Positions 1-64,000 of a DNA stretch of 64,000 bases are shown in pieces. Position 1 is the stretch's first letter. Each line of letters begins with the position of its first letter. A program made the translations under genes and the position numbers. Under the pieces are notes generated by a model, which was given only the letters and a program-made list of their open reading frames with translations, made no database searches and was not told the origin of the DNA. Source of the DNA: Eledone cirrhosa (taxonomy: Eukaryota); contig OZ024740.1 in the NCBI GenBank assembly GCA_964016885.1, positions 355,942,001 through 356,006,000 of the forward strand, given 5' to 3'.

Positions 1-26
1 CTGCCCTCGTTAATAGTAATAACAAT

Positions 27-333
27 AATTGTTTCTACTTTTGGCACAAGGCCAGCAATTACCCAGTACATTACTGGTACTTTATTTTATCGACCCCGTA
101 AGGATGAAAGGCAAAGTTAACCTCGGCGGGATTTGAACTCAGACCGTAAAGGGACGTAACTATGCTGGAAAGCATGGCATCCGACTCTCTACTGATACTG
201 CCAATAAGTGTTTCTACTTTAGGCACAAGGCCAGCAATTACCCAGTGCATTACTGGTACTTTATTTTATCGACCCCGTAAGGATGAAAGGCAAAGTCAAC
301 CTCGGCGGGATTTGAACTCAGATACTGCCAATA
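27..333 (-). mobile_element. Two tandem tRNA-derived SINEs (Meta/MESC-like core)
   Basis: Minus strand reads TGGCAGTATCAGTAG (A-box-like)...GAGTTCAAATCCC (B-box)...GCCTTTCATCCTTACGGGGTCGATAAAATAAAGTACCAG, ending in an (ATT)n tail. The same unit recurs more than 15 times in the window. Core-domain name is from recall. Confidence 0.85.
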
Positions 334-832
334 ATAACAGTTTTTTTTATTAGCCAAAATAAAGCATGATGTTGGGATCAATAATAAGGATTTTTGTTTT
401 ACCTTTTATCATAGAATGTTAATGATGTGCCAAGAAGGACAGCTTCTAAGTGGTTGCTTAACATTTTAGAAATAACAAACAAATATCCCTTAAATCCCAC
501 TTTACTGTTTTAGAAAACGAACACATTGGATTAGGTAGATCCTGATATACTCTGCCTGAAAAAATATGGGATGGTCATGGCTAGAAAATCTTTATTCACA
601 AGCTTGCTTAATTAGGGGCTAAACAACAATACAATAATAATTGTTTCTAACAAGGCCCCAACTTTAAAGACAAAGAAGACAATAGTCCATTTAATCAAAT
701 CTTGAACTTCACTTGTACTTTATTTAATCAAACTTGGACAGAGGAAGGGCAAAGTCTTCAATAACGAGAGGGATATGTTTGGAACTCTATGGGGTCTGCA
801 CTTATGACTTAAAAATAATGGCTTCTCATTTA

Positions 833-1219
833 GAAACAAGACCAGTGGTTTGTGGGAAAGGGAAAATCAATTATAAAGATGCTAGTACTTGACTGATACT
901 TCATTTTATTGACATTGGAAGGATGAATGTCAAAGTTCACCCCAGTGGTATTTGAACTCAGACCATAAAGAACTGAAGCACATATCTTAGGGCATTTTTC
1001 CTGTAGCTCTAACAATTCTACCAATCCACTACTTTGAGATATAATTGTTTCTACTTTTGGCACAAGGACAGCAATTACCCAGTGCATTACTGGTACTTTA
1101 TTTTATCGACCTCGTATGGATGAAAGGCAAAGTTTAGCTTGGCGGGATTGGAACTCGGATCGTAAAGGGACGTAACTCTATGTTGGAAAGCATGTCTGAC
1201 CCTCTACCGATACTGCCAA
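833..1219 (-). mobile_element. Two further tandem copies of the same SINE (one old, one young)
   Basis: Same core (GGATGAAAGGCAAAGT, GATTTGAACTCAG) on the + strand; 1043-1219 is nearly identical to 27-207. Confidence 0.8.
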
Positions 1220-3757
1220 ATGATGATGATAATAATAATAATAATTCCTTTATTATCCCCTATGGTAGAAATTCTAGGACAATACAAATAAACAAGGACA
1301 TTGAAGTTTTAAATAAAATAATTAAATGGAAAAATTAGGTAACAAAGCAACAATAAATTAATAGCAACAATATTTCCAAATAGGATTGGGGTTGGATAAT
1401 AATAATAATAGTAAAAATGACAATAATAATAATGATGATGCTAAATAAATAATTAAATAAATAGATAATTTGTGCTATTTGCCACAGAGATAAGGGATGA
1501 GGCAATATTACAGGAACAATTTAAATGCCAAATAGTGTTATGTTAAAATATAGCAATAACTCTAAGAACAGTAATGATAATCGCAACAGCAATAATAATG
1601 AAAAATCAAACAGCATTTGATTGTTATGTAGAATTAAAATTTAAAATGGAATTAGAAATAATGAGAGAACTTACATGCATGTAACCCAAGTTTGACTCAT
1701 AGTTGTTTTAGAAGATGTTGCAAGTCCGATTAATACAATTATTTGTAAATTAATAACCAACTTATCTATCAGATTTATCCTTTTTTATTCCCTTTTTTAA
1801 AATTTCCATTTCATATATTGAGAAATTCTTTGATAGTCTTCATTGAAGTAATATCGTTTTATCTATGTCCAATATGATATAAGAAATTGTATACATATAT
1901 CTCTATATTCTTTTTACTTATATATAACTATATAATGTATCTCCTGATACATATGCAAGTACATATAAGTGTTTACAATCAATATATTTTTGTTTTTATA
2001 TGGAAATAATAGTTTTTGTACTATATTTTTTATGTATTGAAAAATGGCTTTTAAAACATTAAAATATTTATTTTTCTTGCTTGTATGTCGTTTTATTTTC
2101 ACTTCAGTTTATTATTTTTCTTTTAATTAAAATATCTGAATAAATAGCAGAAAATGTGACACATGTAAAGGGCTCTCTCCCATTTCTGAATGTCCCTTGT
2201 CTAAATGTTAAGACAGTTTTTGTGATGTTCTACAGAGAGCTATCAGCTGTCTGTTCACATATAAACATGGAGAGTTGGAGACAGCAATCTAAAATCTATG
2301 AGTGGCAACTGATTTATCAGTCAGCCAAGTATTTGGCGTTCGTCTATTATGAGATAAGATTTCTTGTTATATTTCAGTTAATTTACAAATGTTGCTATTG
2401 ATGTTATAGTTGCTGTTGTTACTGTTGCTACTGTTGTTTCCTTTTTAAAAATTCCAGAGAAATTGATAACGGTCAGCAAAGCGGTGACCACCCACCGATG
2501 CAGTTATTTCACCGCCACTTCTTTTACTATTATGACTACTAATATTTCTACTTCTACTGCCACTACATCTACTACTATTTCTGTTCATGTCAGTTGAGTT
2601 CTTTAAAAGTATAAGAGCACTAATAGTATTCTATTACTGTTGCTACAATTGTTGTTGTTACTGCTACAGTTGATGCAATTCTATTGTTGATATGGTTGTG
2701 GTTATTATTGCTTCTGCTGCAGCTGCAGTTGATACAGATGCTACTGCTACTGCAGAAAAATGAAGTGACTTTTTACAGCAATACTTCAGCAAATATTCCT
2801 TTCTGCTTTCTGTTTGAGTATTGGTTTGTTTTAGCAGCAACTAGCTCCGAAAACAAAGTTAGTAATTTCAAAGACAATATTTAGAAGACTTGATTTTTGT
2901 ATTAGTGCAACTTCATATGATATACTGAGTAGTTAATGGCATATCAACTTAAGATGGTATTATGACAGGACATTCAACTAATAGTTGACTGGTTACTGCT
3001 CTTTCAACAACTTAACCTTTCAATAATCCTGATCTCTTTCTTTCTTTCTTTCTTTTTTCTTTCTTTTTTTTCCTTTCTTCATTTATTTATTCATATAATT
3101 ATTTTATTGTTTTATATTGTTTATTTTTTATTTATTTCTTCAACCCTTCAATTCTTTCTTTTTCTTATAACCACCCCCTTCTTTGACACATGGACAGAAG
3201 AGTTTATCAAGTATTCTAAACTTTATTCTTCTTTTTCTAAGTTCTGCCTCAGCTAACAAAGATAGGAATTTATTGTGAATTTTAATTTGTTATCTTTCTT
3301 TCTAGCTCTCACATTCTCAACTATATCAAGAAGAAATTTTGCATCTCATATAACATGGTATGGTATGGATCCGCAACTCCTGGGGGAGTTGCAGGGGCAC
3401 TGTATTGACATACAGTATCTCTTAGGGCATTTTTTAAAACCTGACAAAGCCCAACCCTTCTTCAGGCCTGAGTATAGCAGACTTCTTCCAGAGAAGGATA
3501 GAGAGTGAGAGAAAGAAAGTGAGAAAGGGATATAGAGGAAGAATTGACCCCAGTACTAGACTGGTATTTTTTTTATCATTCCACTGAGGTCAACTTTACC
3601 TTTCATACATAGATACTACTAGCATATTCATCATATTTTGATATAAAAAAAAACAAAAAAACATATGACAACACTTTGGAAAGGTTATGCAACTTTAAGG
3701 AATTCTCATTGTGAGGAATGTGGTTAACTCATACATTCAGTCTTTGGAAGTACAATA

Positions 3758-3926
3758 ATGTTTCTACTTTAGGCACAAGGCCAGCAATTATCCCAGCAAT
3801 TATCCATAAGAATGAAAGGCAAAGTGAACATTGGTGGGATTTGAACTCAGACCATAAAGGTGCATAACTCTATGCTGTAAAGCATGGTGTCCAACGTTCT
3901 ACTGATACTGCCAATCCACTGCCCTA
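3758..3926 (-). mobile_element. SINE copy (Meta/MESC-like)
   Basis: TGTTTCTACTTTAGGCACAAGGCCAGCAATT...GATACTGCCAATCCACTGCCC matches the family. Confidence 0.8.
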
Positions 3927-3951
3927 CAATAACTTTAGGAATACAATAATA

Positions 3952-4653
3952 TTAACTCTTTTGATATCAAACTGCATGAAACGATCCCTGGTTTAATACT
4001 GCTTGTTTTAAAGTGTGTATATTTAAATTAAATATTTCCATCATAATTTTTGTTAGTTATTCTGTCTTGTTGCCGAAAAGTGTGATCAAATATCTGTACC
4101 CAGATGATACAAGTTTGGATGCCAGAGGTCTCCACTGCTACAAGTTCAACAACAAACCTATTGGAGGGCTATGTTTCACACACCAATTTAGTTATGACCA
4201 AGTTGGTTATATAACTAAATCCTGGAGTTGTGTTTGTTAGGTGCAGCCAAACACAGCCCTGCCCTAGGCTCAGAGCCCATCACCCTCTCCCCTACCCCTC
4301 CCTTTCTTCTGTGGCCCAAGAGTCATTGCTTTCCCCCACCTTTTCCTCTCATTTATAGCATTTATAGTCCTTTCCTCTACTTTCCTTTACAGCCAGATCT
4401 GCCCTTCTTAACCGCTTCCCCACTTTTCTAATTACTCAATTTTGTTTTTATCTTTATTTTTCATATTTATATAATTATCAATTGTTTTTAAGCCAACTCT
4501 ATGAGTGAAACACATGATATGTAATGTTATTTATACAACTGTGAATAAAGTAACCTATATCAACCTGTTAAAAAAAATTATTGATTATTTTAAAGATTAT
4601 TTGAAAGTCATAGGCAGTGTTATTCATCAGAAACAGGGTAATGAAAAGGTTAA
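3952..4653. mobile_element. TTAA-flanked (piggyBac-like) MITE interrupted by a ~0.5 kb unrelated insert
   Basis: Ends TTAACTCTTTT...GAAAAGGTTAA. Internal sequence is shared with copies near 6985-7206, 10340-10580, 30040-30228, 51045-51220, 53668-53901, 62121-62371 and 62431-62663. Confidence 0.6.
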
Positions 4654-4869
4654 TAAAACTAAAATAAAAAAATCCCTAAGTTCGTACTAATTGGACTTTC
4701 ATAGACAAAACAAAACAGGGTTGTTGTAACAGTTCTCAATCATCATAAAAAATAGTTTTGATGGCTGTAATTGTTAAAATTCTGGTCTGCTTATCAAATG
4801 GTCATTTGCTGAAATACTACATTAGTCATAGTGTTGTAAATATCTCTAGCCAAACCAAGACAACATTAT

Positions 4870-6040
4870 TATCTTACTACCCTACGAATTTTACGTAGCA
4901 ATGCCGGACTTATTCTCCTGGAAGCAGTCTCCTGGAAGCGGTCTACTGCAACTGGCAACAGAACAGGTGAATTCCCAGTTCTGTGACTGGACAACTGGTG
5001 TGGGCCCCGTTCATGAGGCGAGCCTTCCCACGACTCGTCTCGCTGACCGAGCTGCAGTCCTGGGTCAAGCAAAGACTGAGGAAAATGGGTGACTGGCACA
5101 TCGAATGTGCTCAGGTGCTCACAGCCCTCTGGCAGGTGGACCCGGCGATCAGTGGAGACTCCACTTCGTCATTCTATAGAGGGTTGATCCGCAGCAAGTG
5201 CGAGGACGTGCTCGGTGAAACTCTAGGCATAGAGGAAGACGAACTGGCCAGTCTGTTCGGTAGGACCTTCCGCCCGGGACCAATGGACAACTTCCAAAAG
5301 TCCCTGGCCTGGCAGTGCTACTGAGGAGCTCTACCAGTTTGAGACAAGCTCTACAGACATGGGCGCCCGGGCAGGGACCCTGCAAAAAAGATCTGTCCGA
5401 GGTGCGTGCGAGACGAAGAAACCGTCGCGCATGCATTTATACACTGCCCGGGTGTCACTATGTAGAACGACTATTGTCGCGGGTGGGACCAATCCGGTTG
5501 ACCACCGAGTCCATTGTCATGATCAAACCGCCACCCTCCTTCAAAAACGAAGGAGAGGCGGTTTTCCTTTGTGTGATAGCTATTGGCGAAAGAGGTTGTA
5601 TGGTGGACAAGGTTGAAAGGGCTGAGGTCAGACACCTTTCTCTCCGGCCAACAACTGATTCTTTTTTTCAAATACCACTTTGGAAGAAGAATCAGGATGG
5701 AGAGAGAGGTGCTGTACCCCAGCAAGTTTTATGAAAGGTGGGTGAAAGTGGCGAGAATGGCCCGAGTGAATGGGCCTTCTCTCTATATCAGCCTGTAGGT
5801 TGAGGAAAAAGAGGAGGAGAGGAAAGGAGTACAAACTCTTCGTACTCCTGGAGATGAGGGTTGCACATTTTTTTTCGGGGGTATGTGTTACCCATATGTA
5901 ATGTCTCCCCCTATTGAGGAAAATCGACTAATTTTTAAATTGCATTTGTGATAATATTTTACACGTTTTTATTGTATGTAAACTTCCCCCTTTGTATTTG
6001 TCCCCTTCTTTTTGCCCCTGTGGCTAATAAAGAAACATAT
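4870..6040 (+). mobile_element. Tx1/L1-clade LINE relic: short RT-proximal piece fused to the C-terminal zf-RVT region and 3' UTR
   Basis: GC-rich island. Frameshifted translation gives YEFYVAMPDLF..LLEAVYCNWQQN, then FQKSLAWQCY.(R)GALPV.DKL...CPRC...ETVAHAFIHC (zinc-binding motif of L1/Tx1 ORF2), with AATAAA at ~6026. Confidence 0.8.
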
Positions 6041-6099
6041 CTGTCTAGATGATAGTATATTTCATTTCAATTAACTCTTAACACCCTCTATTGCATGAA

Positions 6100-6268
6100 G
6101 AATTGGCAGTATTGGTAGAGGGTCGGACACCATGCTTTCTATCATAGTTACGTCCCTTTACAGACTGAGTTCAAATCCCACCGAGCTTAACTTTGCCTTT
6201 CATTCTTACGGGGTCGATAAAATAAAGTACCAGTAATTGTCTTGTTAATAAATGTAGAAACAATTATT
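6100..6268 (+). mobile_element. SINE copy (Meta/MESC-like)
   Basis: TTGGCAGTATTGGTAGAG...GAGTTCAAATCCC...GCCTTTCATTCTTACGGGGTCGATAAAATAAAGTACCAG on the + strand. Confidence 0.8.
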
Positions 6269-7576
6269 AACAAGACAATCTTTAAAAAAGTATAAAACGT
6301 CACTATGATTGCATTCCATTAAAATTAAAGGTTAACTCTAAGGATGCAACTTTTCACAACAATCTGCTTGCTAGTAAAGATACTATAAATATTTGAATTG
6401 ATAAATCTGTTTTTAAATATTTTCAGCTAAATCATTACAAGATGAGAAAGGAAATAGGAAGAGTACTCCAGCATGGCCTTAATCATGCTGGCTAAAACAA
6501 AAATAGCCAAAGAACTAAAAAACTGTAAAAATAATTATATAAACATCCAACAGTATACAAGCATTCAAAATTTCAAAAATGTTGCACCTATACCAGCATG
6601 GACAGAGAAAAAGAAAACAGCAAAAAAACAAAAAAACAAAAAAAGAAATACTAATAATGATAATCTTGAATAATAGTTTGTTGCATAGGCACATGACTAC
6701 ATTTTGGTGGGAGAATTTAGTCAATTAAATGTACTTTATTGGTACTTTATTTTATTGACTGTAGGAGGAAAAGGAAACTTGACCTTGGCATGATTTGAAC
6801 TTAGAATAAAAATTAAAAAAACAGTATCACAAGGCATTTTGTTTAACATTCTAATGATTCTCTCAATCCACTGCTCTTTTATGGTAATCCACCCAGAAGA
6901 AAGGAAGAAAGATCCCAAGTTAGCTTGGAAAATAAATGTAAAAGTAATGATGATGATAAAGAGTTTGATTACTTGCTTGAATCATTTTGATACCAACTTT
7001 TCCCAAACCGCCTCTGGTTTTATGAATAAGAAAACTCACCCATTTTAAAAAGTTCCTAAATCTTCCAGCATAATTTGATATAAGAACCTATTGTTATGCT
7101 ACAAATACCATCTTAACAATGAAATGATTTTAGTAAATTTTTTCAATTCTATTAATTAATTGAAATATAGTGCATTTCATTAGAAATATGGCCATGCAAT
7201 GGTTAATAGTATTTAGTTCTATGTCAAATAGTTTCTGAGTTAAATCCTATCCTATTTTATTGTTAATTTAGCTTTTCTCTTCTCCATGACATTTATCATA
7301 GCTGAGTTGATAAAATAGGTACCAATAACATACAAGTTCAAGCCAATTATTATAGCAATTCTCTTGTGTATAAAATATATTTCTTTTACTAAATCAATCA
7401 ACTTACTTAATTAATCAAACACTAAGTAAATAAATAAATAAACAGGAAAAATATTAATTATAAGTGTTTCTAGTAAGAAAATTGTTTCATTTCCCATAAA
7501 CTGGAAATTAAAGATAAAGTGCCTCTCCAAAGATTACATTTATTACCCAGCCCTCTTACTACTAATCCATGTGAGT

Positions 7577-7607
<31 letters not shown>

Positions 7608-7954
7608 GGTTAGTAAATAAAATCATCTCTTAGGAGATTTATTTTTTTCAATCAATAATCTGTTATATTATTATTGCTGCTATTTCAAATATTCCATAAT
7701 TTGTTTCAATATTATACACTTTCATTTAACCATTATTGATTTATCAGACAATGTTAAAAAACAAGGTCTGTTAATTCGAAAATTTATAATAGTTTTATTA
7801 GTGGACCGATTGTTGTGAAAATTGTAACATCATCATTATCACCATTGTAACATCATCATCATCACTATTATTATTTTCATTGCGGGGTTGATAAAATAAA
7901 GTACCAGTAATGCACTGGGATAATTGCTGTCCTTGTGCCAAAAGTAGAAACAAT

Positions 7955-8260
7955 TATTATTTTCATTATTATTTTTATTGCGCATCATTACTGCTTTACT
8001 GAGCACAGCTCTGTGCGCCTTGGCTATGAGCAGTATAGTTTTGCTGATGTTGTTTCTATTGTATTGATAGTACTTTGCGTAATATGTGTGCAGTACCTAG
8101 TAGTGCTATCTTTTGTATGCTGTATATATTTATAAGTCCTGGGGTTTTGGTTATGCATTTGTCTGTGTGTTTTTTTAATCATTCCCAGAGCACCTATTAT
8201 TATAGAGATTGTTTCAGTTTTCATTTTCCACATTCAAGTTATTTCTATCTCTAGATCTTT
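7955..8260 (-). mobile_element. 3' end of a Dong/R4-clade (REL endonuclease) LINE
   Basis: Minus translation MWKMKTETISIIIGALGMIKK then (frameshift) IQKIALLGTAHILRKVLS, the typical C-terminus of R4/Dong ORFs, followed by an (AAT)n tail. Confidence 0.75.
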
Positions 8261-8559
8261 ATATGTGGAGAGTTTTCCTATTTCCTTGGAAATTGAGCAA
8301 ATTGATTCCATGAAATATTATATCACCAATTGATGTCGTCCTCCAGGCTCTCATGAATAACAAAGCAACCATCAAACAACGCTTGAAAGCAGTTCATAAA
8401 ATTTAAATCTAAATTTAATTCCAAAGAGAAGAAACCTTTTTCTCTGAGAGTTCTTTATACGAAAGAAACAACAGCAACAAAAAAACAAAACAAAGATTAC
8501 CAGGCAACTAACTTTTTCATTACCTTCATCTTACCATCCGTTTTGCATTGTTTAGCATT

Positions 8560-8765
8560 TGGCAGATCGTAAAGGGGCGTAACTCTATGCCATAAAGAAT
8601 GTTGTTCGATGCTCTACCTATACGATCTGTGTTCAAGTCCTGTCAAGGTTAGCTTTGCCTTTCATCCTTACAAAGTCAATAAAATAAAGCACCAGTAATG
8701 CACTGGGGTCAATTTAATCGACTTACCCCTGCCCCCAAAATTGCATTATTATTATTATTATTATA
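8560..8765 (+). mobile_element. Degenerate SINE copy with (ATT)n tail
   Basis: GTTCAAGTCC...GCCTTTCATCCTTACAAAGTCAATAAAATAAAGCACCAG...(ATT)n. Confidence 0.65.
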
Positions 8766-9696
8766 AATCCTAACATATTTGCAATAATTTTATATAAAAT
8801 GTTTTGTATGTATTTGTGATGACCTTGTGGCCAATAAGGATTACTTTGTGTTTATCTAAGAAATGCTACTCCCCCTTCACTACCTTCTTTTCTTCCTCCT
8901 TTCCCTCTTCACAATTCTCCACATCATCATTCTCTTTTATATCATCATCATCAACATCATTTTAACATTTGCTTTCTTTGCCAACAAGGTTTGGATATAT
9001 TTATTTTAAAAATCAATATCATATGGCATCATCCTTAGTAAGTATTTTACAATATACCCTTGAATTATTCAGTTTACAATTCATGTTCTCTTGTGAGCTA
9101 AAAACCATACCTCTTCACTTACACTGATAAAACTTTCATAAATGTATAAACAGCACATCTCACTTCTCATCTTTAATATATTTGAAATTTACATCATCCA
9201 ATTTCTCCTTTGACCAGTGGTACATTTGCCCTCTAGCTAAAAGTCAAGAGAACACAATAAATATGATAGGTTGAATGTATTTGTCACTGATTAGTCTGTG
9301 TCATATATACTATGACACTTGACATGTCAGCCAATGGCAAAGCCTAACAAAATCAGATCAATATTTGCATCAGTAATGTATCAGTTCTGTGATGCATTCT
9401 ATTTACTGCAGTCAATAGTGAAGTTAAGTGCTATTAATCTACTGGTGACAATATAGTCGATGACATTTGGCAGGAAATATTGTTGAAGGTTTTCTATTGG
9501 CAGTATAGCCTAAACATGTCAGCTTATATGTAGGAAGAGAGAGAGAAATATGAGCAGTCATTCTTGACTTTTCATTATTGTCAAAAAATAAAGCCTGTTT
9601 TTTTAATATATGCTAATATTGCAGTAAGGTGGCAAATTGGTCGAGTTGATAGTGTGTCAGATGCAATGACTTAATAGTATTTTTTCTGATTCACTG

Positions 9697-9770
9697 GTTA
9701 GGGTTTAGGGTTAAGATTTAGGGTTTGTATTTAGGATTGAAGTTTTAGGGTTTAGAGTTTACAGTTAAGA
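9697..9770 (+). repeat. Degenerate interstitial TTAGGG/TTTAGGG-like repeat
   Basis: GGTTAGGGTTTAGGGTTAAGATTTAGGGTTTG...TTTTAGGGTTTAGAG. Confidence 0.6.
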
Positions 9771-9771
9771 A

Positions 9772-9963
9772 TAAACCTTTAGCATTTACATTACTAATAT
9801 ATTATATTTACTATTGTATTTATCTCACATAATATTGAATCTATTAGATTTTGATTTGATTTGATTTATTTTGAGAACAATACCTTAACATCAGTATGAG
9901 TGGCCAGTTACAGCCAATTTGAACAGAAAGAAGCGAGAGAATTCTGACTGGATAAAGGGTTAA
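9772..9963. mobile_element. Second TTAA-type MITE family (CCTTTAGCATTTACATTACT...AAAGGGTTAA)
   Basis: Aligns by eye with the copy at 46372-46770. Confidence 0.6.
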
Positions 9964-10930
9964 TTTCAAATTCATATTCTCCAAGATTTAAAACATGAAA
10001 ATCTAAAAATATATTCTACAAAAATGTGAAGAGCTAACAAGGCAGCCTCTACATAATTGTTCAACCTACTAGAAATAGCAGCCTAATCTCTCTCAAATTA
10101 TACCCTACTATTTATAAATGGAAGGACACATAAGGAAATTTAATGATTGTATGGTCATAGTTAATCAGGAAGAACAGCAGATGCTATAGAACTGGTACTA
10201 AACAATAAGAACAACCAAGCTATAAGTAAAAATTGTCAACTTTCTTGAAAAATACAAAAACAACTCTATGATTGTATCACATTAAAATTCAAATTTTTAC
10301 AGCTCTCCCCCACCCCTCTCTCTCTCTTTCTCTCTCACACACAGTTTTGATATCAAACCATTTGAAACTGCTTCTGATTCTCTCATAAAATGCCATTTGT
10401 TTTAAGGTATTCATATTTAAATATAAGCTTTCCGTTATGACATTATGTAAAAACCTTTTCTTAAGTTATGTTCCAAACACCAACTTAATAATGAGTATGT
10501 TACTAAATCCCTCTAAATTTTTGACTATTTTCAGAATTAACTAAAACACATAGGTAGTGCCTTTCATTGAAAAAGATTAATAATGTAAGTAAAGAGAATT
10601 GATTTCAACCCAGAAATAAGTCATTTGCATGATTTACGAGGAGCTGAGCTCTTGATGAGTAGAATCTACTATTGGAAACAAAAATAGTGGAAAAACTTGG
10701 CTTGAGAGACATGTTCAGTTCCTGAATACTTGAAATCATAATTAATGGTTCGACACAATGTTTCAGACATGGGATTATGCAACTGAGAAGTTATGATGTT
10801 CCTGCCTTTTCAAAGAACTAATCTGCTATAAATAAAATGTTACAATCAAAAATGGAAATAACACATGCACCAGATTTGCCATAAATTTGGCATCATACTA
10901 TTTTTGTGTATGATTAGTGGCTATATATAT

Positions 10931-11440
10931 ATCATCATCATCATCATCATCACCGTTTTACGTCCGTTCTTCCATGCTAGCATGGGTTAGACGGGTTGTC
11001 CTGTTGTGGGCAGTGTCCAGTCAGCTGACCTAGTCTTGCTCATACGGGAACTGATTCTGGCTTGTTTTCTACAGTTGGATGCACTTCCTAACACCAATCT
11101 CATTTACAGTGAGTGCTGGGTGCTTTTTTTCTGTGGCGCCTACACGTCCACTTTTACAGTGTGGGTTGGGTGCTTTTTTACCGAGGCACCTCCATGGCCA
11201 CTTTTCAGTGGAATAATAGGGACCCCAGTCCTATCATCTCATTTCTACAGCTGAGTAAACTGGAACAATGTGAAATAAAGTATCTTGCTCAAGGAAACAA
11301 CACATCACCCAGTCCGAATATTGAACTCACAACCTTTCGATTGCAAGTCCAATGCTCTAACCACTAAGCCATGCACCTTCATATATATAAATATAACCAC
11401 TAATCATATAGAAAATTCCGTTATAAATATACACAATATA
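10931..11440 (-). mobile_element. 5'-truncated RTE 3' UTR variant carrying a tRNA/CORE-like SINE head
   Basis: (CAT)n tail plus RTE 3' UTR, then a minus-strand tRNA-like head GCATGGCTTAGTGGTTAGAGC...GAGTTCAATATTC and CORE-like GTTTCCTTGAGCAAGATACTTTA. Same junctions at 35245-35730 and 61555-61905. Confidence 0.8.
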
Positions 11441-11448
11441 TATATGTG

Positions 11449-11497
<49 letters not shown>

Positions 11498-11975
11498 CCA
11501 CCAAAATTGCGTTATAACCATACACAATATACACACACACACTCACATATATACATATATAATATACCTATATATTCACGTGTTTTTCAATGCTTGCATT
11601 GGTTATATATACTAGCTGACGTACCCAGCTTCATCCGGGTAAACAGATGATAAGAGAAGACAGGTAAAAGAGAAAATGACTGTATTGGATGTTTGTCTGG
11701 TTACAGTATGAGGCGAGTCCGTGGTGTTTGTGTGATACCAAAAACAGTAAAAAAAATCTTCCAGATATACCAGATTCTTCGTTGTACCGTTTGTGCATAG
11801 CATATGAACAATTCTAGGTGCTCCCACCTAGAATAGTGACCTCTAGGAGATGGTTCATCTTTTGCCTGACTGTAAAACGTGAATCTTTGCATAGACGTGG
11901 TTGTTCCACGTTTCTCAAAAGGATGATGGAAGTTCCAATCTTTTATATTATATGTAGATATAGATATAGATAATT

Positions 11976-12020
11976 AATATAAAAGATGTCCGTCAATGTA
12001 AAAAAAGGTCCCAATTTACT
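11976..12020. repeat. 45-bp direct repeat, copy 1 (downstream of RepHel and the ribozyme)
   Basis: AATATAAAAGATGTCCGTCAATGTAAAAAAAGGTCCCAATTTACT; 42/45 identical to 16934-16978. Confidence 0.9.
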
Positions 12021-12133
12021 TGAAATGGTTTATACAAATGTCAAATTAATATGGATATGGATAACATGCTTATCTATAAGCGGTCAGCTATAAAACTACA
12101 AATTATATGACACAAAAATTTATTCAGTAATTT

Positions 12134-12212
12134 CCAGGCTCTTAGCCACTGAGTATTAGACAGTTAATATTGCCCAGAGTTCAACTCGAGGAGGTGGCCT
12201 GGTTTGTACTCC
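12134..12212 (-). ncRNA. HDV-like self-cleaving ribozyme (candidate)
   Basis: Minus strand GGAGUAC-AAA-CCAGGCC-ACC-UCCUCGA-GUU-GAACUCU-GG-GCAAUAUUAACUGUCUAAUACUCAGUG-GCUAAG-AGCCUGG maps element by element onto the antigenomic HDV fold (P1 with G1.U wobble, P2, P3, L3, P1.1, P4, J4/2 with catalytic C). One mismatch each in P1, P3 and the top of P2. Confidence 0.8.
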
Positions 12213-12562
12213 AAATGGCGGATCCTTCTACTTCGAAAATAGAATCCTTTTTCAATATTACTCTAGCCCTGGCCGGCCATAAGCCCCAAACGTTTTGCCA
12301 GACTCAGCATATGATGAGGTTTTATTACCACCGCTATCAGAAGCGATAAATTTGAAGGCAATTTCTACCAATACTTGTTGTTTATTATTGCTCATAACGA
12401 CAATAAATGACATTGAACAGACATGATAACTGTCAAAGCTCACAATACTGATCAAAGGACACCAATGTCTGAATCATTTACATCGAATATTCATAGCAGT
12501 GAAGGCAATTTCTACCAATAGTTGTTGGTATTTATTGCGCAACATAGCAGTGAAAGTAATTT

Positions 12563-15500
12563 TTACCAATACTGTAATACTCTGTTAGTGATATCAATTG
12601 CAAATTTTATACCACCAGGATCGCACACTCGAGATGCAGCAACATACAGTTGCCTATGGCTGAATGCTGGATCATTCAAGTAGACACCGACTCGCTTGAA
12701 AGTCTGTCCCTGTGCCTTGTTGACAGTCATGGAGAAGGCCAAATTGACGGGAAACTGTCTCCTTTGCCAAATGAATGGCAGCAGATCTTCACTTGGTCTC
12801 AGCATGATCCTCGGAATGAGAACCGATTCCTCTCTGCCTGGGAGTTTAGCTTCTAAAACTCTTCCGTTAATCAATCTCTCAATAATCAATCTGGTACCAT
12901 TGCAAAGACCCATTTTATGATTGATATTTCTAAGCAATATAATTGGCATACCCCTTTTCAACCTCAAAATATGTGGGGGGAATCCGGGTATTTGAAGTGA
13001 ATTCAGATACTCAGTCGGAACATCCATATTGTTCTGCTGATTAGGCTCCATTGCATCCGCACTGACGGTCAACCATTCCTCTCCAGGAAACATTCCGGCT
13101 ACTTGTGAATTTATTTCATCGACCGTTGCATTCGTGTGAGTTAGAATAACGCGTTCCGATATCCAGGAGATATTCTGCCAAAAAGCATTCAAATTAGGGG
13201 ACATCCAGTCAATCAATGCTTGGCGGTCCAGTGGCATGACCAAATGGTCTGGGATTCTTACAGTCTGATTATCACCAACGTGTGGCAATTCATCGTTTCC
13301 CAACTGCATCAACCATATGTCTCAGCCTCTTCGTTTTGCCCGAACATACGAAGTCGCATATTATCGTGTAATCGCAAAACTCTGAAATGGCGCCACAACG
13401 GGGACTTTTTCAGACATGCATCGACAATTTGCGCTCTTTGAGCATTCCTAACAATTGGTAGCACCTGTCTGAAATCGCCACCAAGAACGATAGTCTTACC
13501 ACTGAATGGCAGGTCACTACCGCAGATATCTCTCAAAGTTCTGTCAAATGCCTCCAGCAAATATCTGTGTGCCATTGGAGCCTCGTCCTAAATAATCAGA
13601 GACGTATTGCGTATGAGGCCCGCGAGTTCGCTTTGTCCTGTAATGTTACAGACACTCAACTCATCCGGAGCCAATGGAGCCTTGAAGCATGAGTGGAAGG
13701 TCCTTCCACCACTCAGCAAAGTGGCAGTGATCCCACTGGTGGTCACAGGGAGAGCAATCTTCCTCTGAGCTCTGACTGCGATAACATAGTGTTGAAACAG
13801 AATGTCTTTCCGGTGCCTCCTGGAGCATCTATGAAAGCACAAAGTTGCTCATTAGTGGAAATCGAGTGGAGAACGCCATTGCCCAATTCTCTCTGAGATT
13901 GGGTCAACATTGGTATACGTTCATCCACAATACGTTGCTGTTCCAGTGGATCAAACTGGAATAGTTCCCTCCGATCGAGTGGCAACCGTCTAAGCTGCAA
14001 TCTCATGTTCAATGCTAAGACACGTTGCCGCATTTCTTCATCAGGAATTGCCAAATTGAATCTGTTAAACATTTGAAATGAACTTCAAGCAGTTGCTCAA
14101 TATTGAGCAAAACAATAGCTTTCATCAAATTTTCATCATCGACCTGAAGATGATGCCTAAAATCATCAGCCATAATTCCCCAATGGCATTCAAATAACTC
14201 TCTTGGATCGGCAGGATTGCAGAATCCTAGAATCGTGACAAACAACTGCCTTATTTGAGCTGGCATCTGTGTTGTTCCTGCAGCTTCCATTGCGTTATTC
14301 CATTCAGCGTCATCCTGAAGGAGTCCCAGATGCTGACACACAGCCTGGTATGTTTCATATTCCACGCCATTGATTGTTTTCAAATCAGCGAAGCTCTGTT
14401 TACCTCTCGACAAATCATTATGCAACAGAATTCGGAGATAAAACACATCACCAGATGCTGGATGGACATTACAAACCCGTCCAATAGTCACGAATCTCAA
14501 CTTTTGTTTTCTATCATTCCATTTCTTTCCCTTCTTATCCCACGTATAGTGCGAAGGGAAATCGCAGTTGAGTTGCCTTTGATCCGGGTTCAAAGCATGT
14601 TCCCTATTATGCTTGAACCACTCAGTCAATTCTGTCTTAGGAGGTGGTGCGTTAGCAATTCTTTCGACACCTCTTCTAGTGTCCTGAAAACAGACCATTT
14701 GCCTATATTCTCTAAGTGAACTGTTAGTTTCTGAACTCTGGGTTTGCGTTCATTGAGATCAAAATCGAACAATCTCCAGCAAGCTTCGCTAGATCCAATC
14801 GAGCGAACATCCTGGAACCTGCCAACTTCATCTCCTTGGTTCGTTTCCTCATTCCTGACATTGATCATTGCTCGATCATGACCTTTGTAAACATATTTGA
14901 ATAGATATTTGCAAGCTTTCACTGAGCTACAAATTTCCACATTAATATGACAACGATATTTCATAATCAAATATGGATTGTATGGCGCAACCCATTGATT
15001 TGTAACCTGTCGACCATTTACATTTTCGACCAAACCGCCATCTGCAGGCGACCGTCTTCTGTATGAGGGATGAGCATCCCCATCGTTCCAGGAAGTGTTC
15101 GTGACAAAATATTTCGGAAAGTGCTTACTGCATTGGCCATTTTTCATGCAAGGCGCTTTCCGATTTGCCACTCCGCATTGGTTGTGCACCATTGACTTTG
15201 CCACCAAGTTGCGTAGTGCACAATATCAGGACGGTCCTTTGGCTGTTGTCCTGGCAAAAGTGCATCCTTAATATCAGTCCAGTCAGGATTGCAAGCAACC
15301 GTTATAAACAAATCTGGCTTTCCAAACTTTCTGACAATAGCCATTGCATCCTGATAGCGAATGTTCATATATCTCGGGCTACCGATGAACGACGATGGCA
15401 AAATGATGCGTCGACCAATTTGCTTGTAATTAGCATCATCGGCTGTTATCGCATCCTGTATATTATTATACAATTCAGCTCTGATATGTTGCTGATGTGT

Positions 15501-16919
15501 AGCTATATAATTTAGCCTTTGATTTTCGATCTTTGCGAATGCCATATAACAGTATTCCTGGAACAATCTGCTGGCTTGAAATAGCACATTTCTCTGTTGA
15601 TTCCTCTCGTTCAAATGGAACGCGTAAAAGCCGCGAATCGAATTATTGTGTCTATTGCCACCTCCCTATTGATGCTGATTCTCATGATCATCTTAATGAA
15701 CAGACATGTTCCATCCATTTTCACCTTTTGGGAATAAAAGAACATAATGCAATGGATCATATGCCCTATTTAACTCATTGATTGTCTTGAGACCACCATC
15801 TCTGCGATTGAGGACAATATCTCTCGATCCAGGCTTATCGTCCATCAACACAGCAACTTCACGAAATCCTTCAGGGGCATTATATCGCCGTTAGTGTTGA
15901 TTCCTTGGCATTGCGTCAGCCTTAATCACCAATGTTTGCTGCTGAACATTTTGCGGTTCAGCCACCAACATGAAATCCATAACATAAGGATTACACTGTC
16001 TAAGCCATGATTGCAAATCACGGATCAAATCACTTAACCTTTGCTGTTCAAGTTCAGTTATATTTCCCGGCAACTTCGTCCAACCGATCCTGATATCCTC
16101 CTCCGATTCACTATAATCTGGATCGTTAACGTAAATTTGAGCGAAGCGAGGCCTCTCTCCTGAGGTAACTTCTAAATTACCGATACAATGATACAAACGG
16201 CCTTGAATGACTACATTCGGTTGCCATGCTCCACTCTCAAACATCTCACTAACTCTCTGCGATGCTAAAGCTAATGAATTGTTAATTTGCCGCGAATATT
16301 TGCGCAGTAATCTACCTCCGTCTCCTTGATCACTCTATATACTTAGTATTTTAAACTCCGGTGACTCCTCATCATCCGGCATTCGCAAGGGTTCTAGTTG
16401 AACTGCTCCTTTATGACAGCACATTGTGGTCCACGTCTTTTTGTGCCTCAATGTGGACACAATGTGGACACTCTGTTCGTCAATCAATCTGAAAATGACA
16501 CGGTTGCCATGATCCATTTTTAATATCATTCGTTCGCCTTCTAGCCTCTTTACTGGAATGAGGCTCACTTTGGCGACACATTCTCTGAACTTCTGTATTG
16601 TGCTGCGCTATTCAGCCAGCTCCTCTTCATCCATCGCAGCACGCCGTTGCTGCTGAATTATGGCCATCTGCTGATGATGCTCAGCCAGTTCGTCTTCAAC
16701 CATCGCATCATGCCTTCGCTGCTTGGCTCCAGTGTTTCGTTGGCGTTGATCAGCCAGCTCCTCTTCATTCATGGCGGCACGTTTTCGCCTCTGAAGTTCG
16801 GCGTTTCGATAGCGCTGCTCGGCCCGTTTTTCTTCATTGCTGGCTGCACGCCGTCGCCCCTGTAGTTCACTGTTTGATAAAATCGAATTGCTTTTATTAT
16901 CAGTGTTCATTTTGAGCAA
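12563..16919 (-). pseudogene. Helitron Rep-PIF1 helicase (RepHel) gene, broken by frameshifts, stops and an internal deletion
   Basis: Successive ORFs give an N-terminal ~22-aa charged repeat, CC..G.V.L, QGRLYHCIG, PRFAQIY, IILPSSFIGSPRYM..YQDAMAIVRKFGKPDLFIT, KYLFKYVYKG (Y2), DAPGGTGKT (Walker A), GGDFRQVLP, GLCNGTRL, QFPVNLAFSMTVNKAQGQT and FSHRQLYVAASRV. Confidence 0.95.
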
Positions 16920-16933
16920 TTGTCAGAATAATA

Positions 16934-16978
16934 AATATAAAAGATGTCTGTCAATGTAAAGAAAGGTCCCTATTTACT
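16934..16978. repeat. 45-bp direct repeat, copy 2 (just upstream of RepHel)
   Basis: AATATAAAAGATGTCTGTCAATGTAAAGAAAGGTCCCTATTTACT. Confidence 0.9.
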
Positions 16979-17539
16979 CCCTTCACAACTCTGTGTATGT
17001 TAGACTGACAGACAGGCACACAGACAGATAAACTGAGTGGCGATTGTGGAACGCCACACACATACACGCATGGAAACGTGCACACGCACACAAACTTACA
17101 CACGCACACACTCACACATATTGATAGTTTTTACTTTCTGTGGGACGCTGCACGCACGCGCACACACATAAACATACGCGCACGTACATGCACACGCACA
17201 CATGTTAATAGTTATTGAACACAGCGTTCACACTCTCCCCTCTCACTCCCTCATTGGCATTATGCATATTAATTTCAGTTTGGCGTCGTTGAGGTGGACG
17301 GAGTTGTTTGAAACCTATGAACCAATGATAATCGAGAATTATGACACACGGAATACTGACGTTCTTCAAATTAATAAATAGATATAGTTACAAAATATGG
17401 TTAATAATTCTGATAACATATCAATAACAATTGTGAAGAGGAGGAGAAAGACAGTGGTGGTAGTAATGATGGTGTTGATGATGCAATAATTATTTGTAGT
17501 GTAATAAATTTCTTTTTAATTGGTATGTCTGGAGGAATA

Positions 17540-18494
17540 TCTCCCCTGCTTTAGTGTAACTCCATTCACATGTACAGTGCACTGTGCAGGCTTCCTTGTG
17601 AGGACAAGTGTTTCAGTCCTTGCAGCATTGACTTTCATTCCTGCTGTGCAACACTCAGCATCAAACCTATCAAGTGCATGTTGGAGATCACCTTCTGATG
17701 AGTGAAGTAATACCATGCTGTCCACAAATTCCAGCTGACTGATCCTACACCTACTAGTCTTCGATCCTAGCTGTGCATGTAAATCCTGTCTATAAAGATT
17801 GTATACAGGAGAGGTGACAGTATGCACCCTTGGCAGAGTGTGATACCCACATTGAATGCTTTTGACTTTATCCAATGCAGCTGGAGAAGTTCAAGTATCT
17901 CAGGGTCATGTTCATGAGTGATGGAAGGCAGGAGGCAAGAATTGCCGGATCTGTACAGTAATGTGCCAGCTTCAGCGTTCAGTCATCAGAAGGTAGATGT
18001 AAAACAAAACTCTCTATCTCCAATTTGGTATTAGTGCCAGCCCTTTCCTATGGTCACGAGTCTTGTATAAATACTGAAAGATTATGATCGAAAATACAAG
18101 CAGCCAAAATGGGGTTTCGTCAAAGGGTCTTTGGAGTAATGTTTCTTGAAGGGTGTATGGCTCAGAGAACAGAGTTGCTCTAGGTAGAGCTGCTACGTTT
18201 CTGAATTGAGATATCATAGCTCTGATACTACAGGAATGTGGTTAGAATGTCTCAGGAGAGAATCGTTGGACAAATTTTACAGGCAAAACCAACAGGCAGG
18301 AAACCCATTGGTAGACCCCAAGCAAGGTGGTTAGATAACCTCCTTGAGCTTGGCTCGTCTCACTTGGGGATCTAGCTAGATGAATTGGAGATTGTTAATT
18401 CTGACAGTATCCACTGGAAGGCATGTTTGAGAACTCTGTCATTAAAATTCCAGTAATAATTGGTAAAGAAGAAGATGATGATGATGATGATAAT
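17540..18494 (+). mobile_element. RTE LINE (family 2) 3' fragment with inverted 5' portion
   Basis: 17540-17875 on minus encodes RT (..DLQHALDRFDAECCTAGMKVN..GVTLKQ). 17876 onward on plus continues QLEKFKYL..MSDGR to a (GAT)n tail. Confidence 0.8.
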
Positions 18495-19373
18495 GTCTTA
18501 TAAAAATTCCATTGCAAATACAAAATCATGGATTTTTGAATACATTAAACCATGATTGTTGTTTATCATTTTAAAGAACCTATCACTAAAATAATTGAAA
18601 AAAATTCTTTTTCATATTTTACTCCTAATATAGTCTAATAAACAATTAAATATTTTAATCAGGATATTATATTCTTGAGATGAAATTGCTTTTTATGTAT
18701 TTTAATATATATATTTTCACTGAAATAAATAATTTCAAAATAATATTTTGGTTGCCAAACAAAGAGTAGAGAGGACCCATCACTTATATCAAATACAGGA
18801 TAACCTTCCTAGTGCTAGTGCCATGATAAAATGCAGTCTAGTCGTGTATGTAAGCAAGATGCAACCTCTAGCTGGTCTGAGAAGTCAGGAGCTTCAATTA
18901 AGTATTGACTAAATACTTAGGATTGCCAATATCACACAGAAGTTTATTTGTCACTGATACATGGAACATCTCAATAAAAAGGTAGCTAAAATTATCTATT
19001 CAGAGAAGGCCACTCTTAAATTGTTGAGATGATAGATGGGTTATATGTGAGCTATTTCTAGCATCATTTTAACCTGTTACATTGTCCGTGATATACAAAT
19101 ACTTACTTACTTGTTTGTTCTATGCATGTCATTTTATACACCCACTAGATTGGTAAGGATTAATTAAATTTACTAATAGGTAAATACTATTTTACACTTG
19201 CTGACAAGATTATCTTCTTCCAGTATTGCTTATTTTAATTTATTGAGATGGTTAATGCTGTTTCTTGATAATTGAAACTGAAGTAAGGGAGAGATTAATG
19301 GTGAAGATTTTTTTTATTTTAGGCTGCTTTACTAGGAATCTACCTGTTGGTAAATTTGTATAAGTTATTCAAT

Positions 19374-20672
19374 ATCATCATCATCATCATCATCACCGTT
19401 TTACGTCCGTTCTTCCACGCTAGCATGGGTTAGACGGGTTGTCCTGTTGTGGGCAGTGTCTGGTCGGCTGACCATGCCTTGCTCATACAGGAACTGATCT
19501 GGCTTGATTTCTACAGCTGGATGCCCTTCCTAACACCAACCTCATTTACAGTGAGTGCTGGGTGCTTTTTCGTGGCGCCTACACGTCCACTTTACAGTGT
19601 GGGCTGGGTGCTTTTTTGCCGTGGCACCTCCACGACCACCTTGCGGTGGGGGGAGTGGGGGCATATTGTTTATATGCTTCAGCATGTACCCATGGGAGGT
19701 CGGGTACCCTGTATTACTGCGTGACGCCAGAAGTCACGGTCGTGTGTCATTGTCTTTGAGAGGTGTAGTTGGGTAAGGTCGGCTTTTATCACCTCATCCC
19801 AAGTCATCTTGGGTCTCCCCACTCCGCGGTTTCCATCAACTTCTAGTGCTCTGCACCTTTTTATGCAGCTGTCATCCTTCATACGCATCACATGTCCATA
19901 CCAGCGTAACCGCCTCTCCTGCACGCAGCATTTGATTCCTCTTATGCTCAGTCTCTCTCTCAATTCCTTTATGCTTTGTCGTTCACGTATATTACTGTTA
20001 CACATCCATCGGAGCATGCAGGCTTCGTTTCTCTCTAATCTACGTAAGTCTTCCACCTTCAGCGCCCAGGTCTCACTACCATGCAACATCGCTGTTCGGA
20101 TACACGCATCATACAGTCTGCCTTTCATTCTGAGGGAGAAGCCTTTTGCAGCTAGCAGTGGTAGTAGTTCCCTAAACTTCTTCCATCCCGTTCTTATCCT
20201 ATTTATTGTACTTTCTGAGCACCCACCTCCGTTGCTAATTCGGTCACCTAGGTAGCAGAAGCTGTCTACTGTTTCTACAGGGCCCTCCCAGAGATTGGTG
20301 GTACTTGTTTCCTGTGGCTGTTTGCTTGCTGTTTCAGCACAGCTGCTGCATGTGAATCCTACATTCTTAATTAAGCTTCCTGAGATCCCGCTACATCTCT
20401 TGTGTACCCATTGTTTGCATTTGGGGCAGAGAATGGAGTTCCTACCTACACCTTTCCTACATACTGAGCAAGGCCATTTCCCTGAGGGGATCTGGGTTCT
20501 GTTTTCTCGTCTACTTACAAGGACCTTAGTCTTTGTCATGTTGACTTTGAGGCCTTTTCTCTCTAGTCCCTGCTTCCAGGTTTGGAATTTATTCTCTAGT
20601 TCTACCATAGATTCAGCTATGAGTGCGAGGTCATCAGCATACAGGGGTTCCCATGGGCATCTGGTCTTAAAC
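19374..20672 (-). mobile_element. RTE LINE (family 1), 5'-truncated, young
   Basis: Open frame with LYADDLAL, a CSVC..C..C..H..C..C..C finger, FCYLG, MLHGSETW, RRLRWYGHVMR and GRPK.TW; then 3' UTR and (GAT)n tail. Confidence 0.95.
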
Positions 20673-20682
20673 TGTATATATA

Positions 20683-20714
<32 letters not shown>

Positions 20715-20718
<4 letters not shown>

Positions 20719-21282
20719 GGAAAAAATGAAACAAAATTTTATTTCTCACTCTTAGTACGGCTGTTACTTAAATATAAGTATGTATATGTACATACATATA
20801 TGTATACTGACGTACAGTAGCATGTATATATATATATACATACATGCACACATATATATATATGTACGTATGGATTCACCGAACATTTATTATATTGCTC
20901 GGTTTGTTTGTAAACAAACATCCCGAATTAAGCCATACAGTGTTTAGCAGTATGTTAGGCTGAGCAGCTGTTAATATGCATAAGGAAAGTATATACTTTC
21001 AGACGTTCAATCATCTGGCAGGAAGGTATACGGTGCTGACGATAGCTAATAAGCTTGAAACTAGTACATCGTTCCTTTGTCAGTGTTGAACAAAAGGGCA
21101 ACTATGGTTGCTAAACACTGTACGGCTTAATTTGGGATGTTTGTTTACAAACAAACCAAGCATTATAATAAATGTTCGGTGAATCCATACGTACATATAT
21201 ATATATGTGTGCATGTATGTATATATATACATACTACTGTACGTCTGTATACATATATGTATATATGTATACATACTTATAT
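20715..21282 (+). mobile_element. Fold-back non-coding element with central hammerhead, in a (TA)n tract
   Basis: Inverted arms 20772-20949 and 21109-21282 enclose a 159-bp spacer containing the ribozyme. Confidence 0.8.
21030..21072 (+). ncRNA. Minimal type-I hammerhead ribozyme, intact core
   Basis: Stem I ACGGUG/CAUCGU, core CUGACGA, stem II AGC-UAAUAA-GCU, GAAAC-UA-GUA with palindromic stem III (ACUAGU). Predicted cleavage after 21066. Confidence 0.85.
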
Positions 21283-21323
21283 ATATATATATATACTCAA
21301 ATACATATATATATATATTTACA

Positions 21324-21369
<46 letters not shown>

Positions 21370-21374
21370 ATATT

Positions 21375-22525
21375 TTTCTTTTTTTCTAGGGTGGGTAAAA
21401 TTCCCGAGATCCATGGACGAATTCTCTCCAGCAGTCTCTGTCCCTCATTATAGCTGCCATGACCTGCATCTCCAGCAGACTAGTGTCTGTCCTTAGGGCA
21501 TCAACATACGTTAACCTTGGTCTTCCTCTTCCAGTGAGTCCATGTAGGGGCTCCCACAGGAGCAATGAGTGCAATGTCAACTCTGGATGTCGGTGAGCAT
21601 GTCCAGCCAACCTCAGTCTCCTCTGTGTCACTTTTGAGCTGACTTTTGCGAGGCTCCCATACAGCTCTGAGACAAATATAAAGAATGCAGTTTTGTCCTG
21701 CAGAAGAGCTATCAAAATGGGCACTTTGAATGTGAGGACTATTCGGACGCTGGAGAAGAGAGAGGAGTTGGGACATCTGTTCAAGGAGAGTGATATACAG
21801 ATACTTGCAATCCAAGAACACAGGATCCTACACGATGAGCCCGTGAGGAGTGTGATGATCGGGAAGAAGAGCCAGCTCATCACTACATCAGCAGTGAAGA
21901 ACATGACCAATGCTGTAGTAGGAGTCAGTTTTGTTTTCAACACAAAAACCAGTCTATTGGTGAGGGAAATAATGCCTGTCTTCCCGTGAGTGTTGAAGGT
22001 GACCTTCAATGGAAACCGAAGACTGATAGTCATCTCAGCCTATAGTCCAACCAAGGGAGACAGTGATGTGAGTGCAGAAGAGTTCCATGAGGAGGTGTGT
22101 AGAGCTGTCAACACCACACAAGCACACAATATCCTGCTTGTTTTGGGGGACTTCAATGCACATGAGTAAGTAGGGCAGTGAAGATCCTTATTGGTACTTC
22201 CATAACAACACCAACCGAAATGGAAGACTACTGAGAGACACCCTGCTGGAGGCGAACTTGATAGCGACCAACCTAAGGTTTAGGAAGAATCGGGGGAAGA
22301 TGTGGACCTACATCTCAGATATGCACCTGTCCAAGTCTCAGATTGATTTCATTCTGGTGAGGAAAAAGTGGCAGAATAGTGTTCTGAACACAGAACCATA
22401 CAACTATTTCAGTACACTGGGCAGTGACCACCGGCTTGTTATGAGTGAGGTCCAGGTGAGCTTAAGAAAGACCAAGGCTCAGCCCCGGAGAGCAATCTAT
22501 GACTGGGGAGCTTTCAAGGAAGACA
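21375..22525. mobile_element. RTE LINE (family 3), rearranged: 3' end on minus joined to the AP-endonuclease region on plus
   Basis: Minus 21386-21680: RRLRLAGHAHRHPE..LLWEP.HG..GRGRPRLTY. Plus 21690-22525: MGTLNVRT, ILAIQEHR, SAYSPT, GDFNAH, SQIDFIL, SDHRLV. Confidence 0.85.
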
Positions 22526-22545
22526 AATACATATATATATATATA

Positions 22546-23159
22546 TACAAATGAATATATGATAGGGATAAACACTGATACAAGTATATATGTGTTTGCA
22601 TTGCAAATGACCAAGTTAGCTAGATTGAAAAATACTAATTAAAATAAGACTATTTGAGTTTATAACTCTATATATAATATTCTCGGCTCCATACGTGAGC
22701 TAATTTTTAGTCCCATAAAACCGGCTGCTATTTTTAGCAGCATGAGTATGAGACAAGCTAGGCGCTGTGACACATGTGCATTCAACAACACATTTCTCTC
22801 AGTCTTCTTAAGTATTTTGAAGTGAAACTTACCAATTTCTGGATACCTGCAGAAGAGCACAGGAATAGGAAATTTCACTTAATTGTTGCAAAAAAAAATA
22901 AAAAATTTAAAATTTAAAATTTTCCAGGTATCACGGCTATTGCCAATATAGGTTTGTTTTTATTGATTTATTATTTTAAATCGAGACAGGCAAACTGTAT
23001 TATTTTAATTAGTATTTTTCAATCTAGCTAACTTGGTCATTTGCAATGCAAACACATGTATACTTGTATCAGTGTTTATCCCTATCACATATTCATTTGT
23101 ATTACATGGCTCAGAAATATTCCTTTCTAATTGTAAAAGACTATTTGAGTTTATAACTC

Positions 23160-23171
<12 letters not shown>
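22546..23171 (+). mobile_element. Fold-back, terminally redundant element with a decayed hammerhead, in a (TA)n tract
   Basis: Inverted arms 22546-22647 / 23000-23101; 35-bp direct repeat 22646-22680 / 23137-23171; hammerhead-like fold 22842-22932 (stem I GAUACCUG/CAGGUAUC, core CAGAAGA, AAAA in place of GAAA). Confidence 0.75.
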
Positions 23172-23212
<41 letters not shown>

Positions 23213-23278
23213 CACAAATACATATATATACATATATTTTATATATATACATATATATATATATATGCATATATTTAT

Positions 23279-23313
<35 letters not shown>

Positions 23314-24083
23314 AATCATCATCATTTTTCATCCACTATTCCATGCTTCCATGGGTTAGATGGGATTTCTCAGCACAGCCTAGTTCCACTTGTCCTGCTC
23401 CTTTGTCATCAGCTCTCCCCACCTCCACCTAGGTCTTCCTTGGTTGTCCTTTACTGTGGCTTGCCTTCACTCGGATTTCTTGGTGCTTCTCCACTCAGTG
23501 GTCATTGTCTATTTGCATTATATGTTCATACTATTGCAGTCTCCTTCCTCTCTTGCATACTACATCTGGTTCCCTTCAGTCTGATCAGACTAGTGCTGGT
23601 GGCATGAATGATGCACCCAGTCCACACCGGAAAGTAGTTGGTGATAGGAAGGGTATCCAGCCATTAAAACCTTCCCAGGGATATGCAAATTACCACACAA
23701 AAGTCTCTCACTAATTGTATATACAGGATTAACACTAGTCATGTTAGTGCTGTGTATGGTAGTAGGGTGGCTAACATAATCATGTATGAGAACCCCTCAC
23801 CCATTATCAAGCAATTGTACACCCTTATTCCTTTCCAGACACAAATAACTAATGTATATATATATATCATCATCATGATAATCATCACTGTTTAACGTTT
23901 CATTTTTCCATGCCAGCATGGGTTAGACGAGTTGCCCTGTTGTGAGACAAGTTAGATCAGGTGACTATATCTTGATTATACAGAACTGTTTCTGACTTGG
24001 TTTCTACAGTGAGATGCCCTACCTAACACCAACCACTTTTACAGTGTGGACTGGGTGCTATTTGCCATGTTACCAACACAACC

Positions 24084-24126
<43 letters not shown>

Positions 24127-25288
24127 AGACAAAACAAATTGAATAGAACAGACATAACTTCGGCTGTTTCCCCACTCACTCGATGAACAACTAATTTCAA
24201 ATTATTAAAATTTGAACTCAGCTAGTCAGAGTGTACACTTTCCTTAATCAGTGAAGACGACGACTTCGTGAGGGTAAGATGTAAGTATATATATATGATG
24301 CATATATGCATGTTTTCCATCTGCATCTATGTTTTCATTTGTGTCTATGTCCATAACTGAGCTGTTTGACTAAATTAGGATAAAATATGACTTGAAAAAT
24401 AAGTGCTGGAATTGATATGATCAACTAAATCCTGACAGTGCCCCAGCACGACCAAAGTTTAATGACTGAAGCTAGTAAAATGTTCATAAGTGTACATATA
24501 TAATTCAAAATATGTTGATACCCACATGCAGACAGACATACCTACTTGCACATATAGACAGACATATTTACACACATGCAGACATACCCATACCTGTACA
24601 TATACAGACATGCCGATACACCTATATCTGCACATGTACATACATGCAGACATACATAATTACCTAGTTGATGTCTAAATGCCAATGAATTGGAGTAGAA
24701 ACCAGCTCTCTCTCTCTATTACTGAGAAATAAAAAAAAATAAAACCAGAACACACACACACGCACACACACACACACAGATTTTTGTATATAAATATATA
24801 AATTCAGTATTGCTATCTGTGTTAGAAAACAAAAGACTTGTATTGCTGTTAAAATAATATATCTTGCTGAGTGTAAACCATGGATATAGCTTGGAGTATC
24901 ATCCACTTGATGCAATTACGACTATTTACATATTGCTTTACATTGATAACATATCAAACATTTAATTTTACTTGCCACAGATACATGTGCTACAGAAGAA
25001 ATTATTTATCGATTGTTTAGGTGAAACAAATATAATGTCAACTATTTTGCACTCTAACAGAAAAATACATATGAAATGTATGTATTGATCATTATTTTTT
25101 ATATATTCATATTGCTATCTTCATTTAAGTGTTCATTTGATTATGATTGTTGCTTTTGCACCACATTAATCAATAAACTAAGGTGTGAACAGTATTAAAC
25201 AGTCTACAATGGTTGTATATATCCAACGGTAATATGGGATCATGTAGAATAAAATAGTACATGACAGAGTAGTTTTATGTATATAAGA

Positions 25289-25695
25289 GCCGACCTTACC
25301 CAATTACACCTCTCAAAGGCGATGACACACGACCATGACTTCTGGCGTCACGCAGTAATACAGAGTACCCGGCCTCCCATGGGTACAAGCTGAAGCATAT
25401 AAACAATATGCCCCCACACCCTCCCACTGCAATGTGGTCGTGGAGGTGCCATGGCAAAAAAGCACCCAGCCCACACTGTAAAGTGGACGTGTAGGCGCCA
25501 CGGAAAAAAAGCACTCAGCACTCACTGTAAATGAGGTTGGTGTTAGGAAGGGCATCCAACTGTAGAAATCAAGCCAGAATCAGTTCCTGTATGAGCAAGG
25601 CATGGTCAGCCGACCAGACACTGCCCACAACAGGACAACCCGTCTAACCCATGCTAGCATGGATGAACGGATGTAAAACGGTGATCATGATGATA
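25289..25695 (+). mobile_element. RTE family 1 3' fragment
   Basis: Reverse complement of the 3' end and UTR seen at 19374-19790. Confidence 0.9.
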
Positions 25696-25704
25696 TGTAG
25701 TAAT

Positions 25705-26625
25705 AATTATTTTTTTAGCAATGGCACAAAAACAGCAATTTGGAGGAAATGGAAAGTCGATTATATTTATCCCAGTACTTTACTGGCATTTATTTTATCA
25801 ATCCCAGAAGGATGAAAAGCAAAGTAAACCTTGATAGGATTTGAACTCAGGATATAGAAAATTATAACTAAATACCCGAAAGCAATTTGTATGATATGCT
25901 ATTGATACTGCCAATCCCCCATCCTCTTTATATGCAGTAATAATTCATTTTAATATTGGTACAAAGCCAGTAAATTTGGGGGAAGGAGAAAGTTAATTAT
26001 ATCAAGATTGTTCTCAGAAGAGTTTGAAATCAGAACCTAGAAAGTTGTAACTAAATACTGCAAAAGGTTTTGTCTAATGTGCTAACAATTCTACCAATGG
26101 GGTGGCTTGGGAACCCCTGAAGGATGTAACTGTTCTCAGAACTGTCCTATATGTGAGACAGATCACCACACCACTCTATGCTGCGAAACAATGCTCTACT
26201 GATTCTGCCAACCCACTGCTCTATAAAAATAATAATGATGATAATAATAATGATAACAATAATGATACAATTGTTTCTACTTTAGGCACAATGGCAGCAA
26301 TTTGAAAGGGAGGGGGAAAGTCAATTAAATCGACCCAGTGCATTAATGGTGCTTTATTTTATTGACCCCATAAGGATGAAAGGTAAAGTTAGCTTCAGTG
26401 GGATTTCAACTCAGAACATAAAGGGACGTAACTCTATGTTTCGAAGCATGGCGTCTGATGCTCTACCGATACTGCCAACCCACTGCCCTATAACAATAAT
26501 AATAATTGTTTCTACTTTTGGCACAAGGCCAGCAATTATCCCAGTGCATTACTGGTACTTTATTTTATCGACCCTGTAAGGATGAAAGGCAAAGTTAACC
26601 TTGGCGGGATTTGAACTCAGAATGG
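25705..26625 (-). mobile_element. Cluster of four or five SINE copies (Meta/MESC-like) separated by (AAT)n
   Basis: Repeated GGCACAA..CAGCAATT...GGATGAAAGGCAAAGT...GATTTGAACTCAG units. Confidence 0.75.
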
Positions 26626-26679
26626 CAAGGGATGTATAACAATAATAATAATGACAATAATCATCATCATCATCATAAT

Positions 26680-27840
26680 AATAGATTTGGGCTGAATAAC
26701 CTCTTGGGTACATATACGTTGAAACAGTTCTGTAGACAGACAGTACAACATTATGTTCACAAAAGAAAATTACGTGAAATTTTGACTAGAAAATTGTGCC
26801 AAGGCAACCATAGAGAGAAACCTAGTGAAAAACTCTAATATCATGCTAGATAAAGAAACCGAGTTAAGAGAATTAGATTAAATACAGACATACAAATACA
26901 TAGGAATCAATGAAGTAAACAGAGTTCAGCAAATACAGATGAAATAGAAGATTATAAAGGAATACTATTGATGGAAATTATTACTATTTAAAATAGAACT
27001 AAATGCAAAGAACAAGGTAATGGGCATCAATACTCCAGTGCTCTCAATAATAAGCTACAGTTTTAACATTCTTAACTGGACACTAAAAGAATTAGCAGGA
27101 CTAGAGAGAGAAAAAAAACAAGAAAATTAGTGACTGCATTTAAGAATACATCACCCAAATCAGACATAGAAAGATTATACCTACCATGAACACAGGGAGG
27201 AAGGGGCCTTATGTAATTAGAATACTAATTAAATAGTAAACACTGTAGGACCATAAAAATACACAATGAAGAATAGTTAAATGTTAATATCATTAGCCAA
27301 TTGTTTTCTGTTTTCAAATAGCCAACACATCCTAAACAGAAGCTGAATTGACATATAATTATGAAGAAAATGAAAACACAGAAGAAACTGCAACAGAAAC
27401 TGTGAAAAAGATAAAACCCAAATTAAAAACACATCTCCTGAATGTTATGCTGAAATGATAAGAATAAGTCCTACGTGACCAATACCTGAAAAACTGAATA
27501 GGGAGGAAGTAGACAAGAAAATCTCACAAAACTGGATAAGAAGCATGGGAGTAAAAGCTAAGACTGAACAATTTTTAATTGCAGCACAAGATCAAAGCCT
27601 TCTTACCAGAAACACTGAAAACATATAATGAAACAGAACACAGTAAGTACATTCAGAATATGTGATGGGAAGGACAAAACAATTAACCACATTCTCTGTG
27701 ACTACCTAGTCTTAGCATAAACAGAATATATTAGCAGACATGATAAATTTGGAATTTACATACATTGGAAGATATGTTAACACTAGAAAATACCAACAGA
27801 CAATATGTGGTACTAAACATACACAGAAAAGGTTTATATA
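26680..27840 (+). mobile_element. Degenerate Dong/R4-clade LINE RT fragment
   Basis: Broken frames give YKYIGI, ELNAKNKVMGIN, SYSFNILNW, HHPKSDIERLYLP..QGGRGL, KAKTEQFLIAAQDQSL and EYISRHD. Confidence 0.75.
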
Positions 27841-27861
27841 CATACGTACATACTTACATAC

Positions 27862-28197
27862 ATGATGACTCAACTCACTTTCGAGTAATGCTATTGCTTG
27901 ATACTTAAGCATAAGCATCACGGATGTGGCTTTTTAGTCCTGCTAGGGACTTGCCAATGGCCAGCAATACCATGCATCACAAAAGATGACACCTATCAAG
28001 CAATGCCTGTGCTTGAAGCTTTTTTAAGCGAGGAAAGGCTTTGCACAGAGCCAATCTCACTCTCTGAAAATTGAATGCATTTGCCCAAAAAAGAACTGAT
28101 TTACATCGTTGGATGCCAATGAAGTTGCAAGTTTTATATCAGAGTGACCTTCTCCTATCCTAGAGAGATCTCTTAAGGAAGACTAGGAATCTCTCGC
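27862..28197 (-). mobile_element. Bipartite RTE-derived short element, older copy
   Basis: Reverse complement aligns with 60730-60890 (AGGAGAAGG..ACTCTGATATAA...GCACAGGCATTGCTT) and with the KSLAGLKSH.R 3' end, with a (TGTA)n tail. Confidence 0.75.
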
Positions 28198-28230
<33 letters not shown>

Positions 28231-28743
28231 TAAATATATATACATACATGATTATGTCACAGCTACATCAGTATCTGTGTGAGAACACCAATGACTAGTA
28301 TTTCAGGATGTTTATCCATCTTTAGTGACATTTACTCATTCAGTACTGAGGCAAAATAAGCTGTCAACTTGTATATACATTTTTGCAAATAATGTAATTA
28401 CGTTGATGCTCATTTGCATAGAGTGCTAGCTTAATATCCTGGTATTAATTAACCGTAGTACTAACACAGCATGATTCAGAATAGAGAATTATATATGGAA
28501 ATACAGACAAATTCGCAAACATACATGCACATATTTCAATACAGTGAATCAAGTTATCTTGATTCACAGAGAAATGAATTCTTTCATACTAGTAATAATA
28601 GTTAAATTATTGTTAACTTTTTTATTTTCATTTAAGATAATATATTGATTTAAGAAGCAATAAAATTTCTAAGAGAAATCATTAATCTTTATCTTTATGG
28701 TATGCATTCAAAATTATATATATCCATATACATAAATACGCAT

Positions 28744-28792
<49 letters not shown>

Positions 28793-28793
<1 letters not shown>

Positions 28794-29190
28794 CATCATC
28801 ATCATCATCATCATCAACGTTTAACGTCCGTGTTCCACGCTTGCATGGGTTTGGACGGGGGTAGTCCCACTTGAGGCAAGAGTGATTGTCTTGCTCGCAT
28901 AGGACTGTCTGGCAGGTTTTCTACAGTTGGATGCCCTTCCTAACACCAACCACATTTACAGTGTGGGTCTGGGAGGTTTTTACCGTGTTGGCTACACGGC
29001 CACATTACAGCGTGGACTGTGTGTTTTTTTGTCGTGACACCTACACGATCTCATTTGTTTCGGCCTGGATGGCGCGGCACCAACATAACTTTACATAGAA
29101 CGGGGTGGTGTGGGTGGGGTGGGGGTGGTGGTGGTGGGACGGGGTGTATTTTGTTAGAGATGCGTACTGGCTGTAGTAGGTTTTACTATG
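28793..29190 (-). mobile_element. RTE family 1 (subfamily B) 3' UTR fragment
   Basis: Matches 58086-58470. Confidence 0.85.
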
Positions 29191-29217
29191 TATTTATGTA
29201 TATATATATACATATAT

Positions 29218-29248
<31 letters not shown>

Positions 29249-29306
29249 TACATACATACATACATATATATAACATACATACATATATACTGTATATGTA
29301 CATACA

Positions 29307-29342
<36 letters not shown>

Positions 29343-29390
29343 CTTACATACATACATATTTATAACATACATACATATATATATATATGT

Positions 29391-29427
<37 letters not shown>

Positions 29428-29660
29428 CATACATATATCTAACATACATACATATATACTGTATATGTACATACATATATATGTACATACATCTATATAT
29501 GTATATACATACATACATACATATATATAATATACATACATACATATATATAACATACATACATATATATATATATGTACATATATATATATATATATAT
29601 ATGTACATATATATATATATATATATATATGTACATATGTATATGTAATATATATACAAG
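29190..29660. repeat. Compound (TA)n/(CATA)n microsatellite
   Basis: Direct inspection. Similar tracts at 23160-23313, 36199-36254, 36399-36637, 39406-39621, 40458-40845, 60290-60492. Confidence 0.95.
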
Positions 29661-30259
29661 TATAATTCTTAGATGCAAATATATTCAATGCATAGATATC
29701 TTAAACTTAATTTCTTGCTTTGAGAAAACTTTAGTCTGGAATGTTGTAATCTTAACCCCCCCCCCCCCCTTATCACCACCATCAACATCAGGTTTGTCAT
29801 TGTCAACATCATTGTTTTTATCATTGTTATCATTGTCACCGTCAACACTGCCATCATTATCCTTATCATCATTTCTAAGCTTCTAATAAGAACAATCATT
29901 ATGGGTTAAAATCCCTCTATGGGCCTGGTAAACAGAACGTGTGACTGTTTTAGATGCAGAGCTTAAGACTATAGTCTCCAATCAGTGTTTATATTTATCT
30001 AAAAACATCCCAACATCATGGTTATATGATAGTGAGCTGTTTGTTGTAAAGTGTATACATTTAAATTAAAACCTGCCATCATAATTTTATATATGAACCT
30101 TTGTTATGTTTCAAACACTATCTTAATAATGATAAAGTTAATTGTTTTGCTAAATCTTTCCAAATTCTTGATTATTTTCAATAACAACTGACATTGTTTT
30201 TTTAGAAATATAGTAATGAAAAGGTTAATCTCAGCTAAGAGAACTGAGGTATTTTAGAG

Positions 30260-30680
30260 TTAACTGTTTCACTGCCATACTTCTATTGAAAGGCATTCCC
30301 TACAATTTTCAAATCATTGTGAAAATAATAAAAAAAAATATGAAAGATATAGTAATATGCCTAACTTTCTCAATATTAATCTGGTGTTTGAAACATAATT
30401 TACCAAATGTTCTCACATAAAATTATGATGGAACGTTTTGATTTGAATATAAACACATTAACCTGTTGATTACCATGTATATTTTACACAGCTACAGTTG
30501 CTGTGCCAGTTTTTTTTTCCGTAAAATGAAGTTATGAACTGTTAGAAACGAGTTATCTCGCCTGTGGCACTGGAATGCATACATGTTAGGATGAATTATC
30601 TCATCCATAGCACTGAAGAGGTTAAAGCATACAGTTCTGTGTCACAAAACCAAGAGGGAGTTTGGTATCAAAAAGGTGAA
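30260..30680. mobile_element. TTAA-type MITE with a second TTAA-flanked MITE (30458-30625) nested inside
   Basis: Outer element is the reverse of the 3952/53668 family; the inner one reads TTAACCTGTT...GAAGAGGTTAA. Confidence 0.5.
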
Positions 30681-32042
30681 GCATTTTGATCATGTGTACA
30701 CTGCAGTTTTACTAACATGATGTAAGCCACTAGTAACTTTGAAAAAGTAATAGGACAAGATGAAAGAAAAGAAGACAAATAAAATGATGCTTCAACATAA
30801 ATCAAGAAGTAATTAAAAAAAGAAAATGATGAATTAACATCACATTAAAGTATTCTCTTTATTCTATTAACATTGATTTGGCATGCTGCTCCATTAACTT
30901 CACACTATCAAACATCTTATTTAATCTCATTCAATTAAGATCTCATGAGAAACTGAAGGTACTAATGACAAGTAGTAGATTAGGAAATGTCTTTAGATGA
31001 CATATTAGCACTTCTTTAGTGGTGTCAAGTATTGTTTGTGAGAGACAAGAGATGAGAAGACATCATGATGTTTTCTATCAATGGGAATGGATAAACCTAA
31101 GTATAGAGTAGAGGTAATTAAAATGTGATTAACACATTCAATCTTGTATCACAAGATTTGTTCTTGCCCTTCCCACTATTTTTCCTTCATTTTCTGTTTT
31201 ACATAGTGTCAGTGACAAGATATGTTAGAAAGAAAAAATAAAACAAAAACTCAAGTCAAAGACAATCATGGCATCAATCCTACTTTGATTTATATAAAGC
31301 TGTTTTGTCATTTACTCTTAGGGTATGCTTACTTACACATGTCTACACTATTTCTAACTTGATCTTATTTCCTGCACTATTTATAAATATGGTATACAGT
31401 CATTTAAACATATGATCTTTATTATAACCAAACATCATCATGATCATCATTTAACATCTTTCTTTGCCGCTAGAAAGGTTTGGATGGGTCTTAACACACT
31501 TGAGTCAATACTCAAGCAAAGTTACTGACCTCTCAGATGGGCTATGGCCTACATCTTGCTTACATACATTCTCATGCTCTACCAAGTGCATTTTATCATG
31601 GCACCAACATTAGGAAGGTTGTCATATTTTTGAAAAGTCTTGCTGACCCTTTGTTTGGCAGGTTTTCTATGACTGAGCTGGAAGCTTTTCCTATCACCAA
31701 CCACATTAGAGAGTGTTCTGGGTACTTTTATTGTGTAAATCACCAATGAGAAAGAATCAGTTTGATCTATTGTAAACTCTAGTGTCTGTGAAATTACAAT
31801 AGTAGCAGACTTAGGAAAAAATTGGTACTGGGATTGATATAATCAACTAAACCCACAAAGGCAGTGTCCTAGCATGGTAAGATAAATTTGGTCAGTAGTT
31901 AACTACAGATTTGTGGCGTTATTAAAGAGAAGATCTATCTATTCAGACCGAGATTACTTTTTTTGCCTGAGCTGAATGACTTGTCTAGCAGAAGTAATTT
32001 TATTCTGAAAAGTTTTTGTGCTTATCTCTAAAAGTTAGTTAC

Positions 32043-32430
32043 AAGAATGACTGTATTGTTAAGAAGTTTGCTTTACTGTCATGTGATTTCAGGGTCAGTC
32101 ACACTGAATAGTACTTCGGGAAGGTGTATTCTACTATAGCCTCAGTTTCGCTTATGAGTGAAATTGGTCAATGAAAACTGTGCAAAAACCCATTGTATAT
32201 ATATATATATATATATAAATGGATGCATGTGGTTGTGTGTATGTCTGTTCCGGTGTCTGTGTTTAGGCCTGTTTGTTTATCTCCCATTCTTACTTACTGG
32301 TTTAACAAATAAAGATAAATAAAATAAGTATGAGACATAAAAAAACAAATGATTACTGGGGTTGATATGATTGACTAAATTTCTTGAATGTATTGCTCCA
32401 GTATACCCATATTCCAAAGATTAAAATCAG
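32043..32430 (+). mobile_element. Degenerate CORE-type SINE with internal (TA)n
   Basis: tRNA-like start, GTACTTCGGGAAGGTGTATTCTACTATAGCCTC, (TA)n, then ATAAATAAAATAAGTA..CTGGGGTTGATATGATTGACTAA. Confidence 0.5.
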
Positions 32431-33384
32431 TTAAACTGTTAAAAAAATACTAAAACATGTAAAATAAAAAGTATGCTACCTAGGCAGAATGAAAATCCTG
32501 CAGAAGATTTAAACATAGAAGCTTGTCAAATAATATATCTACTCAGTCACTTTTCTACATGTTATACATGAGAAAGGAATAATTTAAATGCTATAGAAAA
32601 ATTAAGGGAATATCTTATCAGCTAATAATTTTATGGTAATATATCAAGAAAATGAAGTTATTAATAAGTCTACAGAATGATTGAGTAAGAATGCAGTGAA
32701 CCAGAGATTTACCTATTGGAATTTTATAACCAACAACTTTATTGCTTTCAAATGCATAACATAAAAAAAAAAGGTTTTGAAGTGGGTAAAATTATGAAAA
32801 GCAAAAATGAGCTGAAGAAAAAGTTTCAAAAGAGCATGCTTAGAAGAAACAATCAAAATCATATAAATGTAGATAATGAAAAAAGAATGTGAAAGCACTG
32901 ACTGAATATACAGAGAAATATTAGAGGAACATGTTACATCAAATGGCAAGGGAAGGATATAGGATATTAAGATTGATATTAAAGTATTCACAATACCATG
33001 GAAATAAGCAGAATGATGGTGATGATGATGATCATCATCAATTCTAGTTAAAAACTTATCTGAATATATTAAGGTAGACATTTGGTTTAATGGTTATAAG
33101 TTTGAATCCTGCTGTCAGTATTGTATTGTATTCTCAGAACTTAAGCATATTTAGATTGAGAGTCGAGCTTGTGTTAGGTATATATTTGTGTTTTCATCTA
33201 GAATAAACTGACAAGGCTAAAAGGAGAGGAATTTTTGTGTCTGGGCAACCATAGATTTCTATATTGTTTGATCTAGATTTGTGGCAGTGAATGCTAATAT
33301 ATAACCAGAGTTCATTCATATATGACATTCTATTCATATAGAATATATAAATATACATAAACACGAACACAGACACCCCTCCCC

Positions 33385-34100
33385 ATATCATCATCATCAT
33401 CACCATCATAGTTTTATATCCACTTTTCTATTCTTGCATATGTTGGAAGGGTCCTTTCTAGCACAGCCTTCCTCCTTTGTCATCTTCACTGTGAGGTTCA
33501 GGGTTTTGAGATCAGCCTTCACCACTTCTGCTCAGGTCTTCCTCAGTTGTCCTCTGCAGAAGATTCCTTCTACTGGGATCTCTAGACATTTCTTTGCCCA
33601 ATGATCACTATCTATACACATTACATGTCCATATCAACACAACCATCTCGCTTGAATATCACATGTGGTTTCTCTTATGCTCCAATCTTCTCGCAACTCA
33701 GTCATGATTCACTGTTCTTGTACATAAACAGTACACATTTATCAGAACATGCGCAGCTCATTTCTAACCAACTTCTTGAAATTCATTGCATTCACTGCCC
33801 ATGTCTCACTACCATGCAACATCACACTTCACATGCAGGTATCAGTCATCTGGCTTTTCATTCTTAGAGAAAAACCTTATGTTGTCAACAAAGATTGTAG
33901 CTCCCTAAACATTTTTCATCCTGTTTTTATTCTAACAACTATGATTTCAAAGCAACTTAGGTAACAAAAGCTATCAGCTACATCTATAAAATCCTCTCTG
34001 GATTGGAAAAAGTTAATTTCACTGATGCTTTTACAACCCCCTATCCTTCTGCAACATCCACATACAAAGTCAATTTATCCCACTACAGCTCTTGTATATA
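33385..34100 (-). mobile_element. Old RTE family 1-related 3' fragment
   Basis: CCATGTCTCACTACCATGCAAC (LHGSETW on minus) and a (CAT)n tail; many substitutions. Confidence 0.75.
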
Positions 34101-35244
34101 TATATTATTTTCTGTTTTGGGGATTCCTACATCTTCTAAGAATTTCAAATCTAATCAAATGCTTCAATACTTTGTATTTATAATGTTGTTTACATACAAA
34201 GTTATTTATAAAGCTATCTATAAAGTACTTTAGATGGGATTAGTTATCAGAGGCCATTTAGTTCAATGGCTTGAGCACTCAGTCGGAATTTGAGTTGAAT
34301 TCTTAGCAGCAGTTGCTGGCCATTATTTTTCGTCAATAGGGGCACTTTATCTCATTTTCTAAGCAGTTGTTTATAGCAATTGACAGTTATTTTCAGCATT
34401 TGGGATTATATCAATTCACTGCTGTGTATTGACCCCAATATATTACGGTGCTTTCTTTCTTGACTCTAGAAAGATCAAAGCCAATGTGGACCCCAGCAGA
34501 ATTGGAACTGAAGATGATTGGTATAACTACTCTATTATGACATGACAACTTCTCTAATGTTGGGGATCTACATGCACCCAGTAAATTCTGGAAAGCAGTT
34601 GGTAACAGGCAGGGATTGCAGCTTTAGAAAACCTTCCAAACAAAGGGTCAGGAGGATCCTTCAGCTACATTAAAGATATGTGTTGTTGGTGCCATGATGA
34701 AATACACTCAGTAGAGTGGTGCAATACATGTAAATTAGATTTAGGCTCTCAGTCCAGTCAAGCACTCAGTAGAGCAAAGGAATATTTGTAAGTAAAATGC
34801 AGGCCAGTGGTTCATCAGAGAGGTCAGTAGCTTTGCTTGAGTACTGACTTATTCTGTGACAACACACCCAACCCTTGTCAGCAGGAAGGACACATGTTAA
34901 AAAATGATGTAACTATAGTATCACAAGATATTTTGACAGACATTTACCAATACTGTATTCAATTGCTCAGAATTCTATTGAGTGAGAGTGTTTATAATTC
35001 AATTGCCTTTGTCACTTTGTCCAAAGCACAAATTTACTGGAACATTGGCTCTTATTATGTTTAGAGGCAGTGAACATTATCTTCAGCTGGATTGTTACTA
35101 GCATTAGTAATTACACTAAATGTAATTACTTTATTACTCTTGGAGAGATAAGATTAAGTACCGAATTTAATATGCACAGATGTGTGTGTGTAAAGTAATA
35201 TGTAGATGTAAGTATGCATATAATTTAATTATATATAGATATAT

Positions 35245-36197
35245 ATCATCATCATCACCGTTTTACATCCATTCTTCCACGCTAGCATGGGTTAGACGGG
35301 TTGTCCTATTGTGGGCAGTGTCCGGTCGGCTGACCTTGTCTTGTTCATATGGGAACTGATTCTGGTTTGATTTCTACAGCTTCCTAACACCAACCTCATT
35401 TACAATGAGTGCTGGGTGCTTTTTTTCCGTGGCACCTTCATGTCTATTTTACAGTGTGGGCTGGGTGCTTTTTTGCTGTGGCACCTCTACGACCACTTTG
35501 CAGTGGAATGATAGGGACCCCAGTCCTATCACCTCATTTCTACAGCTGAGTAAACTGGAGCAATGTGAAATAAAGTGTCTTGCTCAAGGAAACAACACAT
35601 CACCCTGTCCGAGTATTGAACTCACATCCTTTTGATTGCAAGCCCAATGCTCGAACCATTAAGCCATGTACCTTCATATATATAAATATAACCACTAATC
35701 ATATAGAAAATTACGTTATAAATATACACAATATTGTCTATATGCTTCAGCTTTGGTTTGTTCCTGTGGAGGGGGGTGGTCTTCTGTATTACTGCGTGAT
35801 ACCAGAGGTCACGGTCATGTGTCATCGCTTTTGAGAGATGTAATTGGGTAAGGTCGGCTTTTATCACCTCATCCCAGGTCTTCTGGGTCTCCCCACTCCG
35901 CAGCTTCCATCGACTTCTAGTGCTCAGCACCTTTTTATGCAGCTGTCATCCTTCATACGCACCACATGTCCATACCAACGTAACCTCCACTCCTGCACAC
36001 AGCATTTGATTCCTCTTATGCTCAGACTCTCTCTCAATTCATTTATGCTTTGCTGTTAGTGTATATTACTATTACACATCCATCAGAGCATGCAAGCTTC
36101 GTTTCTCTCTAATCTACGCAAGTCTTCTACAGACAGCGCCCAGGTCTCACTACCATGTAACATTGCTGTTCGTATACACGTATTGTACAGTCTGCCT

Positions 36198-36198
<1 letters not shown>
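35245..36198 (-). mobile_element. RTE family 1 variant: ORF 3' end plus 3' UTR with embedded SINE head
   Basis: RT C-terminal coding 35760-36198 is continuous with a UTR in which 35508-35730 is a tRNA/CORE-like head plus AT-rich leader. Confidence 0.85.
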
Positions 36199-36258
<60 letters not shown>

Positions 36259-36395
36259 ATAATAAAAGGACGATTTGTTATGTTTTCATTATGTTTATTG
36301 AGTAGTGACACGCGTTTTCGCTATTGATCAGATCAATGTTCGAGCTGTATCGATCTAGCCCGACTCTGGAAACTACAGTACCTGCACGTTACATT

Positions 36396-36496
<101 letters not shown>

Positions 36497-36565
36497 CATA
36501 TATATACATATATATACACACATATATATATACACACATATATATATACACACACATATATATAC

Positions 36566-36635
<70 letters not shown>

Positions 36636-36637
36636 TA

Positions 36638-39315
36638 TATCATCATCATCATCATCACCGTTTTACGTCCGTTCTTCCACGCTAGCATGGGTTAGACGGG
36701 TTGTCCTGTTGTGGGCAGTGTCTGGTCGGCTGACCATGCCTTGCTCATACAGGAACTGATTTGGCTTGATTTCTACAACTGGATGCCCTTCCTAACACCA
36801 ACCTCATTTACAGTGAGTGCTGGGTGTTTTTCGTGGCGCCTACACGTCCACTTTACAGTGTGGGCTGGGTGCTTTTTTGCCGTGGCACCTCCACGACCAC
36901 CTTGCAGTGAGGGGTGTGGGGCATATTGTCTATATGCTTCAGCTTGTACCCATGGGAGGTCGGGTACTCTGTATTACTGTGTGACGCCAGAGGTCACGGT
37001 CGTGTGTCATCGCCTTTGAGAGGTGTAATTGGGTAAGGTCGGCTTTTATCACCTCATCCAAGGTCATCTTGGGTCTCCCCACTCCGCGGTTTCCATCGAC
37101 TTCTCGTGCTCAGCACCTTTTTATGCAGCTGTCATCCTTCATACGCATCACGTGTCCATACCAACGCAACCGTCTCTCCTGCACACAGCATTTGATTCCT
37201 CTTATGCTAAGTCTCTCTCTCAATTCATTTATGCTTTGTCGTTTGCGTATATTACTATTACACATCCATCAGAGCATGCAGGCTTCGTTTCTCTCTAATC
37301 TACGTAGGTCTTCCACCTTCAGCGCCCAGGTCTCACTACCATGTAACATTGCTGTTCGGATACACGCATCATACAGTCTGCCTTTCATTTTGAGGGAGAA
37401 GCCTTTTGCAGCTCGCAGTGGTAGTAGTTCCCTAAACTTCTTCCATCCCGTTCTTACCCTAGTTATTGTAAATTCTGAACACCCACCTCCGCTTCTAATT
37501 CGGTCACCTAGGTAGCAGAAGCTGTCTACTGTTTCTACAGAGCCCTCCCAGAGATTGGTGGTACTTGTTTCCTGTGGCTGTTTGCTGTACCAGCACAGCT
37601 GCTGCATGTGAAGCCTTCATTCTTAATTAAACTTCCTGAGATCCCGCTACATCTCTGGGGCAGAGAATGGAGTTCCTACCTACACCTTTCCTACATACTG
37701 AGCAAGGCCATTTCCCTGAGGGGATCTGGGTTCTGTCTTCTCGTCTACTTACAAAGACCTTAGTCTTTGTCATGTTGACTTTGAGACCCTTTCTTTCTAG
37801 TCCCTGCTTCCAAGTTTGGAATTTCTTCTCTAGTTCTACCATAGATTCAGCTATAAGTGCGAGGTCTTCAGCATACAGGAGTTCCCATGGGCATCCGGTC
37901 TTAAACTCCTCCGTTATTGCCTGCAGGACTATGATGAATAGGAGGGGGCTAAGAACAGAGCCCTGGTGGACCCCAACCTGTACGCTAAATTCCTCGCTAT
38001 ACTCATTGCTAATCCTAACTTTGCTGACTGCTCCCCTATACATGACTTGTACCGCTTTCACAAGCCATTCATCTACTCCTAGTTTTCTAAGAGCCCACCA
38101 GATTACAGCACGTGGAACTCTGCCAAAGGCTTTCTCAAGACCGACGAATGCCAGGTAGAGTGGCTTACTTTTAGCTAGGTACTTTTCCTGTAACTGCCTC
38201 ACAAGGAAGAGGGCATCAGTAGTGCCTCTTCCTGGTACAAACCCAAATTGCATCTCATCTAGTTTCACCCGGTCCCTAATCAACTGTGCTATAACTCTTT
38301 CTGTTACTTTCATGACCTGGTCCATCAGCTTTATACCTCTATAGTTTCCTCTATCTAGTGCATCACCTTTACCTTTGTAGCAGTTGACAATGATGCTACT
38401 GCACCGATCTTTTGGTATGACATCTTCTAGTATTACCTGGTTAACAATACGTGTGGTTATAGTGTGACCTACAGACCCAGATGCCTTCAGCATCTCGGCA
38501 GCTATACCCGATGGACCGGTTGCCTTCCCCATCTTCATATCTTTGATTGCCTTACTTACTACGCTGCTGCTGACTTGTACTGCTGGCCCCTCTTTAGGGT
38601 CTACTTGGGGTAGGGTCTCTTCTTCCCATGCATTCTCCTCATTTAGTAATCTATCATAATGACTCTTCCATGCATCTTTCTTCTCAGCACTTGTGAGGGA
38701 AAGCTCACCTTTATCATTCTGGATACACTTCTCTCCAATGACATCACAATTCTCTCTGACACACTGCCTCACAATCTTGAACACCTCCTGTTTCTGGTCC
38801 TCACGTTGCAAAACATGCTTGAATTTTCTATCCTCTGCTTCCCTCCTAGCTAAGTATACTTGTCGCCTAGCTTCCCTCTTGGTTTCTATGTAATGTACCC
38901 TGCTCCCCCCGTTCTTCCATTCTTTCCATGCCTGTCTCTTGGCCTTAACTGCCTAATCTACCTTATTGTTCCACCACCAAGACACTCTCCTCCTGCTTGT
39001 GATCTTACTCCAGCCACAGACCTCATCCGTCACCTCTAGTAAGTTATTTTTTAGGAACTCCCAGTGCTCTTCTACATTGAATGTCTCTATCTGTTCTTCT
39101 TTACTGTCGTAGGCGTTGAGTAAAATATCTTTAAATCTGTTACTGGTTGAGGGGTCTTTCAGCTTCCAGATCTTTCTTCTCAGGTTGGCCTCTGTTTCCA
39201 GGTTCGTCTAGTTCTGACTGTGAGGTCACTGACAACTAAGCTATGTTGGGATGCACATTCCTCACTAGGGAAGGCTTTTGTGTTTAGGACCGTCCATCTG
39301 TCACATCCTCTGATG
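36638..39315 (-). mobile_element. RTE family 1, 2.7-kb copy (end of endonuclease, RT, 3' UTR)
   Basis: ORF 37627-38811 with KGKGDALDRGNYRGIKL, QFGFVPGRGTTDA, GVHQGSVLSPLLF and YAEDL. A ~22-nt deletion at ~37656 shifts the frame, and there are stops upstream. Confidence 0.95.
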
Positions 39316-39452
39316 TATATATATATACATCAATGTCTATCATCGAAATATATATAGCAGTAAATAAAGGATTATGAGTTCATGCAATTGACTTATGTTT
39401 CGTCACTATATACATATATATATATACATATATATACATACATATATATACA

Positions 39453-39484
<32 letters not shown>

Positions 39485-39547
39485 CATATATATACATATA
39501 TATATATACATATATATATATACATATATATACATATATATATATAC

Positions 39548-39610
<63 letters not shown>

Positions 39611-39620
39611 TATATACATA

Positions 39621-40130
39621 TATTTTAAAAAATTGTTTGAATCTTGCTTGCTCCGCTTATCTCGATTTTATAGTTCTGGTATGTCAAATTAATACCATAG
39701 AACAACCACTGTATCATAGACACCCTATATATTTCCAGGGGTACTTAGTAGCTGTCGGGATATTAACTTCTTTTAATATTCTCCGTTATGTAGAGAACAA
39801 ATCTGTTGTAGCGAGGTAGACAATACGTCTATGTTTACTTCTGCTTCTGCTACGGGTGGTTCACGCATAGGTCAAATTTTCGGCCCCATTCGATCCTGTG
39901 CTAGCTGGCAGATGGCAATATATTTTGCCGTTCCTGGGACTTTCTGTCCTAGGAAAGGAAAATGCTCTCTGATGATCTAAACTTTTCCATTGGAGGTCCC
40001 TAGGGATCTCCAATCTTTTGGGAAGTGAAACCGATCGGTAAAAGCAATTGGAATAGGTAAATATTTAAATTATATTTTTTTATTTATTTTAAAAAATTGT
40101 TTGAATCTTGCTTGCTCTGCTTATCTCAAT
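39621..40130 (+). mobile_element. Terminally redundant 464-bp unit with hammerhead (retrozyme/pLTR-like), in a (TA)n tract
   Basis: 46-bp direct repeat 39621-39666 / 40085-40130 (2 mismatches) brackets the ribozyme. Confidence 0.8.
39963..40046 (+). ncRNA. Type-I hammerhead ribozyme with extended stem II
   Basis: Stem I UGCUCU/AAAGCA, CUGAUGA, long stem II (ACUUUUCCA-UUGGAGGUCCC-UA-GGGAUCUCCAA..UGGGAAGU), GAAAC-CGAUCG-GUA with palindromic stem III. An extra UCUAA lies between core and stem II. Confidence 0.75.
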
Positions 40131-40149
40131 ATATATATATATACATATA

Positions 40150-40455
40150 TATAAAGAAAAAAACATGAAATCGAAAATGCAACTGGAGTCTTATTTAAAA
40201 AAAAATATATATATTTATTTGGTTCCTTTTCTGCTTTTCAAAAGTGACAAAAACCACAGACCCTCCATCTCAACTCACCTTTTGAAAAGCAGAAGAACTG
40301 CGAAACCGGTAAAGGAACCAAATAAATATATATATTTTTTTAAATATAAGACTCCAGTTGCATTTTCGATTTCATCTTTTTTTCTTTATACTTTCACTCA
40401 TGTAGGACACCTCGGTTATTTTTCATTTTGTAAAAAAAAAAAACCTCACTTTCTA

Positions 40456-40458
<3 letters not shown>
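40150..40458 (+). mobile_element. Fold-back element with the 3' half of a hammerhead
   Basis: Inverted arms 40150-40229 / 40311-40390, inner hairpin 40229-40294, GAAAC-CG-GUA at 40302-40311. Confidence 0.7.
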
Positions 40459-40522
<64 letters not shown>

Positions 40523-40589
40523 CATATATATATATACATATATACATATATATATACATATATATACATATATATATACATATATATAC

Positions 40590-40622
<33 letters not shown>

Positions 40623-40717
40623 CATATATATATACATATATATATATACATATATATATACACATATATATATACCTATGTATATATATATACATATATA
40701 TACATACATATATATAC

Positions 40718-40748
<31 letters not shown>

Positions 40749-40749
40749 C

Positions 40750-40794
<45 letters not shown>

Positions 40795-40844
40795 CATACA
40801 TATACATACATATATATATATACATATATATATATATACATATA

Positions 40845-41050
40845 TCATCATTATCATCATCATCGTTTAACGTCCATCTTCCACGCTTGCATGGGTTTGG
40901 ACGGGAGTTTTCCCACTTGAGGCAACAGTGGTTGTCTTGCTCGCATAGGACTGTCTAGCGGGTTTTCTGCGGCTGGATGCCCTTCCTAACACCAACCACG
41001 TTTACAGTGTGGACTGGGAGGTTTTTACCATGTTACCTACACAGCCTGAC
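40845..41050 (-). mobile_element. RTE 3' tail fragment
   Basis: (CAT)n-CGTTTAACGTCC...GATGCCCTTCCTAACACCAACC. Confidence 0.85.
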
Positions 41051-41213
41051 TCTTTTCATATATATATATATATACACACACACACAATGATATTGAATAA
41101 ATGGAAATTATTTTAGTGGTGCTAGACCCAGGGTTATTTACTCCAGTAAATACCACCGGAATCTAGCTACTAAATTTTATAAAGAAAAGTATAAGAGATT
41201 TTTTACAACACCA

Positions 41214-41625
41214 TGTCGAATGAGGGTTAACTCTCACTACATGAGGTAATGATAAAAACGTAAGCAGTTTCTCAAAGCGAGTATCAAATATAAATTCTCG
41301 TTTATTGTAGTCTCATGTTACAATTGTTGTAAACAAATATTCTCGTACATAATTAGGTATAGTCCAGATCCATGATAGGTGGTTAGAGAAAAGTTAACAT
41401 CCTTGCGCTTGGTGTTGTCAGCTTGAGAAGAAACCGCCAGAAAGAGAGTATACCTTCGGCGTAACCATGCCTGGCCTTACTAGGCCAGGCGGCCAAGAGG
41501 TGAAAAAGAGAAATATAGCTTTGAGCTCTCTCCTTTATAGTTCCCTGGACGGAAGTTACAAAGAAGGTTCTGGAATTTCAACGGGAAGTAACTCCAGCTA
41601 CTTCCCTTGTCTAGAGAGCGCTACA
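41214..41625 (-). mobile_element. Probable LTR remnant
   Basis: Minus strand TGTAG...CGACA, with TATAAA at ~41539, AATAAA at ~41306, and TGGTG (PBS-like) immediately after. No TSD found. Confidence 0.5.
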
Positions 41626-42799
41626 CTATATTTATAAAACCATATTTATTCTGTTATATATATTTCAAGGGTACCAAAATTTTGGTATGCTACCATCAGA
41701 TAAAATACGAAATGTGTTTTATAAATGTTGACATAACCAAGGAGAATATACCTTAACGGTTCAAGTTATTCTTGGATAGTGAAGGGGAAATAGAAGAAAA
41801 GTCAGCTATTTCAAATTATTAAGATGAGTATGCAAATGAGGTTTAGGTAAAAGGGATGAAGAAAACGTTATTTTAGATGCTATGGAAAATTTAAATAATT
41901 ATGATAAGTTATTGTAAGCGTAGGAAAGAAGAGCTAGAATTTACGTTAATTTGGGGGAAAAGATTTATTTACCTATATTATGAGTTATAATATTGTATAT
42001 ATAATCAGTTAGATTATATGAAGAATTATGGTTGTAAGTATTTTTATCTTATTACATTACGATAGATTATATGTATATAAATATCTATATATTAATACAT
42101 TGCGTATTTATTAGTTGTTTATATATCAAACGTGAGTTACGAAGGATGTTGATTTTGTATTTTACTTTAAAAATAGGTGGTTCAAGTTGTGAGAGTAGAA
42201 CAATTTGTGGATTTAAAAATTTTGTTCAACATTGAAAATGTTTTCAGAATATTGTTAATTTAGCGAAGCTATACAGATTATCAAACGTGTGTTTATGTTT
42301 GCACGATTGAGAAAGGAAAGATAACTCCAATTTGGTTTGTTAACCATTAAATTAGAGAAAATTATATATTATTTTGTGTGAGATCCATTATTTGTGTGAA
42401 TGTTTGAATAACAAAAAGAGAGAGGAAAAATGTAATGTGTTTTTCGAAAGAGTATACCTTTTCAGAATGTCATTTAAAGATTATCAATCTACATCTAAAA
42501 ATATATTTATAGGGGTGTCCTTACAAAAATAATGTCGGAATTAAAAATGTCAGAATTAAAATAATGTAGGAAACTAAAATATTAAATATATATATTAAAA
42601 ATATTATAAATATTAGAGATTAAATATATATATTAAATATATATATTAAAAATATTATAAATATTAGAGATATTAAATTTTTTTTGAAATATTAAGAATA
42701 TTAAAAAATATTTAAAAATATTAAAAATATAAAAAAATTTACATTTAAATTTAAAAAAAAAAGTAGGATCATTTTGAAGGTGTATTATAAATTAAAAAT

Positions 42800-44112
42800 A
42801 GTTCTGAACGTGGAATTTTGGCAATGTTTGCAAGAAGAGAATAATTCTGTTCTGAGATTAATAGAATTTTGACAGTTATTATATAATGTTTGCAAGAAGA
42901 GAATAATTCTGTTCTGAGATTAATAGAATTTTGACAGTTATTATATAATGTTTGCAAGAAGAGAATAATTCTGTTCTGAGATTAATAGAATTTTGACAGT
43001 TATTATATAATGTTTGCAAGAAGAGAATAATTCTGTTCTGAGATTAATAGAATTTTGACAGTTATTATATAAAAAATTTCTTCGATACACAATTTACAGA
43101 ATCTTGATAAAGCCGTATTTCGGTATGCAGGTGCTTTCGAAATCGAATAGTCTATATTGTTGTCTTTTAAATCACATATTATATGTGAAAGTGAAGTAGA
43201 TTTTTTATCAGATCTCCTAAATGTATGATTATGGTTATTCCAGCGTTCTTTAAATTTTGTTGAAGTGGCACCAACATAGTTAAATATTTTGTCGCTAGTT
43301 TTAACTGTGCTTTTGTCGCTAGTTTTAGCTATAAACTATGTTTTTGTCTAAACAATTATTTTGTAAAGGGCAGTTTGATTTGATTCTACAGTTACATTTA
43401 CTAGAGTTATTGTTGTTCAGAACGGTACTATTATTCTGAATATTGTTGTTAGAAATATTATTATTGCTATTTTGGTTAGTTTGGTTAGGGTTTAAATTTA
43501 AGTTTCTATTATTAATTCTATTTATATTTTGTGTTATGTTCATAGTAGTAGAGTAGGATAGTTTTATAGTGTGTCTGTTAAAAATAGAGTGGTATCTGTG
43601 GGCTTTATGAAAACATTTATCTAGTGCTTTAAAGAATAGCTTTGCTAAAGGTGTTTTAACGCTTAATGAGAATGGGGGAGAGTACCAAAAAATATTTCTA
43701 GTTCTAGTTTTTTTGTTTGGTTTAGTGTCTAAATTAATACTAGGATGATATGTCATGTTATTGTTATCTATGTATTCTATTTGAGTATCCTGCTCTATGT
43801 AAAGCTTCATTATAATCTTCAGCCTTATCATCAAAACTATTTTTATTAGCGGAGATGCATGAAATCCGTTGTTGGACGCTATTGAAAATAGTGTTTTTAT
43901 GCTTCTAGGATGATTAGAATTGAAACTTACATAATTTAGATTTTTGTTAATTTTATGGAAAGGATAGTAAAGACCTGTGCTAAGGTTTAAAGTTACATCT
44001 AAGAAGTTAACGATTTTGTAGTTATTCTTTATTTCTAACTTAAGATTATAGTTGTTGAAAAATTGTATTATGGATTTTCTTTTCCTATTAATTTCACTAT
44101 TGCTATGGTTTT
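42800..44112 (-). mobile_element. Penelope-like element fragment (RT thumb, Cys-rich linker, GIY-YIG endonuclease)
   Basis: VNFLDVTLNL, SNHP, RNIFWYSPPFS..VKT, IFNRHTIKLSYS, CNCR..NCPL..NCL..NIVY, YVGATST.FKERWNNH, CKLCIEE and INLRTELFSSCKH; frameshifted. Confidence 0.9.
42823..43070. repeat. 4 x 62-bp perfect tandem repeat of the Penelope ORF 3' end
   Basis: Unit AATGTTTGCAAGAAGAGAATAATTCTGTTCTGAGATTAATAGAATTTTGACAGTTATTATAT starts at 42823, 42885, 42947 and 43009. Confidence 0.95.
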
Positions 44113-45013
44113 CAGTATATAAATATATATATATTTTCATATTCATATATATTTATATATATATAAATAGATTTTCCAACAGCAAATAAATCTAGGGCAA
44201 CCCTTGTGTCTGCATTTCTACATTAATAGCAAAAGGTCTCAACATGTTGATTGTAATTTATTTGGGATGAATTCTAAATTAAACCAATGTATGATTTAGA
44301 AATTGACTTCATTTTACTGTCCCAAAATAATCTCATTAGAGCTAGTCTTACAATCATGTTGACATACTTTTATGTGGATGCAATTACAAGTTTGAGAATG
44401 TTGTGTTGAAGAGGAAGCATCAACTATCAATAAAAAAAAAATTAGGAAAGAACATTACTATTTCTTCAAGGAACTAAGTTTAAAAATTACGATTGCATCT
44501 CACATTAAGATTGTCAACTTTCTCATTATCACTCTTAACTTCAACACTCAGTTTTCCCTGACAGAAATGCCAACAAATTACTCCACTACATACATAGCCA
44601 CTCACACAATGTTTTAAACCCTGTAGCTAAATATATATTTCCTTTCACATTTTTATTTAATCTGCCATCATAGATGCCTTACAGTATTAAAATGCTGCAT
44701 TAGTTCAAAGTGCAACACCATAATATTTTAAGTTTTTAAGACCTCAAAATGGCTTAATCTGGCTCTGACAAGAAACACAAGTTTTTAAACAGGTTAAACA
44801 AAAAAGCTGGAATTCTGTTTATGTCAAATATCTACTAAAAAGACCATTCTAATACAAACCAAGTTAGCATGCCACCACCATCATCAATCACCACCTTCAT
44901 AGAGTATTCACAATATGTAACCTCAACACCAACATACTTGTAATTTTCCTTTATACATCATTTATTACTATATTGTATAGATGACCAACCCAACTACTAA
45001 CTCATACATTGTA

Positions 45014-45059
<46 letters not shown>

Positions 45060-45321
45060 CCTGAATGTATGGTTGTAATCACTAAAGAAAGCGCCCTCAA
45101 TATGTAAGCAACTTCAGGAAATCTAAGTACCTTAGAAGGTATATGCCAGCCTGCCAGGGATGCAGGGCAGCCAGTGCATAGTAGTAAGAGATGGGGAGAG
45201 TGGAAGAGACAGAGGCAGTAACAATGGGAGTTTGGTTCCTTTGTGTTTGTTTTATGGACATACATTCACACTGAGGCAGTGTAATTATTTATTTTTCAAT
45301 TTTTAATGGTTGTTTACTATT

Positions 45322-45515
45322 ATCATGCTTCCTGAGATTCGCCAACACTATACCTGATATCCCCCCCACCATATACACGCACACATGTATTTCACGACTT
45401 GTACACTGTTCATTTTCCTGACATTTGTACATTATTCTATGTACTATACATGCACCTTTGATGAGTTGTAGTGCACCTGAGCACTGTACACAATAATTTC
45501 ATTATTATTATTATA
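45322..45515 (+). mobile_element. CR1/L2-type LINE 3' end
   Basis: Ends GTAGTGCACCTGAGCACTGTACACAATAATTTC(ATT)n, a stem-loop plus short-repeat tail typical of this group. Confidence 0.5.
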
Positions 45516-46371
45516 TTATTTCAACGAAAATGAATTTTTTAAGTAAAGATTGTTAATTAGCAGTCAACTAAAATTCCTGATAATCAACCTTCTTAAATTT
45601 TTCAAGAACACAGAAATTTACCTAGTGCTGTTCATGTTAATGTTCATTACAGAAAATCCTAGAACTTTCAAATAATTCTGCTTTTTGTTTTTGTTTGATA
45701 TAAGAATTTTTCTACATCTTCTGGACATAGAAACTCAAATTATCTGTCTCTGAAACTTATTTATAGAAACATCAATTAGAGTTATACATGTTGCTCTCTA
45801 CGGTGTGTATTCTGTTCTTGTTGAACACCAGATCAAAATTGTGTACACTAAAATCCATCATGGAAAAAGTATGCAAAAAATGTTATTGTCAATGCATCAA
45901 ATGTGCAGAAATTGGCAAGCAAATAAAATGTGAAAAAAAACAAAAAAAAAACAAACAAAACAAATAAAACACATTCATGTTGGTCACAGACTAACTCTTT
46001 CTCACTCTCAGACAAATCACAACAAACACCATCTGTGGTTTTCAAAAACCTCCACTATCAAAGAAGTAATGAGAGATAGCAAGCACAGCTTTGTTGATAG
46101 TGATGATTAGAATATTTAAAAAAAAAAGAAAAGAGGAAAATTGCAAAAAGTCGAAAAAGCTAAGAAAGCCCCACAAGTTTCTACAGAGCCTGATTCCTCC
46201 AATTCTGAAAATATTTTAAGTGACAAAAATGATGGTGAAGTGAATGTGTTCTATGAATCTCTACTGATTCTGCTGTTCCTGACAATATTAGTGAAACTAA
46301 ACCAAATCAGTCAATTTTGACACAATATATACCAAAGAGTTTAGTTTCTGAGATTTCAAGAAGAATGTCAC

Positions 46372-46770
46372 AACCCTTTAGCATTTACATTACTGTAAAC
46401 GTGGTTGGTGTTAGGAAGGGCATCCAGCCGTAGAAAACCTGCCAGACAGTCCTATACGAGCGAGATGACCAATCTTGCCACAAGTGGGACAATTCCCGTC
46501 TAAACCCATGCTAGCATGGAAGATAGACGTTAAACAATGATGATGATGATGATGATGATGATGATTACTCTATTACTATTTTATTTTCATGGTAAACACT
46601 TTATCTCACATACTTATCTTCCATTATATCGAATCTATGAGATTTTAATATTATTTATTTTGAGAACAATACCTTAACATCAGTATGAGCAGCTGGTTAT
46701 GGCCTGTTTGAACAAAAAGAGATGAGAGAATTCTGGCCAGATATAGCTGGTTTAAATACTACAGGGTTAA
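46372..46770. mobile_element. TTAA-type MITE containing an RTE 3'-tail insertion (46395-46563) with 6-bp TSD ATTACT
   Basis: ATTACT at 46389-46394 and 46564-46569; the flanks rejoin to match 9772-9963. Confidence 0.75.
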
Positions 46771-47077
46771 GCTTTATCCTTGGTTTATCTATGATACAAA
46801 CAAATGCCAAACCTTACATTACTGTTGCAAAGAGTTCTTCACAGAAATGCTTTTACTTTTTAAAATTTGAAAAAAAAAAGACTGATTTACAAGGCAAGCA
46901 AAAACTAATTGGCATCAGCAGGCCATGATGAAATGGATGGACTATCAAATAAAGATAAAACAGAAAAGAATACAGGTCAACTGAATACTGTACAGGGGTA
47001 GCAAGTACTAAAAGTATCAGAAAATTATTATTGAAACTCTATTATTCACCACCCTTCAAAACAAAGCTCATTGAGGT

Positions 47078-48085
47078 ATATGCTTGTTTCAAGGACCTTG
47101 ACAAAACATATGATCTCATCCATGGGTATGTTGTGGAAAGTTCTGCAGGATTATGGGATCGATGGACAATATCTTGTTGCCTTGAAGTCTTTATAAAAAT
47201 ACCCTAGAATTTGTGTTTGGGTAAATGGTGCTTAGTCAAAACTGTGGGTGTAAGACTCCACCAAGGGTATGTATTGTCACCTCTCCTGTTCATAGCCTTT
47301 ATGAACAAGATTGACATGCAGTCGGGTTGGAAGTGGCATCAAGACTAGTGGGTGTAGGATCAGATTTGCAGATGACATGGTAGTACTTAACTTGCCAGTA
47401 GGTGATCTCCAATACTGATTAGGTTTGTTGGTGAATACTGCCTGACAAGAATGAAAATCAGTGTTGCAAAGACTGAGACACTCGTTTTCTCAAGGAAGCC
47501 TGCATAGTGCACTCTACGTATAAGCGGAGCTCCAATGAAGCTCATGTATCTCATGGCCATTTTCATGAGTAATGGAAGGCAGAAAGCTGAATTTAATGCA
47601 AGAATTGCAGGAGCTGGTGCAGTAATGCTGTAACTTCAACACTCAGCCAAACTCGTTATCTTCAAATCCACTTTTGTGCTAACTCTTAGTTATGGTCATA
47701 AATCTTGGGTAATAATCGACTGAAATAGGATTCCTCCATTGGATCTTTGGATTAAGATTACTCAATAGGGAATGTAACACAGAGATCAGGAAATTGCTCC
47801 AGGTGGAGCCACTTTTCTCATAATCAAGAGATCACGGTTCTGATATTACAGGCATATAGTTAGAATGTCTAAGGAAAGAATCACTGGACAAATTTTATGA
47901 ACAAGGCCAGCCAGCAGGAAATCCTGAGGTAGACCATGAGCAAGATGGTTAGATAATATGAACTTGGTTGGTCTTGTTTGGAGATCCAACCAAATCAATT
48001 GGAGAAGGTTGCTTAGATAGGACCCTCTGGAAGGTATGTCTGTCAGGAATAAGCGAGAGAAGAAGAAGAAGAAGAAGAAGAAGAA
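47078..48085 (+). mobile_element. RTE family 2, degenerate 3' copy
   Basis: YACFKDLDKTYD, LWKVLQDYG, LHQGYVLSPLLF, FADDMVVL and an (AGA)n tail; homologous to 17540-18494. Confidence 0.8.
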
Positions 48086-48139
48086 ATGTAGTAGACTGAA
48101 TGAAATTCCTCATATCTTGATGTGACTGTATTCCATTAT

Positions 48140-49420
48140 TGTTCAAACGCCAGTTGGGTTGAACAAGTTGCAATATACCTCAGATTCATGACTAAAGGAG
48201 AAATTAGAGAATCTCTTATTGGATTTTATGCTACACTTTCTACAATATGAGTTAATAAAAAAAATATACTGAAGAATCTGAAGCTGAAACTTGACAAAAT
48301 TGTTGGAAAATGTTTTGATAGTGCAACAAATATGAATGGTGTTTATGGAGGTTTTGTCATCTATATCTATTGTTATAGGTTCATTCTAAATCTTGCTACT
48401 CAAGATAAAATGACAGACATTGAAACATTCTGCAATGCCTTAGGAACAATTCAGAGCCTCTGTAACTTTCTGGAAGCCAGTTCCAAATGACATGCTCATT
48501 TTCAAACCCCTCAGTTGATGGAGAACAAATTGAGACACTTCAATTTGGTCTTATAGTTATGAAGAAGTAAATGCTCATATTGTAAAGGCATCGCCCCCAA
48601 AATATATACAAATAGCAGTGTATTATAGAATACCATGTGTGGTTTTTTACCTCCTAGTTGGACTAGCTGCATTGAAAGTAATAGTTTAGCACAAACAGCC
48701 TCAACAAATACCCCCAGGGAAAGACCAGCTACATAGCAACTAGAAGAACAAATACAGCAATCAACGAAATTCTTAATTATAGAGGTAACGAAGAAAACTT
48801 TGAAAGCATTTGAAAATGTGCTAATATGTTTAGTAGAATTAGCAAAGAAATCATCAAAGGCACATGATTCTCACCCAAGGAAGAAAATAATTCTATGGAA
48901 AAAAAGAGTGTAGATTAATTGCAAGTGATAAACAGTGAATCACTGTTTGTAAGTACCACTGGATCAAACTGCCAACCATCACATATCTTCATTCAATTTT
49001 AGTTTGGATAAGGTTATTGTATAAATGGAATCACAATTCAATGGTAAAGACCATTTAAAATTTTCTACATTTCACTATATTTTTCTAAATCTCGATGCAT
49101 CAGGTGACTTGGATGAACATTAGCATCTTGTTGTACTGTATTAGAGTGTTGATATGAATCTTTTAATGACGAAAGGTAATCTATACAAAATCTTCCTCAC
49201 ACAATATGCATCCATCAGATTTACAATCAACTGCAGCTGGTGTTGTTGAAACTGTTTACCAAACCACTCTTCATGATGTACAAATTGTCAACAAAATTGC
49301 TGGTATCTTGGCAACTATTCCTGCTATATTGTAAACTCAGTGGTCCCAGGTTAATGAAGATATAACTGAGGTTTAAGAAGGTTCAAATGCAACTAAACAC
49401 TGTGACAATATTAAATATGG
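48140..49420 (+). pseudogene. hAT (Tip100/ZMYM1-like) transposase relic
   Basis: EQVAIYLRF...IRESLIGFY, GKCFDSATNMNG..GG, YIYCY.F.LNLATQD, IQSLCNFLEASSK.H; many stops. Confidence 0.7.
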
Positions 49421-49479
49421 AGTGAAAGTATCCATATATATCTGTTGGCAAACATATTGACCAATAATTTGCAGAAAAC

Positions 49480-50450
49480 AATCATCAGCATCATCATCAT
49501 CATCATCTGACTTCTCAGATGAACCAGGGGCCTGCATCTTGCTTACTTACATTCCCATACTGTAACAGGTGCTCAGACAGGCTTGGGCCTGAATTTTGCT
49601 AATGTTCCCACATTCTACTGAATGTATTTTATTATGGCACAATCACTATGGAAGTGTCATGTCTTTGACATAACTGAAAGTTCCTCCCCACCCTTTGTTT
49701 GGTAAATTTTCTATGACTGGATGCCCTTCCTATCACCATCCCATTTACAGAGTGTACTGGGTGCATTTATCATGTGAATCATCAACACTATTTCTTTTAA
49801 GTTATGCGATATGCACTTTGTATTGTCGATTTATAAAAATACTTTTTATTGTAAATTAGTATTTGTGTTTTTATATGTATAAAATTTTGGCAGAATCAAC
49901 CCCTTTATCTCTCTTTAACCAAAGAGTCCCCATATCTCACCACTTGTTATTATCAATTGTCATTTTTGTAGTAGGGTTCAGCTTCAGCTTGTCTTTCCAG
50001 GACTACCTCACTTTTCTTCTAAAGACTCCTTCCACTTTGGTTGTTTGAACTCTTCTTCATTCAACTGTCTTCTTTCATACTCAGCACATGTCTGTATCAG
50101 TGCAGTCTTCTTTCTTGCACATTACATCTAATTTCTCTTATATCCAGTATTTCTTTTAGACCATTCGAGTACCATTGTTAATGCATACTAACATTATACA
50201 TTCATTAGAGCATGCTTGCCTAACTTCTTTCCAGCTTCTACATATCCTCTATATTCAATACCCATGTATTGCTTCCATGCAATATCACACTTTGTACACA
50301 AGCATTTCCCAGAGAAAGAATCGCTTTGTTCCTAGCAGAGGTAATAGTTCTCTAAACTTTTTCTACCTCACTATGGTCTTTATGCTTTCACAGCATCCAT
50401 GTCTACTACAGATTGCTTTCACATACTTCCAGGCATTTGAAAGAATTCAT
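49480..50450 (-). mobile_element. Old RTE family 1-related fragment
   Basis: Degenerate similarity to the RTE C-terminus and 3' UTR (CTGGATGCCCTTCCTATCACC). Confidence 0.6.
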
Positions 50451-50619
50451 TTCCTGGGTGCTCTTATTGCTATTCATTCCTGCTAAATACAAAATATTTT
50501 TTCTTTGCCAGCTTGTCTATGATACTGCAGCATCATTTATTCACTCACGGTTTATATCAGACATACAGTATAGAGTCCTAAGGTGGCAAAATTGTTGACC
50601 AAATAATTTACTGCTAATA

Positions 50620-51000
50620 ATGATTTCTACTTTAGGCCAAAAGGCTATTAATTTTGTGACGAGGGAAAGCCACTTAAATCAACTCTGTACTTGATTGGTA
50701 CTTCAGTTTATCAACCCCAGAAGAATGAAAGACAAAGTTGCCTTCGGAAGGATTTGAACTTAGAAAATAAAAGAGCTGTAATAAAAAATATGAAAAATTT
50801 GCTAGCAATAATTGTTTCTACTATTGGCACAAGGCCAGCAATTATCCCAGTGTATTGCTGGTACTTTATTTTATCGACCCGTAAGGATGAAAGGCAAAGT
50901 TAACCTTGGCGGGATTTGAACTCAGACCAGAAAGGGGCGTAACTCTATGCTGGAAAACATGGTGTCCGACCCTCTACTGATACTGCCAATTCACTGCCCT
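50620..51000 (-). mobile_element. Two tandem SINE copies (Meta/MESC-like)
   Basis: 50808-51000 is a full-length young copy. Confidence 0.8.
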
Positions 51001-52409
51001 TTGCTGGCAATAATGACAGAAAACTATATTTGAGTTAGATTAATTTAACCCTTTTAATACCAAACTACCTGAAACCACCCCCAGTTCTATGTTTGTTTTA
51101 AAGTGTTTATATTTAAATTAAAACCAACCATCATAATTTTATGTAAGAACTTTTGTTAAGTTATATTCCAAACACACATTTAATAATGTGAAAGTTATAT
51201 GACTAAATATCTCTGAATTCTCCCTCCTCTCTCTCTCTCTCTCTATATATATATACATGTTCAACATACTCCACCACCACATCTTTTATTTCTTTGTCTT
51301 CCTCAAAAACTTGTGGCTTGTCAAGAGGAATTAATATATCAATGTTATCCAGCTGCAATGCTATGGCTCTCAAATATGCTATGTGTTATGAAATAGCTCT
51401 AGCGGGTGCTGTGAAGTTTGTCACGTTTAGATCATTAACCTATAATATGCCTGAAGCATAGATTAATTGAAAATAAATTGCTTTATTTTAAGATGACGAT
51501 GACTATAAATTAATTTACTATACAAGTATATATATATGTATATATATATATGTGTGTGTGTGTTTGTATCTGTATCTATCTATTTATATCTCTCTCTCTC
51601 TATATATATATATATATAAAGGGAGAGGTGTATATATGTGCACACATATATACACTCTCATATGTATATATGTTTATAGATTTCTTTCTCTGTGTGTGTA
51701 TGTATATATATATATATAATCCAAACTGTAAAGCAGTTTAAGCTGTTGTATCTAGGTTTTTGTTGATCTGGAGAAGGCCTATGACAAGAATATCACAATC
51801 TGTTATCTGTTGATCCTTAAAGAAACTGGATGCAGATGAATGGCTTGGGGGAGCAGTGCAAGTTATGTACAGAGGTGTTGTCAGGAAAGAGAAAGGAGGT
51901 AATAAGTTTAGTGAAGAATTCAATGTGCAAGTACCACATATACTTGAATGTAAGCCGAGGAATATGAGACCAAAAAATCGATGGTAAAATGGGGGTGAGG
52001 GAGTCACTGTATATTTGCCATCTAAATGTGTATTGGATTTTTGCTCATTTCTCAGTCATAAAATATGGCTTATATTTAGATTGGCTTATATTCAAGTATA
52101 TATGGAAGGTGCCATTGGGGTTCTGTTCTCAGCCAACTCTAGTTTATTATAGTTTTTCAGGCCATAACATAAAAGTTTAAGACCAGCAGGCCATATACAG
52201 ATCTCTACCTTATTGCCTCTAGCCCTTGTAGTAAGCTTACAATAAACTATATACATGACATAAGTTAACTTCCTTTTCCTCTCACTTTTAAAAAGTGGTT
52301 GCCTTCCCTTTTCACTCTTACACACCTAACCACTAATAAGTATTGCCCCTTTCTTAGTATCTTTTATAGAAGAAGGACTAAACTAATATAAGAGTTCATT
52401 TCAATATGG

Positions 52410-52468
52410 CTAAACTGATGAACTGAGGCTATCTATTAAGAACCTCTTAGTGAAACATGTGTATTTGG
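52410..52468 (+). ncRNA. Type-I hammerhead ribozyme candidate
   Basis: Stem I CUAAA/UUUGG, CUGAUGA, stem II ACUGAGG..CCUCUUAGU, GAAAC-AUGU-GUA. Confidence 0.65.
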
Positions 52469-52578
52469 ATAATATATTGTTGATGTAATGAAATATTCAT
52501 ATAACACATGTTCTCTGGATTAAGTGCTCTCTCTACATAGATATTTATCATGAAATTCAACTACACTATATATATATA

Positions 52579-53330
52579 TAATCTGAGTTTTTCGAATATT
52601 AATAACATTCGATTCATTTGCAATTTTGCAAACAAGCCTCAATTTTATAGCCATGACAGTAGAATGAACACTTCATTCTTGCTCTTATGTTGGCATGCGA
52701 ACAGAACATTAGTGTCTTCAGTACTGTTCACATGCCAACATAAGAGCAAGAATGAAATGTTCATTCTACTGACATGGCTATAAAATTGAGGCTTGTTTGC
52801 ATAATTGCAAATGAATCGAATGTTATTATTAATATTCAAAAAAATTCAGATTACATTAATTGTATTCAGCCATGTAGAGCGAAATTTTCTTTTTTATTTG
52901 CATTTGGCAAAGCCGGCCATTTATCGCTCGTATACAGGAAACTGACTGGCCAGTCTGCTGATATGCAAATCTGGCTCATGGGTGGATCTGCTAATATGCA
53001 GATCTGACTGATCAGCATGTCTGCTAATATGCAAATAAGGCCGATCAGTCACTGTGTATTTTTGAAAATAGCATATATTTTCACTAGTTCTGACAGTTTG
53101 GCAGGTGAACAGTGAGGTGTACTGATGAAGGGCGATACCCAGAAACATTAGTGTCTGCAGTTCTGTTTGCATGCCCACATAAGAGCAAGTATGAAGTGTT
53201 CATTCTACTGACATGGCTATAAAATTGAGGCTTGTTTGCATAATTGCAAACGAATCGAATGTTATTATTAATATTCGAAAAACTCAGATTACATTTATTG
53301 TATTCAGCCATGCTGAGCGAAATTTTCTTT
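52579..53330 (+). mobile_element. Inverted arm plus 1.4 tandem copies of a 439-bp hammerhead-bearing unit, in a (TA)n tract
   Basis: Inverted arm 52579-52707; ~187-bp direct repeats 52705-52892 and 53144-53330. Confidence 0.85.
53118..53159 (+). ncRNA. Type-I hammerhead ribozyme, intact core
   Basis: Stem I UGUA/UGCA, CUGAUGA, stem II GGG-CGAUA-CCC, GAAACA-UUAG-UGUC. Predicted cleavage after 53155. Confidence 0.8.
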
Positions 53331-53338
53331 ACATATAT

Positions 53339-53369
<31 letters not shown>

Positions 53370-54002
53370 GTTACATAGAAATTACTTCAGTGTTATATAT
53401 ATAAAAGAGATGAATTATAAATGGAAAAGTGAATAAAAGTCTCTGAAGCATATGGAAACCAGTGAACAGGTGGTAGAATAACAGAAATTATAAAGTACTA
53501 GGTAAGATACACCCAGTGTTTAGTTACATTTTATAAAAATTCTATGTATCAATCCTGATGGGGTTTGACTTTAAGTTTTATCATTCTAGGGGATTTGATA
53601 AAATATGTACAAGTCAATATAGTACCCCTACAGGACCATGCATGCATGCAAACTGGGCTAACAAGTTTTAATCCTTTTGATATAAATCTGCCTGAAACTG
53701 CATCTAGTTCTATGATAAAAAAAAAACAAAAAAAAACTTTATTTCAAAATGTTTATAAAATATTTCTATGATAATTTTATTTAAAAACCTTTGTTAAATT
53801 ATGTTCCAAACACCAGTTTAATATTTAAAATGTTAGCTATTTCATAAACTCCTCCAAATGCTGGGTTACTTGCATTTGAAATATGGTAATGAAAGGTTTA
53901 AATTACTCTGCCATAGATCTTAAGTTGTGCTTGTGATGGAATACAAACCATTGATACTTTGTCTCATACTCCATCATCTTCTTGGTGCTCCCAACACATT
54001 GT

Positions 54003-54889
54003 GGTTTCTTATTTTGGCACAAGCCCAATGATTTGGGGTCAGGGGAAAGTCATTTAAATCTACCCTAGTATGTGACTGGTACTTTATTTTATTGATCTAG
54101 GAAGGATGAAAAGCAAAGTTGACCTTGGCGTGCTTTGAACTAAAGAGGTAAAGAACCTGAACAAATACCATTTTATCAGATGTTCTGCCAAGTCTGCCAA
54201 TCCCTCACCCTAGTCATGATGTATATTAATATATTATATAATGCAGTTTATTGTAGTAAATATATGGTTTGCTAACATGACTATCATATTTCTAGCTTTG
54301 TTTTCTTAATATAAGAAAGCTAAAATATTTTAATACTATGGGATTTGACCATTTTATATGTGATACATAACATTTGATAATAAATCTTACACTGAGTTAT
54401 AGATATAGATTATTTATGAAGCAGTTTCAAGAATATTGAATATGAGCATTAATTTTATTGTATGTAAAGGTTTATATATATATATGTAAATGTATGTATG
54501 TATGTGTGTGCATGCACGCACACACACTGATTTTTATCTCCACCTGTCTTCACAGTAACACTTCAGTTACCATACCAATCAATTTCTATGCTAACAATTT
54601 GTCTAGTCTATCCACCCCATCACCAATATAAATATATAAATATCTACATGTATATATAGTAATAGTTGGGTAAAGATACCCAAGGTGGAGAGCACTCAGT
54701 CCATGGGACAAGTTTCAATATATTATTAAATTCAATACTACAATGAAGACATAACACAGAGGACATACTTTCATTAAGAGAATCTAATAATAGTAATGAT
54801 AATAATGGGGGGAGGGGAAAGTTGATTAAATCGACCCCAGAGCATTTTATTGACTCCGTAAGGATGAAAGGCAAAGCTAACCTCAGCCG

Positions 54890-54920
<31 letters not shown>

Positions 54921-55060
54921 TGTTTCTACTTTTGGCACAAGGCCAGCAATTACCCAGTGCATTACTGGTACTTTATTTTATCGACTCCGTAAGGATGAAA
55001 GGCAAAGTTAACCTCAGCGGGATTTGAACTCAGATTGTAAAGGGAGGTAACTATGCTGGA
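54003..55060 (-). mobile_element. Three SINE copies (54003-54211, 54808-54890, 54918-55060)
   Basis: Family core plus (AAT)n spacers. Confidence 0.7.
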
Positions 55061-55859
55061 ATAATAATAATAATAATAATAATATATATGTATATATAAA
55101 TGAATAAAAAATATGGGTGAAGACAGGAAAATGAACAAATAGACAGTAGTCCCATCTCATCAGTTGACCGCTAGAGATATGGTGTCATAATGGGACAAAC
55201 TTCTGCAAATGCCAATAAATCAACAATTGTCCACTATTGGAGAAAATAATTGCTGATGTTATCCACAGTGGCAATACATTACTCCTAAAATTACTCATCA
55301 TATAATGGCTAGTTTTAGGAATATACTTTTTCCACTGGATAACATCGGGGAATGTTCCATAAGTAAAATATTTACAGGAAATAAGATAAACATCTATAAA
55401 CCTAGTGACAACAGATGTCAGTGTTTTATTATCAATAAAGATAATATTGCAATACTCTGATAATGAAGATAGGTGTTTGTGTGCAGGGGAGAGGGGTGAT
55501 TTTATAAACAATTTTAAACATTCCTGTTGAGTGATATTTTCACTATATAACTTAAATATTTATATCATTACATAAATGAAAATAGATAAATATATGAATA
55601 AATAAATATATGAAACATGAATGTTATAAGTCAAGCATTCACTCTTCATTAATAAGCTCATATATATATATATATATATATATTGGTGTGGGTTCGATTC
55701 CCACCCTTGTTGACACCCATTTCTATCGGTTATGGGGACTTATACAACCCATTATTAGACTATTTTCTGTAGTAAAAAAAACATGGTGAAAGCTGCTAAT
55801 TCAGTTTAATTTTCAAATTCCAATCACTACCATCTTCTAAACCACAGGTGATGTGTTTA

Positions 55860-56317
55860 TGTAGCGAAATTTGTCCATGCCTTGAACCCTGGGTGACACC
55901 TAAAGGTCAAATTCTAGGTTACCATCCTTTTCGGCGTAAACAAGTTCATGCGTGGGCGATCCCTCGAGGCAGGAAACAGAAAACAACAGGTATAAAAGGC
56001 CTGTTTGATCCCACATCTAATACACAGAGAGATCAGAGCCGTATGCCAGAGAATAGCTATGTAAAACATTCACCTATAACTACAGGCTACTGGGGGCTAC
56101 AGACAACCACAGACCACTCTCTCTCATGGTCTCAGACTACACCAGCATCATGAAGCAACACCAAAAACACCTTCAATACTTTATAACTCTTAATAACCTG
56201 TTCTTTGTTAATTTATGAAATGAAGAGAAGTAAACCCTTTATATAAAAAGTAAACCAGCTATTCATGTTATTTCATCTAACGGTAAATACTAATACACTT
56301 CTTTACATTGGTGACCC
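55860..56317 (+). mobile_element. LTR (55860-56307) followed by a primer-binding site
   Basis: TGTAG...TTACA termini, TATAAAAG at 55991, then T-TGGTGACCC, complementary to the 3' end of tRNA-Trp as in Trp-primed LTR elements. No recognisable gag/pol downstream. Confidence 0.7.
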
Positions 56318-56777
56318 TGTCACAGGAACGAAAAGTTCCCCTAAAAAAAAAAATAATCTACTATATAAATTGGAAGTGGTAGGATGTTGTATATTTAAGT
56401 AAGTAGGTGTAGTCGGATAAACGTCGAAACGGCTGGGTGGAATGCAGCGAAAATTTACACAGTTATGCAGAATGACCCGAGGAGGCGTTGGGTCGACTTT
56501 CAAGCTACAAGCTTCCATGGTTACGGAGAAAATCGATGAAACACGAATTTCCCATTCAAATTGAACTGAGAGTAATCTGTGAACGCAGAAGTAAATATTT
56601 CGAGAAACGTTGCAACCGAACGAAAACAGGAAGACGATATTTTGGTTCGTGAAGACGTTCCCTGGCAATGAACGGGAAAAAAGCGAGGATAATACGTCGT
56701 TATGTGGAGCGTGAAGAACAATTTCATGCAAAGACAAGACCAAGTGTATGGTATAAATGGAGTCGTTAGACTAATAT

Positions 56778-57437
56778 TCTACTTAAAATAACAGAATGAT
56801 TTCCAGCCCCGGAGTTTAAGAATGATGTAAATAAAATTGAAAACGAAAATGACAGACGTTGTTAAAATAGTAAAAGTAAATAGTGAAGATTTAGGCCAGT
56901 ACATACGTATGCCCCGACGGACATACACATACATACGCACGCACAAATACATACACACCCACAAACACACACACACACACACACACACGCACGCACGCGT
57001 ATGTATAAACCTTATGCATTTCTACAGTATTTTCACCAAATTTAAGACATAGGTTACTTATGTACTCCGGATGGTCATGGGCACTTTCATTTTTCCAGAT
57101 ATTGATTATAGGGCCTCCCGGCAGATAACCTCTTTTAACCACTTTCTTGGAGTCGACTGAAGCACTGCAGCGCAATGCAACAAAACATCATAACTTCTGG
57201 AGTTCGCCACCGATTTTCACAAAACTTGACACATGGGTTACGTTTGTCCTACAGATGAATGTGAACTCTCAGAATTGGCACATATTGAGTAAGGGACCCC
57301 TGGGGGCAGGAACCCCCTTTTGGAAAAAGCCGATGATTTTGTAAAAGTATAGTTTTCGAAGCAGCACTGAAGTATTGACATAAATGGTATACACAACTGC
57401 TATTTAATACCCGAGCAACGCCGGGTACCTCTGATCG
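56778..57437 (+). mobile_element. Non-autonomous Helitron-like element
   Basis: 5' TCTACTTAAAATAA, internal (CA)n, 3' hairpin TACCCG-AGCAACGC-CGGGTA then CCTCTG-ATCG|T (degenerate CTAG). Same end geometry as 11612-11641. Confidence 0.7.
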
Positions 57438-57602
57438 TATTTCGTATATGCGTGAGTTTGAGTTTGAGTATGTGTATGTTTATGTTTTGGATATTTATTT
57501 ATATATTTTTCCCCTCAATTTTTTGCCCGTTATTTTATTTCAGCCTCACTTTCATTTATTCTAAACTTGGTTTTCAAATCCATATTAAATAAATATTTCA
57601 TA

Positions 57603-57670
57603 TTATTTTTATGATGAATGAAGACAGACATAAATATCTGTCTTCAAGAAACAACTGGTAAATGAAATAA
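57603..57670 (+). ncRNA. Decayed hammerhead ribozyme
   Basis: AUGAUGA (C3 changed to A), perfect 10-bp stem II UGAAGACAGA/UCUGUCUUCA, GAAAC-AACUG-GUA, weak stem I. Confidence 0.5.
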
Positions 57671-58051
57671 TTATCTTATGTTGTTTATTACATAACTATA
57701 TATATATATATATATGGCAAGTAAGTATGTTTTGAAACAGTGAGCAGGTTTGAAATTAGAAAATATATAGCTTTCACTGTATTTTTGACTAAGGAATTTT
57801 AGCCTGATAATGGGGTTTAGAACCCTCAGATAAATGGAAAAAGGTGAGTATTGACGTTCATAATTGTATGTATGTATGTATGCATGTGTGTGGTATATGT
57901 ATATATATAAAATATTTTTCTTTGTATGACAGAATGAATTGGGTAAACAACCCAACGGAACTTAAATATATGTCATTATTATAAGTAATTATACTTAAAT
58001 CATCCTATGGAGTGAGTACTTGGATATTTATACCAAATTTGTACTACAGTG

Positions 58052-58085
<34 letters not shown>

Positions 58086-58086
<1 letters not shown>

Positions 58087-60290
58087 CATCATCATCATCA
58101 TCATCGTTTAACGTCCGTGTTCCACGCTTGCATGGGTTTGGACGGGGGTTTTCCTACTTGAGGCAAGAGTGATTATCTTGCTCGCATAGGACTATCTGGC
58201 GAGTTTTCTACAGCTGGATGCCCTTCCTAACACCAACCACATTTACAGTGTGGGGCTGGGAGGTTTTTACCGTGTTGCCTACACGGCCACATTACAGCGT
58301 GAACTGTGTGTTTTTTTTACGTGACACCTACACGCTCTCATTTGTTTCGGCCTGGATGTTGTGGCACCAACATAACTTTACATTGAAAGGGGCGGTGTGG
58401 ATGGGGTGGGGGTGGTGGGACGGGGGTGTATTTTGTTAGAGATGCCTACTGACTGTAGTAGGTTTTACTTTGTATTTAGGTAAGGCGGGTCTTCTCTATT
58501 ACTGAGTACCGCCAAAGGTCTCGGTCCAGTGACATTGTCTTGGTGAGGTGTAAGTGTGTGAGGTCGGAATTTATCAGCTCGTCCCAGGTTTTTCTGGGTC
58601 TGCCTATTCCGTGGCTACCGTCTATCTTTATTGCCCTGCACTTTGTTATACAGCTATCGTCCTTCATGCGCATCACGTGACCATACCAACGTAGCCTTCT
58701 CTCGAGTAAACAACATCTGATCCCTCTTATTTCTAATTTTTTCCTTAGTTCGTTTATGCTTTGCCGTTCACGTATATTACTATTACACATCCAGCGGAGC
58801 ATGCAAGCTTCGTTTCTCTCTAGTCTGCGTATATCCTCTGCACACAATGCCCAGGTCTCACTGCCATGCAACATTGCTGTTCGTATGCAGGCATCGTACA
58901 ACCTGCCTTTCATTTTTAGGGAGAACCCTTTAGCGGCTAATAGTGGTATAAGCTCTCTGAACTTTTTCCATCCAGTTCTGACTCTAGCTACTGTACTTTC
59001 AGAGCACCCTCCCCCACTGCTGATTTTGTCACCCAGGTAATGGAAGCTGTCCACTATTTCTATAGAACCCTCTGCGCAGTTGAAAGAGCTAGTATCTTGT
59101 GGGCACTTGCTGCTACTTATTGCACCAGAGCACCGGCCACATGTAAAATCTATGTTCTTAGTTAGCTTACCTGTGATCCCACTACATCTTTTATGCACCC
59201 ATACTTTGCATTTGGGACACAAAATGGAGTTTCTACCTACGCCTTTCCTACACACTGAGCATGGCCACTTCCCGGAAGGGACCGCCGCCTTATTTTCTTT
59301 CTTACAAACTAGAACTTTAGTCTTAGCCAGGTTAATTTTAAGTCCTTTTGATTCTAGGCCGTGCTTCCATGTTTGGAATTTCTTCTCTAGCTCGGCCATT
59401 GATTCAGCTATGAGTGTTAGGTCATCTGCGTATAGGAGTTCCCATGAGCAACCGGTCTTGAACTCCTCTGTTATAGCCTGAAGGGCAATAATAAATAGTA
59501 GGGGGCTGAGAACAGAGCCCTGATGGACGCCAACTTTTACGCTAAACTCTTCACTATATTCGTTGTTAATTCTAACCTTGCTGACTGTTTCTTTATACAT
59601 GGCTTGTATAGCTCTCACAAGTCAACACCTAGTTTTCTAAGAGCCCACCAGATAATGGAACGGGGGACTCTGTCGAAGGCTTTCTCCAAGTCGACAAAAG
59701 TTAAGTATAGGGGTTTACTTTTAGCTAGGTACTTCTCCTGTAGTTGTCGTACAATGAAAAGAGCGTCTGTGGTACTTTTGCCTGACACAAACCCGAACTG
59801 CATTTCATCTAGATCAATTCGCTCTCTGATTAGTTGCGCTATTACTTTTTCCGTGACCTTCATGACCTGGTCGATTAATTTAATGCCTCTATAGTTACTC
59901 CTATCTAGGGCATCTCCTTTACCCTTATAACAGTTAACGATGATGCTGCTACGCCAGTCCTTCGGAACAACCCCATTCTGTACGACTTGGTTGACTATCC
60001 GGGTGACCATGGTGTGTCCCACCGTACCGGATGCCTTCAGCATCTCGGCAACTATTTCCGAAGGCCCAGCCGCCTTACCCGTCTTCATATCTTTGATTGC
60101 CTTACTTATTATACTACCCTCGACTAACACTGCTGGTCCCTCTATTGGGTCGATGTGGGGGAGACTGTCTTTCTCCCATTTATTCTCCTCATTTAGTAGC
60201 CTTTCATAGTGACACTTCCAAACTACCTTCTTATCAGCGTCGGTGATGGCAAGTACGCCGTCATCATTAAGTACACACTTCTCCCCGACA
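58086..60290 (-). mobile_element. RTE family 1 subfamily B, 2.2-kb copy
   Basis: ORFs 59615-60289 and 58476-59618 give a complete RT (FVDLEKAFDRV, QGSVLSPLLF, YADDL) with one frameshift at ~59616; 3' UTR and (GAT)n tail. Confidence 0.95.
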
Positions 60291-60440
60291 TATATATATA
60301 ATGTATATATATAATGTATATATAATGTATATACATATAATATATATATATGTATATACATATAATATATACATATAATATATATATATATATAATGTAT
60401 ATACATATGTATATGTAAAAGAGTATATGTATGTATATAC

Positions 60441-60471
<31 letters not shown>

Positions 60472-60492
60472 TGTATGTATATACGTATGTAT

Positions 60493-61100
60493 GTCAGGTC
60501 ACCAGTTGGTGCTACTGGTAACATGTATCCCAGTACAACCTGTCCCATGGTCGGGTTGTTGGCGACTAAACTGGCAACCCCACCAAGGTTTCTTGGTGAG
60601 GAGGGTGACTTTGGACATCCTGCAGGACTAAAAACAAAACCTGTCAAAGGGCAAAGGAGCTCTTAAGAGTCAATGGCCATCCAAAATCACCGGGAGAGAT
60701 GACCCCTAGCCTTTGTCAAGGCAGAATTCTAGGAGAAGGAAAACTCTGATATAACACCTGCAACTCTGATGGTATCCAATGATGTTGACTTGTTCTTCTT
60801 TTTGGTAAATATCATCTTGGTTAAGAGAGTGGGACTGGCTTTGTGCAGTGCCTTTGCTCACTATAAAAGCTTCACGGCACAGGCATTGCTTTATATCTGG
60901 AGATCTCTCTGCGCTTGTTGTCACATGGTACCATGGGCCCAGCACTGTGTGTCAATAATTGTCACAAGTGTAGTGTTTGTACCAGAGTTTTCAAGTCGCT
61001 GGCTGGACTAAAAAGTCACACTCGTTCAGCGCATCGGTAGGGGTTCTCCTACATGGATATAAAGTAGTGACCGTACTCGAAAACGAGTTGGCAGCCACCA
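60493..61100 (+). mobile_element. Bipartite (internally deleted) RTE/BovB-like non-autonomous element in (TGTA)n
   Basis: Structured 5' part with CTAGGAGAAGGAAAACTCTGA (a motif I recall from RTE 5' UTRs), fused to 60960-61040 encoding CHKCSVCTRVFKSLAGLKSHTRSAHR* (BovB-type terminal zinc finger), with 3' hairpin CTCG-AAAA-CGAG. Confidence 0.8.
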
Positions 61101-61212
61101 TGTATGTATGTATGTACATATGTATGTATGTATGTACATATGTATATATGTATGAATGTATATATATGTGTGTGTATATATATATATATATGTGAGTGTA
61201 TATGTATATATA

Positions 61213-61905
61213 CGGGTACAAGCTGAAGCTGAAGCATATAGACAAAATGGCCCCATCTCCTCCCACTGTAAACTGGTCGTGGGGGTGTCATTAGAAAAAA
61301 GCCCCCAGCCCACACTGTAAAGTGGTTGTGTAGGCGCCATAGTAAAAAAGCACCCAGCACTCAGTGTAAATGAAGTTGGTGTTAGGAAGGGCATCCAGCT
61401 GTAGAAATCAAGCCAAAATCAGTTCTTGTATGAGCAAGACAAGGTCACTAGACCTGGCATTGCCCACAACAGGACAACCCATCTAAACAATGCTAGCGTG
61501 AAAGAATGGACGTAAAATGATGGTGATGATGATATGTGTGTATATATATATATCATCATCATCATCATCATCATTTTACGTCCGCTTTTCCATGCTTGCA
61601 AGGGTGGGACGGGAACTGATTCTGGCTTGATTTCTACAGCTGGATGCTCTTCCTAACACCAACCTCATTTACAGTGAGTGCTGGGTGCTTTTTTTGCATG
61701 GTGCCTACATGTTCACTTTACAGTGTGGACTGGGTGCTTTTTTGCCGTGGCACCTTCACGACCACTTTGCAGTGGAATGATAGGGACCTCAGTCCCTATC
61801 ATCTCATTTCTACAGCTGAGTAAACTGGAGCAATGTGAAATAAAGATTCTTGCTCAAGGAAACAACACATCACCCGGTCTGAGAATTGAACTCATAACCT
61901 TTCAA
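61213..61905. mobile_element. Two tail-to-tail RTE 3' UTR fragments (61213-61533 plus; 61555-61905 minus, SINE-head variant)
   Basis: Both match the RTE 3' UTR; the second has the GCAGTGGAATGATAGGGACC junction. Confidence 0.8.
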
Positions 61906-64000
61906 TATATATATAAATATATAAATATATATATTTATAAGGGATAAAGGTCTAAAAGTCAAAGATTATTACCACTACTTTTCTTCCTAAGAGAAACAAA
62001 CACAATGACAACAAAAAATGCGAAGATCATTTTGTCATTGGCCACAATTTCAACTAACTACTATCTCAGGTTGATCACACACTATTTAGTGTATTTGCCT
62101 ATCATGTGGGAGTGGTTAGATTAACCACGTCTAGACTAAACCACCTGGAACTGCTTCTGGTTTTACTATACAAAAATGTTTATTTTGAAGTATTTATATC
62201 TATCTAAATGCTTCAATCATAATTTTATGTAAGAACATTTGTAAAGTTATCTTCCAAACAGCAGCTTCATAACGATAGAGTTAGTTATATTACTAATTCT
62301 CTCCACATTCTTGATGATTTTCAAAATTATAGGCAGTGCATTTTATTACAAATATTGGAATAAAACGTTAAGGTAATGAGGAAATGGTGGATTGTATCAT
62401 ACCACAATCATTTCCTTGTGAGAAACAAACTTAATCCTTTCATTACATTTCTCTTGAAAGTCTCTATATATAACTTTTAAATAATTTTGAAAATAATCAA
62501 GAATTTGGAAAAAATTAGTTTGGAGTTTGGAACATAGTTTAACAAAGGCTCTTACATAAAATTATGATGGAGAGTTTTTAGATAAATATAAATACTTGAA
62601 ATCAAACAGGTTTGTATCACAGAACCAACATGGTTGTAGGTGGTTTGGTATCAAAAGTGTTAACTCTCATACAGATCAATTCACCAAAGGGGAATTAGGT
62701 ATTACAGGGTAGAAATAAATAGTTGCTGTAAGAGATAACATCACTGTAACAGTGGCAAGTATTTGTTTGGCTAACAGAGCTGAGTTCAGTTCATTAGCTG
62801 ATGGATGGACTGCCACCAAATAGACACTAGATAAAGAGGGAGCCTTCATTTGTATTCTAACAAATTAATCTTATATGGGAGATACTTACTTTCTATTGTC
62901 ATCACCAGCATCAGTGATATTGACTTGATAGAGGGTGGAGAAATGAATACAATATGCCATAGCCACTAAATCTCCTAAGATTAAACTGATAAATATCTTT
63001 TTGCATTCACTTACCTGAAAAAAATCTTCCACATTTTCTTGAGGTAAAAATCTTTAAATGCAAAATACTTTTGCTTCCTGGGCAGTCTTTACAGTCTACT
63101 TCTCTCAGTCAGTTAATACAGTCTCTCTCTCTCTTTCTCTCTTTATTACTATATGCCAGCTGCTGGAACTATCAAATACACACTTTGCTTCCTTCCACTC
63201 ACTGCCCATCCCTTAGCCAAACAGTCTGTACCAATCTGTCAGTAGGTAACAACTGCAGTAGCTCATTTGTACACCTGATCTGCAGTTAGATGGTCATCTA
63301 TCTTCATTTTAATACTAGTTGGTGGTGGTGATGGTGGTGGTGGTGGTTGGGGGGGGGGGGGGTCACTTTATCTTGTTGATTTTTAATCTAAGCTTGATTC
63401 TTGGCTTGTAGCACATAAATAACATTGGCATCATCATCTTCATCACAAACCACTATCACTACAGTTATCAACATCACTAACATAATCATTATCACATGGA
63501 TGTAATTTGTAGGGTATTTGACTATTATTTCTAGCAGTTTGAAGCAATGCCTTGAAGCAATTAGTAGTAGTAGCACAACATAATATGCCACTATATTCTT
63601 ATCACATCTCTATCACTACCCTCAATACACAAACATCCTACATCTGAGAGAACACCCATAAATCTACTGTCCAACACACAAGTTGTTTTAATAAATGGCC
63701 CTAATTTAGGTTCAATATTACAATTTAGCTTGGAGCCATTTATCATTTTCACAGGATTGTTTGATAGGTCCAGTCATCATCATCATCATTCCATTTTACA
63801 TCCGCTTTTTCCTTGCTTGCAAGTATATTTAAATTAATTCTCTCATTCCCATATTTCTAATGAAAGACACTGCATACGATTTTGAAAATGATTAAGAACT
63901 TGGAGAGATTTAGTAATATAACTAATTGTATCATTATTAAGCTGGTGTTTTTAACATGACTCAATGACTGTTCTTATATAAAATTATGGTAGAAGAGATT

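Follow-up and report, generated by a model that had tools for sequence, protein, structure and literature searches.

The window analysed here, a stretch of 64,000 nucleotides of the Eledone cirrhosa genome (contig OZ024740.1, positions 355,942,001 to 356,006,000 of the forward strand), contains a canonical Helitron on its minus strand, with a motif resembling an HDV-like ribozyme positioned between the RepHel gene and the 3' end of the element. The element has TC and CTAG ends, a subterminal hairpin, an insertion point between A and T, and a RepHel gene of the type with an HUH Rep and a PIF1 helicase. The features at the locus, in the order in which they would be transcribed, are as follows.

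11612..17382, minus strand: canonical Helitron, with its 5' TC at 17382 and CTAG-3' at 11612; sister-copy homology stops at both of these points, and the insertion site is between A and T.
16929..16978, minus strand: 50-nt direct repeat, first copy, directly before the RepHel ATG.
12563..16910, minus strand: RepHel gene (Pfam Helitron_like_N and Pif1_2B_dom), broken in this copy.
12321..12326, minus strand: AAUAAA, a candidate signal that precedes the predicted cut by 109 nt; others are at 12381-12386 and 12531-12536.
12134..12212, minus strand: HDV-like ribozyme motif, with the predicted cut 5' of G12212, matched by descriptor and scorer, and by Rfam alignment in a sister copy.
12212-12206/12182-12176, minus strand: P1, with the G1·U wobble present.
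12206..12212, minus strand: 5' strand of P1; A12207 is a copy-specific mismatch and is U in the focal Helitron family.
12202-12197/12139-12134, minus strand: P2, 6 bp.
12196..12202, minus strand: 5' strand of P2; C12196 can form a further pair with G12141, leaving A12140 bulged.
12183..12195, minus strand: P3-L3-P3, with P3 at 12195-12193/12185-12183 and L3 at 12192-12186.
C12194·U12184, minus strand: middle pair of P3, mismatched throughout the focal Helitron family.
12174..12182, minus strand: 3' strand of P1 and the GG of P1.1 (12175-12174).
12148..12164, minus strand: P4 hairpin, weak (4 bp, -2.2 kcal/mol).
12142..12146, minus strand: J4/2, with the putative catalytic C12145.
12134..12141, minus strand: 3' strand of P2.
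12119..12124, minus strand: AAUAAA, 10 nt past the ribozyme and followed by a U/GU-rich tract, a candidate poly(A) signal that the predicted cut would sever.
11971..12020, minus strand: 50-nt direct repeat, second copy.
11612..11970, minus strand: 3'-terminal module, itself TC...CTAG, kept by non-autonomous derivatives.
11623..11640, minus strand: subterminal Helitron hairpin.

The RepHel gene of the window copy is interrupted by frameshifts and stop codons, and has lost 213 nt at about position 15219, including the HUH motif, and about 200 nt at about position 12575, including the true stop. A preliminary description of the locus, made from the sequence alone, placed the ribozyme about 350 nt after the helicase stop, but this spacing is an artefact of the second deletion, which removes the true C-terminus, and the distance typical of the family is about 507 nt. 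The consensus of 20 copies is an open RepHel ORF of 1532 amino acids, from which 19 copies differ by 1.7–3.5% and one by 7.0%. The family is young, with most copies 2–3.5% away from the consensus. It has about 200 members in this genome, and seven of 30 copies run head-to-tail into another 5' end.

Several aspects of the organization of the element were observed alongside. The 50-nt direct repeat (16929-16978 and 11971-12020) flanks RepHel and the ribozyme together, and one of 62 classed copies of the repeat (L002) fuses the 5' to the 3' flank as a derivative with neither gene nor ribozyme; derivatives of the focal Helitron in which ~16673 is fused to ~11988 are also found. The last 360 nt of the element resemble a mini-Helitron (TC...CTAG), and their contig coverage is several-fold above that of the ribozyme region. 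Near-identical copies (L066-L093; C16, C19, C20 and C27) recur at a spacing of roughly 100 kb and apparently sit within a large tandem segmental duplication.

HDV-like ribozymes cleave at their own 5' edge and are recognized by a set of paired and joining elements, of which P1, P2, P3, L3, P1.1, P4 and J4/2 had all been proposed for the minus strand of this locus, and each was found where it had been placed. J4/2 contains C12145 followed by purines and aligns to J4/2 of the Rfam model, L3 has the U, the CC and the conserved G, and P1.1 is formed by CC and GG. P1, for which 6–7 bp starting from G1·U are expected, has all seven pairs in the family consensus and six of the seven in the window copy, and P2, in which the pseudoknot should be closed by 5 bp or more, has 6 bp together with one pair over the bulged A. 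The 3-bp P3 departs from the canonical form, with two of three pairs in the focal Helitron family, as opposed to three of three in the families described below as A, B and C.

On both strands of the 64-kb window, the motif at 12212-12134 is the sole match of a strict descriptor and of a relaxed scorer. The window copy scores 30.2 and the family consensus 34.8, values reached by one and none of 494 dinucleotide shuffles, respectively, and the strict descriptor finds six matches in 60 shuffled windows, one of them of equal compactness; both tools were designed after the motif was known, such that these shuffle statistics are optimistic. Because the first descriptor accepted only folds with G preceding the catalytic C and with 6 nt or more in the P4 gap, the majority of family A copies and the whole of family B escape it. 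Nested folding energy alone is not significant for the window motif (z -0.28), nor is it for perfect relatives (z -0.67 and -1.48), and pairing of the ribozyme with a potential upstream anti-ribozyme strand is no better than in shuffled sequences (328 of 500 as good). The hairpin noted just upstream of the ribozyme in the preliminary description is present, although its stability is no better than that of shuffles (z +0.5 and -0.6); a significant upstream hairpin is seen in family A only (z -5.3).

Comparison with Rfam models, which had been suggested as a check, gave a divided outcome. In a search of 501 nt, a near-consensus sister copy aligns over the full HDV-F-prausnitzii model (27.9 bits with E=0.003, below the gathering score of 44), but none of six sister loci of the focal family reaches gathering scores and the window copy, searched within 16 kb, has no HDV-family match at E<=5. 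The Rfam HDV models are narrow, since the perfect fold of L204 (family A) is also below gathering, at 20.8 vs 50 bits, and that of L289 (family B) has no HDV match.

Within the focal family the fold is present in all 30 of the best-matching sister copies, and a family-specific ribozyme pattern gives 207 matches genome-wide, compared with none for controls. In 40 further pattern loci (C1 and C2) a helicase lies upstream in 34 and the Helitron 3' end is present in 36, with at least one of the two in all 40. The motif is thus a fixed part of the Helitron and not a retroelement fragment confined to one copy, the outcome that had been named as contrary to the initial proposal; recurrence of the same setting in unrelated Helitrons points the same way.

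The mismatches in the window copy had been attributed to decay, and for P1 this holds, as A12207 is private to this copy and the pair is restored in the sister-copy consensus. The P3 C·U (12194·12184) does not revert, being present in 40 of 40 copies, 16 of which are otherwise intact, and the extra A at 12140 is likewise family-wide. Because it is fixed in all 40, the P3 mismatch must be older than the burst rather than a product of decay after insertion, and the amplification to more than 200 copies occurred with it already in place. Two sequencing runs show the consensus letters alone at the P3 site with no second letter, both runs being from one sample and possibly non-independent. A perfect P3 is found in just three copies genome-wide, with one to two expected from the T-to-G rate (0.53% per T site). 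The idea that a perfect P3 has been retained in older copies is not supported: the three are 7.1, 4.1 and 3.3% diverged, compared with 1.3–5.3% in the 40 others, they form no clade, and their number fits chance, although one of them, L298, may be older. The mutation level of the ribozyme (1.75%) compares with 1.6–2.5% in its flanks, in a family that is young.

Judged from its sequence, the master element of the focal family already carried the P3 mismatch and was probably a slow cutter, and the family ribozyme may be weak or dead; that of the window copy, with mismatches in P1 and P3 and next to a dead ORF, is probably weak or inactive. Among non-LTR HDV-like ribozymes, the parts of Eickbush et al. 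2013 (PMC3774820) consulted here report that mismatches are found in P3 and may be tolerated, with cleavage of up to 32% by a jewel-wasp R2 ribozyme of this kind, whereas one mismatch in P1 may be enough to abolish activity.

An HDV-like ribozyme after RepHel recurs in at least two unrelated Helitron families besides the focal one, and probably three, and in all four families it is on the sense strand downstream of the RepHel stop. Families A, B and C have scores of 35–45, compared with shuffle maxima of 30.6 and 29.7 (63 and 42 Mb). Family A is a Helitron of G001, in which a perfect minimal fold lies within the element, 464 nt beyond the helicase and in sense orientation, at six of six loci. 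Two of these (L195 and L196) have intact RepHel ORFs of 1627 amino acids, with 37% amino acid identity to the focal RepHel, and there is no AAUAAA or AUUAAA between the family A stop and ribozyme. Family A accounts for 12 of 16 core-pattern matches in G001, and a helicase is located upstream in nine of the ten that were examined. Three core matches in G001 belong to a 1.4-kb non-coding repeat (L245:6607-7997, L246 and L247), two of the three copies of which have a perfect HDV-like fold. G001 itself is a bacterial GTDB representative bin titled Dehalococcoidia with many contigs containing Helitrons and other transposons (L191-L196, L204, L210 and L212), and these contigs have the appearance of mis-binned animal DNA.

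Family B is of the Helitron2 type and is found in the same genome as the focal family, with the fold located 0.7–1.4 kb after the stop of a RepHel-UCH gene, again in sense. The ribozyme is present in eight of the 20 DUF6570 loci examined (of 54 matches), four of the eight being intact, and the family B pattern has 125 matches genome-wide, compared with three for controls. When subfamilies are compared, 46 of 47 core positions are identical, vs 162 of 183 upstream, 66 of 100 in P4, 67 of 97 downstream and 964 of 1061 in the ORF; by a hand calculation this conservation has p ~0.02 relative to the upstream rate, and a far smaller value relative to the downstream rate. The base of P4 is still paired in both subfamilies in spite of the divergence of P4. 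Thirty further copies comprise 16 that are intact, all behind a RepHel 3' UTR, and 14 with a broken G1 pair, which are members of one rearranged lineage and represent one event. Broken passenger genes were observed after the family B ribozyme at L289:4798-6221, with NADAR-like fragments below the Pfam cut-off (E 0.003 and 0.019) and a segment that is SGNH-hydrolase-like by eye, without a Pfam match.

The third, family C, is represented by L244, a Helitron2-like element of G001 in which a perfect fold is located 2.4 kb after a DUF6570-RepHel-OTU ORF, in sense. A second locus has the same order and has kept the end of the ORF, with the ribozyme decayed. Family C is probably a third unrelated ribozyme-bearing Helitron family, with an undefined element end. 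The interval between its RepHel-OTU gene and ribozyme (L244:6900-7930) contains what appears by eye to be the end of a piggyBac-like transposase with a Cys-rich tail, neither with a Pfam match.

Most of the other Helitrons that we compared lack the motif. An alignment of 43 RepHel proteins recovered 105 loci, 74 from metagenomes (kept of 380), 30 from genomes and one viral, of which 64 reach the end of the helicase; with eight excluded for having less than 200 nt downstream, 56 foreign loci were scored, and the six with a ribozyme are all family A, leaving 50 without. The single-protein scans returned no relatives among viral or metagenome contigs. No ribozyme was found in Helitron family 2 of this genome (13 loci, ~40% amino acid identity and a short 3' end), in the G001 L191 family, in the youngest intact Helitron2 family of this genome, which has long inverted repeats, or in the nearest relatives of the focal family whose DNA was compared (L141 and L190). 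In a FastTree phylogeny of 139 sequences, the focal family is one of 43 members of a clade (support 1.0) to which family A does not belong, and the sisters of family A are without the motif. This patchy pattern implies that the motif was gained repeatedly, exchanged as a module or lost many times and, as most Helitrons lack it, the ribozyme is not needed for transposition. Cross-family MAFFT alignments are not structure-true, and differences between families at paired positions are not taken as covariation because each fold was chosen by descriptor. The pattern search of five other genomes gave no canonical matches in three and GC-rich matches in two. We observed a very young Helitron2 family (L278-L280; C5, C14 and C3) with many near-identical copies and open frames of ~2230 amino acids ending in a UCH protease domain; it is without a ribozyme and, from its sequences, is possibly still active.

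A second source of HDV-like folds in this genome is retrotransposons. A canonical-core pattern has 13 matches, nine in one RTE-type family (L219, L222-L228 and L230), two in the focal Helitron and two that are chance-like. The RTE-type copies have the HDV-like core at the 5' end and an APE endonuclease ORF downstream, the RTE assignment being by eye, and most adjoin TA repeats. The focal motif does not behave as the 5' ribozyme of a non-LTR element, in that it has no downstream ORF, it has a Helitron context in 40 of 40 loci, and the likeness between the RTE and the focal Helitron 3' region is limited to a shared 9-nt core.

We propose that the focal ribozyme would cleave the RepHel RNA about 500 nt after its stop and in this way probably set its 3' boundary, a reading for which we judge the prospects to be evenly balanced, and which we favour over three alternatives. 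RNA polymerase would transcribe RepHel and continue past it, and the nested double pseudoknot would form behind the polymerase and cleave its own 5' edge by means of the J4/2 cytosine. The coding RNA would thereby be split from the terminal hairpin or long inverted repeats, from passenger genes, from host DNA, or from the unit that follows in a tandem array or circle; Helitron circles with joined ends are established, according to the parts of PMC4778049 drawn on here. Given the sense orientation and downstream position in four of four families, cleavage would leave the coding RNA as its upstream product. Since the ribozyme would act on RNA only, inserted copies could decay neutrally and lineages mobilised in trans could lose it. 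Two considerations temper this: the several AAUAAA signals upstream of the focal ribozyme mean that ordinary polyadenylation could make the cut redundant, and because Helitrons capture 3' flanking DNA, a downstream position is also expected under capture.

It is rather unlikely that the ribozyme is instead a self-dampening switch, in which the poly(A) site would lie beyond the ribozyme, the cut would remove the tail and the RepHel mRNA would be destroyed, such that a weakened ribozyme would give more transposase and a burst. The AAUAAA and U/GU-rich tract 10 nt past the focal ribozyme are consistent with such an arrangement, as are the lack of a canonical signal before the family A ribozyme and the heavy amplification, in both ribozyme families of this genome, of a lineage in which one pair is broken; a 3'-UTR hammerhead lowers Clec2 expression, which we count in its favour. 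However, there is an AAUAAA or AUUAAA upstream of the ribozyme in the focal family and in family B, perfect folds are kept by the youngest B subfamily and by family A, and the B lineage with the broken pair has undergone rearrangement and is probably non-autonomous. The useful product could also be the downstream RNA, either a passenger message or a unit-length RNA running into the next RepHel ORF on circles or arrays, and the ribozyme would then make 5' ends as in R2 and RTE, although we consider this less likely again. Such a role is established in non-LTR retrotransposons (PMC3414825 and PMC3774820, in the parts consulted), the sub-threshold NADAR-like fragments lie behind the L289 ribozyme, and the head-to-tail focal copies (seven of 30) and the Helitron circles described in the same parts of PMC4778049 would suit it. 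Yet there is no ORF between the ribozyme and the 3' end in the focal family, family A or the L281 subfamily of family B, and the L281 subfamily has kept its ribozyme without passenger genes there.

Of similarly low probability is that the motifs are functionless cargo, 5'-end pieces of retrotransposons captured by 3' read-through, with folds that are relics and, in the focal family, dead since before the burst. The patchy distribution on the RepHel tree, the fixed P3 mismatch of the focal family, the chimeric look of the 3' region, the presence in this genome of an RTE whose core is HDV-like and the further G001 ribozymes within a non-coding repeat would all be accommodated. Capture does not readily account for a likeness to RTE that ends at the 9-nt core, sense orientation in four of four families, a family B core that is conserved while P4 and the flanks diverge, or a perfect fold in the intact family A. 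A boundary-setting role remains our preferred reading. More speculatively, and with appreciable doubt, active HDV-like ribozymes could be a recurrent, selected module of animal rolling-circle transposons, and perhaps of other DNA transposons, gained or kept several times over Helitron and Helitron2; they would cut transposase RNA to unit length on circles or tandem arrays, replacing or preceding poly(A) processing, with ribozyme strength tuning output and single broken pairs preceding bursts.

To our knowledge, genomic HDV-like ribozymes have been explained almost wholly as 5'-end processors of retrotransposon RNA, and transcript ends and limits on RepHel output have been little studied in Helitrons. 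The motif shares with the 5' ribozymes of non-LTR elements (R2, R4/Dong, RTE and L1Tc) the nested double pseudoknot, a 7-bp P1 with G1·U, a 3-bp P3, a 7-nt L3 with U, CC and G, P1.1, the J4/2 cytosine and carriage by a mobile element. It differs in that a Helitron is a DNA transposon without an RNA intermediate, and in that the ribozyme is downstream of the ORF with the coding RNA as the 5' product; a conserved ribozyme after the transposase of such an element therefore needs another job, such as 3'-end formation, read-through insulation or self-limitation. Theta ribozymes act in the removal of 3' trailers from tRNAs. They are from phages and associated with tRNAs, whereas the upstream RNA here is a eukaryotic transposase mRNA, but they are similar in having an HDV-like fold beside a gene, as described for gut phages in the parts of PMC10879173 drawn on here. 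The consulted parts of PMC6431247 and bioRxiv 10.64898/2026.07.22.740005 describe hammerheads in Penelope-like elements, Terminons and retrozymes, which are likewise self-cleaving RNAs in the terminal region of animal transposons, although with another fold and in retroelements whose RNA is the template for transposition.

The host elements resemble Helraiser and other canonical Helitrons, as well as Helitron2 and Helentrons, as these appear in the consulted parts of PMC4778049, in their TC...CTAG ends, subterminal hairpin, A|T insertion, RepHel with HUH and PIF1 domains and head-to-tail junctions. They are unlike described members of these groups in having a ribozyme, none being described in the literature that we found and most Helitrons tested here being without one. 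No HDV-like ribozyme in Helitrons was reported in the literature searched, which took in few subscription papers and not Repbase, and supplements of published surveys could list such loci. This is a known RNA fold in an apparently unreported setting that recurs over Helitron lineages. By implication, DNA transposons may be the source of some 'orphan' genomic ribozymes, and Rfam models may miss them. The focal, A, B and C ribozymes are short natural constructs, with both perfect and weakened variants. Elsewhere in the window, fragments of non-LTR reverse transcriptases were observed at 19679-20767, 37627-38952 and 58476-60493, two of them with a PHD finger.
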